Below are positions 1 to 64,000 of a stretch of DNA of 64,000 bases, piece after piece. The DNA comes from Camelus ferus. Its lineage: Eukaryota. Each line of letters opens with the position of its first letter. Position 1 is the first letter of the stretch. The translations under genes and the position numbers were made by a program. The notes under the pieces were generated by a model. That model saw only the letters and a list, made by a program, of their open reading frames with translations, made no database searches and was not told where the DNA came from. The stretch is taken from contig NC_045696.1 in assembly GCF_009834535.1 (NCBI RefSeq), positions 27,902,001 through 27,966,000 on the forward strand, in the 5' to 3' direction.

Positions 1-2479
1 GGGAAGAAAAGGGAAATAAATTTTACAGATATACTAGTAACATTAAGGCTGCTTTGTTAATGAAGGGAAGAAGGGATAGCACATGCCAGGGTAAAAATCT
101 CACTAATTAGAAACTGGGGAGATCTTACTATCAACTAGTAGAGTAAGATCAAGAATGAGTTCTCAGTTAGACCCACATTCTTTGTCAGTCATTGTGCTCG
201 ATGTGAGGCAATGAAAAATGACTGAGAGATGCTCGTGGCTCTCACGTTACAGCCGACAGGGCATTCAAGTAGAGGTATAACATGGATCAAAGCACAGATG
301 CAGGGGAGGGTGGCCCAAGCAGGAGACGGGGAGAAACACTTCCAAGTAAGTACCGCCTGCACTAAAGCGACTACACTAGAGTCGTGTCACAGAGATGTCT
401 GAAGCCAGATGAAGGATTTTGGACCTAATTCCCTGGCACAGTGGAGCACCCACACCTTTCAGAGTATGACAGGTGATGCTTTGAGTGTGGAAAGATAATA
501 ATAGCCTTATTATTAGACTATTCTTATTTTGTACCAAAAAGACAAGAAAACTTAAGCTTTATTCTTATTTATCACACAGGTTTACACTGACTTCTTCAGC
601 CAGACATATATCAGAATGGTCATTTGTCATATATGAGAAGGCACAGCTTCCTGAAAAGAGCAGGGTAGTAATTTTGCAATCTAGACAGGGTGGCAAGTGG
701 AATCCTCCTTCATCTGCCTGCTTTCAGCACTTTGTGAATGATTTAAGAGTTTAGATGCACCCAGGGAAGGACATTTGAGATCACCATATTTAGTCTGAAC
801 TAAGTTAGACCTCGTGAAGTGAGCAAGCACATGAAAAGATCCCTGCAAAGAAACTATGGGCTGATGATAATGCAGGTATAAGTGAACCAGAAAACGGCAG
901 AGGAAACAATAGGAACAGTGACTATCACTACTGCATTATTGGATGAAAATCAGGGACATCTACAATTCAAAAGAGATTATGTTCAGACTACTATTTAAAG
1001 TATGACTCTACCTGCGTGCATGAGTGTGTTTCTATGTATAATGCCTTCAAATATTAGCTAATGATAGTAAAATGCTGTCAATGGTTAGCAAGATATCTGT
1101 TTAAATGACTTATTTCATGTTGATCTCATTCCTGCCTGTTCTCCAGTATTTATTTTCATACATTTCACAATGCCCATCGACACAATGACACATTTATGTA
1201 CTTCATAAATAAATTTTAAAATACACCATGAGAAGTGCTCCATTTCTTTAAAGTACAAGAATGAGCCATAAAAATGTTCATTCTAGACTCTATCTAGAAA
1301 ATGGAATGCCATGAAAGGTTTTAGAGTAAAATAATCAAATGTTCAGAACTTTGCTTTAGCAATATTATTCTGACTGCGATGTACAGGATAAATTAGAGAC
1401 GCATAATGGCTTTGAGAGATGATGTCAAGGCAGTCTTTGTGACCTGTCATGTGGGTAGCCTAGGAGTTTCTTGCAAGCAGAGGCTGTGTTCTCCTAATAT
1501 TGGTGTGATTAGCAATATCTCATGTGATAGAGGCATATTAGAATTGCCTGACACATATTTGTTAAGTTGAATGGAATACTTACAAGCTCATCTCTTTGTT
1601 AAGCCTTTGAAAGATCACTGTCAATGTCATCTTTTGACTAATCCGTCATACTGGAAGTATGGTCTTTTCTCCCTTTCCCAGAACATTTGATATTCCTGCT
1701 GCAGCCCCTGGACTGTTCTGCCTGATGCCATGCCTACCTATGTAATGCATGGATACATTCCAAGCAAATTTAGAATGTAAACTCTTCGAAAGGGGAACAT
1801 ACAAGATTTATCCAACTACCTAAATGAGAATTTATACATTCATATAATTAAACAGGGATAGGGAGAACTATAGAGAGAGTTAGAGCCTGGGACTTGAGTG
1901 TATCAGTATCTCTACCCCTCTCTCTCCTGTCTCCCTTGGTCAGCTTCCCTGGGAAGAGGAGTGAGAGAGGCAGGTGGAGAGGGGGATGTCTGCTGGAACA
2001 GACTATATACATAACTATATATCAAATAATATTACCACAGAGAAAAAAACTCTTACCTAACTTTTGAACACAAAATCCTGACTGGACACCTTCAGCAACA
2101 TAGATTCCAAAGATAAGACACGCAAAGAAAATTTGAACTGTACTTGGCAGTACTGTTAGTACTAGTAATTGTTTTGTGCATATTGTAGGGTAGAACAAAT
2201 AAATGCATATATTAGTATAGTTGAAAACCAGGATTCTCATGATGGGAAATGGAGCTAAAAATATGGAATCAAGGTTAAGGGATATAGAAAATAAATAAGA
2301 AAACATAGAAATACACAATCTGATTTCCAATAACAATAAGATCCAAAAAAAAGCAAGACAGAGTCATACGAAAATAAGTGAGACAGTATTAGCCAAAATT
2401 AGCCAAAATCACATAAAAAAACTAATTTGGAGGAGAACTCTGAACATCTAAGTGGACACATTCATCATCCAACTTGGGA

Positions 2480-3800
2480 GAAGATCATCCTGAACAGAGG
2501 AAACAGCAAGTGTCAAGACCCTGGGATAAGACCAGACCTGTCATTTGTGAGGGCTCTATGCCTTTCTTGGGTCTGAAGGATTGTCACTGAAGCTGAGTTT
2601 GGAGGTACAGTTATGGTCCAGGTTAGAAAGAGTACTGAGGTCAAAAAAGGGAATTTGGATTTTCATCTGAGTGAAACAAGATGCTACTGGCCAGTTTTAA
2701 GTGAAGGAGTGATGTGATTTTGCTTAGGTTTAATTAGACTCATTTTTGTTTCTTTGTGAGAAATGGAGTATAAGAGTACAGGTATGGATTAATGGTAATA
2801 GTGGAGATGAAGAGAGGTAGATTAATGCAGGATCTGTTTTGGAGATAGAGTCAAACAAACCTGCAGCTGGATTGAATGGGAGAGAGTAAGAAGTAACAAG
2901 ATGAATCCAATACTTTCAACTGGATGAATGGACATATTGAATACTCGATGGGAAAGACAGAGGGAGGACCAGATGGAGATGAAGTGGTGGGAAAATCAAA
3001 TATTTTGTTTGGACCATATAGTGCTTGTGATGCTTACTTTACATTCAGTTGGAGATGTCTGGTAAGTAGTTGGATATACGATTATGGAGTTCAAACTAAA
3101 AAAGAAAGGAAGAAAGAATGGAATAATGGAAGAGAGGGAGGAATTATGGAGCTAGAGATACAAAGTTGTTAGTTACAGACACATAAGATGACATTTATAG
3201 GCAAGTGACTGTAAGAGATTATTTAGAGAAAGATTGTAAAACAAGCTGCAAGCTTAGGGTACACATATTCAGATATTAAGAAAAGGATAGGAAATATGAA
3301 AAGGAGACTGAGAGAGGGTATCTGACAAGGTATGAGAACAAAGTATGTGGTGCAGTGGAAGCCTAGAGATGTATATGTTTAAGAAGGAGTGAGCAATTGT
3401 CAAATGATGTTATGAAGCCAAAGTAAGAGGAGAAGTGACTACTGTGTTTGACAATATATAGAGGGCTGATGTTTCCAGTAAGATGAGTTCCAACTGGAGT
3501 GCTTAGTGTGGGTTCCTATCTGAACATGACTAGGAGAGACTGTAGTGAGGTAGGGGCAAGGGCAGTATACAGAACTCAAGAATTTCTGCTGAAAAGGAGA
3601 ACATGGAGGGAGATAGTCTAAGAGATAATTCTTTTTTTTTTTTCAAGATGGAGGATCTTAGGAGAGGATGACAAGAAAGCTCCTTTTGAAAGAAAGAGAT
3701 ATTAATGTCAGAAAAAAAAAGACTGCAGAAAAAATATTCGTTGAGGCGAGAGATGATCAGATCAAGAGCAAAAGTAGCTTTTAACAAAATAGGGGGATTG
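2480..3800 (-). mobile_element. Ancient LINE-2 remnant
   Basis: Purine-rich stretch with motifs typical of antisense L2 (gaatttggattttcatctgagtgaaacaag, ggagtgatgtgattttgcttaggttt, ggagatgtctggtaagtagttggatatacg). Boundaries approximate. Confidence 0.7.
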
Positions 3801-5769
3801 TTGCACTAGAAGTGAAGGCAGAAAATATGCATATAATATGGATATAGTTGATAGACTAGGCAAAGGCACAATGAAAATGATTACTGCAGATTACTGTTCA
3901 TATTTCAGAATGTGAAATATTGGTGCATATATGCCAGGGACAGAGGGAATGGTGGAAGGAGGTGTTGGAGGCCTGAAGGGAGAAACGAGAGTGAGAGTGA
4001 GGGAAAGCAAATCTGAGAAGTAAATGCATAAGATGGGCAGCCAATTTTCAGTGCATATTTGCCCAACTCGCAAAGGAAAGCAATACTTTTAGTTTGGGTG
4101 TGTGCCGGGAAAGGATGCTAGTGTGATAGATGGACAGCTGTGTTGTGAAGACCTGAAACAGAACATGTTCAAAACTGGAGAAAAAGGAAGAATGTTTTAA
4201 GGATACCCCCAAAGCACTGCTCTAACAAAACAGCACAGTTCTCAATGAATTATTAAAAATAGCAGTAACAGATCACAATATAGGTCCTATAGTAGTACTC
4301 ACAGGCCAAAGAATTCTACACATTCGGTATCATTATCATTTTAATGTTGAGCTTATTTTGCAGTCTAAGAAATAGTAAATGACCATTTCAACAGCTTGTG
4401 ACTCAGTCCAATTATAAAGTAAGGAATACTATTTTTTGGTCATAGTGTAATTGTTTTCATTCAGAAACTCTCCCAAACCTCCTACTTCCCCATCCTCACC
4501 CCAATATAGCATTCCATCATTATAGCCCCACCTAGGAATGCAAAAACTGAAATTTTCAGTATAATATGCAGAGATATTTATATGCTATGAACTATATACG
4601 GTACTCTTCCAAATTAATCTGAGGTATACACTTTTTATGAATGGGTTTTATTGTTGACATTATCACTGGGAGTTAAGAGGGACAGAGAGATATATCATTA
4701 TGGCCACAAGATACAAGTAAAGATCACTTAGTAAGAACTGTAATTGTTTTTGAATACTTAACTATTGCATTTGCAAATAGAGGCTTCAGTTTGGGTTCAA
4801 ACAAAGTTGTTATGACATGATAAATGAGAAATCAATAGGAAAATAAATGGTTTCCAAAAGGCAAACTCACAAGTACCATTTTTTCCTTAATCTGCATCCA
4901 AATTTCTAAGACTCTCCAATTGGTGTGTCCATATATGAAGAAGTGTTATCTCTTATTTGAAGGCTGAAACACTATAAAGCAGGCAAGGACACTGGACCAG
5001 AAGCCCAGATTTCTTTTGTTCAGAATCCCCTTTAAAAAAAAGGAAAAACAAAGGGGAGCCTAAGGAAATAGTCCATCTCTCATCTATTGCTCAAGGAATT
5101 GATCCTCTAAGAATGTGTCAGAGAAGCAGTCACAGAGTGAATGTCCAAACCATCTGCCACAGGCCTGCCAAGAGAAATGGGTAAGCTAAACCTGCCCTGA
5201 CAAGACTTTACCATAATTGGCTGGACAAACAGATCTTTTTCGTCAAAGAAAACATTTTGTGTATCACAGTTTTACTAAACGAATAATGCTTGAATAACAA
5301 GTTATTTTTTGTAAGAAATAATTACCGGTTTTGGAGAGAATGCTATAAGCCATGTAATTACAAGATCAAATGAATCTGTTGCTGTCATAAATTTCTCTTG
5401 ACAGCACTTCAAGAGAAAGATATTAAAGTATGAATGATAGGAATGAAATAGTAGTCTTAATGCATGAGATTATTAGAATGGGTTTTAACTTCAGGGAGAA
5501 AGATATTCCAAAAGTGGGTGGCACTATTTTACAACAGACAATATATTAATGACCTTTCTGATTATTCAATATAAAAATACACTTCTACAGCATGACTAAA
5601 TAAAAAAAAAAAACTCATGTGAAACCTCAAAGCTAGGACCCATTACACTACCCAATTAATATTTTCATGTGATTTCCCCTAAGGCAATAAAAAGATCATT
5701 GTTTATTCACAGGCACAGACAGTATATCATTGAAACAAATATTTAAAACTATTTTAAAATAATATAACT

Positions 5770-5900
5770 GGAAGAAACACTAGAGATCACTTAACCCAAA
5801 CTTCTCATTTCACAAATAAGAAAACTGAGACTGAAAAATTAAATGACTTGCTCAAGGTCACAAATCATGAACAGCTGTCAGCATCAGGCCTAACCTCGTC
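5770..5900 (-). mobile_element. MIR SINE fragment
   Basis: Antisense MIR core: catttcacaaataagaaaactgagactgaaaaattaaatgacttgctcaaggtcaca. Confidence 0.8.
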
Positions 5901-6324
5901 AAATCTGAAAAAGTCTCTCCCTTTTCCTTTGAAACATAATCCACTCTACTCTTCCAAATGGACTGTTTCTCTCTCCTACCCTTTCAGTGTTCTATCTATG
6001 ACAAATTACTCAGGACTTCTTTCTCTGTACAGAAGTCATTGCCATGTTGGGCCTGTCTTCCATACTTGTCCCATGTATCATGCCTTCCCAATGCTATTAA
6101 GCCTATCTGATACAGTAAATTAGAAATCGAGGAATGCTGGTGCAGAATATTGTAGTTTTTCTACTTTGAGTGGAGAATGAAAGATGGGGGGGACACAAAT
6201 TTTGATAACTTTTTTAGGGAGACCATCACTTTTTTAATCACTCAAAGTTGTAATGGGAATTTTGAGCCCAGTCTCTTAACCGCTGTGAGTTGGTTACTCT
6301 TCATAGATGAGAAAATAGCCAACA

Positions 6325-6512
6325 CTCAGGGGTTAAAAGAATAGGCTCTAAAATAGACTTATGTTTCAATCTAGGTTCCGCTTTTTTACAAGCAGTGATT
6401 TTAAGCAACAACTTCCTCATCAGGACAGTTTGAAGATTACGTGAGAATATCTATGTAAAGTGTTTACAATAAAAATGAGCACAGAGCAGAAGCTAAATGT
6501 CAAGTTATTATA
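6325..6512 (+). mobile_element. MIR SINE, degraded
   Basis: MIR-like 5' part and 3' part (gaagattacgtgagaatatctatgtaaagtgtttacaata...cacagagcagaagc). Confidence 0.6.
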
Positions 6513-6569
6513 TCTAGTGGATATTGTTCAACTCCTCCATCTGTTGTCATCCTGTTAAAATCTGAATGC

Positions 6570-7560
6570 TTCTGTGTCATTCCACTGAAACCACTCTTGA
6601 AAAGTATGACCTATGACCAATTAAATGTCAAATTCAGTGACCCATTTTTAGTAGCTGTTCTATCTCAACACTCTCCAACACTTGAGACTGCTTACCTCTC
6701 TGGGTGTCTTCAAATTCTCTCCTCCTTTGACTTCTGTGAACCCCCACTCTCCCCAGCACCGTATATATCAGACTGTTCCTTTCTTTCCCCTCTACCTTTT
6801 ATCTTGATGATGTCATTTACTTCAAAGCTTGCAACCAGTCCCAGAATGCCAGGAACTCTGATGTCTATTTCTGGTATTTTTCTAATTCCAGAGATACATA
6901 TAGACTCTAATTTCAAACTGATTTCTGTGTATTTTTATTCTAATGCACGGGACCAGAAAACAGAACTCATTCAATTTTCCTACAACTAACTATCCCTGAG
7001 TTCCCTGTCTTTAGAAATGTTATCTCCATCTACTTCATTGAGTTTCACAAAGGCTTCTTTAATTCTTTTTTCCAGCATGTCTTGAATGACAGCTCATCCC
7101 TGTTTGCTTGGGATGGTTTCAATTTATACCTACCATTTCATCTCCATTATTAATTGAAATCTCTTTCACTCTTAAAAGTGTTGTAGTATGGTTGATAAAT
7201 TCTGTGATTATCCTAATCATGTTAGGCATTCAGCCTACTTCACAATCATTATCAGACTCTTGGTATTTCTTTCCATTCTCTGTAGTGTAGGCTTCCATTT
7301 TGGTTTTCTTTCTGGACACTATCTAGTCTCTTTAAGGATCATTGATATCAATATATTTCTGATTACTATATTCTTCCATGGTTACTCAAATGATCTTCCT
7401 AAACACAAGCCTGGTACTATTATTCCCCTTCATAACGATGTTCACTCTTTCTCAACTGCCCACCACACAAAGTCCAGCACCCTCTTCTCACTAATTTTGC
7501 ATTTGCTCATCTCCCTTCCTTACTACATTTAGACTCAAGGATAGGCCATATTGTAGATCA
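6570..7560 (+). mobile_element. LINE-2 remnant (RT region to 3' part)
   Basis: cattccactgaaaccactcttgaaaagtatgacctatgacc...aaattcagtgacc matches the recalled L2 RT-region consensus; pyrimidine-rich continuation. Confidence 0.7.
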
Positions 7561-8625
7561 GTAGTTTTATATTAGAGAATATAACTTAATAAAGAGTAGA
7601 CATGTAGTAATGTCTTTCTACAATAATACCTCTGGAAAAAATGCTAGCAGACTATAGCATTTCCTGATATCAGTCATTGAAGAGGGATAATATGCATTCC
7701 TGCCTGCCTGGCAGGGCCACTGTAAAACACAAGTGTGACAATGCAAGCATGTTCAGCATCACCATACAAGGTGCATGACTATTGGTTTTGTTATTGTTAT
7801 TTTTCTCTCTCCTACCCAAAATAGATGCATTTACTATTAATAGAGGCTTTCATTAAGGATCGAAATATTCAAATGAGTGTTTCTGCTATTCACAGGGAGG
7901 AAAATGCATTCTCCAAAAAGTAAATTTTGTGAGAACTCCATTATCAAAATTTCCTTTCTTTGATTAAAAAACTATATATTTAGGACTTACATTTTCCCTA
8001 TTTTTAATAGCAATTGAAACCCTTAAAACTATAGAATGTAACATTTGATATAATCTTCTTAAGATTTTACCTTTTACAAATTTATAGATGGTCAAATTAC
8101 TTTCCTGAGTTTTAAAACCAAATGGGGGGAATGATACCTCATCAGAAATAGGTTCAAATTTCATCCTCATCACCTTTAGAGAGCAACACACTATGGAGTA
8201 TATTAACTCCAGTCCTCAACCTCTAACATTGACAACCAGGACTAAGGATGCACATAAACAGAAAATACCAAGATAAAAAATACTAAAAATGCAGAATCAG
8301 AAAGCATATGCATGTATATAAATTTCATACTCCAAAAAATAAAAGTGAATATTGTTTATTTATTCTCATCCTTTTAGATATTTATGTCTACATTACATAT
8401 ATGTGTGTATGTATATTCCATAACTTTATTAAATATATATTCCATAAATTAAGGGAATGCACATGCTCTTAAACTGGTTTTCTGACCGACCAAGCACTTG
8501 CAAATAAATTTGATTGGACTACAGGAAGTTGCCTTTTTTAAAAAGGGAATTTGAATATCAACAGTTTCCTATGGTTCAAATTAATAGCAAATGGGAACTG
8601 GCTAAGAGTATTTAAATTATTCTGC

Positions 8626-9597
8626 TCACGTATATATGGTCAATTTATTTAGGGAAAAGGAGTCAAGAATATACAATGGGGAAAGGATAGTCTCTCCAAT
8701 GAATGATATTGAGAACACTGGAGAGCCACATGCAAAAAAAAAGAAAGAAAAATTAAAAAAAGAAAAGCAAGAAACTGGACCACTCTCTTAATACACACAC
8801 AAAAACTAACCCAAAATGTATTAAACACTTGAACACAAGACCTAAAGCCACAAAACTCCAAGAAGAAAACATAGGCAGTAAGTTCCTTGACATAGGTCTT
8901 GATGATGATGTTTTTGGATTTGACACCAAAAGCAAAGGCAACAAAAGCAAAAAGTTCTTGTTCACAATTGGGACTATATCAAACTAAAAAGCTTCTGTAC
9001 AGCAAAGGAAACCACTGACAAAATTAAAAGGCAACCTACCAAATGGAGAAAATATTTGTAAATCATAAGTCTGGTAAGGAGTTAATATCCAAAATATATA
9101 AAGAATTCATAAAACTCAATAGCAGAAAAAAAAACTGATTAAAAAATGGGCAGAGTATCTCAACAGGCATTTTTTTCAAAGAAGCATGAAAGATGGCTAA
9201 CAGATACATGAAAAGACACTCAACATCATGAATCATCAGCAAAATGCAAATCAAAACCACAATATCACCTCACACTTGTTTAGAATGGCTAGTATCGAAA
9301 AAACAAGAAGTAAGTGTTGGCAGAGACAGTGAAGAAAATGGAAACCCTGTGCACTGTTATTGGGAATGTAAATTGGTGCACCCACTATGGAAGACAGTAG
9401 GAGGTTCCTCCAAAAATTACAAATAGAACTACCATGTGATAGTAATTCCACTTCCAGGTATTGACCCAAAGGAAATGAGAACATTAACTTGAAAAGATAT
9501 GCACCCCTATGTTCACTGCAACTTTATTTACAATAGCCAAAACATGGAATCAACCTTAATGTTCACTGATGGATGAATGGATAAAAAGATGCTATAT

Positions 9598-9642
<45 letters not shown>

Positions 9643-10106
9643 ATTTGTCTATAAAAGAGGGAAATCTTGCCATTTGTGACAAATGGATGGGTCTTGAGTG
9701 CAGTATGCTAAGTGAAAAAAGTTAGCAGAGAAAGAAGAATACTGTATAACCTCACTTATGTGTGGAATCTAAAAATAAGAGGCAGAGGGTGGAGGGGGAA
9801 GAGCAAAATGGCTGAATGGGGTCAAAAGGTACAAACTTTCAGTTATAAAATAAATAAGTAATGACACAAGTAATGTACAGCATGGTGACTATAGTTATTA
9901 ATACTGTATTATATATTTGAAAATTGCTAAGAGAATAGATCTTAACAATTCTCATTGCAAGAAAAAATTTTGTTACTATGTTTAATAATGGATGTCCACT
10001 GGACTTATTGTGGTGATCAGTTCACAATATATACAAATATCAAATCATCATATTGCCTATTTGAAACTAATATAATGTTATGTGTCAATTATATCTCAAT
10101 AAAAAA
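8626..10106 (+). mobile_element. 5'-truncated LINE-1 (L1MA8/9-like): decayed ORF2 C-terminus plus 3' UTR
   Basis: ORF2-like motifs (MQIKTT, ggaaaggatagtctctccaat, atgttcactgcaactttatttacaatagccaaaacatggaa) with frameshifts. The 3' UTR ends gtcaattatatctcaataaaaaa. Contains (CA)n at about 9602-9636. Confidence 0.92.
9602..9636. repeat. (CA)n microsatellite inside L1
   Basis: Directly visible. Confidence 0.95.
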
Positions 10107-12424
10107 GTATATATTTTTATTTATAAATTAGAACAACTTGTATATTTTAAAATGAAAATCTAGGAGAATTCCTTATTAAGGATAAAAAAGCTAATATATT
10201 TAACTGGAAATCCATAATTGGAGAATAGAGTCTTTATTATTTCTTTATGATATAATGTTCACATTCATGTTCACTTCATCCGTGATGCACACATTTGTTG
10301 ATCTTTCGACAGATTGTTAAAGGGCCATTTAGACTGAATAATTTTATAATTTGAAATCCTGTTTAAATGTAAGTAATTTTGAAACATTCAACTACATGGT
10401 TCATGTTTCAGGAAGAAAAGTAGACCCATTTCAAAGACTACACATTGGGAATTCCTTTCATGTTCATTGCCAATCAATATTGTGGAGTCTCTAGTTGATA
10501 AAATACTAAATGTATGAAAATGTTGGGGGGAGTGGAGTGGAGTAGAAGAATCCTAAAAGAGTCAAGTGCTCCAAGCCCTTTTATTTTATACATAAAAAAC
10601 TGAGATTCAATGACTTGAAATAGTAATTTGGTCATTTGGAGTAACTATTAGGAAACCTGAAGAAAAAGAAACAATAAAAGATAATCAATCTGCATAACCA
10701 AAGATACACTTGCACTGGATCTAGTAGACTTTAGAACAGGATCTATTGACAATGCATTGATCCTGTAAGGCATTTAGTATGTAATGAACTAGACAGCTCT
10801 CGGGGAGTTCTGCAAGTACAATACCATGGCCTTGAGAGAAGAATGGGTAGCATGATGATCTGTATTTCTTAGTCTATTGAGAATTTCTCAATCAGGATTT
10901 CTCAGCTATTTCACTATCTAAAGTCATTTGAAATTTTATAATAACATTGAAATGTTTCATAAAAATGACCCATAACAGAAGTTATAATTATTAGATAGGT
11001 TCAAATTGTATCTCTCTCTTTCTCTCTCTTCCAATAAAAGATAAAGGTTAAAAAAAAATCTTATTATTGGGGAATACTGTTTAAATTGACTTAAGGTTTT
11101 CTAGGGTACATGATGGTCAAAGGATCAGATGAAAGCACCCAAGAATCACAGAGGATAGTTCTACCTTGTCTGCAACGAATGTAGTAGAGGATTGGAGGTG
11201 TCAGAAGTGAGAGATGAGGGGAAGCAGAAAGGTTGAAGTGAACCGCGGGTGAAGTTGAAAAATCTATGAAATCTGTGTCTGCGTATGATTAGAAAACAAT
11301 TAAGAGAATAGAAAATGTTGTAGCTGAAGAAATGATGGATGATAGGGCACTGTTTTTAAGAAAAGGGGAACAAAGGCCAGAGAGGGAGGTGAAAGAAAGA
11401 TATTTTAAAATCTGCAACCTTACAGAGAAAACAAAGGAATATCGCCTAAAGTAGAATATAATGCAAACACGATTCAATTAGCTTAAAGCCACTTGTCATG
11501 GAAGAGACACTTGGGGAGAATTGGAGAAAAATTTTAAAATAAGCGTATTTTGGTTCTAAAAATCCTTTAGCTTGATATTAACTTGAGATGAGGACTAGAA
11601 AAAGAAATCTGGGCATCTTCAGAAGAGAGCATGTAGTTAAAATCTTGGGAATAATTGAAACTTCCGATGGAGGAGGTCTAAACTAAGGAACGTGATGGGT
11701 ACTGATGACCTGCTAAGACCTCCCTCACAAACGGCAGAAACAGGAGGACTGATATGAGAGGAATGGACTAATACAAGGGAGGCTGTGCTTCAGTGCAGTC
11801 TTATTACAGAGATTATTTTCTAACAGGCAATAGATACAACTGATGAAACGTTACACCATCAACAAGAAAGAGAAGGGAAAACACCAAAGTCAGCTTTGAA
11901 CCGGTGGATAGTTTTAGTTGTAGTAGGAAGGTCACTAAAACCTGAATATCTGGATTAGGTAGAGGAACTCTGAAGAAGTAGCCATGGTTACTGATAGAAA
12001 CTTAAGTCAATAGAAAAAGAAAAAGTCCCACAGCATGTTCGAGACTGAATGCTTCAGGGGAAAGAAACAGCAGGGCAATGAATGGTGACCCTGTGAATTT
12101 AGATTTCTCTTAGTACCACAGAAGAGACTAGAGAATGGGGAATATTTGATGAAGCAAATCAAAAAAAGTTACTTGGCAATAAGATTTCTTTTTGGTGGAG
12201 GACTTGATTTTTTTTTTTTTAATTGAAGATTTTGGAAGAGAACTTGCACATAAGGGAAGTTTTCAGATCAGATAAAAGTACAATAGTTTGTGTGTACGGA
12301 GGAGCTGGAGATGTGTCTATGTCCAGTGAAAATGCTCTCGCGATTCTCTCTTCCTACTCACATAAACAATGCAATAAGATGAATGAAACTTTAACAGAAA
12401 GCACAAATAAAGCAAGTCAATTTT

Positions 12425-12530
12425 AGCAAGTCACTTAAACACTCTCGACATATCTACTTGCTATTACAGGGCTCTTTTAAAGAATCAAATGAATTAAATG
12501 AAATAGTGTGTAGAAAAGTGCTATGTATAT
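12425..12530 (+). mobile_element. MIR fragment
   Basis: gcaagtcacttaaacactctc...agaatcaaatga...tgtagaaaagtgct. Confidence 0.5.
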
Positions 12531-14249
12531 TTTCTATATTATATATATTATTTGATATAAATAATTTTTAGAAATTAGGAAACAACTGTATGTGAAGATA
12601 GATATATAAGTAAAATGCTATGTTTCTATTTGTTATTCACTTTTAATATTGTTGATAGGAACACAATTTAGTAATCTAAGTATCATTTATTCTTAGTAGA
12701 ATGGGATAAATGAAATTATTACTGGACCTCCTATTCCTGATAGAAATGTTACATGTGAAAACTAAACCCATCATCAACTTAAGGATATTAACTAGGCAGG
12801 TGCTGGTGAGTGTTAAAACAAAACAGAATATTTTAAAATTGGAATCACAGTCCTGATCAAGTTACCTTGTGTGGCCTTCTAATATGTATGTTCTAATTTA
12901 TAAATTCTATGTTATTAGTACAATGCATCTTTTATGGTGACACAAAATGCAATTTTACCTGTATTAATTATTCCTAGAAGAACTTATGAATTCTAGATCT
13001 ATCATTTTAATTTTTAATAGTCAAAATAATAAAGAACAGTATTTCAGTGTCTTGTATCAGATTTTTAGAAGCAGAACTGTTTCAATTTTTGACGTCATAG
13101 ATCTCCATATTCTTTTCAAGGCTTCATAGGATAAAAATTTTCCCATCTTATGAGAGGGCAGATGAAAAGAAATACATATGTAGAAATACCTGAAAGGCAC
13201 TTAATTTTCTTTTTCAAATAGAGCATTTACTCTGTTCACTGTATAAAGTCTAAAGATATGAAGAAATGAATAAAAAATCCTTACAGTTTCAACCACTGTT
13301 AATATCTACATATAGTTTGCATCTTATGCGTATGTAAGTTACTACTATGCGTAGGCATATATTTCTACCTATATAGTGGAGATGACACTTAATACAAATT
13401 TTTACATTCCATCTACTTTTTTGCATAGCATCTTTAATATGAGCTTTTCTGGCATTATTTATGAAAAGGACCTTTCATAAACATTGCTTTATTTGCTATA
13501 GGATTCTACTTTGGGATTATGTTCTAGTTTATTTAACTAACCCTCTGCCATGGGGTATCAGTCCATCTGTTAGTCATTAAAAATATTCACTGACTACAAA
13601 AAAGGAAAAAAAAAATCTTTGTGAAGAATAGACTAAAAATCTACCTAATAAAATAGTAAATTATTCAAATATATTGTATAAGAATATTTCTAGTTTGTAA
13701 AACTTTAAAAGCATTTTGAAAGCCTTTTATATATATTTATATTTGTTGTGTTTGCTGTAATTATTAGTCAAAAGACTCCAAAGATTACAGCTAAATTTGC
13801 AATTCAGAAGCCAGACGGATTCATTAGCTGTCTTGCCTCAGTAATCAATCCTTGTCTTCAGTCAGTAAACATTTTACCATCTGTGATATTGGACTAACCT
13901 TTTCCAGGATACTTTAGTTCTGGAGGAATATCTGAGAAGGATCAGCACATTGGACAAGCAAGACTTACTAAGAACAACGTTAATAAGCAATCAGATCTGT
14001 CCTATTAGACGAGATCTTCACTTACTCAAGAAACAAAAATTAGCAACTTTATCTTAAATTCAAAACAAGCAGCCAAACAAATAAGATGTTGATCAGACAG
14101 GCAGACAAATTAACGAGGACTTATGCAATTGATGGGCAGGAAATATTGTTCTCCTGAATATTCAGTCAAAAACAACAAACATTCAGAGACTAAGGAAGCC
14201 TCATGCCAGCCTAATGACAATGATGAAACTTTAACCAAGGGTTCTCTTT

Positions 14250-14430
14250 TTACATCCAGTCTCTATCTTTTCCCAGCAGTGGACTAGGTTACCTAACCTC
14301 TCTGTGCCTCATATTCTTAATCTGTAGAATGGGAAAAACCTCCCAGGTTTACTGAAATTTTTAAATAAACTAAAATAAATTAAATATTTACAACAGAGTT
14401 TGGCTCAGAATGAACATTTATTGAGTAAAG
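14250..14430 (+). mobile_element. MIR SINE
   Basis: Core ttacctaacctctctgtgcctcatattcttaatctgtagaatggg. Confidence 0.8.
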
Positions 14431-15098
14431 TATATACATCTCGTATGTGTTAGCAACTAGCAGTTAGAAAGGAAACAATTTTTACTTTTCCTTATGATAT
14501 TAGCTTTTAAATACTGTTCATTATCCACTACCAAATTTCTATCTAGTAGTGCTAGAATATGATTTAAAAAAAAAAACTAATCTTCAATCATTTAATTTCT
14601 ACAATTTGAAAAATTAAGGGATGTCTTCCCTGTTCTCTGTTCCTTCCTTCCTTCCAATTCAGCACTTTCTATTACATTATCATTATTTTCATGAAAATAA
14701 AGTAAATGTGTAATAAACTATCACATAACTTTATATATATGCTATATGTATAGCATTTATATATATATAAAACTGGAAAATTAAAAACAAAATGAATTAT
14801 AATGAAATTATGTGTAATGCAATGTAAAATGCTTGGGCATATATTGAAGACGTAATGAAACAGTCAGATGTTTTCATCTATATGTAGAATCACTGTGAAT
14901 ATGGCAGCCAAAGAAATAAACTGAATCAGGCAATATTGATTCCAACACAAACAGTGACACCTTTGTCTGTGATGTGATCGGAGCAAAATAAAGTACAATC
15001 TTGATTCCTTTCACAAAGAAATTGTGTAGTAAGAGTTGCTAAGGAAAACAGAACTAGCTTCTAAGCTCAGATAATTAAAGACAGATTTTTTTTGCCCA

Positions 15099-15513
15099 TA
15101 CGAATTCTCAACGGGGTATTTGAAAGTTTTTCATGTGGGAGAACCACCCTAAGGATTGTAGGACATACAGCATCTCAGGTTTCTACCCACTAAATGCTGG
15201 TTGCAATGTCGCTTTAATAATTACGGCAACCAAATGTCTCTGCAGTATTCCAAAGTCTGCAGAAGAGCAGCGATCCTCTTTCTTTTTTTTTTTTTAATTT
15301 GTTATTGTCAGCCCCAAGGAGCCTTTTAAACACTTTCATCCTAATGGCATTCCTCAATGAAGTTATAATAGCGTTGATACACTACGCTTTACACATATAC
15401 AAGGACAACTGTTCACCCCACAGGATCAAAGTTTTTCCCTCTTGGGGGCAAAATCTTCCCCATAGAGAATGTCTGTCCAGAGAGAACTAGACCACCGTCA
15501 TTGAGAACCGCAG
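15099..15513 (-). mobile_element. MER20-like hAT-Charlie MITE, split by a second MITE
   Basis: 15099-15267 follows the recalled antisense MER20 (ttctcaac...gattgtaggacatacagcatctcaggtttctacccactaaatgc...caaccaaatgtctc). The terminus ttgagaaccgcag is at 15501-15513. Confidence 0.7.
15268..15475 (+). mobile_element. MER112-like hAT-Charlie MITE nested in the MER20-like element
   Basis: ttattgtcagccccaaggagccttttaaacactttcatcctaat...ccctcttgggggcaaaatcttccccatagagaatgtctg resembles a recalled short Charlie-family MITE. Exact family name and strand uncertain. Confidence 0.55.
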
Positions 15514-15694
15514 TTCATGCTGGGAAAGAACAGTCCTGGTGCCAGAGCTGAGTCAGGCCTGCCCACTGGGGCCCTCTGATCAGTGACAGGCTCCCACGTC
15601 TGTGACTGTGGGCACTTGCCCCTTCTCTGAGGCAGCAGTAAACAGAGAAATGTGAGATGCTGTCAGTGTGTCTATGTACATAACCAGAGTGGCT

Positions 15695-16010
15695 CTGTAA
15701 AATGTTAGGCAATTTCACTCTTTAGCTCAGACTTCTCCACTGGCTCCCCATTTCATTTAGATTAAAATCTCAAGTGCTTACATTGGTCTATCAGGGTTAA
15801 CATGATCTGTTTCTCCTCTTCAACCTCCTTCTGACCTCTGGGCATGTGGACTTCTGGGCCTGCTCCCATGAGCAAGCCAAGCACACTTTTAATAGTCAGT
15901 CAAAGCTTTGCATTTATTTTGCCTTCTCTTTGGAACACTTCCCTCAGATGGGAGCATAGCTCACTCACTCACTTCTTTCAGTTCTGTTCATTTGTTCAAT
16001 GAGTGAATAT
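15695..16010 (+). mobile_element. LINE-2 3' fragment
   Basis: ctccactggctccccatttcatttagattaaaatctcaagtgcttacattggtc...tggaacacttccctcagat. Confidence 0.7.
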
Positions 16011-18919
16011 ATACTGATTAAACATACATTTTGAAATTAAAGGAGATTGTGCACATCCTGGCACGTCCATGTTTACTTATGAGGACTGCCAGAATACTTT
16101 AGATTACTTATAAACTGCAAATGACCACACATCTAGCACTCTATAAAACTGGCCTTAAAACAGCAAGATTATTTTCAGTAGGAACGAAGTCCAGTGCTTT
16201 CAGGTTGACAGAGGAGCATGGCTCCTTGCGTTGAGCATAGATGAAAGGGGTTTCATATTTTTCCACCTGGAGACATTCTTATTCTCTCTTTTCATATCAC
16301 TACCTGAACTTGACTATGAAACATACTGACATTGTCTTCTATTCTTAAATTTTGACAGACTTTTACAGATATTTTCCAAACATAATCCAAAAATGACATG
16401 AAAGGCCCGAGCTGCTGCTTCACACACACGAGATCCTTGTGCAGTCAAGCAGAACTCATAACTCTTAAGTTTATTAGGTGCACATTTACCCCTGGTTTTA
16501 TATTTAATCACTTGTGCAGAAAAGCTTGCTGTGTGTTGATCAGTTCTCCAAATTATGTCACCAAGCGTAAATTCATTTCAAAATACGGTAAATGTGACTT
16601 CTCGGCCAAACTATTAAATTAGAAAAATATTGCAATCAGTTAAAGTAAATTTGACAGTCTGCATTATTTCCTAGTCATAAAAGCCAAAGCCTTAAAAATT
16701 TTCCAAGTTTTTCTATCGATTTCCTGAGTCTCTCTATAAGAAATACACCTGTAACAGCCCTCTCAAAACACAAGGTTTCATATTTAACAAAGGATGTTAT
16801 CAAGGAACACATGTTCTAATAGCATTATTTTAGGCAGAAATCTGACAAAATTTTGTATATGAATCCCCCAAACTACCCTCACATTTCAGGTCTTTTTTAT
16901 GTGAAAAGAGTTTTTTCTTCCCCTCCCCTCAACATCGTAAACAGTTTGTACTTCTACTTTGAAGGCTCCATTTTACAAGTCAAGACTACTTTTTATAATA
17001 AGAACAAAATTCTGTTGTCTTTTTCCATCTAAATATTAACAACGCAAGTATTTAAAGATGGGAACTTGGTTTTAAAGCATTTATATTAGAATGTCATTTT
17101 ATACAGTGTGGGTTTTATACAGGGAAAAATGTGCATTGTAAATATATATTTTAAATAAATGTTTTCTTAAATAAGTGTATTTTATTGAATGGAGATATAA
17201 AGGCACTTTTTAAAAAAATCACTATTAGAAGTTTGGCTAATTGGCTAATTGGTGTTTAAATGTGTAAATGGATAAGTAAGTCAATGAGTTGGTAAGCATA
17301 ATTCTAAGATATCCTCTTAGCTTTCCCTAAGTTTTCTGGGCCCATTCATCTCACAATAAATTACTTAATTTTAGAAATACAATTCGACAAAAGGAAAAGA
17401 AATAGTGCCATCAAAAATTACCAGTTCCTGAATATTTACTGACTCCTTAATAGAACACAGATTAAAAGTGGAGGAAATATATACATACCCATATTTAAAT
17501 TTGAGATAACAAAGAAAATCCAAAATGGGTTTCTAGCCAAAAGTTAATCACTTGGAAATTATTATTTTTTAATTCAATGGCTTGTTTCTAAGAATTGTTG
17601 ATTAAAAAAATAACTTAGCTCTAATTTCCCCAAGCTTACTGTTTGATTGTGGAATATTTGCCCATTCATTCATTCATTATGTATTTATTTATTAATTAAG
17701 GACCAGTCTCTAAAATGCATTACTAAATTGGGTTTTAATATCAAGGTGATACAGTTAACTAAAATTTAAAGGCTGAAAGGTGTAAGAATTGATGTTTAGG
17801 CTTCTACATTTTGTTGATTGTGTACTCAACATTTTCTGAGAGTAGATATTATAAATGTGAATTGGGTCTGCATTCTTCACCGTAAGAAATGTTTAATAAT
17901 AGAGGAGGGAATATTAAGTCCTTTGGTAAATGGCTAACGTTGTCATTGAATACTTTGAATACTCACACACATCCAATGGGTATTTCTAAACTCAAGTACT
18001 GTAGGCTCATCAGGAATCAATGATCAATGAAGTCAGTGTACTTCTCAATCAAAAGTGTCAGAAAAAGGAGGGGGGTGATAAATATGGGTACTCTGAAATA
18101 AAACCAAGTGATCCCTGATAATTTCTAGCACATAAAATGAAAATATATTATATAGCAGTAAAAATAAAGTGAATTCTTGGCAAAGACAGAGTATTCAAAT
18201 TTCTCTAATTTCCTTTAGGATTTAATCCTGGCTTCATTTATGGGAACCTTACATGCACTTTCAAGTAACTTTTCAGAGAGAAATAATCATAGTTATACTT
18301 GGAGGTTTTATATATATATTATATCATATATATGTATATATACATAATGTATATAAATGTCTGCATGTGCACACATATATAGAACCTATTGTTTAACTGC
18401 TTTCTAATTTATATCTGTTAAACACATTTGATACTTCTTACAATTATTTGATATGATATATGATACTGTTCATTGTGTCTTAATTTTAGAAGGTATAAAT
18501 CTCAAAATACAAGATAACTATCTTTGTCAGTATTCACCACAATACCTTACAAATTTGCAACAGGATTAGAAAAAAATAAACTTAAACTAAGATTAGGTTT
18601 GTGATTTGATTTGAACTTTTTAAATATTTTTCATAAGAAATTCTTATTCCATTAAAAATATACTCCTCAGTTTTTTGTCTTTGAGGGTTGCCAACGTATC
18701 TCTTGATATTACAGACCTTACTAGCTTTCCTTCTCTGCCATCATGTTACATTTTCCCAATGCATACAGTGACATGGGCTCTGTACCAACCAAGTCACATA
18801 CTCTCAGGAAACAGCTCTCTTCTTGTTGGTAGTATTACAGAGAAGTATGTGCAATGAACAGAAAAAGAGGCATTTTCAAGAAGAAGAAAAATTTAACAAT
18901 CGGCACAATCAGAATCGCT

Positions 18920-19110
18920 AGTACTTGAACATCTGTGTGCCAAAACTTTACAATCGGTGTGGTAAATCTTCACAACTTGTGGGAGAAAATATAGTTACCT
19001 CCATTTAACAAATAAAAACCGAGAGATCATGTCAGTTTTCACAACATACATGGATGTTCGAAGGTGGGATTTGGATCTTGGTATATCTGTCTCCAGGGTA
19101 CCTGCTCTTA
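18920..19110 (-). mobile_element. MIR SINE, degraded
   Basis: aatcttcacaac...ctccatttaacaaataaaaaccgag...gggatttggatcttggtatatctgtctccag. Confidence 0.6.
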
Positions 19111-22100
19111 TAAATTCCATATAATATAATGATTTTGAAACATACTGGAGACTTAACTGTTTTCCCCCAAATTAAATTTGAGGCTGGATGGACCACCACT
19201 TTACTCTAAATTATGTGTTACCTTTCAAGGGGAAATGATTTTGATGATTATTTTTATGATGACTTCATTTATCAAAGAAGAAATTTCCTTGGCAGCAACT
19301 GATGAAATTTCTGGCAGAGCTCATGACCTTCTTGCCCAGAAACTTTGTTAAGGTTACAACGCTACTCTATGATACTGAAGCATTAAATGCTTCAGGTTAA
19401 TGGGCTGCCAATGTCTTCAAATTATCACTCATTCTCTCTCAACCCACTTCTCAACTACACAGCCTTACATCACAAAGAACCCCCATTTCTTCCCTCTGTC
19501 TCTATTTCTCTCTGATTGGAAAATGTAACAAAGCTAGAAATTTTAATGCTAATAATTTTGCAGATTCCTTTCTTCGTGGTAAAAATGAGAGATGAGCCAA
19601 GACTACACTACTTTTGAGTCTGCTCAGAATTTTCTTACTTATTTAAACATCACCAAACTGACATATAGTGTGAAAATCTTAATGGTGGGGTGGGAGTGTT
19701 AAACAGATTCATAGGAAAAAATGTAGCTACTTTGGCAGGGACTTTGGACAAGTTAGAGCAGTGATATATTCATCACCACATTTCCTTGGGTACACTGTTC
19801 TACTTCATTACACTGTCCAAAACTAACTGAGCTCTAGCACATAAAATTTTTTAACACTTCTGTAACCTAGGAACAATTTCAAATGGCCAATAATAGGTAG
19901 TTTCTAAGGAGGACTAGTGAATAGTAAAATTTTGAACTTGTCTCTTTTTCAAAGTAGCAAGCTTTCAAAGACATTATATCCTTAGGTGTGGTGTTACTAT
20001 AACGTTGGGCTCTAAATTTTTATGAGTTTAAATCTCTAGTTTTAAAATCAAAGTCAATTGGAAAATAGTAGTCAACTGACAGAAATAAGCTACATAGCCA
20101 AATTTGTTGGCTTACATCTGTACCATAAAATGAGAAAAAAGAAATCTTATAGGCTTTCTTTTTTTCATAAATTTGAATGAAAACATTGTATTTTAAAAAA
20201 TTAGAGAATATAGTTAAAATCACCATGCTGGAATAACTTAGGGTCATTCCTCTGTGGCAAAGGCTAGATGAATGCTGAATTTACCAAAACTGAGGTTACA
20301 GACATCAATATTGTTCATTCTCATGGATTACATACCTTCTTATAAAATCATTAACTAAATATAAAACATTTAATTTCTATCATCTTTAGCAAAATGGGAT
20401 CAAAGGTGTTGTATCTTTATTTTGAAATCCTGCTTATGTAGAATTTTAACTTTTCAATGTGGAATGGTTTGAGAATGGATTACCTGGGAAATTGCTTTTC
20501 TATTCATGTGTGTGACAGCTGAGTTCAGCTGTTTCCTTAAGCATCTCTGGAACAGCTGAGTGCTTTCTCCTGGTCCCCAGATTTGAGACTAAGGGAACTA
20601 GAGGCAACAAAGTTACACTGGAATGTATGTGATCAAGGAATTTACTTTCTGTTCATCTGCTACAGCTTTAAGTTATTGACCTTTGTGACACATATAGGGG
20701 CAGAATCATACTCTATAACTAGCCTTCCCTACATATGGGTGTATATGTTAGCACAACTATATTCACCATAATTGTGTGTTACAGGCTCAGTGCAAGCAAA
20801 ACACAAAATAGGTAACTCCAAACTGATGTTTCAGTCTACAAACTTAACTGATCATAAAAGTTCTTATCTGTTCTCTGGCATTTATAGTTGTCCTCAGACA
20901 ACAGGTATGGCAATCTGGAGAAAGGGAATGAAACAAAGTTGATTTTATGTCCATTGTCCTAGAGTTCTTTGGTAGTAAATAAAATGAGTACCAACCAATG
21001 AGTCAGCCAGTAAAAGCAGCTCATATTCTGCTATCTCTCTGTATCTTTTTTGTGGTAAGAAATAATAATGTAAATATTGTAATTATTCTTCACCACTTTG
21101 AATTGAATGGAAAGTGTGTAAATTGTCCCACTGAAATTGTGGTGATTTATTTCCAGCTATAATTTACAAAGAATTAGTGATAGTTCTTCCAAAAATACCA
21201 CACTATAAATGATTGCAGACATGCTTTGCGATATTGTTCTCCACAAAAAGAAATGTGGTGCACTGTCTAGAGTTTCATTATGACATACTGTGTATCTTTA
21301 ATGTTCAGGATATAAAGATAATCCTCTTGGGTTCCATGAACTTTACTAACGTAATACATGAGATCTCTACCCTCTGACTGCAACTAGTTACTCAGATGGT
21401 TGCAGAAAGGAAGATTTCTTCTTTAGGGGAACAGTGTCTGTTGTATGTTATAACATCTGATTCTGCCTTTTTATCTTCAAGGAAGCACATTATGCTTTTT
21501 CTCTGATAGGGTCCAATCACCCCTGGGGGGTTTACTGGCAAATCCTATCATGCTTCTCAAATTTCTGTATTGTACTATCAGTTTCAGGCTGTGTTTTAGT
21601 GTATCTTGGATACTAATCTTTGCCTGGAGGTAACTCACTACTTATACCATTAATCTATTGATTTTTGGTATCAGATTCATTATCTGATCAGCAATGTAAG
21701 CATATCTTTTCATTGGCTATTAGAAACAGAACAAGAAGTACTAACTCTTTCTTTTGTAACTTTATACTGTGGATTAAAGTTATACACTGTTTTAACTTAC
21801 TGAACATGGTTATTTCTTTACAAGAGGTATTTCTCAAAAATTCATAAAATGAATAGTTGAAAAAGAGATAAAGAACAGTGAAAAATTTTTTTCAATTAAA
21901 ATAACTTGTAAGCCTATTTAAATGTCTCATAGCTTTATAAAACTAGTATTTTGAAAGAAGAGTTAAAAACTGTTCTGCAGTATTAACTCTTGAGGATTGT
22001 GTAGTGTATGATATTGTCATAAAGTGGTGAAGATGAAACAAAATTGGAGAAAGAGCAATAGCAGTTAAGTTTTTATTCTTAGAGCTTTTAAAAATTTATT

Positions 22101-24397
22101 TTCAATGATTTCAGGGCATCACTGAAGGACTATTCTCTGAATAATTCTAATATTTCAAAAATTTCTTACAAGAAACACTTGACCTGTGGCCAGCGACTGA
22201 AGAGGCGCAGATGTTAACAATAACTATAGAGAGTTCATTTTTAAATGTTGTAATGGGAGGTTAAAAATAAAATATCAAGATAAGAAATGCACTGTGGTAT
22301 ATTTATGGAGGGGTTCTCCCCCTCCCCCAGAGGATAGAAGTTGTGGCAATCTTAAAAAGATTCTGTAAACCAGAGACTTACTTTTTTCTTTATAATAAGT
22401 ATCTTCTAAGTTAATACAAAGCATCAAATCTATACATATGCTATGTCTACGACCCAGTCTTTTCCTTGGATGATGTGGCTGCTTTAAACAAACAAACAAA
22501 CAAAAAAAAAATATGTTTTTTTAATTGAGAAAAGCCTTAAAATATTTAAAAAAATAATTAGAGATTGTATATAATCACAATGCCTAACGAAAACCCTTAA
22601 TTTGGAGCATTTCCTTTCAATTGAATTTCTCCTCAAACTTTCTTTACTAGAGCCAGAGACAGAGACAATAACAGGAGAGACAGACTTCTTGCCTTCTTGG
22701 GGTTTCTAGTCATTCTATTGGTGGAGAAATAAATACATAAAAACATATATGAGATAAAGTTAAATAACGATAAATGGTATAAAAAACAGGACTAGAGAAT
22801 TGAGAATTATATGGCATGCAGTTCTTTTTTATTTAAGAAGGTCTTTATGTGTTCTTTTTTTGAGTCAAAGTGTATATAAATCATTACAGCCTTTTTTTTC
22901 ACCAAATGTTACACTTTAAGCATTTCCTATACTGCAATTTTTTTAAAACTTACTTTTTATGTTTGAAAATGATTACATTTTACAGGATCTACTCTATTTA
23001 TTTACCTTTCTCTATTTTACATTTACATATTCTTGCAAAAACTAATATCTTGGTGGATATCTTTGTGCATACTTTCATCAAATCATAAGGTTATATTCAA
23101 TAATTTTACATGTTCCAAAGAACTTATTTAGCTGGTATACTAATTTACACTCTCAAATTTGATTGATATTCTTGAAGAGTCCATTTGTTTGAGTGAATAA
23201 TCATTGAGTTTTTACAATGTGCCAGGAATTCTACTAAATGCTGAAAATGATACAAAGAGTCTCTTCCTTGAGTTCACAATTTCAAGAAATGGGCAAAATT
23301 GTAAACAGATGTAAAATGTCGGACAAATACTAAAATAATCAAATTCTAGTTACTGAAAAAAATGCAAGCAAAGGAAACATTTACGGGCACTAAAATCTCT
23401 CAAATAACATATGCAGTCCATTTTGAAGTAGAAGATTATCTTTAACAACCTCTGAAGTCTTTTTAAGCTTTTAGAGGTCCGTGAATAGAAAATGACCAAA
23501 AAAAATGAAAAGATCAATAAAGTTTCTGATGTAGGCAACAAAGAATATAAATTTCCTTAGACACGCAGACTGATGCCAAGACCTGGGACTTGACATTCTT
23601 TGAAAATTGGAAATTCTGATTGAGATTTCTTATGTTGACTTTCATCACTACCATTTTAAGTATAATATATAGCTCTCAATTCGTTAGGAAATTAAATATC
23701 CCTCTAAATATACTCACAAATCCCCCCAAAGGATATTTACTAAGTTTAACATAAGCTTTTTATCACAATTTACCCATGGTTGTGAGACAACTGATCCCAA
23801 CAGGAATTCTCTCAGTTGAGAAATTCTCAATGAATTGCCTCAGCAGTTCTCACCCACTCTCTTCAACACAAAGGTATGCTTAGATCACTCACTTTTGTGT
23901 TTCCCAAGCATTATTTGAAAAGTAAAAGAGAGAAGCACAGGGTTAAGACTTTGCAGTGCCCCTGCTGTTTTTGGCATTGAAGACCACCACAGCAATCATA
24001 ATACAGAAATTACAGTTCAGTCACCTCTTGAGAAGTCAATTTAAAAACAGAAAACTATGCCTCTCTTTTAGGACAACTAGTTGATCAAGTTCCACCCATT
24101 TTTTTTTTCCTGATCCATCCGCAGTCCCAGTTGTTTCCAAGAATAATTTCCCTAAAAATAATTTTTTGAAAGTTTGGAAATTCTTAAACTTTCTATCTGT
24201 AGCTTGCTAACGGTCTTCTGAAGATATTTATTTACCTCCAACCAGAATGAAGACTTTGGGAATGCCTACATGAAAGAGTAACAGCTTGAGTATTTTCAAA
24301 CTGAGTCATTTTGAACCTATTGTTTTGAAAATGAACCCAAAGCTGACTCAGGAACTAGGATTGGGTTTCCTACAGTCAGACTGTCCTCTGAGGGAGC

Positions 24398-24635
24398 TTG
24401 GTGCCATGGAAAGAACACTGAATTAGAAGTCTAAACAGTGATTATAGAGCAGTGTCTGTAACCTAACTGCGTGAACGTTTTGGAGTTAAGTCATTTAACT
24501 TTTTGGTATATCAGTTTCTTCTTCTTTAAGTGGAAGTATTGTATCTATTCTTGCTAATCATGATATTATTGTAGATACATTTTCATATAATGGACATGAA
24601 AATATTATAAACTTATAAGACTAGATAAACAAAAA
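24398..24635 (+). mobile_element. MIR (MIR3/MIRc-like)
   Basis: ggtgccatggaaagaacactgaattagaagtc...aagtcatttaactttttggtatatcagtttcttcttctttaa. Confidence 0.65.
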
Positions 24636-25352
24636 TTATAACAAATCTTATGGGCTAGAGTGAATAGATTTAAGTCCAATATGTGGAGTAAAACTGATGT
24701 CACTTGGAGTTGGGGGATGAGTGAATTCTTCTTCGCATTCGCCAGTGGGGATTAGAGTTCTTGGTCCCACCTTAGAATAATGAGGGAGAACATCAAGGCA
24801 ACATTCAGGTCCAGAGAGGAAATGGTCAATAAAATCAATCACTTCTTATTTGTGGATGGTGTAGATATCAGACCCATATGTGCGCCTTTTCTGAATCATG
24901 ACAAGGAGAAAAAGAGATTAAAGGAAAAAGAGGAAGGAAGATTAAAGGACAGCAATAATCAATTACTGAGAAATTCAACTGAAAGTTGAATAAGTTAAAT
25001 CTATAACTTTTTCCAGCTTATCAGGCTCAGGGTCCCTGTTGATCTTTCCATCAGAGCATTTCACATCAGTAAAGCAAAACTGTACCTGGGCCAAAGCTGT
25101 GATTAAAACAAAAGTCACAAGCTTAGCAATTAGCTCTAGGGTTACTTGAATCTTCTGGACTGTAGTTCCAGTAAAATAAGCTTATTGGCATGCCTCCTCT
25201 GAGCATTCGATGACATTTTGAAAGAAGCCTTCCCCTTCTCCAAGCAGATTCCTTGGTCCATTTTTATATTTTGCTTTTGAAGAAAGATATAGACAAGAGG
25301 AATGCATCCATCTCTAAGCTTGGAGAAGAGGAATATAGCTACATCTAAGCTT

Positions 25353-25355
<3 letters not shown>

Positions 25356-25387
<32 letters not shown>
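25356..25387. repeat. (CA)n microsatellite
   Basis: Directly visible, about 16 units. Confidence 0.97.
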
Positions 25388-25390
<3 letters not shown>

Positions 25391-26172
25391 AATGGGACCC
25401 TTCCACCTATAGTAGCCTATGGGAGGGTAGAAGGGAGAAGAGACAGTGACTGGATCTGCCAATTAGCTCGGAGAGAAACAAATGTCAAATCCATTTCCTT
25501 CACCAGAAACAGATTCAGTTCTAAAACTAAAATAGTACTTTCAGTACTATATGCCTTAAATACATAGACACGTGCAACAGTGAAATTGTGGCGGTCTTGC
25601 GTTTCCATAGGGAGAGAGTAAAGAAGTTAATGAGGCTAAGGAGTAATATATTTATCAACCTGCAATTCCCAATTGTAAAACATAGACTCTTAAGTTATTC
25701 GAATCAGAGTGCCTCAGACATTTGCTACTTCTAAGTTTCCTTTCTGGTTACCCTCAGAACAAAATGCTTAGATGTAAAAAACAGCATTACATTGCTAGCA
25801 TTTGAATATCAACAAATGTGAGCAACATATTTGAACTCAATGTAGAATAGCTAGTGTTAACTTCCACATATGGCTTTTGGATCTATCTGCTCCAAGTCTT
25901 TACAGTCTCAGGAATTGTAAGAGTTAACCAGAAAAGCCAAGCAAAAGTCTTGCAGTGGAATCCAGAACAATATTGCAGATGTGTGGAGCCTGCAGAAGGT
26001 GGAGTCCATTTATTCTGCATGCATATTTAATGCGTAAAATTATTTTTAAGCCTTAAAACAACCTCTTCGATATGCTGTGAACTGCAAAGCTAGTCGAACC
26101 CGACACATTCCTAAATATACAGAAGAAAGAAAGAAAGAAATGCACCAAGAGTGAAAATTCCTGGTTACTCAC

Positions 26173-26281
26173 GATTCTTTTCACCTCTCCACCTTGATCC
26201 GGCTTTCATTCTGCCTGAGACACCCACAGGAGAAGTTATTTCTGCCATCGAGAGCAGCAGCATCAGTAACAGCACAGCCAT
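26173..26281 (-). CDS. Candidate first coding exon (partial CDS) of an unidentified gene; signal-peptide-like N-terminus MAVLLLMLLLSMAEITSPVGVSGRMKAGSRWRGEKN, then a phase-1 intron
   Basis: Minus strand: ATG at 26281 in strong Kozak context (cctGGC-ATG-G), 36 open codons plus 1 nt, then donor AATC|GTGAGT (intron starts 26172). Hydrophobic Leu-rich start. Unique non-repeat sequence with locally retained CpGs. Candidate acceptors upstream at 26339 (ttttctactcccag|) and 26326 (ccttcag|). No downstream exon identified and no homolog recognised. Confidence 0.5.
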
Positions 26282-26474
26282 GCCAGGTAAAAATAACCTC
26301 GATGGAGAGTCCTGTCACACACGAACCTGAAGGCTTTTACTGGGAGTAGAAAACCCTGGAGCCAATCCTGTCATTTTACTCAGCAGAAATGCAGAAAGGC
26401 TGTTTTTTTCCCCATAAATTTTAAAAAAGCAGGTACGGTCTCATCAGGCTTTCCATTTGAATTATGCAGGGAAT

Positions 26475-26478
<4 letters not shown>

Positions 26479-26509
<31 letters not shown>
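26479..26509. repeat. Poly(A)31 tract
   Basis: 31 consecutive A; no attached SINE or LINE body recognised. Confidence 0.95.
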
Positions 26510-26511
<2 letters not shown>

Positions 26512-27477
26512 AGGGATGCAAAAGCTTCCTCTATCCATAAGAAAAATGTCAGGAGCGATGAGCTGACAGTTCTCTCTGGTCTTTCTGCGGCTACCAGTTC
26601 CTAACCTGCTCTTGCCAACTCTCACTTGTTCCAAATGTTTGTCAACATTTTTCATAACACGATAGGAGATTTCAGCATTTTCCCACCTACCCATTCTGTT
26701 CCACAGATTATAGTACTTGACGAATCTGAATATTTAATTTTGGCACTGCAAACACACCTCATTTCAAACAGAGGTGGTTGTTAGGGAAAGAAAAAAAAAA
26801 CCTACTTTTTCTCAAAGCTCTATCTAACATCTTGGAGAAGAGATTAGATGTATAAGTATCTGCTGCTGAGACGTGATAAAAATATCTCTGAAAATGGGGA
26901 GGGGTAAACAATCAGCTTTCCTACTTAGCTTGTACTATGTAAATTATAGATTCAAAGAATAATGTGAAAAGACAATCTGCCAAAAATATCACAGATCCAT
27001 GAAGCAGGCAAATGTAATGCACATCGCACATTCAAGGATCAACTGCATTGCACTGTAGACACTTGTTTGCTTTATAAATACATGTTGGTATATTCCATCT
27101 CTCCTGTTTCCTGCAGGATGATTTTTATCACCTTGTGAGCTGAGCAGATTTTTTAGCAAATTAGACTTCTCTGTTTTACAGTCAGGTCTATTTCCCGTGG
27201 GCAAATTGCAGTTATGTCTTGATTATTTTGGAACTACGCTGTCCCAACATGAGACGCGCATCTTCACTTTGGGGCAAATATTTATATTTTTTTAAAAATA
27301 AAAATAATGTCATGCTTTTAAGAACATTATAGGGCCATAATATACATACACTTGTTTTAACAAGCACATAAAGCTATTTTAGGATACTGCTTAAACACAG
27401 TAATATTCTACAACCTGACCGAATTCTACAGTTAAATAGTTCACACAGCTGCCCAAACATATTTCTAAAACACATAC

Positions 27478-27526
27478 CTGAGAATGTGCTGTTTACTGTT
27501 AGTCTCCTATGCTGCAGCAGGAGAGG

Positions 27527-27610
<84 letters not shown>

Positions 27611-27620
27611 AAGGTCTACA
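27478..27620 (-). other. Candidate upstream non-coding (5' UTR) exon of the same gene
   Basis: Minus strand donor CAG|GTATGT (exon ends 27478), about 1.15 kb upstream of the candidate coding exon. The 5' boundary is uncertain: either a TSS just before the (CT)n tract or an acceptor ctgctgcag| right after it. Confidence 0.4.
27519..27614. repeat. (GA)n microsatellite / about 95-nt pure polypurine tract
   Basis: Directly visible: gagagggagagaaagagagagagaaa(ga)n...gagagggagaaagg. Confidence 0.97.
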
Positions 27621-27790
27621 GCAGCCAAGCCCATAACATAAATAGGTGAAACAGGCTGAGGTGAAGCAAGAGGGAGAGGTGGGGACTGCGGCTCTCAGTG
27701 GAGATATCTCTGTGAAAGGCAACAGGTGCCACTCAACCCCAGCTGAATGTTGCCATGGGAACTGCAGATTCTGGGTTGCCAGATGTTTCA
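27615..27790 (-). promoter_or_regulatory. Candidate CpG-poor promoter region
   Basis: Unique sequence that is GC-richer than its surroundings, directly upstream (minus strand) of the (CT)n tract. TATA-like TATTTAT at about 27638-27644 (plus strand ataaata). Inference only. Confidence 0.25.
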
Positions 27791-29344
27791 AGTTTTAAAT
27801 AGAAGCTAGAAGTTCAGATTATTATGAAGACTCTCCTAACAATTAAAGCAAAACTGATAAGGCTGTAAAATTCTTAACTAGGCCTATAAGGAAGAGCACT
27901 CTGAATCCACTTCTAACGTAAAATTTTCAAACTCTTTGAGTCAAGAAATACTTCTTGAATGCCTGTAACACATCAGATATATTATCAGTAGAAAATATCC
28001 GTAAAATAAGCTCATAATGTAAAGAGCAGACCTTTAAGCAGATAGTTTTTCACATGATATGATAAACGTAAACATCCATATGCAGTTTCTGTGGAATCAC
28101 AGACAAGAAAATGTCTGACTTTCTGGGGGCATTAAAGAAGGCTTTTTTTTTTCTCGTTCCTATGATGAGCTGTAAAATCTAACCATACTAGGAAACTCCC
28201 CATTCTCCAAAAGAACATGAACTTTCCAGACTGTCAGTTCTTCTTATATTATCTTTCTCCTTGAAATACCTTTTACCCATCTCTACTCTGTATAATCCTA
28301 TTAATGCTTAATAGCTTTAACAGAAGTTTATCTTCTCAGACTTTCTCAGGCATAACTATCCATTTTTCTCATGACTTATTCGTCTGAAAGTAGAAAACTC
28401 AGCAATTATTTTAGAGTTTAAAAGTGTGTGAGTGTGTATGTTCACATGGACGTGTGTGTGCCACACTAGGTATGTAGCTCATTGTGGGCCTGACTGTATT
28501 ATATTCTGTTTATAGCCCTAAATTCAGTAATTACTGCTGCACAAGGAAGAAAATCATCAAAAGTCTATTGAACTGACAGTACATTTTTCTTACATTATTG
28601 GGTATTAATTTGAGTTGGTAAATTTTTAAATTAAAATATGACTCTTTCAAAGAGCCACAATAACTTCTTTTATGCTCTCAACATTATTTATATGCTGTCA
28701 TTTGCTTTCCTTGTTCATAAGTATCACAAGATGTTACAAATAAACAGGAAATTCTACTTACATTTATTTCCTTTTAGTTAAAGTCAATTAGAACCATCAA
28801 ATAAAAGCAGGACTTAGTCTCTTATAATACACACTATACTAGTGAAAGCTCAAAGCTTACAGTCTCTATTAACTTTCAGCTCACGAGACCTTGAAGATCA
28901 AGAGGGAGCAATTATAAATATGGGGTGTGTATTGAGTTATATGCTCTCATTTGCTTTCTTTGGCCACTAGTATTACAAGATGTTATAGACAAATAGGAAA
29001 TTCTAGTAACATTCTCAGACTAGCCCTCAAATTTGCAAACTTGTTAACATAAAGACACTGAAGATTATCAGCAGATGGGTTTAATCTGCTCTAAAGTTAT
29101 GAACTGGTACAAAGCCAGTTATTTGGCAGTCACACCCTAAATTCCACACGTCTACAGCTATTTCAGCTTAAAACATGAAACAGGTAAAGTGCGTTTCCAC
29201 TTGGCTGTGCAAACACACTCTAGTTTGAGTTGACGGAGGTGAGCAATCTCATGCTTCCTAAGTGAAACTGATCAGTACCATCATGTTAACTAACCTAATA
29301 AAAAATCCTGACTCATGGGAATTACTGGGAGCAGTCAAAAACCT

Positions 29345-30680
29345 CTGGCAATTCACTCATTTCAACATGTGCTTTCTGAGCACCCAACATGCGTCAGGCA
29401 GGAGGCTAATTGCTGAGGAGTTGCAGTGAATCAAATGATGTGGTGGTTGCCCTCATGGAGCTGATATTCTAGTAAATGGAAATAGATGCCATGTAACAAA
29501 ATCCCACCATTAGATACTTTTAAATTGCATCTGCCATTAAGTGAAAGGGAAAGTGTCATAAAGAGATTGTAGCAAAGGGTCTTCAAGGTTCTTTGAGGAA
29601 GTTATATGTAAGAAGAGATAGAATGAACAAGCACATTCAAGGCGAACGTGGAAAATACAGAAAATATGTTCAGCCAGACAGAAATCTTATGCAAAATTTT
29701 CTTAGGCATAGGAGAACTTGGCACATGTCGGGATGAAAGAACAGCTAAAGAGATAGGTGGAGAACTTTTCCACTGGAGAACTTTTCCATTTGAGCCTTTT
29801 GGTTTGAAAGCTTTGTTAAGAATTCTGAACTTTATTCTAAGGTTTTAAGAAAGAATAGATCTTTGCATTAAAAGGTTATTCTCCTTCCTTTCAACAGAGA
29901 GAAAATTATGGAGGATGTCACGATGGAAGTGGGAAGACCAGTTAGGAGACCTTATATAATGATAAGATAATAATGATAAGAGCAGGGTGGGTGTAGCTCA
30001 ATGGTAGAACACATGCTTAGCATATGTGAGGTCCTGGGTTCAATCTCCAGTACCTCCATCAAAAAATAATTAAAAAATAAAAATAATTTTAAAAAGACAT
30101 ACTAGTAGTGATAGAAATAAAGAAAAATAAATGGAAGTGAATATGTTAAAAACATTCTGGAGGCAGAATTGACAAGACTGGCTAATGAATTGTACATAGA
30201 GGGTAAGCGAAAAGGGGTTTCAAGGTTGCTGCTAGGTTTTGGAGATGAAAACCTTAGAGTGGAACTATCCAGTAAGATTTGAATATCAGGGGTGACCAGC
30301 AGTCTTTTGAAATTAAAATGTTTTCCTTTGTTAAATAACTTTCCAAGATGTCACTACCACTTCAAGTCAGATAGGGAAGGGATGCAGAGAGTAGAATGAG
30401 AAGGAAAAAAATACATTCCTATATATATATAAATAAAATCTTAAATCCAGTGAGAATCAGCATATTTGTTCACAACATATAAAGTCTTAATTCTCACATA
30501 AGGGAGATTTAAATTAAATAAAGAATAATGGCTATAATGTGGTAAATGGATTTGGAGAAGTAAGAGTTGTAACTGGAAAACCAGTTATAGGCTATTGCAG
30601 AAGTCCAAGCAAGAGATGATAATAGCCTTGTGTTCTGGCAGTAGAGATGGACAGATGGATAGATCTTAAAGAGATGAAAT
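29345..30680 (-). mobile_element. LINE-2 remnant(s), interrupted by a SINE at about 29985 and by the ERV insertion at 30681
   Basis: Antisense L2 3' end (attcactcatttcaacatgtgctttctgagcacccaacatgcgtcaggca...gccctcatggagctgatattctagt) and ggaaaaccagttataggctattgcagaagtccaagcaagagatgat. It resumes briefly after 32177. Confidence 0.7.
29985..30094 (+). mobile_element. tRNA-derived SINE, camelid Vic-1-like
   Basis: A box gtagctcaatggtaga, B box ggttcaatctcc, about 75-nt tRNA-like head followed by an A-rich tail. Not a functional tRNA. Confidence 0.85.
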
Positions 30681-32164
30681 CGTTCTAAGGCAAAGGGAGA
30701 TAAACTTAGACCTGCCTAGCAATTAATGTTTTAATATTTTATAAATGACACAGATAGTTTCAAGTTTTAAGTACCAAAATTTGGAGAGACAATTTTAGAT
30801 ATTTTCACAACTCCTATAGAGTTTACCCAAAATCTCTTATTTTGTTTACTTTTTTGAAAGTTTTTTTACATTAGGAGAAAAAAACTAAAACATAAGTTTC
30901 CAGTCAGGAAATGGTGATATGACAACCAATTCACAGTTGCTTGCTTCTCATTTTTTGCCAGAGATTTAAGTTCTTTAAGGGTTAAAATTATATGTAATTA
31001 AAGTTCCTAAAATAAGCATTTCAATATACAGTGGAAAAGTAAGAGATATGTTTTCAGGAAAAGAGTTTCATAAAAAAATAACTAAAGAATTTGAAGCATA
31101 ATCAGGATTTAAAGTATTTAACAAATTCTAAAAGTTCTTTGTAGCTCCAGTTAACTTTAAAATGCTTTTAAAAAAAAACTGAGGCATCTTGGATATTAAG
31201 TTAACTAAGATTATTTAATATATTAAGTTAAATATAATCAGTCATAATTCTAATAATTACAAACAAGTCTCTATCGATTGCAGACATTTAACCATGCTTT
31301 TTAAGTCTTTTCGTCGTTACAGACTGTTAAACTGCTGTTGCAAAGCTGCTTCATCTTTAAGGAAATTCGTCAGAAGTCAGTGAAAACAGTGGGTTACAAC
31401 AGTCCCACATCAGATGATGGCTGTGCCAGGATTCCAGCCCACACCCTCAGCCCTTGGATGCAAAAGCAAACAGCTGTCCTGCCCCTGGGGCCCCTAGATT
31501 AGACATTCAGAGATTTTTACTCCCTGATAGACAGGCTCAACGCCCCTACTCAGCCCGGAATTAGTTTCAGAAAACGGACCATCACCCCTCTGTAACTCCA
31601 TAAGATTATGGGAGTAAAATCTCTGAGGGGGGAATGAGACAGGAATAGGGCAGGGCACAGCCATTCAAGGAATAACACAACAATGAACACCAGAATGGCA
31701 AAAGATTCAACGCCCAGTCGGCCCTGAGGCTCAAGCTGGTGAGAGATCTGACTTCTAGTTGATCTTGAGCTTCATTATACGCCCATTGTAACATATGAGC
31801 ATGGTGAATAACACGTCCACAGGCACCATGGCAGTCCCAAGGCTAGCCACAAAAGGTCAAAGAGTGGGAAATGGCCAACTTCCTGGGAATCCCAGCCCCT
31901 TCCCCAGGCTAGTTAGACTGGTCCTTCCACTTATTAGCACAAGAAGCCACTGAGCCCATGAAAGCTGACAACACAGCGCTGCATGGCCACTGTCCCCTCT
32001 CTCTCCCTCTTCAGAGATGGCCCACACTCTGTCTATGGAGTGTGTACCTACTTTTACTCTAATCTAAGCACCCAACCCCCTACACCTCATGGCCTTTCTC
32101 TTGCCTTTTGATGTATCTCTCTAAATAAATACCTTTACCCACCCCCTACCCCCTAAAAAGAAAG
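30681..32164 (+). mobile_element. ERV1-type fragment: non-coding internal sequence, PPT (31625-31634), 3' LTR U3-R (from 31635) and A-rich tail
   Basis: Purine tract gaggggggaa followed by TG start. AATAAA at 32124-32129, A-rich tail from 32155, no U5/CA end. Flanking repeats aaagagatgaaat (30668-30680) and aaagaaatgaaat (32165-32177). Confidence 0.8.
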
Positions 32165-33199
32165 AAAGAAATGAAATTGATAAGACTTGGTGTTCCTTTG
32201 GTTGCAAAACACGCATCCATGTTTATAATTGTCAGTTACAGACAGGATTGCCTAGCCATGTGTAACACTAGTGGTTACTTCTTGAACTATAAATCAACAA
32301 AAACATGTGTGACATCTTCATACCATATTTTACAGGAGAAAGCACTTGTCTAGAGGATAATATTCTGACTACAACTACAGATGGTCTTAAAAGATATATT
32401 TTATTCCTATGGCCTTTTGCAAATTTCTTGTTTAAACATTACGTCCCTAATCCTTAAACCAGGACCAGGAGGGGTTGATAAAATGCCCTACTTCTAAGGG
32501 ATATCTGCCTATTAGGCCCCCTAGCACAGCATCTAACACATTGAAGACCCTCAACAAATAGCTCACACAAGTAATTCATTGGTGTGAACATGTCAGAACA
32601 AAAACTGTGAGTGCTGGTGTCTTGTGTTCTTACCTGCTTTACTTCCTCCAGGAAGTTACTTCCTCCAGGAAGCCCTAAATCCATCCCTGGTACCTGCTTT
32701 TAAAGGGATACCAGTGAATTTCTTTTGATGGCTTATGAAAGAGGATTCCCCATTTCTTAAAAGCATTCTGCCCATTGTTTGTATTTTGGTATCACGTTAT
32801 AGTAATCCATAGTATCATGGCACATCAGAGATGGATGAGAACTTAAAGCTCAAACACAATTACTTTTATATTGCCCGAATTGGATTCAGTATGTTAGGTC
32901 TATAAAGATACATGCCCCAATGCCATGACCAATGAAAACATCTTTAGCCGTGGTAACATCTTACTCTATGCACAGGTAATCAGAACAGTTATTTATACAT
33001 AGTTGCAATCATTATTTAATTGATGAATAATTAACAAGCAAAGAAAGAGAACTGTTTTATGCAAATAACATTAACACCAATTTTTAATTGGGCACACAAG
33101 TATATAAAATAGGCTACTAGCAGACCTGAAATTCTTTTAGTAACTATGGGAGCACAATTGATACCTATGTATATAGATAGATGGATAGACACTTGGATG

Positions 33200-33620
33200 G
33201 ATAGAGACACTGTGTTGGGTACCAGGTAAGTATTAGACATAACCATGCCTATAATCTCATCGTTGATCAGAGACCACCAAGCACATATAGAAAAAGAAAT
33301 AGAAACATAAATAAATCTGTTTCTAAAGAAATACACATTTAATGCTAAAAGAGTTTGGGAAAAGGGTTATGTATCAAGGGAATGTGGGGGAGAAGTTTTG
33401 ACTTAAGCAGGACTATAATTAAATGTTGGTCAAGGACAAATAATGACAAGGATGAGGATATTCAACAAAGGAGTAAAAAGATGAGAGAAGAGATCAGGTT
33501 TTTGTAAGGCCACATCAAGAGGGCCTTGTGTGGCTAGAGCAGACCTCATCTGTAGGAAAGCCATAGTGAATGGCAGGTGCGTGTCACATCAGACATGAAG
33601 CTGATTTGAGGGGCAGGAGC
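33200..33620 (-). mobile_element. LINE-2 remnant
   Basis: gacactgtgttgggtaccagg...ccatgcct and a downstream purine-rich antisense L2-like stretch. Very diverged. Confidence 0.45.
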
Positions 33621-34046
33621 ATCGTCTGAGAGTGAGGAGCAGATCTTACAAGTTCTGAGCAAGGCAGTGCGAGGAAGAGACCACCACTTTCATAAATGGA
33701 AAGGTATCTTCTCAGCAAACAGATGGATCCTTAATGTTCAATTAGACAAACAGGATGATCTCTTTGCCAGGTATTTAATCAGCAACTCTGACACACAGGA
33801 ATCTCCTGACCAGAGCATCACAGGTTTCCCTCACTTGAGTGTCACAACTTCTACCCTCCAAAGGCTGACAAGTCATTTTTTCAAGTAGATCCTAAGCCTG
33901 TGTCTGTATAAAAGAGACACTACAATTTGAACATGATAGGAAATGAGGAAGAGTCAATTGCTTAGCTTGAGGCCGATGATCTCCATTCCCATAAGTCCTT
34001 GGTGTTCACTCTGCATCATGGAGATAAAGGGCACTCCTGAAAGGCC

Positions 34047-34420
34047 TGTGGTAGTGCTTGCACAAAGGTGACTGCAATGGTTGCTGCCGTCCGGAGTGCT
34101 CAGGTGCACGTTTCTTCTGGCAGCCCTCCCATGGAGGGCGGGGTCGGTTTCAGTATTACTTGAATCTGGATTGGCCTGGTGACTTATTCTGACCAATGAA
34201 ACACAGCAAAATCGATGCGTATGACTGTCAAGGTTGGGCCTCATGAGGTCTTTACAGCATCTGCTTTTGCTCTCATGGAACTTGACAGCCACAAAAGGAA
34301 TCTGGTCTATCCTACTGGAGGCTGAGATGCAATTGGAGACGAGTGAGGTGCTACAGCTAACAGTTTCCATCAGCTGCCAGACATACGAGCAAGGCACCAT
34401 GAACCTTCTACCCCAGCCGT
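34047..34420 (+). mobile_element. MLT1-type (ERVL-MaLR) LTR fragment
   Basis: TG start tgtggtag; cttgaatctggattggcctggtgacttattctgaccaatgaaa and ggcctcatgaggtctttacagcatctgcttttgctctc are MLT1F-like motifs. Confidence 0.75.
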
Positions 34421-34479
34421 GAGCATCAGTATGTGCTCTGTAATGGGAAGATGTGGGTTATATGCATACACGCTCAATT

Positions 34480-35200
34480 GTGTCCTTAGTTAACCTCTTT
34501 TTGGCCTCAGTTTTCCACTCTGTAAAATAAGGATAAAAATACTATCTGACTTTTAGGATGGTTAGAAACATTAAATGAGTCAATGAGTTTGGCAGTTAGA
34601 TAGAAATGAGCACTGGGCAAGGGGAGAGGAAGGGGGAGGGAGCCACCCAGAAAATAACAGTACACCTGCCCTCAGGATACGAGGCTTCAAAGAGTTTTAC
34701 TTTCTCTAAATGAGGGCAAGCAGAGAAGCCGGTTAGAATCGAACGCTGCGGCAGCTCAGTAGAGAGAAGTACCAGGCTTAACATGATGCAATATCCATTA
34801 TAATGTAATTAGCATTGTGCTTTGGGCCCCTTCTAGGTCTTTCTGTGTGCATCATGGGTAAGGGCACGCACAAAGGAGACGAGTGCAGTGCAATTAAGGG
34901 ACCTGAACTGTCAATCAATCATGAGAATGTCCCTAAGCCAGGGTACAGGACAGGAGAAACAGGAGGGGCGGGCCGTTCTCCTCTCTTGGAGGTGTACTAT
35001 ACTAACTTTTGCTCTACTAATAAAATTTTCTGTTTATATCACACTTCAATCTCCTGTTTAATTCTTTTTCTTGGGTAAGACAAAGAACCAAGGCTTTTCC
35101 CCCTCCTCGCGGTAACAAGTGCAATTAAATATCCTAAAGCATTACCTGTAATAAAGCCAGCACGAATAAAATGTAGATAAACTGTATTAGTACTGCTATT
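34480..35200 (+). mobile_element. MIR SINE split by a solo LTR
   Basis: Core ttaacctctttttggcctcagttttccactctgtaaaataaggataa to about 34587; MIR-like 3' tail resumes after 35117. Confidence 0.65.
34588..35117 (+). mobile_element. ERV1-type solo LTR (MER41/MER72-like), about 530 bp
   Basis: GC-richer with retained CpGs; AATAAA at 35019-35024; U5-like aattctttttcttgggtaagacaaagaacc; ends ...cggtaaCA. The 5' TG is degenerate. Confidence 0.8.
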
Positions 35201-35227
35201 GTTGCTGTTGCTGTAATTTTTGTTTGT

Positions 35228-35350
35228 CTTTTACGGAAGAGGAAACTGAGACTCAGAGGGGTTAAATGCTTTTCCCAAAGCCACAGAGCTGTGGAACCAG
35301 GGTCCAGGACCAGACTTCTTGTTCCAGAGTCTAGGTATTAACCACCACGC
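35228..35350 (-). mobile_element. MIR SINE
   Basis: ttttacggaagaggaaactgagactcagaggggttaaatgcttttcccaaagccacagagct. Confidence 0.85.
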
Positions 35351-35489
35351 ATTTTTGCACCTACTCTGTGACTCTCTGTGACTCTGATTCGCTGAGAGAG
35401 ACTGTGAACCAGCCATTGTGGTCAAGGAGTTCACATACATCATATCATCAATATTCTAATTAGCCTGGTGCAACAAAAGTAAGCATTTT

Positions 35490-35930
35490 AATATGACTTT
35501 GTACAACATGCCAGCCCTTCCCACACCACCACCACCTGTCTAGCGTCCTCTTCTGTGACTCTTCCCTCCCACTCAGCCTGGATTTCAGCCCATCCCCTCC
35601 ATGCACCTCTGTGCGTGCCATTCTCTCTGGTTACCATGCCCTTGCACTCCTGTGTTTTTAGAAACATTAGTTACTTTTACTGCAAGCCTCTGTCTCAACA
35701 TCTCCTCCTTGATGAAGACCTACTTCCTCGGTCTCAGAAGGTCATTAGGCACTCGCTCTCCTCCCAGTTACTGTCAACATACGATTGCTAAAACGGTATG
35801 TGACTGTTTTAAAAGTTTTGTTTACTTGTGTCTCTTCCATTAGATTGTGAGATACAGAAAGGACTCTATCATACCTGTTTTTATATTCCTGGACTTCAGT
35901 AAACGACCCCTGGATGGGTGCATTCTTCTG
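35490..35930 (+). mobile_element. LINE-2 3' fragment
   Basis: tttacttgtgtctcttccattagattgtgagatacagaaaggactctatc and upstream pyrimidine-rich L2 motifs. Confidence 0.6.
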
Positions 35931-36029
35931 GTGCAACACATGCCATTTGGGCTCCTGGGCCTCTTTCTTGTGTTTATGTTTGTATACCTGTCTTTACATT
36001 TTATAGTGAAAATTGCTATTTGGGAGTCC

Positions 36030-36310
36030 AGAGAAGAATCATGGTTTAATGTAAAAGGCTGGGTTTGGAGAGAGTCAGACCCGGACTCAGATCACAATTC
36101 CATCACTTGTTTCACACTGTAGCCTGAGAAAGTGATGTAAATGCTATGTCTTGGTTTACTTCCATACAATTTGGGAAAATGATAGTTGTTGCAGAATCCA
36201 CATATGTACATGTATCTAAAGAAGTGCAAAGATGAACTGCATTGTGATATGTAAGCACACTGAGTATGTAGTGGCTCAATCTTCTGTAAAAATTAGTATT
36301 ATCGTTAAGG
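36030..36310 (+). mobile_element. MIR SINE
   Basis: atggtttaatgtaaaaggctgggtttggagagagtcagacccggactcagatc; 3' part gcacactgagtatgtagtggctcaat. Confidence 0.6.
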
Positions 36311-36696
36311 AAGATTTTATGAATGAAGCTCTCCTTTGCTTCATTAATTTCACATATATGAAACAAATGAAGTTTTGCTCTGGTGTCCTGCAAACTTTAC
36401 TCAAGTTTTAAAAATAAGATGTTCATTAGAGAGTCAAAGCATTTATAAAAACAATGAGCTGTTAGCAGACTCAGAAGATAGGAGAATCAAGCATCCTGAC
36501 ATATTCGTTCAATCTTTAAACTGATAAAACTAATTTTTCTATAACCAGGACTTAATTGTTTAGGATGGATATTTGCATCAGCACACCAAAATAGAAAATT
36601 CCAACCATACAATTATGAACAATGCACATCTACTAAAAAAGACCCAAACTAACAAACACTAGCAACAAAGTATTTTTAGATCTCGTTTTCCCCATA

Positions 36697-36751
36697 ATTT
36701 TATTATATTATCATTATTTTTATTATTATTATTATTACTACTATTATTATT
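36697..36751. repeat. Degenerate (ATT)n/(ACT)n repeat
   Basis: Directly visible. Confidence 0.8.
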
Positions 36752-37007
36752 GATTTTTGTTCTTGGGTGGGTCTGATCTTTCAAAAACATGGCACACAAT
36801 CAACTTAAAAGTTAAAAAGCTATAAATAGAATTTAAAGTTTATGTATCTGTATAAATATGCAGATATACATGTATATGTAAAGATGTATATGTTTATGTA
36901 TATGTGTATTTTGAGCATATTATAAATTGAATTACTAAATCATAATATTTATGTTTGATAAAAAGGAAGTCATTTATATTAGCTGACTAATAAAGGCATA
37001 CCATTTC

Positions 37008-37617
37008 TTTTTTTTTTATTGAGGTATGATTGATTTGCATTGTTGTCTTAGTTTCCGGTGTACAGCATAGTGATTCATTTATATATATTCTTTCTCATAT
37101 TATTTTTCATTATAGATTAATTCAAAATATTAAATAATGTTCTCTGGTTCTCTGGCCTATACAGTAAGATCTTATTGTGTATCTGTTTTATATATAGTAG
37201 TTTGTATCTACTAATCCCAAACACCTGATTTATCCCTTCTTCCCATCCCTTTTCCTTTTCCCTAACCGTAAGTTTGTTTTCCATGTCTGTGAGACTGTTT
37301 CTGTTTTGTAAATAAGTTCATCTGTATCATTGTTTAGATTCCACATATAAGTAATATCATATGATATTTGTGTTTCTCTGTCTGACTTAATTCACTTACT
37401 ATGATAATCTCTAGGTCCATCCATGCTGCTGCAGATGGCATTATCTTATTCATTTTTATTGCTGAGTAGTATTCCATTGTATAAATATACCACAACTTCT
37501 TTATCCAGTCATCTGTTGATAGACATTTAGACTGTTTCCATGTTTTGGCTATTGTAAATAGTGCTTCTATGAACATTAGGGTTCATGTTTCTTTTCCAGT
37601 TACAGTCTTCTCTGCAT
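37008..37617 (-). mobile_element. 5'-truncated lineage-specific LINE-1 (ORF2 end, 3' UTR, polyA)
   Basis: ORF 37334-37576 is the L1 ORF2 C-terminus (MFIEALFTIAKTWKQSKCLSTDDWIKKLWYIYTMEYYSAIK); poly-T at 37008-37017. Confidence 0.93.
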
Positions 37618-39183
37618 AAAAGGACACATCATGTCTATTGCATCTCTTACCTTCACTGCTGCAATCCTTACTTTGGTGACACTTTGTACATCATTAACTG
37701 CCCTTAAGAAAGCTTTAACAATCCAATTTATATCAACTATTCAACTAGCTCACATTTCAGTATCTTTGTTCAAAACAATTAAAGCTGATAGGGTTTCTTT
37801 CTACAGGTTCGAGCCTTTTTGGAGAAAAGCAGTACACCTCTTCATGTATTTTGTGCTTCAAGCTATATAAAAAGACCTACGCATCCTTCCAGACTTAAAA
37901 AAAAAACTACAGAATATTGTGAGACACTTTTTTCTCCCAGTGAAAAAACACTTTGAAAATAAATCCTATAGCTAAAAGTCTAACACTAGCATTTGTACTT
38001 ATTTTGAGAAGCCAGTAAAGAAAAGACAATATTGACTTTTGGAGCAGAAGCATATACACTTTCTCCTGACTCGCCACACACACACAAATACAGGCACTGG
38101 TGATGCTTTTGCTTTCGTTGGCTTTAATCTCTGCATTTATTTGACATTTTATTGATAATTAAATGATTTCCTACATACATGAAACTTTTTATTATAAATC
38201 TGATTTGAATTCATGTCAAAAATATGTTTCTATCAACTCTCTTGGCTAGTAAATGAACTCTATTCTACATTGAATTTGCCTCCGTTATCCCAGTAATGTT
38301 TTGAAAATGGAAAAGAAAATAGGGCACTTGATTCACTAAAAACATTTAACCAACAAAAGAAATTTTTCCTATCTCTTTAGAATAGAAAAATGTAGCTACG
38401 CTGTTTCTGGCTTTGAGTTGATTAAGGATGGAAAAGAACTGAAAATTAAGTTAGTGACATAATATGTAACTGTTTGCAAAGGGAGTTTGACAAACATTTA
38501 AATTCAAATCCTTCACTAAGTACCTTGGCTGATGTATTAATTACATTAGTTTACCATCTTCAGGAGGGTTACCTGATTGTATCACTAAATCATCTACTAC
38601 AGAAAATAGAAATATTCATTCATACCATGTTAGTTTAAAATACTTGGCTTAGTGCCTTTGTGTGAAGAGGGTACAAAACAGTAAAAACAGAGATTTCCCA
38701 ATGAGTTTAGAAATCAGGATGATCTGGTGATAAAGGAGGGCTCTATTTAAATCCAAATCGGATGTTGGAATCACAGCTTGGTTTGGCTTTAGCAGACATC
38801 ATACTTAAATTGCCAAACATATTTTAAAACTATTTGTGTCATTCCTAAAGAGAACAAAACAAGGATTGAGAATGTAATAATAAAGTAGAATTCAGAGTTC
38901 TCCAGGTTGTTCATTTGGAGAGGGTGGGGAGGACAGCGGAAGGTAAAACTCCCACTCGCCCAGAATTCTTCCCTCTCCCTCTCTTTTGACTGCACTGTCT
39001 TGGACCGAACTCCTATCATCATTAGTGCCAGTCACACTTTCTCAATACAGCTTTATTTAGTATATTTCTACAGTTGCAGAGGAGAAAATGCCTTGCAGTG
39101 ACTTGAGAGAATTATCCATTCTGCTCAAGAGTCCAACGCATCCTGAAACAAACCTATGGCTTATAATGGAAAGAAACATTCAA

Positions 39184-39262
39184 TGAATGAATGAATGAAT
39201 GTTTTTAATGTTGGTACCGGGGATTGAACCCAGGACCTTGTGCTTTCTAAGCAAGCACAGAG
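39184..39262 (-). mobile_element. 5'-truncated Vic-1-like SINE with (ATTC)n tail and 12-bp flanking direct repeat
   Basis: ggggattgaacccaggaccttgtgc is the antisense B-box region matching the 29985 copy. agaaacattcaa occurs at 39172-39183 and 39263-39274. Confidence 0.8.
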
Positions 39263-39669
39263 AGAAACATTCAAAATCAGAGTGAATCTAGGCCATTAAG
39301 AATACATAAAAGTAGATTAATTTAAAAAATTCAGCATTCTGTTTCCACCATTTGTGGACTAAGAGGCAGTCTGGAAATAAGTGGGCTTTGTTAAGGGTGA
39401 GTCAACCTCACCTTTAGAAAATGAGAAGATAACCCTCCCCAGAAATAAAATTCTAGAGAGCTGTCAAAGTATTTCATTTTTTACTACTAAGGAAACTTTG
39501 GGTTATATATTGCCAGTCTTCATTTTCACACTGAAGTGTAAATATTCATAGGAAGTAGTGTTATGTTAAATTGTGATCACACTTTCATGAAGTGTGAAAT
39601 CTCAAGAGACAGCTTTAGGGTGTTACAAGGCCTACATTCAGATCCTGATAATACGGCCTATGGATAAAT

Positions 39670-39830
39670 AGCTCTGAGCAGGTCACTCCTCCGAAATGAG
39701 CCCCCATGTTCTCACCTGTGAAATGTTCTTATTAAGAATACTTGGCTCGTCAAATTTCTGCGTGGCTCAGTTGAGATGATACGTGGGCATACGCCTTATG
39801 ACTGTAAATAGGCACGCTGGTATGATTTTT
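39670..39830 (+). mobile_element. MIR fragment
   Basis: gagcaggtcactcctcc...ttctcacctgtgaaatg...gagatgatacgtgggcatacgccttatgactgtaaa. Confidence 0.5.
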
Positions 39831-40597
39831 TATTAGTTTTCCTAACAGAAAAGTATTGAATGATTTAGCGTTAGCATTTTGATGAAAAATATAAAGAGGA
39901 GCCCTCAGGAAATATCCAGTGAAGAGTTATAAGCACATATGCATGGAAGCTTAGTAGAACTGTGGAGAAGAGTGAGAAGGATGAGGATGAATATGGATGA
40001 GATGGAGAAGGACCAAAAATGCTTCCTTCATAATTCTCCCAACTGTCCTTATTAATATACGGTTCTGTCCATAAGACTTCCCTCCTTTCTTGGGTAAGAT
40101 TCCACTTGGAGATTCTATATAGAGAGATTCAGAATAATTTTATTTCTGTGCAATTATGATGCCTCAGGGACATCTTCAGTAAGATTATTCTTGAATTTGT
40201 TTCTCTTACACATGTCTCTAAACTTCCAGTAGTTAGATGCTGCATGTGGTTCAAGAGACGGTGCCTGCCCGATGTGGGAACCAAGCCCATGTTCTTGCTC
40301 TTATTATCATCCTATACTATAAACAGCAAAATTAAATATATATATTTTTTAATTATAGAAGATACGTTCATATAGACATGATCTGGAAGAAGGTGACTGA
40401 GGTGCTTTTTTTTTTCTGGTCTGGGTAAGTCTGAGATTTCCCTCACATTACTCATGCACAAATTTATTCACTTGCTCCACACCTAAGCAACCATTTGAGG
40501 CTAGTTCACATTGAACATGACCTGGACCAGGTTGGATGGCCTGGTTCCATACCATTGTGAAATTATTGCACATTCCTTAAGCAAATCCAAGTGATCC

Positions 40598-40730
40598 ATT
40601 AGTCATTCATGTATTCATGCAATCAGTAAATATTTGAGTGTTCACAATGTGCCACGCATTGTTCTCAGAAACAGAGATATAACAATGTGTTACAAAAAGA
40701 AAGTCCTGGTTCTCATGGAGCTTATGGAGC
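40598..40730 (-). mobile_element. LINE-2 3' end
   Basis: cattcatgtattcatgcaatcagtaaatatttgagtgttcacaatgtgccacgcattgttct...gtcctggttctcatggagctta. Confidence 0.75.
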
Positions 40731-41576
40731 ACTTAAATTTCCCTTTGTCTTTTCATGAAGACATGCAAAACATCCAAATGTGATACTTCCCAAGACCACA
40801 GCCCCTGATGAAGGCATGGCCTCAGGAGGCAATGTTTTATACTATCTCTCTTCCTTTGAAGATCTGATGGGAACTTGATGTAGGGGAAACCAATCCACAT
40901 TTTGGCGAGTGATCTGTTCTGTGGAGATGTATTGAGTTAGTTGGATTTTAATTTTTAAGAATATGAATTAAAAGTACAAAGAGACAATGCAGAGAACACA
41001 GAAAAAAAAAAAAGAGTGAATGGAAATCAGGTAAAGAGAGGTTATATGAAAGAGCAGAGGTCACGTTAGGAGGAAGTAGACAGCCGGGAAAGGTAAACCA
41101 TGATGAATAAGCCATGAGAAGAGTAGAAACTGAGGAAACCGCTGAGGGGGGACATGCTCCTGAAATGCCTCAAACAGCCTGAGATTCGTTCCATTTGATT
41201 TGATCTTTAAACATTTTATCTACTTGAAAGTAGCCTTATGTTATCTCTGCTTTTCCTAAGGAGTATTCCTGGGAAGCTGTGTGTGTGTTTTCTTGCAATA
41301 AACTCTGAATGTTGGAGCTAACTGGGGGTGAATTTCATCATCTTGCAACAAATAAACTCCCTACATTTAACAGAGGGCATATCTGCTGAAAAACACATAT
41401 GACTACTTCCTTCCATTTCCACTATTCATTCCATACATTTTATTCATTTATTAAGATGTACATTTATACTGGATCACAGGGAGAACAAAGTCCTGGAAAG
41501 AAACTTGTTAGAAAATGAACAACGCTTCCTTGATAACACAATAGCCATTTTTAATGACAATTTATTTCAGTTGGTC

Positions 41577-42169
41577 TATTCAAAAGGATAAGTGCACCCC
41601 AATGTTCATAGCATCACTATATACAATAGCCAAGACATGGAAACAACCTAAATGTCCATCAACAGATGACTGGATAAAGAAGTCGTGGTATAGTTATACA
41701 ATGGAATATTACTCAGCCATAAAAAAGAATAAAATAATGCTATTTGCAGCAACATGGAAGGACCTAGAGATTATCATTCTAAGTGAAGTAAGCCAGAAAG
41801 AGAAAGAAAAATACCATATGATATCACTCATATGTGGAATCTAAAAAAGGGAAAAAAAAGAGGACACTAATGAACTACTAAATCTACAAAACAGAAACAG
41901 ACATGCAGATGTAGTAAACAATCTTATGGTTACTGGGGGAAAGCAGGTAGGAAGGGATAAATTTGGGAGTTTGAGATTTCCAAATGTTAGACACTGTATA
42001 TAAAAATAGATTAAAAAATTCTTCTGTATAGCATGGGGAACTTTATTCAATATCTTATATGAAAAAGAATATGAAAACAAATATATGTATGTATATGGAT
42101 GACTGGGACATTGTGCTGTACACCAGAAATTGGCACATTGTTACAGGCTGTACTTCAATTAAAAAAAAA
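41577..42169 (+). mobile_element. 5'-truncated lineage-specific LINE-1 (ORF2 end, 3' UTR, polyA)
   Basis: KDKCTPMFIASLYTIAKTWKQPKCPSTDDWIKK is the L1 ORF2 C-terminus. The 3' UTR is homologous to the copies at 37 kb and 58-59 kb. Confidence 0.93.
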
Positions 42170-42500
42170 GAGGCTAGCAAAACTGCTTTATAAAGTCGTT
42201 CCTGTGACACCAAGAACAAAATGCTTGAACATCCTTGATCTATGGAAGCCAGGGATAATATTGAAAATGTCATGAGAGATCAGGTTTCCACCTGATTTAG
42301 GATTCTTTTCAACTTGTCTCACAATAGTACAATGTAGCAGAAATAGAGGCGAAGAAGACCAGTGGCTGGTTAGAGATTCCTGATTTTCCCTGGTAAACAT
42401 CAAGTAGACACAGAAAATCCAAGACAGATGTAAAGTTTAATTGAAATTTCCTGAAACAGTAAAGACTGTGACTCAAAGAAGCATTGGATAAGAGCAGTGT

Positions 42501-42503
<3 letters not shown>

Positions 42504-42535
<32 letters not shown>

Positions 42536-42560
42536 ACACACACGTGCACATACACACACA
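42504..42560. repeat. Compound (CA)n microsatellite with two cgtg interruptions
   Basis: Directly visible. Confidence 0.95.
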
Positions 42561-43889
42561 AGAGGTTCTAAAATCTGGGCGATTCAGATCAGACCAGAAG
42601 ACTAAGAGAGCCTTTTCCTAGACACAAATATAGATAAAGAGAAATTGGATAGAAAAATCTAGCTTCCACACTATCTCGTATTGTTGGTACACCCTTTGTG
42701 CTCTGATGACTGTATATACTCTGTTCTCATACCATAGCACAGCTTTAGCTATTCTCAATTTTTTTTGAATCTTCATAAATTTTTGAAAATCACTTGGCGA
42801 ATTTTTACAAAAATCTTGGCAGAGTGGCCCCTACTTGCCTACAATTATTTAGTACCAAATGGGCTGAAGAGGTAGGAGCTGCCACTTTTGATGTAATTCA
42901 GTCTAGATATACTATGTGCTATAGAAACACATATTTGAACTTTCACTCTGAATTTAAAAAAAATAAGCAAAGATTAAAGTAGGAGAGAAGATGCAATGCC
43001 TTTTTGTGTACTGTCACTTAACACAAACAATATACACAATATACACAACATGCACAGTCCCAGGTCCTTCAGACACCAACGTGACTATCACTCCTTTCCC
43101 CCTTTCTTCAGCTATTTCTATCGCGTCTATCTCTGAAAATGTGGTTACAGCCAGGTCTTTTAGAACCAGTTTTACTGTCTTTCTCCTTTCATTCAGCTAA
43201 ATGATGAGAAAACCATCTAATATAGTTTGAAAAAAAAACTTTTTTTAAAGTGTGTGGTTCTATATATACTGTCAAAACTGGGCCTTAAAATTTTCCCAAA
43301 ATAATTAATGAAAATATAAAAACAAATAGCTCTGGGCAACATACAGGTGCTAAACTATTAAGTATCTGTCAATTGTCATGAGCAGTTAATGCAGTCTGCA
43401 AATGAAAACATAAAGTCTATTTTAGTGATTCCACTAAGTCTTCTGCTTTTATATAATAAACATATGTCATGTTCTATTTCTTTCTCAGATTAAGCAGAAT
43501 TCTGTTTGTGTACTGGAGTCTGAGACTTTCAACCTCTGTTCTTATTCACAAAGATTGAAGTTATTTTCCTGTCTGATTATAAGTTTAGGCCTTTTACATT
43601 CAATCTAAACCTCACATCAGTTTGAGGAAAACAGCTCCCTTTTGCAACGGGATTGCAAAGGAACTGTGTAAATGCAGAACAAATTGGGCAACTTGTATAT
43701 ATGAATAGCTATTGTATACACATACTAATGACATTTTCCCACGTTCTTGGATGCTAACTTTTCCAGTTTATGTTCTGTGCAAGATGCCTTTCAACACTCT
43801 CCCTAAGAGTGCGATTTTTAGAATCCTTTATTTTTCTTTAGGATGGCCAATTCTGTTTTACTCCTAATGTCTATTTAACCAGTAAATGA

Positions 43890-44160
43890 AAAGGCAGTAG
43901 ACCCTTGTGTTTAGGGGATGCAATCCTATGGCCAGGGTGTCTGGGTTTGAAAATCAGCTCTAATACTTGTAGGCCGGGACAACTCAGGCAAGTTACGTGA
44001 CATTTTTCTGGTTTCAATTTCCTCATTGGAAATACATATGTAATAACCGTATTCACTTCACATTCTCTGTGAAGAAGAAATGGATTAGACATATGTAGCG
44101 TCCAGCACAGTGCCTGTTACATGGGAGATGTTGAACATGCACTCAGTACAATTGTTGTTA
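43890..44160 (+). mobile_element. MIR SINE, near full length
   Basis: ctgggtttgaaaatcagctct...ggcaagttacgtgacatttttctggtttcaatttcctcattggaaa...agcacagtgcctgttacatg. Confidence 0.8.
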
Positions 44161-44199
44161 TTGTTACTATTGCTGCTGCAGTTATTACTAAGCAGTACA

Positions 44200-44845
44200 T
44201 ATTCTGATACATTGCTGGTGGAAATGCAACATGTCAAAGGCAATATGTTTAAATAATGTGACCATTTCTTATGACGTTAAACATACTCTTATCCTAAACC
44301 CACAATTCAACCCTTAGGTATTTACCCAAGAGAAAAGACACATGCCCACACAAAGACTGTATGTGAATATTTAGATTAGCTTTATTCATAACCACCTCAA
44401 TCATGAAACAAATCAATTGTCCATCAAGCAGTGACTCGATGAGAAAGTTGTTACACACCTACACAATGAAATACTAATCAAAAATCGAAAAAGAATGACT
44501 ACCGATGCAAGTTAACACTATGGATAGATCTCAAAAGCATTATGCCAAATGAAAGAATCCAGAAAGAAAAAAAAGAGCTACTAATTATAAAATCTGATTT
44601 TGATGATTTTTCTTAAAAAGACCAAAATATAGGGATAGAAATCTTAGATCAGAAAACTTTTGATCTAAGTTTGCCAGCAAGATTGATCACAAAAGGACAT
44701 GAAGAAATATTTTGAGGTAATGGAAATATTCTGTGTCTTTATTATGGTGATGGTCACATTACTATATTTTCAAAACACATAGAAATATACAACTGTAAAG
44801 GGTGACCTTTAGCATATATAAATTATACCTCAATTACCTGACATG
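44200..44845 (+). mobile_element. Old LINE-1 3' end (L1MD/L1ME-like)
   Basis: ccttaggtatttacccaagagaaa...cacacaaagactgtatgtgaatatt; atggatagatctcaaaagcattatg; ends aaattatacctcaat. Confidence 0.8.
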
Positions 44846-45400
44846 AAAAATGAGAACAGGAATATGTACTTGTCAAATTACCAGATAGGATTCTGTGGAA
44901 ATACTAATGTTAGCTTTGGAGGGCCATGGATACACACCTGTAAGCGAACACCTAGGCTACAATTGGAGATTCTGGTTCATCCTAACACGTGTCACAATCA
45001 AGCTGTGGCCACAAAGATTATGCTTATGCCTATGATATCGCTTCCTGAGCCAGGATATAAGCTAGTCCTGCTCAAAGTCTAAGCCCATCATAGCCCTCAG
45101 GCTTTGGGTCAGAGAACTTGACTCATGAAGGAGTACCCTGAAAGCTGCAAAGTCTATTCCAATTTATGGTTATTGACAGAAGTCAGTTCAGCAGCTTGAA
45201 GGGGTAAAGGAACCAGGGTTAACAGCACTGAGCTAAGCAAGGAGGCTCCTGGCAGCAAGTGACAAAACAGCCTACTGGCAGGAAATTCATAAACTACGTG
45301 AGTTTGGAGTAGAAAATTTGGGGGGCAACATCCTAATATTGTTATAGTAGCAATCTAAAACTAATCATTTTGCTAACATTTCCATCACTCCCCAGGAGGT

Positions 45401-45600
45401 GCAATTTTCAAATTCCCAATTTATCCCTTCCCACTGCCTTTACCCCGTTAAATTTGTTCTCTCTGTCTGGAAATGCTAGCTATCTTGATTGTGGTAGTGG
45501 TTTCATTGGTGTATACATCTATCAAAATTCATCAAATTGTACATTTGAAATATGCATAGTTTTCTGTACAGGAACCATACCATAGCAAAGGTGTTAAAAA
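45401..45600. mobile_element. Composite: about 70-bp antisense piece of younger L1 3' UTR joined to an old L1ME-like 3' end
   Basis: 45401-45469 aligns to the reverse complement of about 59055-59131. 45470-45600 (tatcttgattgtggtagtggtttc...aaaattcatcaaattgtacatttgaaatatgc) is L1ME-like, plus strand. Confidence 0.65.
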
Positions 45601-46855
45601 TCACTTTAGGGGTCAAATACTTATCTGAACTGGCCACTCCATATAGCACTAATTCTTATTGAATTAAGTCTGTTAGCTTCATTATATTTTTAGTTGAAAG
45701 TTCTGTTTTTCAAGCAATTAGTAAATTATATAGCATTCTATTTTGATTTAATTTACTCTTATTTCATTTTTCTTCTTAAATACAAGATATGGACGATCAT
45801 TTTACTACTGTTATATGCCAAGTGCTCCTGTAATTGCTTTTATAAACTTTCTGAATTTTTATACTGTTTTTTGTCTTTCCCACTTTTCTTTTTTCCTTTT
45901 TGTGTTACTTCCTTACTGGTGTTTGACGTTCACAATTAGCTAATTTTGGTTTGTGATGCAATTTTAAAATCGATTATTATAATTTTTAGGGATTGAAAGT
46001 GTTCTATAATATTACAAAACAAAAATAAATATAATTTAGTTAATCAAATCATGAAGGTATTAGAGATCATGAAGTTTAAGAAAATTGATTTCAAACTATC
46101 TTGATCATTCAATTATATATAATATTTTAGATCTGTACATTTTCAGAAAATTCATTAAATAAAACAAAAATGAATAACAATTTTATTCTGTTTAATTCAG
46201 GCTTAATTTTTCAAATTCTTGATATAATTTAAACATTTGTAAGAATGCAGACAAGCTATACCAACAAGCAAGCAAACAAACAGAATCTTTGAAGTTCTAA
46301 ATGCCTAAGGATTTTTAACTTAGATTTTGTTTTACAGAAAAATTACATTTCCCCCAATTGATTAGATCCCTGAGAAATCAAGATTTGGGTCACTTTACTA
46401 TGTAGAAAACCCCGAACAGCTGAAGTGCTGGCTGAGGGCACAGGGACACAGACAGAGTCCAAGGGTGGCGCAAACCCATTCCAATTTTGTGACCAGTTGT
46501 AGAAATAAGGGGATAGTAGTAGATTTCCACATCCTTTTCACTTCATTGCCTTGTGCATGTTTGTATGTATTAACCAGTTTCCATTTTGCCTCCTTTCCTT
46601 GTTCTCTACATTTTAAAAGATTTTACAAGATGAAAAATTGGGACTGCAAGTGAACCAAAAAGGCTGGAATACAATCCTAAAGACTTACTCAGTTACTGAT
46701 GGGATCTGGAGTCTCCATTTGTGGGAAGAAACTGAAAACACATATACGCGGTATATTATCTTGTTTTAGACTAGTCCAAGTTGTTAGAGTTGCAATTTAG
46801 AAGTTTTGGTAGAAGAATGTAAATGGATGTTGAGTAGCTCAAGTGTGGACTGTAT

Positions 46856-46932
46856 GGTGGGAGGATGGGGGTTGAACCCAGGACCTCTTGCATGCTAAGT
46901 GCACACTCTACCACTGAGCTATCCCTTCTCCC
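46856..46932 (-). mobile_element. Vic-1-like tRNA-derived SINE head
   Basis: ggggttgaacccaggacctcttgcatgctaagtgcacactctaccactgagctat is the reverse complement of the head at 29985. No A-tail visible. Confidence 0.85.
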
Positions 46933-47269
46933 AAAAGGTATCACTTCTGGATAACACCCTTAGTAGATAAAATGACAGTATGTAAGATGATAATTTAATT
47001 ACTGAATTGGAAAAGAAAATTTTCACTATACATTGATGCATCTATATATAATCATTAAGATCTGTGCTTGAATAGTCTTAGAATTTAAATTTAGCATACA
47101 TGATTTGCTCTTTAAATAAGTAGCAAAATAAAAACATCAGTGATAAAATATTTGAAGTGGTAAAGGAACATTTCGAAATATAATGAAATATTAGGGAAAT
47201 GGAATAAATTAGATATTGACAGAAATAAAATGATATTCAAATAAACACCCTGTTTTATTCTTAGAGAAA

Positions 47270-48330
47270 CTTTTGCACATAAAGTTTGTCCACCTGAATT
47301 CTGTATGAAATGACAGCACCACAATTGTTAATCTAATGTAACCCAGGCCACTCTACTTACTTGTTTTGAATTTGATATAAAGAAATGAGACCATAAAATA
47401 CACACTGATTTTCAAAGGAAGAGATTTGTCAGATGTTTATGAGCAAAAAATTGAAAAAAAATTTTGAAGGATAGTTTTCAACTTTATAAAAAAAGAATTA
47501 TTTGATATTTTTCAGTATCACAATAAAATTAATTAAACATTTGCAGCTCCCATGTGAAACTACGTTAACATTTGTGGAGTCAAAGTGAAAATTCAGTTTT
47601 GGAACAATATGGTAAAATCCCTCATCAGCTATAAATATTAAATAAACCTACCAATTCTTAAAAAATATTGAGAGTGGGAGATTCTTCTTTATTTGGCAAT
47701 ATTTGATGTAAAAATTGATTGAATTCAAAATCCTTTAACATTATCACCAGAAATTTCAATTTCAATTTTAACTTTCAATTTCAGTGCTCCATTTATCAAG
47801 AAGGAAATGGAAGAGTTCTTAGGCTTAAAAAGTAATCACATTCTAAGTACTATATAAGGAGATCAATTTAACTGAAATCATGTTAAAAGTTAGAGTGTTT
47901 GCTAAATGGAAAAGAAAGTGATAAACATTCCCCTGCCATTTGCTACCATTTACAATTTGTTCAAAGTCTGCCCACAGTGACTATGATGATTTTGGAAGAC
48001 CATTATCAAAAGCTCTATATCTAGACCTTCTTGTTGTTAAATCAAGAATGTATAGCTCTTACTAAAATATTATGTTTATAAAAGAAAGCTCATTTTTTCA
48101 CAAATATTTTATTTGTAAAGTTTATACTGTTTCAATATTAAAATTTCTGCTTTAGAGTTTATCTTAATAATATCAATAAAATATGTCTTTTTTAATCCAA
48201 ACTGCATATAGACGCACCAAATTCTCTCCAGTTTACTCCTGATTTCTCTGTAAATATTTTTATGTGTTCTGTGTGAAATGGGTTGAGATGGTTTGGTCCA
48301 AAGGATAGGAAATAAACTTGAGAGCATTGA
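47270..48330 (+). mobile_element. Fossil hAT-Charlie DNA transposon with decayed transposase
   Basis: Colinear remnants of Charlie/Buster transposase motifs: attgttaatctaatgtaacccaggccactc (about VNFIKxRPL), tcaaaggaagagatttgtcagatgtttatgag (about SRGKxLxRVYE), attcccctgccatttgctaccatttac (about ILLPFATTY). TIR-like end ttgagagcattg. 45940-46200 may be an upstream piece. Confidence 0.65.
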
Positions 48331-50876
48331 ATTCTTCGTGGGGATTTCACTCTAAATGGAGATTAAACCATCTTGTTAAATTGATAGGTTTCTACTCTGA
48401 AAAATAATACTTCACATTCTTAGTGCACAGTCCTAATCTCGATGCACTTAAAAAATATGTTAGGAAATAAAATAGTTGACATGGGAAAATCATAATAACT
48501 ATTTTAAACTACTTAATTCCATTGCAGAGAATTATCTGGTGCTTCCTAGTGACCTTTACTAGCTCCATTCGTAGCCTGAGTAGGAGAAACAGAGAGAAAG
48601 GGGGAGACCATATTTGTCTCAACATCTGCCCCTCAAAGTACATGTGCCTCCCAAAGTTCTGATTACTGTCACACTGCTTACTGAACCATGTTTTTTTAAA
48701 TTAATGCTAATTTTTTTTGTTTTTACCCAGGGTTCATTAATGGCATCCTGGTTGACTAAATATTACCAACACAAGTATATTTATGAAGGCTATATTTTAT
48801 TATACCAGCTTTGAAATACTGGGAAGTGCTATCTCTGATACTAAGTCTAAAGTTACTTCCTAAGCATTAATATAGTCTATAAGTAAAAGTTACACAAAAT
48901 AAAATTATAGTAAAATGTTAGTTGTTTTTAAAAAATGTTTCGAATCATACATATAAATTTTTCCTCCAAAAATCTGGAATGCCTCCTATTAACTTTGAGG
49001 CTATTAGAGTGGCAGGCACATTCTTCTTCAAGTTTATTCTTCTCTGTACCTAGGTAACACATTTTTATAGCATTTGAGGTTGAATTCATGTAGGAATGAC
49101 CATAAATGCACAGAATTATAGTAACCAACAATGCTACTGAGTTTCTAGAGAGAACAATCAAAATTTGAGCTCTGTAAAGGACTGATCAAATTGAATAAAA
49201 GAATTCAGTTGAGAGCATCTTAGGAAATTCTTTATGAAATTCTGGCTTTCTAACACTGTGGATGGCCCCTTAAATGGAGCAAACTTCCTGTCAAACTTGT
49301 ATCAGAGGGTTGCCCTTCCTTTGATAGCTCCTAAGTAGGCCAGGAGTAGAGTGAATGTAAGATAACTGAACCCTCCCTGAAATAACTTTGACTTTTCTGA
49401 GCTTATTTCTCTGAAGGGAGAAGATTCCTCCTTAAGATACTCCCTTTAACAAGCTGATTGATCCTCAAGTTTGAAGCCTAAAGAAAGGAAGAAACTATTG
49501 TGTGAATCAGAATCATTGATGGTGAATTCACACCACCGTGGAGATAATGCTTCATGTTAAAGTTAATAGTTTAGTATTTCACGAAAACATATTGGACCCT
49601 TGGGAAAAAAGGATAAAAACTCCTCAGTATAAAAAGTCTACTTTGATTGATTCCTCCCCTATAGATGGTGGTTTCATCTGAACTAAATCTTAATGATGTG
49701 TGCTAATGCATAAGATGCCATTTTTAAAATATGAAGTGAAACTGAACAAATTACTATGATTAGTTTGCATTTACAAGCCTAAATTATTTTCCACAGTGAT
49801 GTTTGGATTTCCACAATGGACAAAACCTTTTATTTTTAGTCTAGGAACCTGTACTGTTTGATTTGTACTTTTTGGTGAACATTAAAATTCCCTATTAAAA
49901 ATTATAATTCTCCTTTACCAGAGACTTATTATTCATGTTCTTTCAGCATAGATAGTTGCAGTGTCTTCAGTCTTCCATTTCAAAGTATTTACATTCAATG
50001 TTTATTCCCAAAGAAATAGAAGGTTCAGTCGACTCAATGTTACTTATTTATTTTGCTTGGATCTGTAGGTTGTCATGTAAACTCAGCAGCACATTTCTTT
50101 CTCACTTACATGAGGGCTTGCTGACTGACAGAGCTCTCAGATTTCTTTGTGGTGAAGGAAAGTTATTTTTGATACAGTGTGAGATATTTTAAAAGAGTGT
50201 TTGAAGTGTCAAAGTAGCTATCCGGGCCAACAAAAATGAAGATCATGTTCATAATTTTGTTCATTCCAAAACCTTCAGGCTGAGTTTCCTGGTTTCAAAA
50301 GAAGCATTGTGAAAAGTAAGGGGAGTTATAAAAGATGCTTATAGCATTGAGGGTTATAAAAACCAGCTTTAAATATTAAAACTTCACCCCATCCCCTTAA
50401 TGTGATTTTTAGAGAGTTTGTTCTTTTCTCTCAAGGTATACATAGCGGTTTTACCTCTTTTGTTTGCACCCTGTTTTCCTGATCAGGTAAATCTCTGCGT
50501 TGTCTTATTCTGAATCCCTGATGTGTCTTAATGTAAAGATTTTAATATTGTGCATTTAAAAGATGCATTATAATGGTTAATCTACATGTCATCTTTAATC
50601 TCTAAATCATAATATTGGCAGAAACTGTCCCTATACATTAGTCACTGCTCATAGAAACCATGGTGAGATCAGACTAATCAGATAGAGAATCAAAGAAAAG
50701 GTGATCTACCTTATAGATGATACAAATAAAGGGTCATTGACTTTATTTAACTTTACCAGGAGAGCAGGACCAAATGAAAGAGACTGAGATGGAGTGATCA
50801 ACCAGGGGTCAATGAGCAGTTATTGCTGTCCAAAATAGGATGGATGTCAAGCTTGTCTGCAGATGTAGCAGATTCT

Positions 50877-50963
50877 GGTCCTTCCTTCTTCCTTCTCTTC
50901 TTCCCTCCTTCCTTCTCTCGTCCCTTCCTTCTCTTTCCTTTCCATCCCCTCCCTTCCCTACTT
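50877..50963. repeat. Degenerate (TTCC)n polypyrimidine tract
   Basis: Directly visible. Confidence 0.9.
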
Positions 50964-51014
50964 TCTGTTCACTTTTGCTGACAAAAAAGCAGAACAAGCT
51001 TTATCAAAGCTGAG

Positions 51015-51502
51015 CGGAGACATATTCTCTGACCCAACAAATATGCTCCCTGTAAGAATTTATACGTATGTTATCCAAAATATATATGCAAGAGTGTTTG
51101 TAGAAGCTACATTGGTAATAGCCCCAGACTGAAAAGTACACAAATGATTATCAACAGTATGATGTATAACTTGTGATACATCCATACAATGAGACACTAC
51201 ACACAACATTGACAACCCTCTTACACACAATGTTGAGTGAATAAGCCAAAAATGGAAGAACATATACTGTATGATTCCATTTCTACAGCAAAGCTAATCT
51301 ATTGTGTTAGGTATTAGGATAGTGATTATGTTTGGGGGAGTTAGTAACGAGGGTGGGGCATGAGAGGAACTTCTGGGGAGCTGATAATGTTTTATTTATT
51401 TACTGAACACACAAAAGGTGTGTTTATTGTGCAAAAAGTCATTGAGTTGTACACTTGGGATTTGTATACTTTCATATGTATATGTTTTACTTCAATAAAA
51501 AA
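51015..51502 (+). mobile_element. Old LINE-1 3' end (L1ME-like)
   Basis: aatgttgagtgaataagcc...catatactgtatgattccattt; ends tatgttttacttcaataaaaa. Confidence 0.8.
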
Positions 51503-53399
51503 GCATATGCTTTTTATGGAAAATTTAGATGATATGAGAAGTAGAAAAAACCAAAAAACAGAGTCTCATAAACATAATTATGTTAACCTTATGGTGTTTT
51601 TCTTCCAGTCTTAGACATAAAATAAATGCTAATATAATGCAGACACATAATTGGAATATCTATTTTCTATCTATCTAGTCCTCACAGTTTATTTCATTTA
51701 ATATTGTATAAACTATTTATACATGTCTTTTAAGTATAATTTCTAATATTCCATCAATGTGTCATAATATAAGTGTCTGCCTTTTTATTACTTCCTTTTT
51801 ATTCTTGGAAGGATAATTTATGAGTCAAAGACACAACCAATTTTAAGAGTCTTGATTTTTTAAGGCTCTTGAGATTGCCAACCAAAATATCTACTCCAAT
51901 TTGTATTAACACTAACACTGTGGAATATTTTAAAATATTCTTATCTATGTAGAATAAATATTCTGACATATGACCACTGGTATTAAAGTATAGATGTCAA
52001 ACTGCTTGACGTGAATTCTTAAGTACCCAGATAGAAACAAGTGAAGGAAACTCAGTAGTTCATCTCCCATTTTATTGGAAGGAGTGATAGCAAATTGTTC
52101 TCCCTTCCCGAATTATCACACCATGTTGATCAGCATCTTTCATTTTCACTTAAAGTAAAATATTTCGCTACATAAAAACATTTTCAACCAATTAGATCAT
52201 TTTTACCTTTTTTTTTTTCCCCCGTAAGAATCTGGCTCCTGCATTTGCTACCTGGGTAAATAATCAGTAGCTGAAAGTAATTCATTTATTGGGCAAATTC
52301 CAATGATGCCTGCCAGCTCTTTGCTAATATTCAAAATGGTTATGAGCTCATTAACTTTAAGCATCAGTTCATTTGCCTCATTAAGTCACTAAAGTCTCAG
52401 GGAGATTGGAACCCAGGAGGGTTACTGGGATGGTGAGGCCACCAACAGATTGGACTGAAAGACACAGGGTATTCCAGATATGGAAGAGTGAATGGAAAAA
52501 TCTGTCCAATATTCTACATCTGCACCATCAGGGTCTTAATGTCTAGATGAGTGAAGGAACAATGTAGTTGTGCTTTTAAATATTTTTGAGAAAAATAAAT
52601 TAAGAATGTTGTTTGGGTTAAACAGATGAAATAATATTTCATAAATATTAATCACTTCCACGTTTAGAACTAATACAGCTTAGAAAAAATACGAAAAAAT
52701 ATAAAATCATGATTCTGTTCTGCAAAGTGAAGACAGGAAAATTTAGGACTGTAGAAAGTTACAATTGTCAGTAAAGCCCTAGATACTCCTTTTTTCTCCT
52801 CAATTTTAGAGAAAAGTGCTTCAGAGTAAGGTAGCCTTTTGTGGAGAATCTATTTTTGGTATAAAATTCACATTTCCCCTTCATCTCAGGAAAAAGTAAT
52901 TTAAATACTTAACAGAAATTAATTTACTAGGAATCATTATTATCTAAATCTACTTTCAGGCATGCCTATATTCTTCATAATTACAACGAAGTAAATTGAA
53001 AGGACACTTGTTTTTTTGTCTTTGTTTTCTAATATCAACAATTATTTGACATAAGAAAATTATTTTTCCAGCTGGTGCACACAAGAGAGTTAATGATGCG
53101 ACAACAGAAACAAATTCAATAGTTCCAACAGAAGCAAGAGTTAGAATTAATTTCACAACATAGTTTCCAAAATCTCTCCTCTTTGATATCAGTACATCAT
53201 TTTCAGATTTTACTGTAAGTCTATGTCTTCAAAAAAACAACAAAAAATTCCAGTTCTGTAAATATTTATTGGGTGGCTGCTCCCTTTTTATGCTCACTTT
53301 AAGTCGAAAAGACAGTTTAAATATGTCAATTCTAATGCAAGAGGGAGAATGAAGATTAGAGAGAAAGTGAGAGAAGAAGAGAGGAAGAGAGAGACAATA

Positions 53400-54430
53400 T
53401 TTTGATGAAACATCTGGGAAGATTTCACCAAGAGGTAACATTTCAGCCAGATCTGGAAAGATACCTAGGACTCCAACACACTGAACTGAAAGACAAGTGG
53501 GCATTCCAAGCATGGAAGAGTGAATGGAAGAAAATCTGTCCAAGTCTCTGCATCTGTAACATCCAGGTCTTAATTCTGAACCCCATCCAAGCCATTCTTC
53601 ACATTGCTATGAAAGTGATCCTTCAAGGATCATCAAGTCATGCTCCCTACTGGTTCAGAGTATAACGAAAACCCTTTAGTATAGAATGGAAAAATTGACC
53701 ATCAGCTTGCCTCAGGACATCTCTCCAGCCCCATCTCCTGCTGCCTGGTCTTCCTCCCCTGCCTCACTTACCCCAGTTCTATCAAACGACTTGTGGTTTC
53801 CCAGAGACATTGTGATCTGGCATAGGCTTCCTCCTCTGTTTGGTATAACCTTTTGTTCATTATCTATGTCCTTGATTTTTACTCATTTTTCAAAACAAGT
53901 TTGAATAAAACTGCAAATGCTAGGAAGCTCTCACTAAAGTAAGATTACATTTGCTGATACATTAGTCTTATGTAGCTGTCATCTGTGAGTAGTCCTCGTC
54001 CTCAGATAAATTCTTCTTGTTTGTATGTTACCGCAAACACACCTCTTAGCTCTAATGACAACTGCACTGGTCTGCTTATTAATTTCTCCTCTGGACCTCA
54101 GCTACCGGGTGGCCAGGATTTTCTTCTTTTATAATCTAATACAAAACAGGAGTTCAAATTTTTGACTGTTGTTAAATTAGACTGAATTGAGCAAAAGCAT
54201 GGAAATGAGAGAATGCAGACATCGTTTGGGGATCATGAACTGATCCTCTGTGGTTGGGGGTACAGAAGAGAAATAAAGAGCCTTTAGAATGTTGAAGAAA
54301 ATGGTCAGTGGAAATAATGTCCTGATGTAAAAGACTTCGAATGCCATCACAGGGAATTAGATCTCCATTCTATCGTCACAGGCATCCTGGCAAATGTTTT
54401 GAACAGACGAGTAATCCAATTTATACTTTA
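53400..54430. mobile_element. LINE-2 fragments in alternating orientations
   Basis: Antisense L2-like at 53400-53525 and 54190-54430; sense L2-like at about 53530-54160. Confidence 0.55.
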
Positions 54431-56200
54431 AAATCTTAAATAGGAAACATTCATATTAAATTAGAGTTTTACACAGAGAAAGATTCATATTACATTTATT
54501 AACTAAAGTCATGCTTATATTTTTGTTGTCAACCATAAAACATATATGCTACATGTAAGTTTCTTTAATTATGGTTGTTAGAGTCTTTCAATAAGAGATG
54601 CTGAGATTGAATTTCACAAGAATGTAGAACCTGCTAGAGCATATTACATTTATTGGTAACAGACAACCACAACCATTTTTTAAAAAAGGCAATTGTTAAC
54701 AAAATACTTAACATAAAATGGCATTCAATGAGCCTTGACAATTTTAACTACAAACAACACTAAATAATGAATCAGTGAGTTGTAGTTTCTTGGGTACTGA
54801 AACACTAAGACACATTTTGTTCTCTCCGATATTTTGTGTGTGTTTATTTACATATGTATGATTTCAACTATCTATGTGTCCCTCTACGGTGGCCCTAATT
54901 AGCATTTCTTTCAATTTTGGTCAACAAGTTAAAAAAAAAAAGCTATATTGTTTTTGCAATACCTTTTAGTGATTCTGTTCTATGGGGTAAGCTATGGAGC
55001 TGGAGTAGATCAGTTTTACACAATTTCACAGGAAGAAAACATAATATGAGCATGTAAAAAATTCATCCTTACTTTCCTTAGTCCCTCAAATAGGCACATC
55101 TTAAATTACTATTCTCAGAAAAAAGCAATTGGTCGTCCTAGATATAATGATATGACTCTGGTGCACCTACATGTATAGTATGTCAAAAAAGAAAAAAAAA
55201 TGAATTTCATTTCCTAGAGTCTGCAGATTGCTAGTATAAAGGAAGGTTAAAAGAAAACTAAAATGATTTAGAAGTAGTAATAGGTAAGACACTCTGAAGG
55301 AATGAATCTGTGCTCCAGAGATTACTTCAAAATTGATTGAACTTATAACCACAACATAAAATGATTTTGTATTTAACATAGCAGTAGTTCTATAAATTTT
55401 ATCTGCTACAGGCATAGCAGAGTTTGATTTCACCAAGTAAGCTATGCTGATCACAGTGGTTTCAGAGGCTGACTTCCAGGAAAATAAGAAGATCAATTTT
55501 TCCAAGAGGAAAAAAAAAATGTAACTAGTTCAGTTCAACAGTTTTCAATTATCCATTATTACACTTTTAATCAACAACAGCACAGAATGATGGCAGTCCT
55601 GGTCCTTATAAGAGAATACATTCTCTCTGCTGCCTGAATCTTATTTTTGATTTTGGCCAGATACAAAAATATAAATAAATAAAATAACATGAATAGAGAA
55701 TTGCCTGAAGACATGCAGTCCAACCTTATCTTTATATTCTAGATGACATCCTTGGATCAACTCAAACTATTAAGTTATTCACATACCATTCTTGAGTGAG
55801 TCTTCTCAGAGATTTTCTTTCCCTAAGTTGCACTTTGGTAGAATACTATCAACCTGCCCTGAGTAGAGATATAAGAAAATTCATATATAATGTATCACTG
55901 TAGATACCGTGGAGATACATAGAAAACACAGTCCCATGTATTGCAGAATATCTTTTTATGAAGATTTCTGATGGAAATCTCAGGCTTTTCCTGCCAATCT
56001 GGTTTTTTATTTAATATTCATAGACTTAGAGAATAATGTAACTAATCATGTTTTCCTTTTGTTTTATTGTAAGATTGCTAGGAGGTCAATATAGTCAACC
56101 TATTTTTGGACTTACGGAATATATTTTTGTGGTGGGCCCTGTTTTTTCTGCACCCAAAGCCCTGTTCCATGAAGTGCATTCATATTCCAGCAGCAGAGAG

Positions 56201-56912
56201 CTGTGGCTGCTCCCAACAGGGGCAACAGTACCTCACAGAGAGAGGTACTTGAAAATTCTGGGGAGCACTTTTTGGTTGTTAAATGACAGGGAGACACTAT
56301 AAGAATTTAGTGGAAGGAAATCAAGGAAGATACATGCCCTGTAACATGTCAAGTATGGCTTCAGAACACCCCACCAGCAATCGACACAGGAAAAGAGACA
56401 GTCGTTAACAGTGTTACCTACAATGTAACTTCAGTTCACGTACCAGGACAAAAAAGTTTGCATTGCTTAAACATAACTAAATTGCAATACTATGTAAATG
56501 GGGAGGAGTTTGCAACTTCCCACGTTTGAACTTTATCCTGAGCTAGAAACCATTTTAGATAATCAAAATGCCAAGGACCGCAAAGATTTTTGCATTTAAA
56601 TCATCAGTACAAAATACTATTATCTATCAGTGTTTAAAGCTGTCACATATATGGCATTGGCTTCACAAGTCTTGGGGTTAAGTCTTCTAATGTATTTTTC
56701 TTGAGAATTTATAGATTGAAGGAGGTGCATGTATTATTATATATAATTCCCCTTTATTTATTTTTCGTATTATAATTTTGGCAGTAAATTAGACTTTTTA
56801 ATACTGTATGCATTTTGGTTATATTAACTATGAATTTCATCTAAGTATAATGAAAGGCATTTTTTTCTTCATAAAATAGGAAGACTGGATTAGATACATT
56901 TAAGGGACACTG
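56201..56912 (+). mobile_element. MER20B/Charlie8-like hAT element
   Basis: MER20-like 5' part (cccaacaggggcaa...tttttggttgttaaatgacagggagacactataagaatttagtgg) and TIR-like end taagggacactg. Confidence 0.55.
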
Positions 56913-57069
56913 GTTTAAGGTAATCAAAAGTATAATATTAATATTTTTGTGAAGCAGAAATAAGTGCACTTGAAATATTTTATGTACTGGTAACATTTTA
57001 GAAAAGTTTGAAAGGCAAATTTTGTATGAGTAATAATATGATGAATTAATATTTTACTAGAATAAAAAT

Positions 57070-60000
57070 AGTTTAACAAAGTCACCTTTTTAAAAATGTT
57101 AGCAACACCAATTACAAAAATAATGAAAATCAGTAAGTACCTAGATGTAATTTTTAAAAAGATATATGTGATCTTTAAGGAAAAAATGAAAATGTTTTAT
57201 AGAAAGATATTAAAGAATACCTAAATAAATGGAGAAATATACAGTACACATTTTGTTAAAATAATGAATGTAACAATGATACGATATTTCAACAAATTGA
57301 ACTAAGATTCAATACATTATCAATGAAAATCCTCTTAGCATTTTCCATTGAACTTGACAAACATTCTAAAATCTACATGTGCAAAGAATATAACAAGATG
57401 GAGAATTTATCCTACTGAATATAAAAACTTATTCCACCTGTGACAATGGTTTTATTACTGAAATAGAAAAACTTCTGTATGAAATGGGGTGAAGAACAGA
57501 GGAGGAAAAGTAGGCATATATGGAATCTTGATATGTAAGTGGGCATTGCAGACAGGGAAGAAAAAGATGAACTTTACAGTAAATAAAGGCAGCATAATTG
57601 GCTGTCCACATGAAAAAAATTAAAGAATCCCAAATTTATACCAATCATAAAAAATCTATTCTAGGTGAATTAAGCATTTAACTATAAGCCCAAATGATAA
57701 AACTTGAAGAGATAATACAGAATATATTTATCACTATGAGATGAAACATTTCTTAAACAAATGACACAATTACAAATTATATAGACAGGTTGTTAATTTC
57801 AGCTATATTAATAATGTATTTTCATGAAAAGACATCATAAAGAGACTAAAAAGAAATCACAAACCAAGAGAAGATATTATGTACATAATATTTATGCAAA
57901 GGCTAAAGGAAGAACTGCTAATAATCTAAAATAAAATGGCAAACAAAAGAACTTTTAAAATTTTTATATATTTAGTTTAAAAAGACATCCAAATGACCCA
58001 TACACATGTAAAGAGCAATTAAGAAAATGCACATTTGCAGTGGAGAAAAGACAGTCTCTTCAACAAGCAGTGTTGGGAAAGCTGGATAGCTGTATGTAAA
58101 TCAATGAAGTTAGAACACACTATACACAAACATAAGCTCAAAATGCCTTAAAGACTTAAACATAAAACAAGACAGTATAAAGCAAAAAGACACTATAAAG
58201 TCAAAAGCTTTTGCACAGCAAAGGACACCATAAAGAAAATGGAAGGACAACCTACATAATGGAGAAAATATTTGCAAATCATGCAGCTGACAAGGGCTTA
58301 ATCTCTAGAATATACAAATAGCTCATACAACTTAGTAACAAAAAATCCCCAAACAACCCATCCAAAAATAGGGAGAAGATCTAAACAAACATTTCTCCAA
58401 TGAAGACATACAAGTGGCCAATAGGCACATGAAAAAATAGTCAATATTGCTAATTATCAGACAAATGCAAATCAAAACTACAATGACGTATCACCTCACA
58501 CTGGTCAGAATGGCCATTATTCAAAGCCTACAAACAATAAATGCTGGAGATGGTGTGGAGAAAAGTGAACCCTCCTCTAGTGTTGATAGGAATGTAGTTT
58601 GGTGCACTGACTAAGGAAAAACAGTAGGAGATTCCTTAAAAAACTAAAAATAGACATATTCTATGATCAGTAGTTCCACTCTTGGGCATATATCTGGAGG
58701 AAACTCTAATTCGAAAAGATAAATGCACCTCACTGTTCATAGCATCACTATTTACAATAGCCTAGACATGGAAGCAACCTAAATGTCCATCAACGGATGA
58801 CTGGATAAAGAAGTTGGGGTATATACATATACACACATACATACAAACACACACAATGGAATACTACTCAGCCATAAAAAAATAAGCTAATGCCATTTGC
58901 AGCAACATCTAACATGGATGAACCTGGAGATTGTCATAGTAAGTGAAGTAAGCCAATAAAGAGAAAGGAAAATACCATATGATTTCACTTATATGTGGAA
59001 TTTGGGGAAAAAAAGGACACAAGTGAACTTATTTACAAAACAGAGACAGACTCACAGACATAGAAAACAAACTTATGGTTACCAGGGGGAAAAAGAAGTG
59101 GGAAGGGATAAATTGGGAGTTTAGGATTTGCAGATACCAACTACTATATATAAAATAGATAAACAACAAGGTCCTACTATACAGCACAGGGAACTATATT
59201 CAATATCTTTTAATGGCCTATAATGAAAAAATATGAAAAGAAATATAAATCTGTATGTGTATAAGTTCATCACTATGCTGTACACCAGAACTTAACACAT
59301 TGTAAGTTGACTGTATTTCAATTTTTAAAAAAGGAATGATTGGAAAAAAAAAAGTAAATGCACATTAAAACTATAATGGAACCATTTCACAATTATCAGA
59401 TTGACAAAAATATAAAAGCTAGTCAATACCAAGAGTTTGCCAGGATACTGAGAAGCTGACATTCTCATCCACTGTGGGCAAAAGTGTAAATTTAAACAAG
59501 AACTTTGGAAAGATTTTGTATCACCTAAGACATTTGAACATTCGTATGTCCTACAACAAGCAATTTTATTCCTAGATTTTTATTTCAAAGACGCTCTTGA
59601 ACATGAACACCAGGAGATAAATATTACAATATCAAAAAGCTTTGTTTGAACTTTTAATTTTTTGAACTCAAATTCAAATATTTATATCTATCAACAGGTG
59701 GCATCACTGTTTAAACTCCATTATTTAAAAATAACGGAAAATAAAATGTCCATGAATGATGAGAAGGATACATAAAATGTAGTGTTTTCTGTTGAGTACC
59801 ACATAGGAATAATAGCAATTCAATAATGCTGTGTGCATCATCAGAAATAAATATCAGTAGTAGTGTTGAGAGGAAGGAGTCATGGACGAATACATAAAAT
59901 ATGATTCTCTTCATCTTAAGCTTAACAACTGACAAAGTAAACAATTCATGCATGCTAAAGTCGTAAGAAAAAGCAGGAGAAAGATTAACACACACAAAAA

Positions 60001-60130
60001 ATGGTGATGTGATGGCAGGAAGTTAGTGAGGGAAATGTTATCCAAGAAGAGTGGAGCCAGGAGGATCCTAAGTGGCAGAAGATGATTGTTTTTTAACCTC
60101 AGTTGTTGATAACCTCAGGAGTAGTGTCTG
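57070..60130 (+). mobile_element. Old LINE-1 (L1M-type) ORF2/3' remnant, host of a younger L1
   Basis: gatattaaagaatacctaaataaatggagaaatata, agattcaatacattatcaatgaaaatcc, gaacttgacaaacattctaaaat. The sequence continues across the insertion (aaatgcacatt|aaaactataatg). Confidence 0.8.
58036..59351 (+). mobile_element. Younger 5'-truncated lineage-specific LINE-1 with 15-bp TSD
   Basis: ORF2 C-terminal region, 3' UTR and A-tail. TSD aagaaaatgcacatt (58021-58035) / aagtaaatgcacatt (59352-59366). Confidence 0.93.
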
Positions 60131-61849
60131 TTTTAGTACTGTCACTCCTGCTGTATCCACTGGGCCTTATAGCAGTTACTTACACACACACATAAATGCC
60201 CATCTACTATCTAGTTATTTCAACCTTGGAACCCCATTCATTACTTTTTTATTTATGTTCAAATGTTGGGAAAGGCAGTCTTGTGCATGGAGTCTCTTGG
60301 CTCCCACCTGGCCAAGTAAGACTGGGTATTGAGTGAGTCTGCAACACTTCCTTCCTAAGAGATAGAAAGCCCGGACAGCCTGTGCTGGGCTTATCACCTC
60401 CTGTGGGATTATCTTTCCCTGTTTCAGGCTGAAAGAATGGTCTTTTGCCTCTGCTGGAAGCGTGCGTGTCATGTGGCACTTAGGCAACCCCACTGTTACG
60501 TCTGTCCTCCACGGGGAATGGACTGGGTTCTTCCACTGCAGCACAAGACACACAGTGACCCGCTGGCCATGGTGGAGGGCTGCACCTACTACAACTAGTC
60601 TTGCTCTGTCTCTTTTCTATGTAAGCAAAGCATTGTTCCATCCAGTTCCTGACTGTGCTACATTTTCCTTGGTGACTCCAGTACCAAGATGCAACATTCA
60701 GACACTCAGAAGTGTTTAGAGTCCTTCCTGGGGACTGGTAACTGGTGCAAATACCCTACTTCCTTCTGCTCAACACAAAATGTTATACATATTTATTAAT
60801 GTCATATCCAAATTAATGTACATATAATATTCACATACAATATATTAATAAATTGTATGTGCTATATATAAATATATTGAACCTCATTATTTAACCCCAG
60901 AGTGAACTTCTGAAGTTTTTATTTCAAAAATTACGAGGATGACACCAGAAAACTCACATCAATGGTCTTGTTCATCCTTGGAAACTCATGAGTAGAATTA
61001 TGTGCATAGTGATTTTCATAGAGTATATTCATTTCTGATTTGATTATTTTTCCTGAATAATACAGAAATTGTTTTCTCTCATTATTTTTGCCTTTCCTCT
61101 ATTACCTACAAGAACATAAATGTCTCATCCTGCCTTTTTATTTTACCATTTGTGCCTCTTTATTCTTAACAAATCTTGAGTTAACGTAAGTGCTGAATTC
61201 AAAATTTTACTTCTGTGGGATAACATCAAAAGTAAATTTTCCAGATCCCTACAATCCTCTATAATTTCATGTATCATAAATCAAATTATGAGTCCACAAT
61301 TGCAAATCATCTTTCCCAAAATAAATGTTTGAAGTTTTACCATGCAACATGTCCTGTCTAATAATATTTCAGCACATTATTTGAACAGTCACTTGAATTT
61401 GGCATCATATACATTATAGCCTGTTTTTAGTGTTTTAAAATAAATGAGATCATGATGCAATTAGTGTTACTTATAATAGATATGTACAAAACTTAATTAA
61501 AATACGATAAATGGAGGATTTTTTTTCCCCCACCAAGCTGTCACAGTAATTTTGGAGCACATCTGTTTATTTACAAACCATAGTTTATATTTGTTCTGGA
61601 TGTGCTTGCTAAAGATATTATAAGAATATGCCCCAGTGAACTTGCAGAAAATCAATATGGCTGTGCAGCTCTACATTTTAGACCATATCAGTATATTTAA
61701 GTTGACCTTTTACTCTCCTAATCTAGTCTTCTTGGTTTAAGAATAAATATCTTACACTTTTTAATTTGTTCTAGATTTTTTAAAAACAAGGAAACTATGT
61801 AAACTTTAAATCAACAGGGAAATTTATTTAACTTGACAATATACTTCAT

Positions 61850-62665
61850 AATTTAAAATCCTGTTATAATAACTCTAATACGGTATCATGGTGACAAACT
61901 GATTAGAGGGAGGTATCAACTGGTCGGTGCCTTGACCTACTCAGCAGGTCAGCGTGGAAGCATGTGAGACAAAGAATCAAATGGCCACTTGTAAGGTGAA
62001 ATCCTGAAAATGAGCCTGAAATATTAGCTGTCCAAGTACTAGGAAGATAAAAACGCACGGTAAAGGAGCACAAGGGAGAAGACTTAGAAGCGATTGCTGA
62101 CTATGCATTTAATTTTACTCAACAGTGTAACATAAATGCAAACATAAAGTTAGACAAACAGAAGAAAATTAAACTAATAATGAGCTTGGGTTTAACAGGA
62201 AGAAAGACAGTCCAGAAAGAGAGTTGATAGTTTACAACTTAGTACGAATGCTGACAAACTGGGCTGATTCCCAAAAGAAAGACAAGCAGTAAGACCAGGC
62301 AATATCATATGCCCATCATGAGTCTCACTGAAGAAATGAGACTGCATGGTTTAGACAACAGAGAGTGAGGGACGTGAGAGATGATGGCCAATGCTGTGGG
62401 GCCATTTCCCAAAGCCGAGCACTACGCTTGTTTTCAGTGGCTCTACAGAGAGCGTTCCACAGAAGTATCTCCTAACAAACAAAACTGTTAACAATGGAAT
62501 GGATAGTGATATCATTAACAGGTGTTCAGCTTTTATCTGAACAAAACTAGTGGCACTGAAGCAAGGATTCAAGTGTTGGAGGGGGGTTCAACAACATAAG
62601 CTCTTAGCGTCTCTTAAGACTTCAGATCTATTGTTTTATACCATAGATTGTTATAAAATTTAATT
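61850..62665. mobile_element. Possible ancient TcMar-Tigger-like remnant
   Basis: The ends aaaatcctgttataataac and ttgttataaaattt resemble degenerate Tigger-type terminal repeats; interior not recognised. Confidence 0.25.
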
Positions 62666-63010
62666 TATTTGCTTAAGGCTTAACCAAAAGCAATAAACTT
62701 CCAGCGTGGAAGGATTAAATTGATTTGACTACAACATGAGTTAGTTTGAACCAAATGCTTATACTTGAGAATTGTAAATATAAAGCTAAAAAGATTAATC
62801 TTTTAAAAAAAACCCAAAACAGTCCTGAAGTATGCTAAGGTTATATGCACGTATACTTTGTTGAGTTGCTTATTCTTTTAATCCGAGTCACTAGGTGATA
62901 TTAATTATACTGTAAGATACAGCTTGTTGAACTCCTTCACCCTCTGTCAATGGCAAATCCGTGGGCCTGGGTTGTCCGGATAAACTGTCCCACTGCTCTA
63001 CTGGTCTTGC

Positions 63011-63112
63011 AGCTACTGCCACCACCACTACTCTTACTACTAAGACCATTTCTATTACTGCTACTACTACTACGACAATTACTTTTACTAGTAATACTGG
63101 GATGACTACAAC
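63011..63112. repeat. Degenerate (CTA)n/(CCA)n trinucleotide repeat
   Basis: Directly visible; explains the poly-V and poly-S ORFs at 62891-63127. Confidence 0.85.
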
Positions 63113-63124
63113 TGAGAAGTAACA

Positions 63125-63355
63125 CACACTGAGTTGTTATAATATGCTAGGTACTCTAAGAATGTTAGATAAGCTGAGTGACTTATCCCTTGAGCAACCC
63201 TATGAAGTAGGCACTATTATTAGCTCCATTTTACAGACCAGTATACTGCAGCAAGTTTAAGTTAAGCATCTTGTCCAAGACCTTACAAGTTAAAGGCGAG
63301 GTGACCAGCATTAGAAATAAGTGGTGGTTTAAGATTTTATACTCTTATTAATCTA
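63125..63355 (-). mobile_element. MIR SINE
   Basis: caaccctatgaagtaggcactattattagctccattttacagac...gttaagcatcttgtccaagacc. Confidence 0.85.
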
Positions 63356-64000
63356 TAGTCTAGTCAAAAAATTCAAATGAATTGTGATATAAGCATGATT
63401 TTTAACACAGAAGCAATATGTATCTGTAGCAGGAAGTTTTCTCCAAATATAGCACATCATTCTAATCACATCTTTACACTGTTCTTAGCACCTCTGTGTT
63501 CAATCTCTTCGGTAATTCTGTTCATTTATTTTTCTCATGTTTGTAGGTGTCTTTTACAGAACCTAGTATTTTCATAGCATTAGCAGTTATGACTAAGCAC
63601 CAGTTAATTGGTTGATCATGCTTGGTATTTGTCCTCCACTATGTTTCAGTCTTCCTTGTCTATGAGAGGGTATGCATGCCCCCCACCTTAGAACCCAAGT
63701 TTATGTTTCTGCAGAGAGTAGCTCTCTACCATGATATGAGATGCCATTTAAACACCAAAGTTGATAAGAACTTTTTTCTTTTATTAATTTCAAAAAGAAA
63801 GATTAGTGATTTTAAAAATCAGTCACTGTTATCATATAATTAAGTAAGGATAAATGTAGTGGCTTCCATGAGTATCAAACTGTTACTGCCTGAGAAGTTA
63901 TGCACTTTTAAAGAAACTGTGATTGAGTGAATTAGCCATCATATACCTGGTTTGATGATAACTCCCCTCTTGGTTCTCTTCCCTTATTTGCACCTAAGCC

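What the first reader, a model, noticed from the sequence alone, without database searches (positions are those of the whole stretch)
30668..32177. Endogenous-retrovirus RNA apparently retrotransposed by L1 machinery (ERV processed copy)
Seen: internal sequence, then PPT (31625-31634), then TG-starting LTR, then AATAAA (32124), then an A-rich tail about 25 nt later, with no U5 or terminal CA. The insert is flanked by 13-bp direct repeats matching 12/13 (30668-30680, 32165-32177). The left one sits in a tt|aaaga context, and the interrupted L2 appears to resume after the right one. Established: retroviral integrases give 4-6 bp TSDs and complete LTRs, whereas polyA, a long TSD and TT/AAAA-like sites are L1 TPRT hallmarks; this route is known for primate HERV-W. 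Inference: a non-autonomous ERV1 family in this lineage spreads at least partly via L1. I do not know whether that has been described in camelids.
Basis: partly seen in the sequence, partly recalled or inferred. Interest (0 to 1): 0.7.

Follow-up and report, generated by a model that had tools for sequence, protein, structure and literature searches.

The report
L1-copied, front-flipped retrovirus RNA fragment
A 1.5-kb scrap of an old endogenous retrovirus was pasted into this mammalian genome from its RNA by the LINE-1 jumping-gene machinery, with its front end flipped; the route is known from primates, and this is a clear single example in a new family, not yet a family-wide habit.

Summary
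Contigs of four public runs laid on the locus show that multi-copy family sequence starts just inside the left 13-mer and stops before the right one. Other copies run on past AATAAA into U5-like sequence that this copy lacks; in one RNA library the loose ends there turn into an A-run. With the 12/13 repeats (chance 11 of 3778 control windows) and the TT|AAAG site, an L1-made copy of an LTR-terminated RNA is well supported (0.88). The family looks MER41-like (recalled, no library). Weak points: a decayed, C-rich tail, four unassigned bases at the 5' junction, no empty site seen, L2 continuity not significant. The wider inference, that the family spreads via L1, is untested: most LTR contigs carry U5, as solo LTRs would. 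L1 copies of ERV RNA are known (HERV-W family-wide; single HML-2 and ARTenvV cases). New member of a known kind; moderate interest.

The parts
30666..30667 (+). TT of the L1-endonuclease-like site (TT|AAAG; one base off TT|AAAA)
   Evidence: sequence
30668..30680 (+). left copy of the 13-bp target-site duplication
   Evidence: chance estimate
30681..30684 (.). four bases not assigned to target or family (untemplated, or decayed end of the inverted piece)
   Evidence: family match starts at 30685 (tables 5 and 8)
30685..30870 (-). inverted segment of ERV internal sequence (second-primed cDNA); right end approximate, 30870-30908
   Evidence: opposite-strand joints 30685->30878 (6 contigs, 4 of 4 runs) and 30685->30896 (3 contigs, 3 of 4 runs), table 5; piece 2 of table 8
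30878..31624 (+). non-inverted 3' internal sequence, AT-rich, non-coding (longest stop-free frame 65 aa)
   Evidence: multi-copy depth, table 2; frames
31625..31634 (+). polypurine tract
   Evidence: sequence
31635..32141 (+). 3' LTR, U3-R only; match to the family ends about 32138-32143, at a CA 11-12 nt behind AATAAA
   Evidence: 71 X2 contigs have heterogeneous loose ends before 31635 (agreement 0.36); loose ends behind 32130 show the family going on; depth falls to near single copy from 32150
32124..32129 (+). polyadenylation signal AATAAA
32142..32164 (+). non-family tail: 13 C-rich then 10 A-rich bases; read as a decayed poly(A)
   Evidence: near single-copy depth in bin 32150-32223 (1.1x and 1.5x)
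32165..32177 (+). right copy of the target-site duplication
30560..30667 (.). left host flank, old L2-like repeat (label recalled)
   Evidence: aligns with a second L2-like stretch at 29925-30230
32178..32201 (.). right host flank, in register with the same L2-like stretch, weakly
   Evidence: 164 of 2000 controls as good

Best explanation
An RNA that carried the 3' part of a non-coding ERV1-type (MER41-like) provirus and was polyadenylated in the R region of its 3' LTR was captured by L1 ORF2p. The endonuclease nicked TT|AAAG in an old host repeat; reverse transcription from the poly(A) copied about 1.26 kb; the second cut end primed the same RNA internally and copied about 190 bases the other way (twin priming); the two cDNAs were joined, leaving TSD - inverted piece - forward piece - U3-R - tail - TSD. 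The copy has no 5' LTR, primer site or U5 end and is dead. Shown: boundaries, loss of U5, inversion, repeats. Inferred: that L1 was the enzyme, that the C/A-rich stretch is a decayed poly(A), the family name, the age (tens of millions of years).
For: Family sequence is confined between the two 13-mers (table 2). Family copies continue behind 32130 with shared non-A sequence in 35 (X1), 39 (X2) and 12 (X15) contigs, while in RNA run X16 (9 contigs) the shared letters give way to an A-run about 20 nt behind AATAAA, within some 8 nt of where this copy leaves the family (table 7). 5' inversion whose RNA-3' end lies 4 nt from the left repeat and joins the start of the forward piece in other copies (table 5); 5' inversion by twin priming is a listed TPRT hallmark, 18-22% of L1 and 3 of 23 processed pseudogenes (PMC12016303 passages). 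TSD 13 bp, 12/13, chance 11 of 3778. Defining signs of HERV-W processed pseudogenes (U3-R 3' LTR, tail, TT/AAAA, 5-15 bp TSD) are met where testable.
Against: Tail is 9 A of 23 and starts C-rich. Four unassigned bases at the 5' junction and no visible microhomology; only 3.9% of 5'-inverted L1 carry extra nucleotides there (PMC2912911). No empty-site joint among the 15 of 144 joints shown. L2 continuity not significant. The inversion rests on short contig sides (28-82 letters) laid at 80% likeness, and its right end is blurred (30870-30908).
Confidence: 0.78

Rival explanations
1. Same L1 mechanism, other RNA: an orphan 3' transduction (an L1 upstream of a provirus read through and ended at the LTR polyA signal) or a host read-through transcript ending in the LTR. 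The copy is 5'-truncated, so the RNA's start is lost. Then ERV RNA was a passenger, not a preferred substrate.
For: All end structures are identical to the best explanation. L1 prefers its own RNA in cis (established knowledge, recalled).
Against: Everything retained is family sequence (multi-copy depth throughout); family sequence is plentiful in two RNA or RNA-like libraries (1515 and 1739 contigs laid), though DNA can be in them.
Confidence: 0.1
2. An ordinary provirus, integrated by the retroviral route, later lost its 5' part and U5 by deletions and suffered a small inversion; the 13-mers are chance.
For: Old element (26 listed pieces of other copies differ by a median 14.3%); A-rich 13-mers match by chance in about 0.3-0.5% of windows; tail is not pure A.
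Against: Needs three coincidences: 3' loss at the polyA site, an inversion ending at the insert edge, and 12/13 repeats exactly at both independently mapped boundaries with a TT|AAAG site.
Confidence: 0.08
3. DNA-level capture: a fragment of family DNA or cDNA patched into a double-strand break, or an assembly artefact.
For: Unassigned bases at the 5' junction.
Against: Both junctions are held with 0 differences in independent runs (table 8); break repair does not explain ending at the polyA site with a 13-bp duplication.
Confidence: 0.04

Closest known systems
HERV-W processed pseudogenes of Catarrhini (PMC5016936, PMC5537654; Pavlicek 2002 as cited there)
   Same: 3' LTR cut to U3-R, tail, TT/AAAA-like site, 5-15 bp TSD; L1 acting in trans on ERV RNA.
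   Different: Other lineage and other ERV family; HERV-W has more than two thirds of its members made this way, here one copy is shown; this copy has a 5' inversion (the words inversion/inverted do not occur in PMC5016936; Pavlicek 2002 could not be read).
Single L1 retrocopies of other ERV RNAs: HML-2 2q32.1 (PMC3590776), ARTenvV retrocopy of Hippotraginae (PMC9604959), HERV-H as cited in PMC3590776
   Same: One-off copies with 13-14 bp TSD and short A tail; the HML-2 case also has a 12/13 TSD; ARTenvV is in an artiodactyl.
   Different: Those are spliced, partly coding RNAs; this is a non-coding 3' fragment with an inversion.
5'-inverted (twin-primed) L1 and mRNA retrocopies (PMC12016303, PMC2912911)
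   Same: TSD - inverted piece - forward piece - tail - TSD, the two pieces adjacent in the source RNA.
   Different: The template is ERV RNA; extra bases at the 5' junction are rare in 5'-inverted L1.
MER41_Vpa / MER41B_Vpa / MER41C_Vpa, camelid MER41-like ERV1 LTR families (Kelly et al., PMC9435751)
   Same: Recalled resemblance of the LTR to MER41; thousands of LTR copies (1715, 978 and 1537 alpaca copies in Table S13; depth here about 1000-10,000 times single copy); GAS-like motifs at 31664 and 31880.
   Different: No sequence comparison with the Repbase entries was possible; no L1-made copies of these families turned up in the searches named in the full report.

Membership tests
L1-made ERV processed pseudogene (HERV-W type) | 3' LTR truncated to U3-R while the family LTR has U5 | tested here: met
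   tables 2 and 7
L1-made ERV processed pseudogene (HERV-W type) | poly(A) tail behind R | tested here: inconclusive
   non-family tail present, but 9 A of 23 and C-rich at its start
L1-made ERV processed pseudogene (HERV-W type) | TSD of 5-15 bp at the element's boundaries | tested here: met
   13 bp, 12/13, at independently mapped boundaries; 11 of 3778 controls
L1-made ERV processed pseudogene (HERV-W type) | TT/AAAA-like insertion site | tested here: met
   TT|AAAG, one mismatch; such sites are common in AT-rich DNA
L1-made ERV processed pseudogene (HERV-W type) | 5' LTR truncated to R-U5 | not testable with these tools
   the copy is 5'-truncated; no 5' LTR is present
L1-made ERV processed pseudogene (HERV-W type) | empty orthologous site with one copy of the repeat | not testable with these tools
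   no genome held; no such joint among 15 of 144 shown; paralogous L2 test inconclusive
Twin-primed 5'-inverted retrocopy | 5' segment inverted, its RNA-3' end at the 5' TSD, adjacent in the source to the forward segment | tested here: met
   opposite-strand joints 30685->30878/30896, 9 contigs, 4 of 4 runs
Twin-primed 5'-inverted retrocopy | microhomology at the 5' and inversion junctions | tested here: inconclusive
   tool gave no letters across these joints; 4 unassigned bases at the 5' junction
Integrase-made provirus or solo LTR | complete LTR ending in U5...CA with a 4-6 bp TSD | tested here: not met
   U5 absent in this copy; 13-bp repeats
MER41_Vpa group (ERV1) | sequence match to the Repbase/Dfam entry | not testable with these tools
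   no repeat library; resemblance recalled; two window motifs not found in 11 of 16 supplement files of PMC9435751
MER41_Vpa group (ERV1) | thousands of LTR copies, few internal copies, non-coding internal region | tested here: met
   rough depth ratios 1000-10,800 (LTR) against 5-214 (internal), (the tool warns that depth is no copy number); no frame over 65 aa
HERV-W group itself | primate LTR17/HERV17 sequence | not tested

The most novel reading that the evidence does not exclude
A camelid MER41-like non-coding ERV family was, like HERV-W, a preferred L1 substrate: a sizeable share of its few internal-bearing copies are 5'-truncated or 5'-inverted processed copies ending at R plus poly(A). 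The U5 majority among LTR contigs does not exclude this, since solo LTRs dominate them, and internal depth climbs towards the 3' end (5-48 times single copy over 30670-31335, 72-214 times over 31336-31631), as 5'-truncated copies would give (deletion variants or sequence shared between subfamilies near the PPT would too). It would be a second family-scale case, outside primates, and a comparison for what makes an ERV RNA an L1 substrate.
Probability: 0.2. Interest if true: 0.65.

Novelty: new member of a known kind. Interest (0 to 1): 0.38.

Why it matters
Reviews call HERV-W the only HERV group mobilised by L1 at scale and say that the determinants are unknown (PMC5537654); even New World monkey ERV-W shows no such copies (PMC6995185). 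A well-marked copy in an unrelated, non-primate, non-coding family shows that the route is open to other ERV RNAs, fixes the family's polyA site in the genome, and gives a cheap test (sort all internal-bearing copies by their ends). As a single dead copy it has no known function and changes no model.

Tried and rejected
Whole-genome classification of copies: no genome held. No second family copy in the window (self-BLAST). Motif scans for other copies: viral contigs 0 hits; metagenome contigs 14 hits and prokaryote genomes 10 hits, none of the 24 matching beyond the motif, so chance. L2 continuity: nhmmer of the joined flanks against the window found nothing significant (3 hits, E 7-9); pairwise test against the upstream L2-like stretch 164 of 2000 controls as good. 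Gene context: 106 stop-to-stop frames against Pfam, none at a curated cut-off; Rfam gave only the tRNA-like SINE head. The idea that the family LTR ends naturally at 32150 was rejected. Assembly artefact rejected (table 8). Earlier scan notes: nothing by sequence or by the first word search; four unrelated twin-priming notes from other genomes, not used. PMC8219666 and PMC11359688 passages added nothing.

Full report
Observation. The right 13-mer has no other match with at most one mismatch on the + strand of the window; the left one has one more (52620). Holding the real right side fixed, 10 of 1889 plus-strand and 1 of 1889 minus-strand control windows gave a 12/13 match. The tail is less clean than described: 32142-32164 holds 9 A in 23, 13 C-rich bases followed by 10 A-rich ones. 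No other copy of the element lies in the window and no whole genome is held.

Evidence from other copies. One search listed 24 runs; I laid 4 of them (two whole-genome contig sets of coded organisms A and B, one RNA-Seq run, one run guessed to be RNA) on 30300-32500 at 80% likeness. The output was cut: 15 of 144 joints, 24 of 1499 loose-end rows and 32 of 15,792 pieces were shown. Depth is near single-copy level outside the insert, rises in the bin that holds 30685, reaches roughly 5-214 times single copy over the internal part and 1000-10,800 times over the LTR, and falls to 1.1 and 1.5 times in the bin from 32150 (the tool warns that depth is no copy number). So both ends of the family sequence, mapped without the repeats, coincide with the repeats. 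Seventy-one X2 contigs have unrelated loose ends before 31635 (agreement 0.36), which fixes the LTR start and is what solo and 5' LTRs give. Behind 32130, 35 (X1), 39 (X2) and 12 (X15) contigs go on with a shared non-A sequence; this copy follows it for about 11 bases, to a CA at 32140-32141, and then leaves. In the RNA-Seq run X16 the 9 loose ends (median 19 letters, so the far end rests on about half of them) share the same start and then turn into an A-run about 20 nt behind AATAAA: the family's polyA site, or DNA of processed copies. Contigs with 0 differences span the left junction (X1) and the right junction (X1, X2), so the structure is real and present in more than one sample.

The two top rows of the joint table are opposite-strand joints from 30685 to 30878 (2, 2, 1 and 1 contigs in the four runs) and to 30896 (1, 1, 1 and 0). 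Other family copies thus read the window's 30685-about 30870 on the minus strand and continue into 30878 onward on the plus strand. In this copy the first ~190 bases are flipped, the flipped piece's RNA-3' end lies 4 nt from the left repeat, and in the source it adjoins the start of the forward piece. That is the layout of twin priming (PMC2912911, part 1 of 5 and passages; PMC12016303, passages: 18-22% of L1 insertions, 3 of 23 processed pseudogenes). Against: the sides of these joints are 28-82 letters, the right end of the inverted piece is blurred (one piece was laid to 30908 with 23 gaps), no microhomology could be read, and four bases at 30681-30684 are unassigned, whereas only 3.9% of 5'-inverted L1 carry extra bases there.

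Surroundings. The flanks look like an old L2 (label recalled, no library). Joined flanks found nothing by nhmmer in the rest of the window. Against a second L2-like stretch at 29925-30230 the right flank falls in register behind the left one, but 164 of 2000 random right sides scored as well: inconclusive. No empty-site joint is among the 15 shown. None of 106 frames reached a Pfam cut-off; Rfam found only a tRNA-like head at 29987-30058, a SINE by my reading.

Mechanism. An RNA ending at the LTR polyA site was taken by L1 ORF2p, primed at a TT|AAAG nick, copied for about 1.26 kb, primed a second time from the other cut end for about 190 bases, and sealed with a 13-bp duplication. L1 TPRT of an LTR-terminated RNA gets 0.88 in all: 0.78 for ERV RNA in trans and 0.10 for an orphan transduction or host read-through RNA, which a 5'-truncated copy cannot tell apart. 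Deletion of an ordinary provirus with chance repeats gets 0.08, DNA-level capture 0.04. The internal part is non-coding (longest frame 65 aa), and without a 5' LTR or U5 end the copy is dead. The 26 listed pieces of other copies that differ from the window do so by a median 14.3% (6.1-19.7%; biased to long, diverged pieces; pieces with 0 or 1 difference, taken as this locus, were left out), which suggests an age of tens of millions of years (rate recalled) and fits one mismatch in the TSD and a decayed tail.

Family. The LTR resembles MER41 as I recall it; GAS-like motifs lie at 31664 and 31880. Kelly et al. (bioRxiv passages; PMC9435751 passages; Table S13 part 1 of 4) list MER41_Vpa, MER41B_Vpa and MER41C_Vpa with 1715, 978 and 1537 alpaca copies; 1227 of the 1715 have orthologues in wild Bactrian camel and none in pig, cattle or whales, so an empty site would be expected in those outgroups. 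I could not compare sequences: two window motifs were not found in the 11 of 16 supplement files searched; the 5 unsearched files may hold sequences that bear on the name.

What is known. HERV-W processed pseudogenes are defined by U3-R 3' LTR, R-U5 5' LTR, tail, TT/AAAA and a 5-15 bp TSD, and make up over two thirds of that group, which reviews call unique in this (PMC5016936 and PMC5537654, passages). Platyrrhine ERV-W shows none (PMC6995185, passages). Single cases exist for HML-2, with HERV-H cited (PMC3590776, passages), and for the ARTenvV gene in grazing antelopes (PMC9604959, passages). Pavlicek 2002 was not held, so I cannot say whether inverted HERV-W copies were described there. Ten searches (listings only, open-licence library only) showed no title or abstract start on L1-made copies of camelid or MER41-like ERVs; this is weak evidence of absence.

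Family-level claim. Not shown. In DNA runs the loose ends behind AATAAA are mostly U5-like (agreement 0.74-0.79), so the bulk of LTR copies came by the retroviral route. But solo LTRs dominate that count, and internal depth climbs towards the 3' end, so a substantial processed share among internal-bearing copies is not excluded (0.2). Motif scans for more copies found only chance hits.

Verdict. A real, well-marked L1-made, 5'-inverted copy of an ERV-derived RNA: new member of a known kind, interest 0.38; 0.65 if the family proves to be a second HERV-W-like case.

Noticed in passing
window 29987-30065: tRNA-derived SINE (Rfam tRNA, 29.8 bits) with A-rich tail inside an L2-like repeat; similar copies on the minus strand at about 39202-39253 and 46866-46899.
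   Followed up: partly
window 32009-32111: Other family copies carry duplications of about 46-95 bases in this part of the LTR (goes-back joints and loose ends), and some show polyA-signal-like ends at other aligned places: the family has several LTR length variants.
   Followed up: no
window 31238-31457 and 32153-32500: Contigs of the RNA and RNA-like runs match this very locus (0 differences in X15, 1 in X16; table 8); may be read-through or intronic RNA, or DNA in the libraries.
   Followed up: no
window 31664-31672 and 31880-31889: GAS-like TTC-N3-GAA and TTC-N4-GAA motifs in the U3 part; MER41-like LTRs act as interferon-gamma enhancers in cattle. No evidence of activity here.
   Followed up: partly
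window 37044-37612 (-), 41578-42141 (+), 58197-59303 (+), 8981-9775 (+): Several related repeat 3' ends, 72-90% alike, read as L1 by recall; shows that the lineage had L1 activity.
   Followed up: no
window 28688-28764 and 28937-29013: Local direct repeat, 77 nt at 83%, spacing 249: a small old tandem duplication.
   Followed up: no
window 32642-32672: Short tandem duplication of about 18 bases, seen.
   Followed up: no
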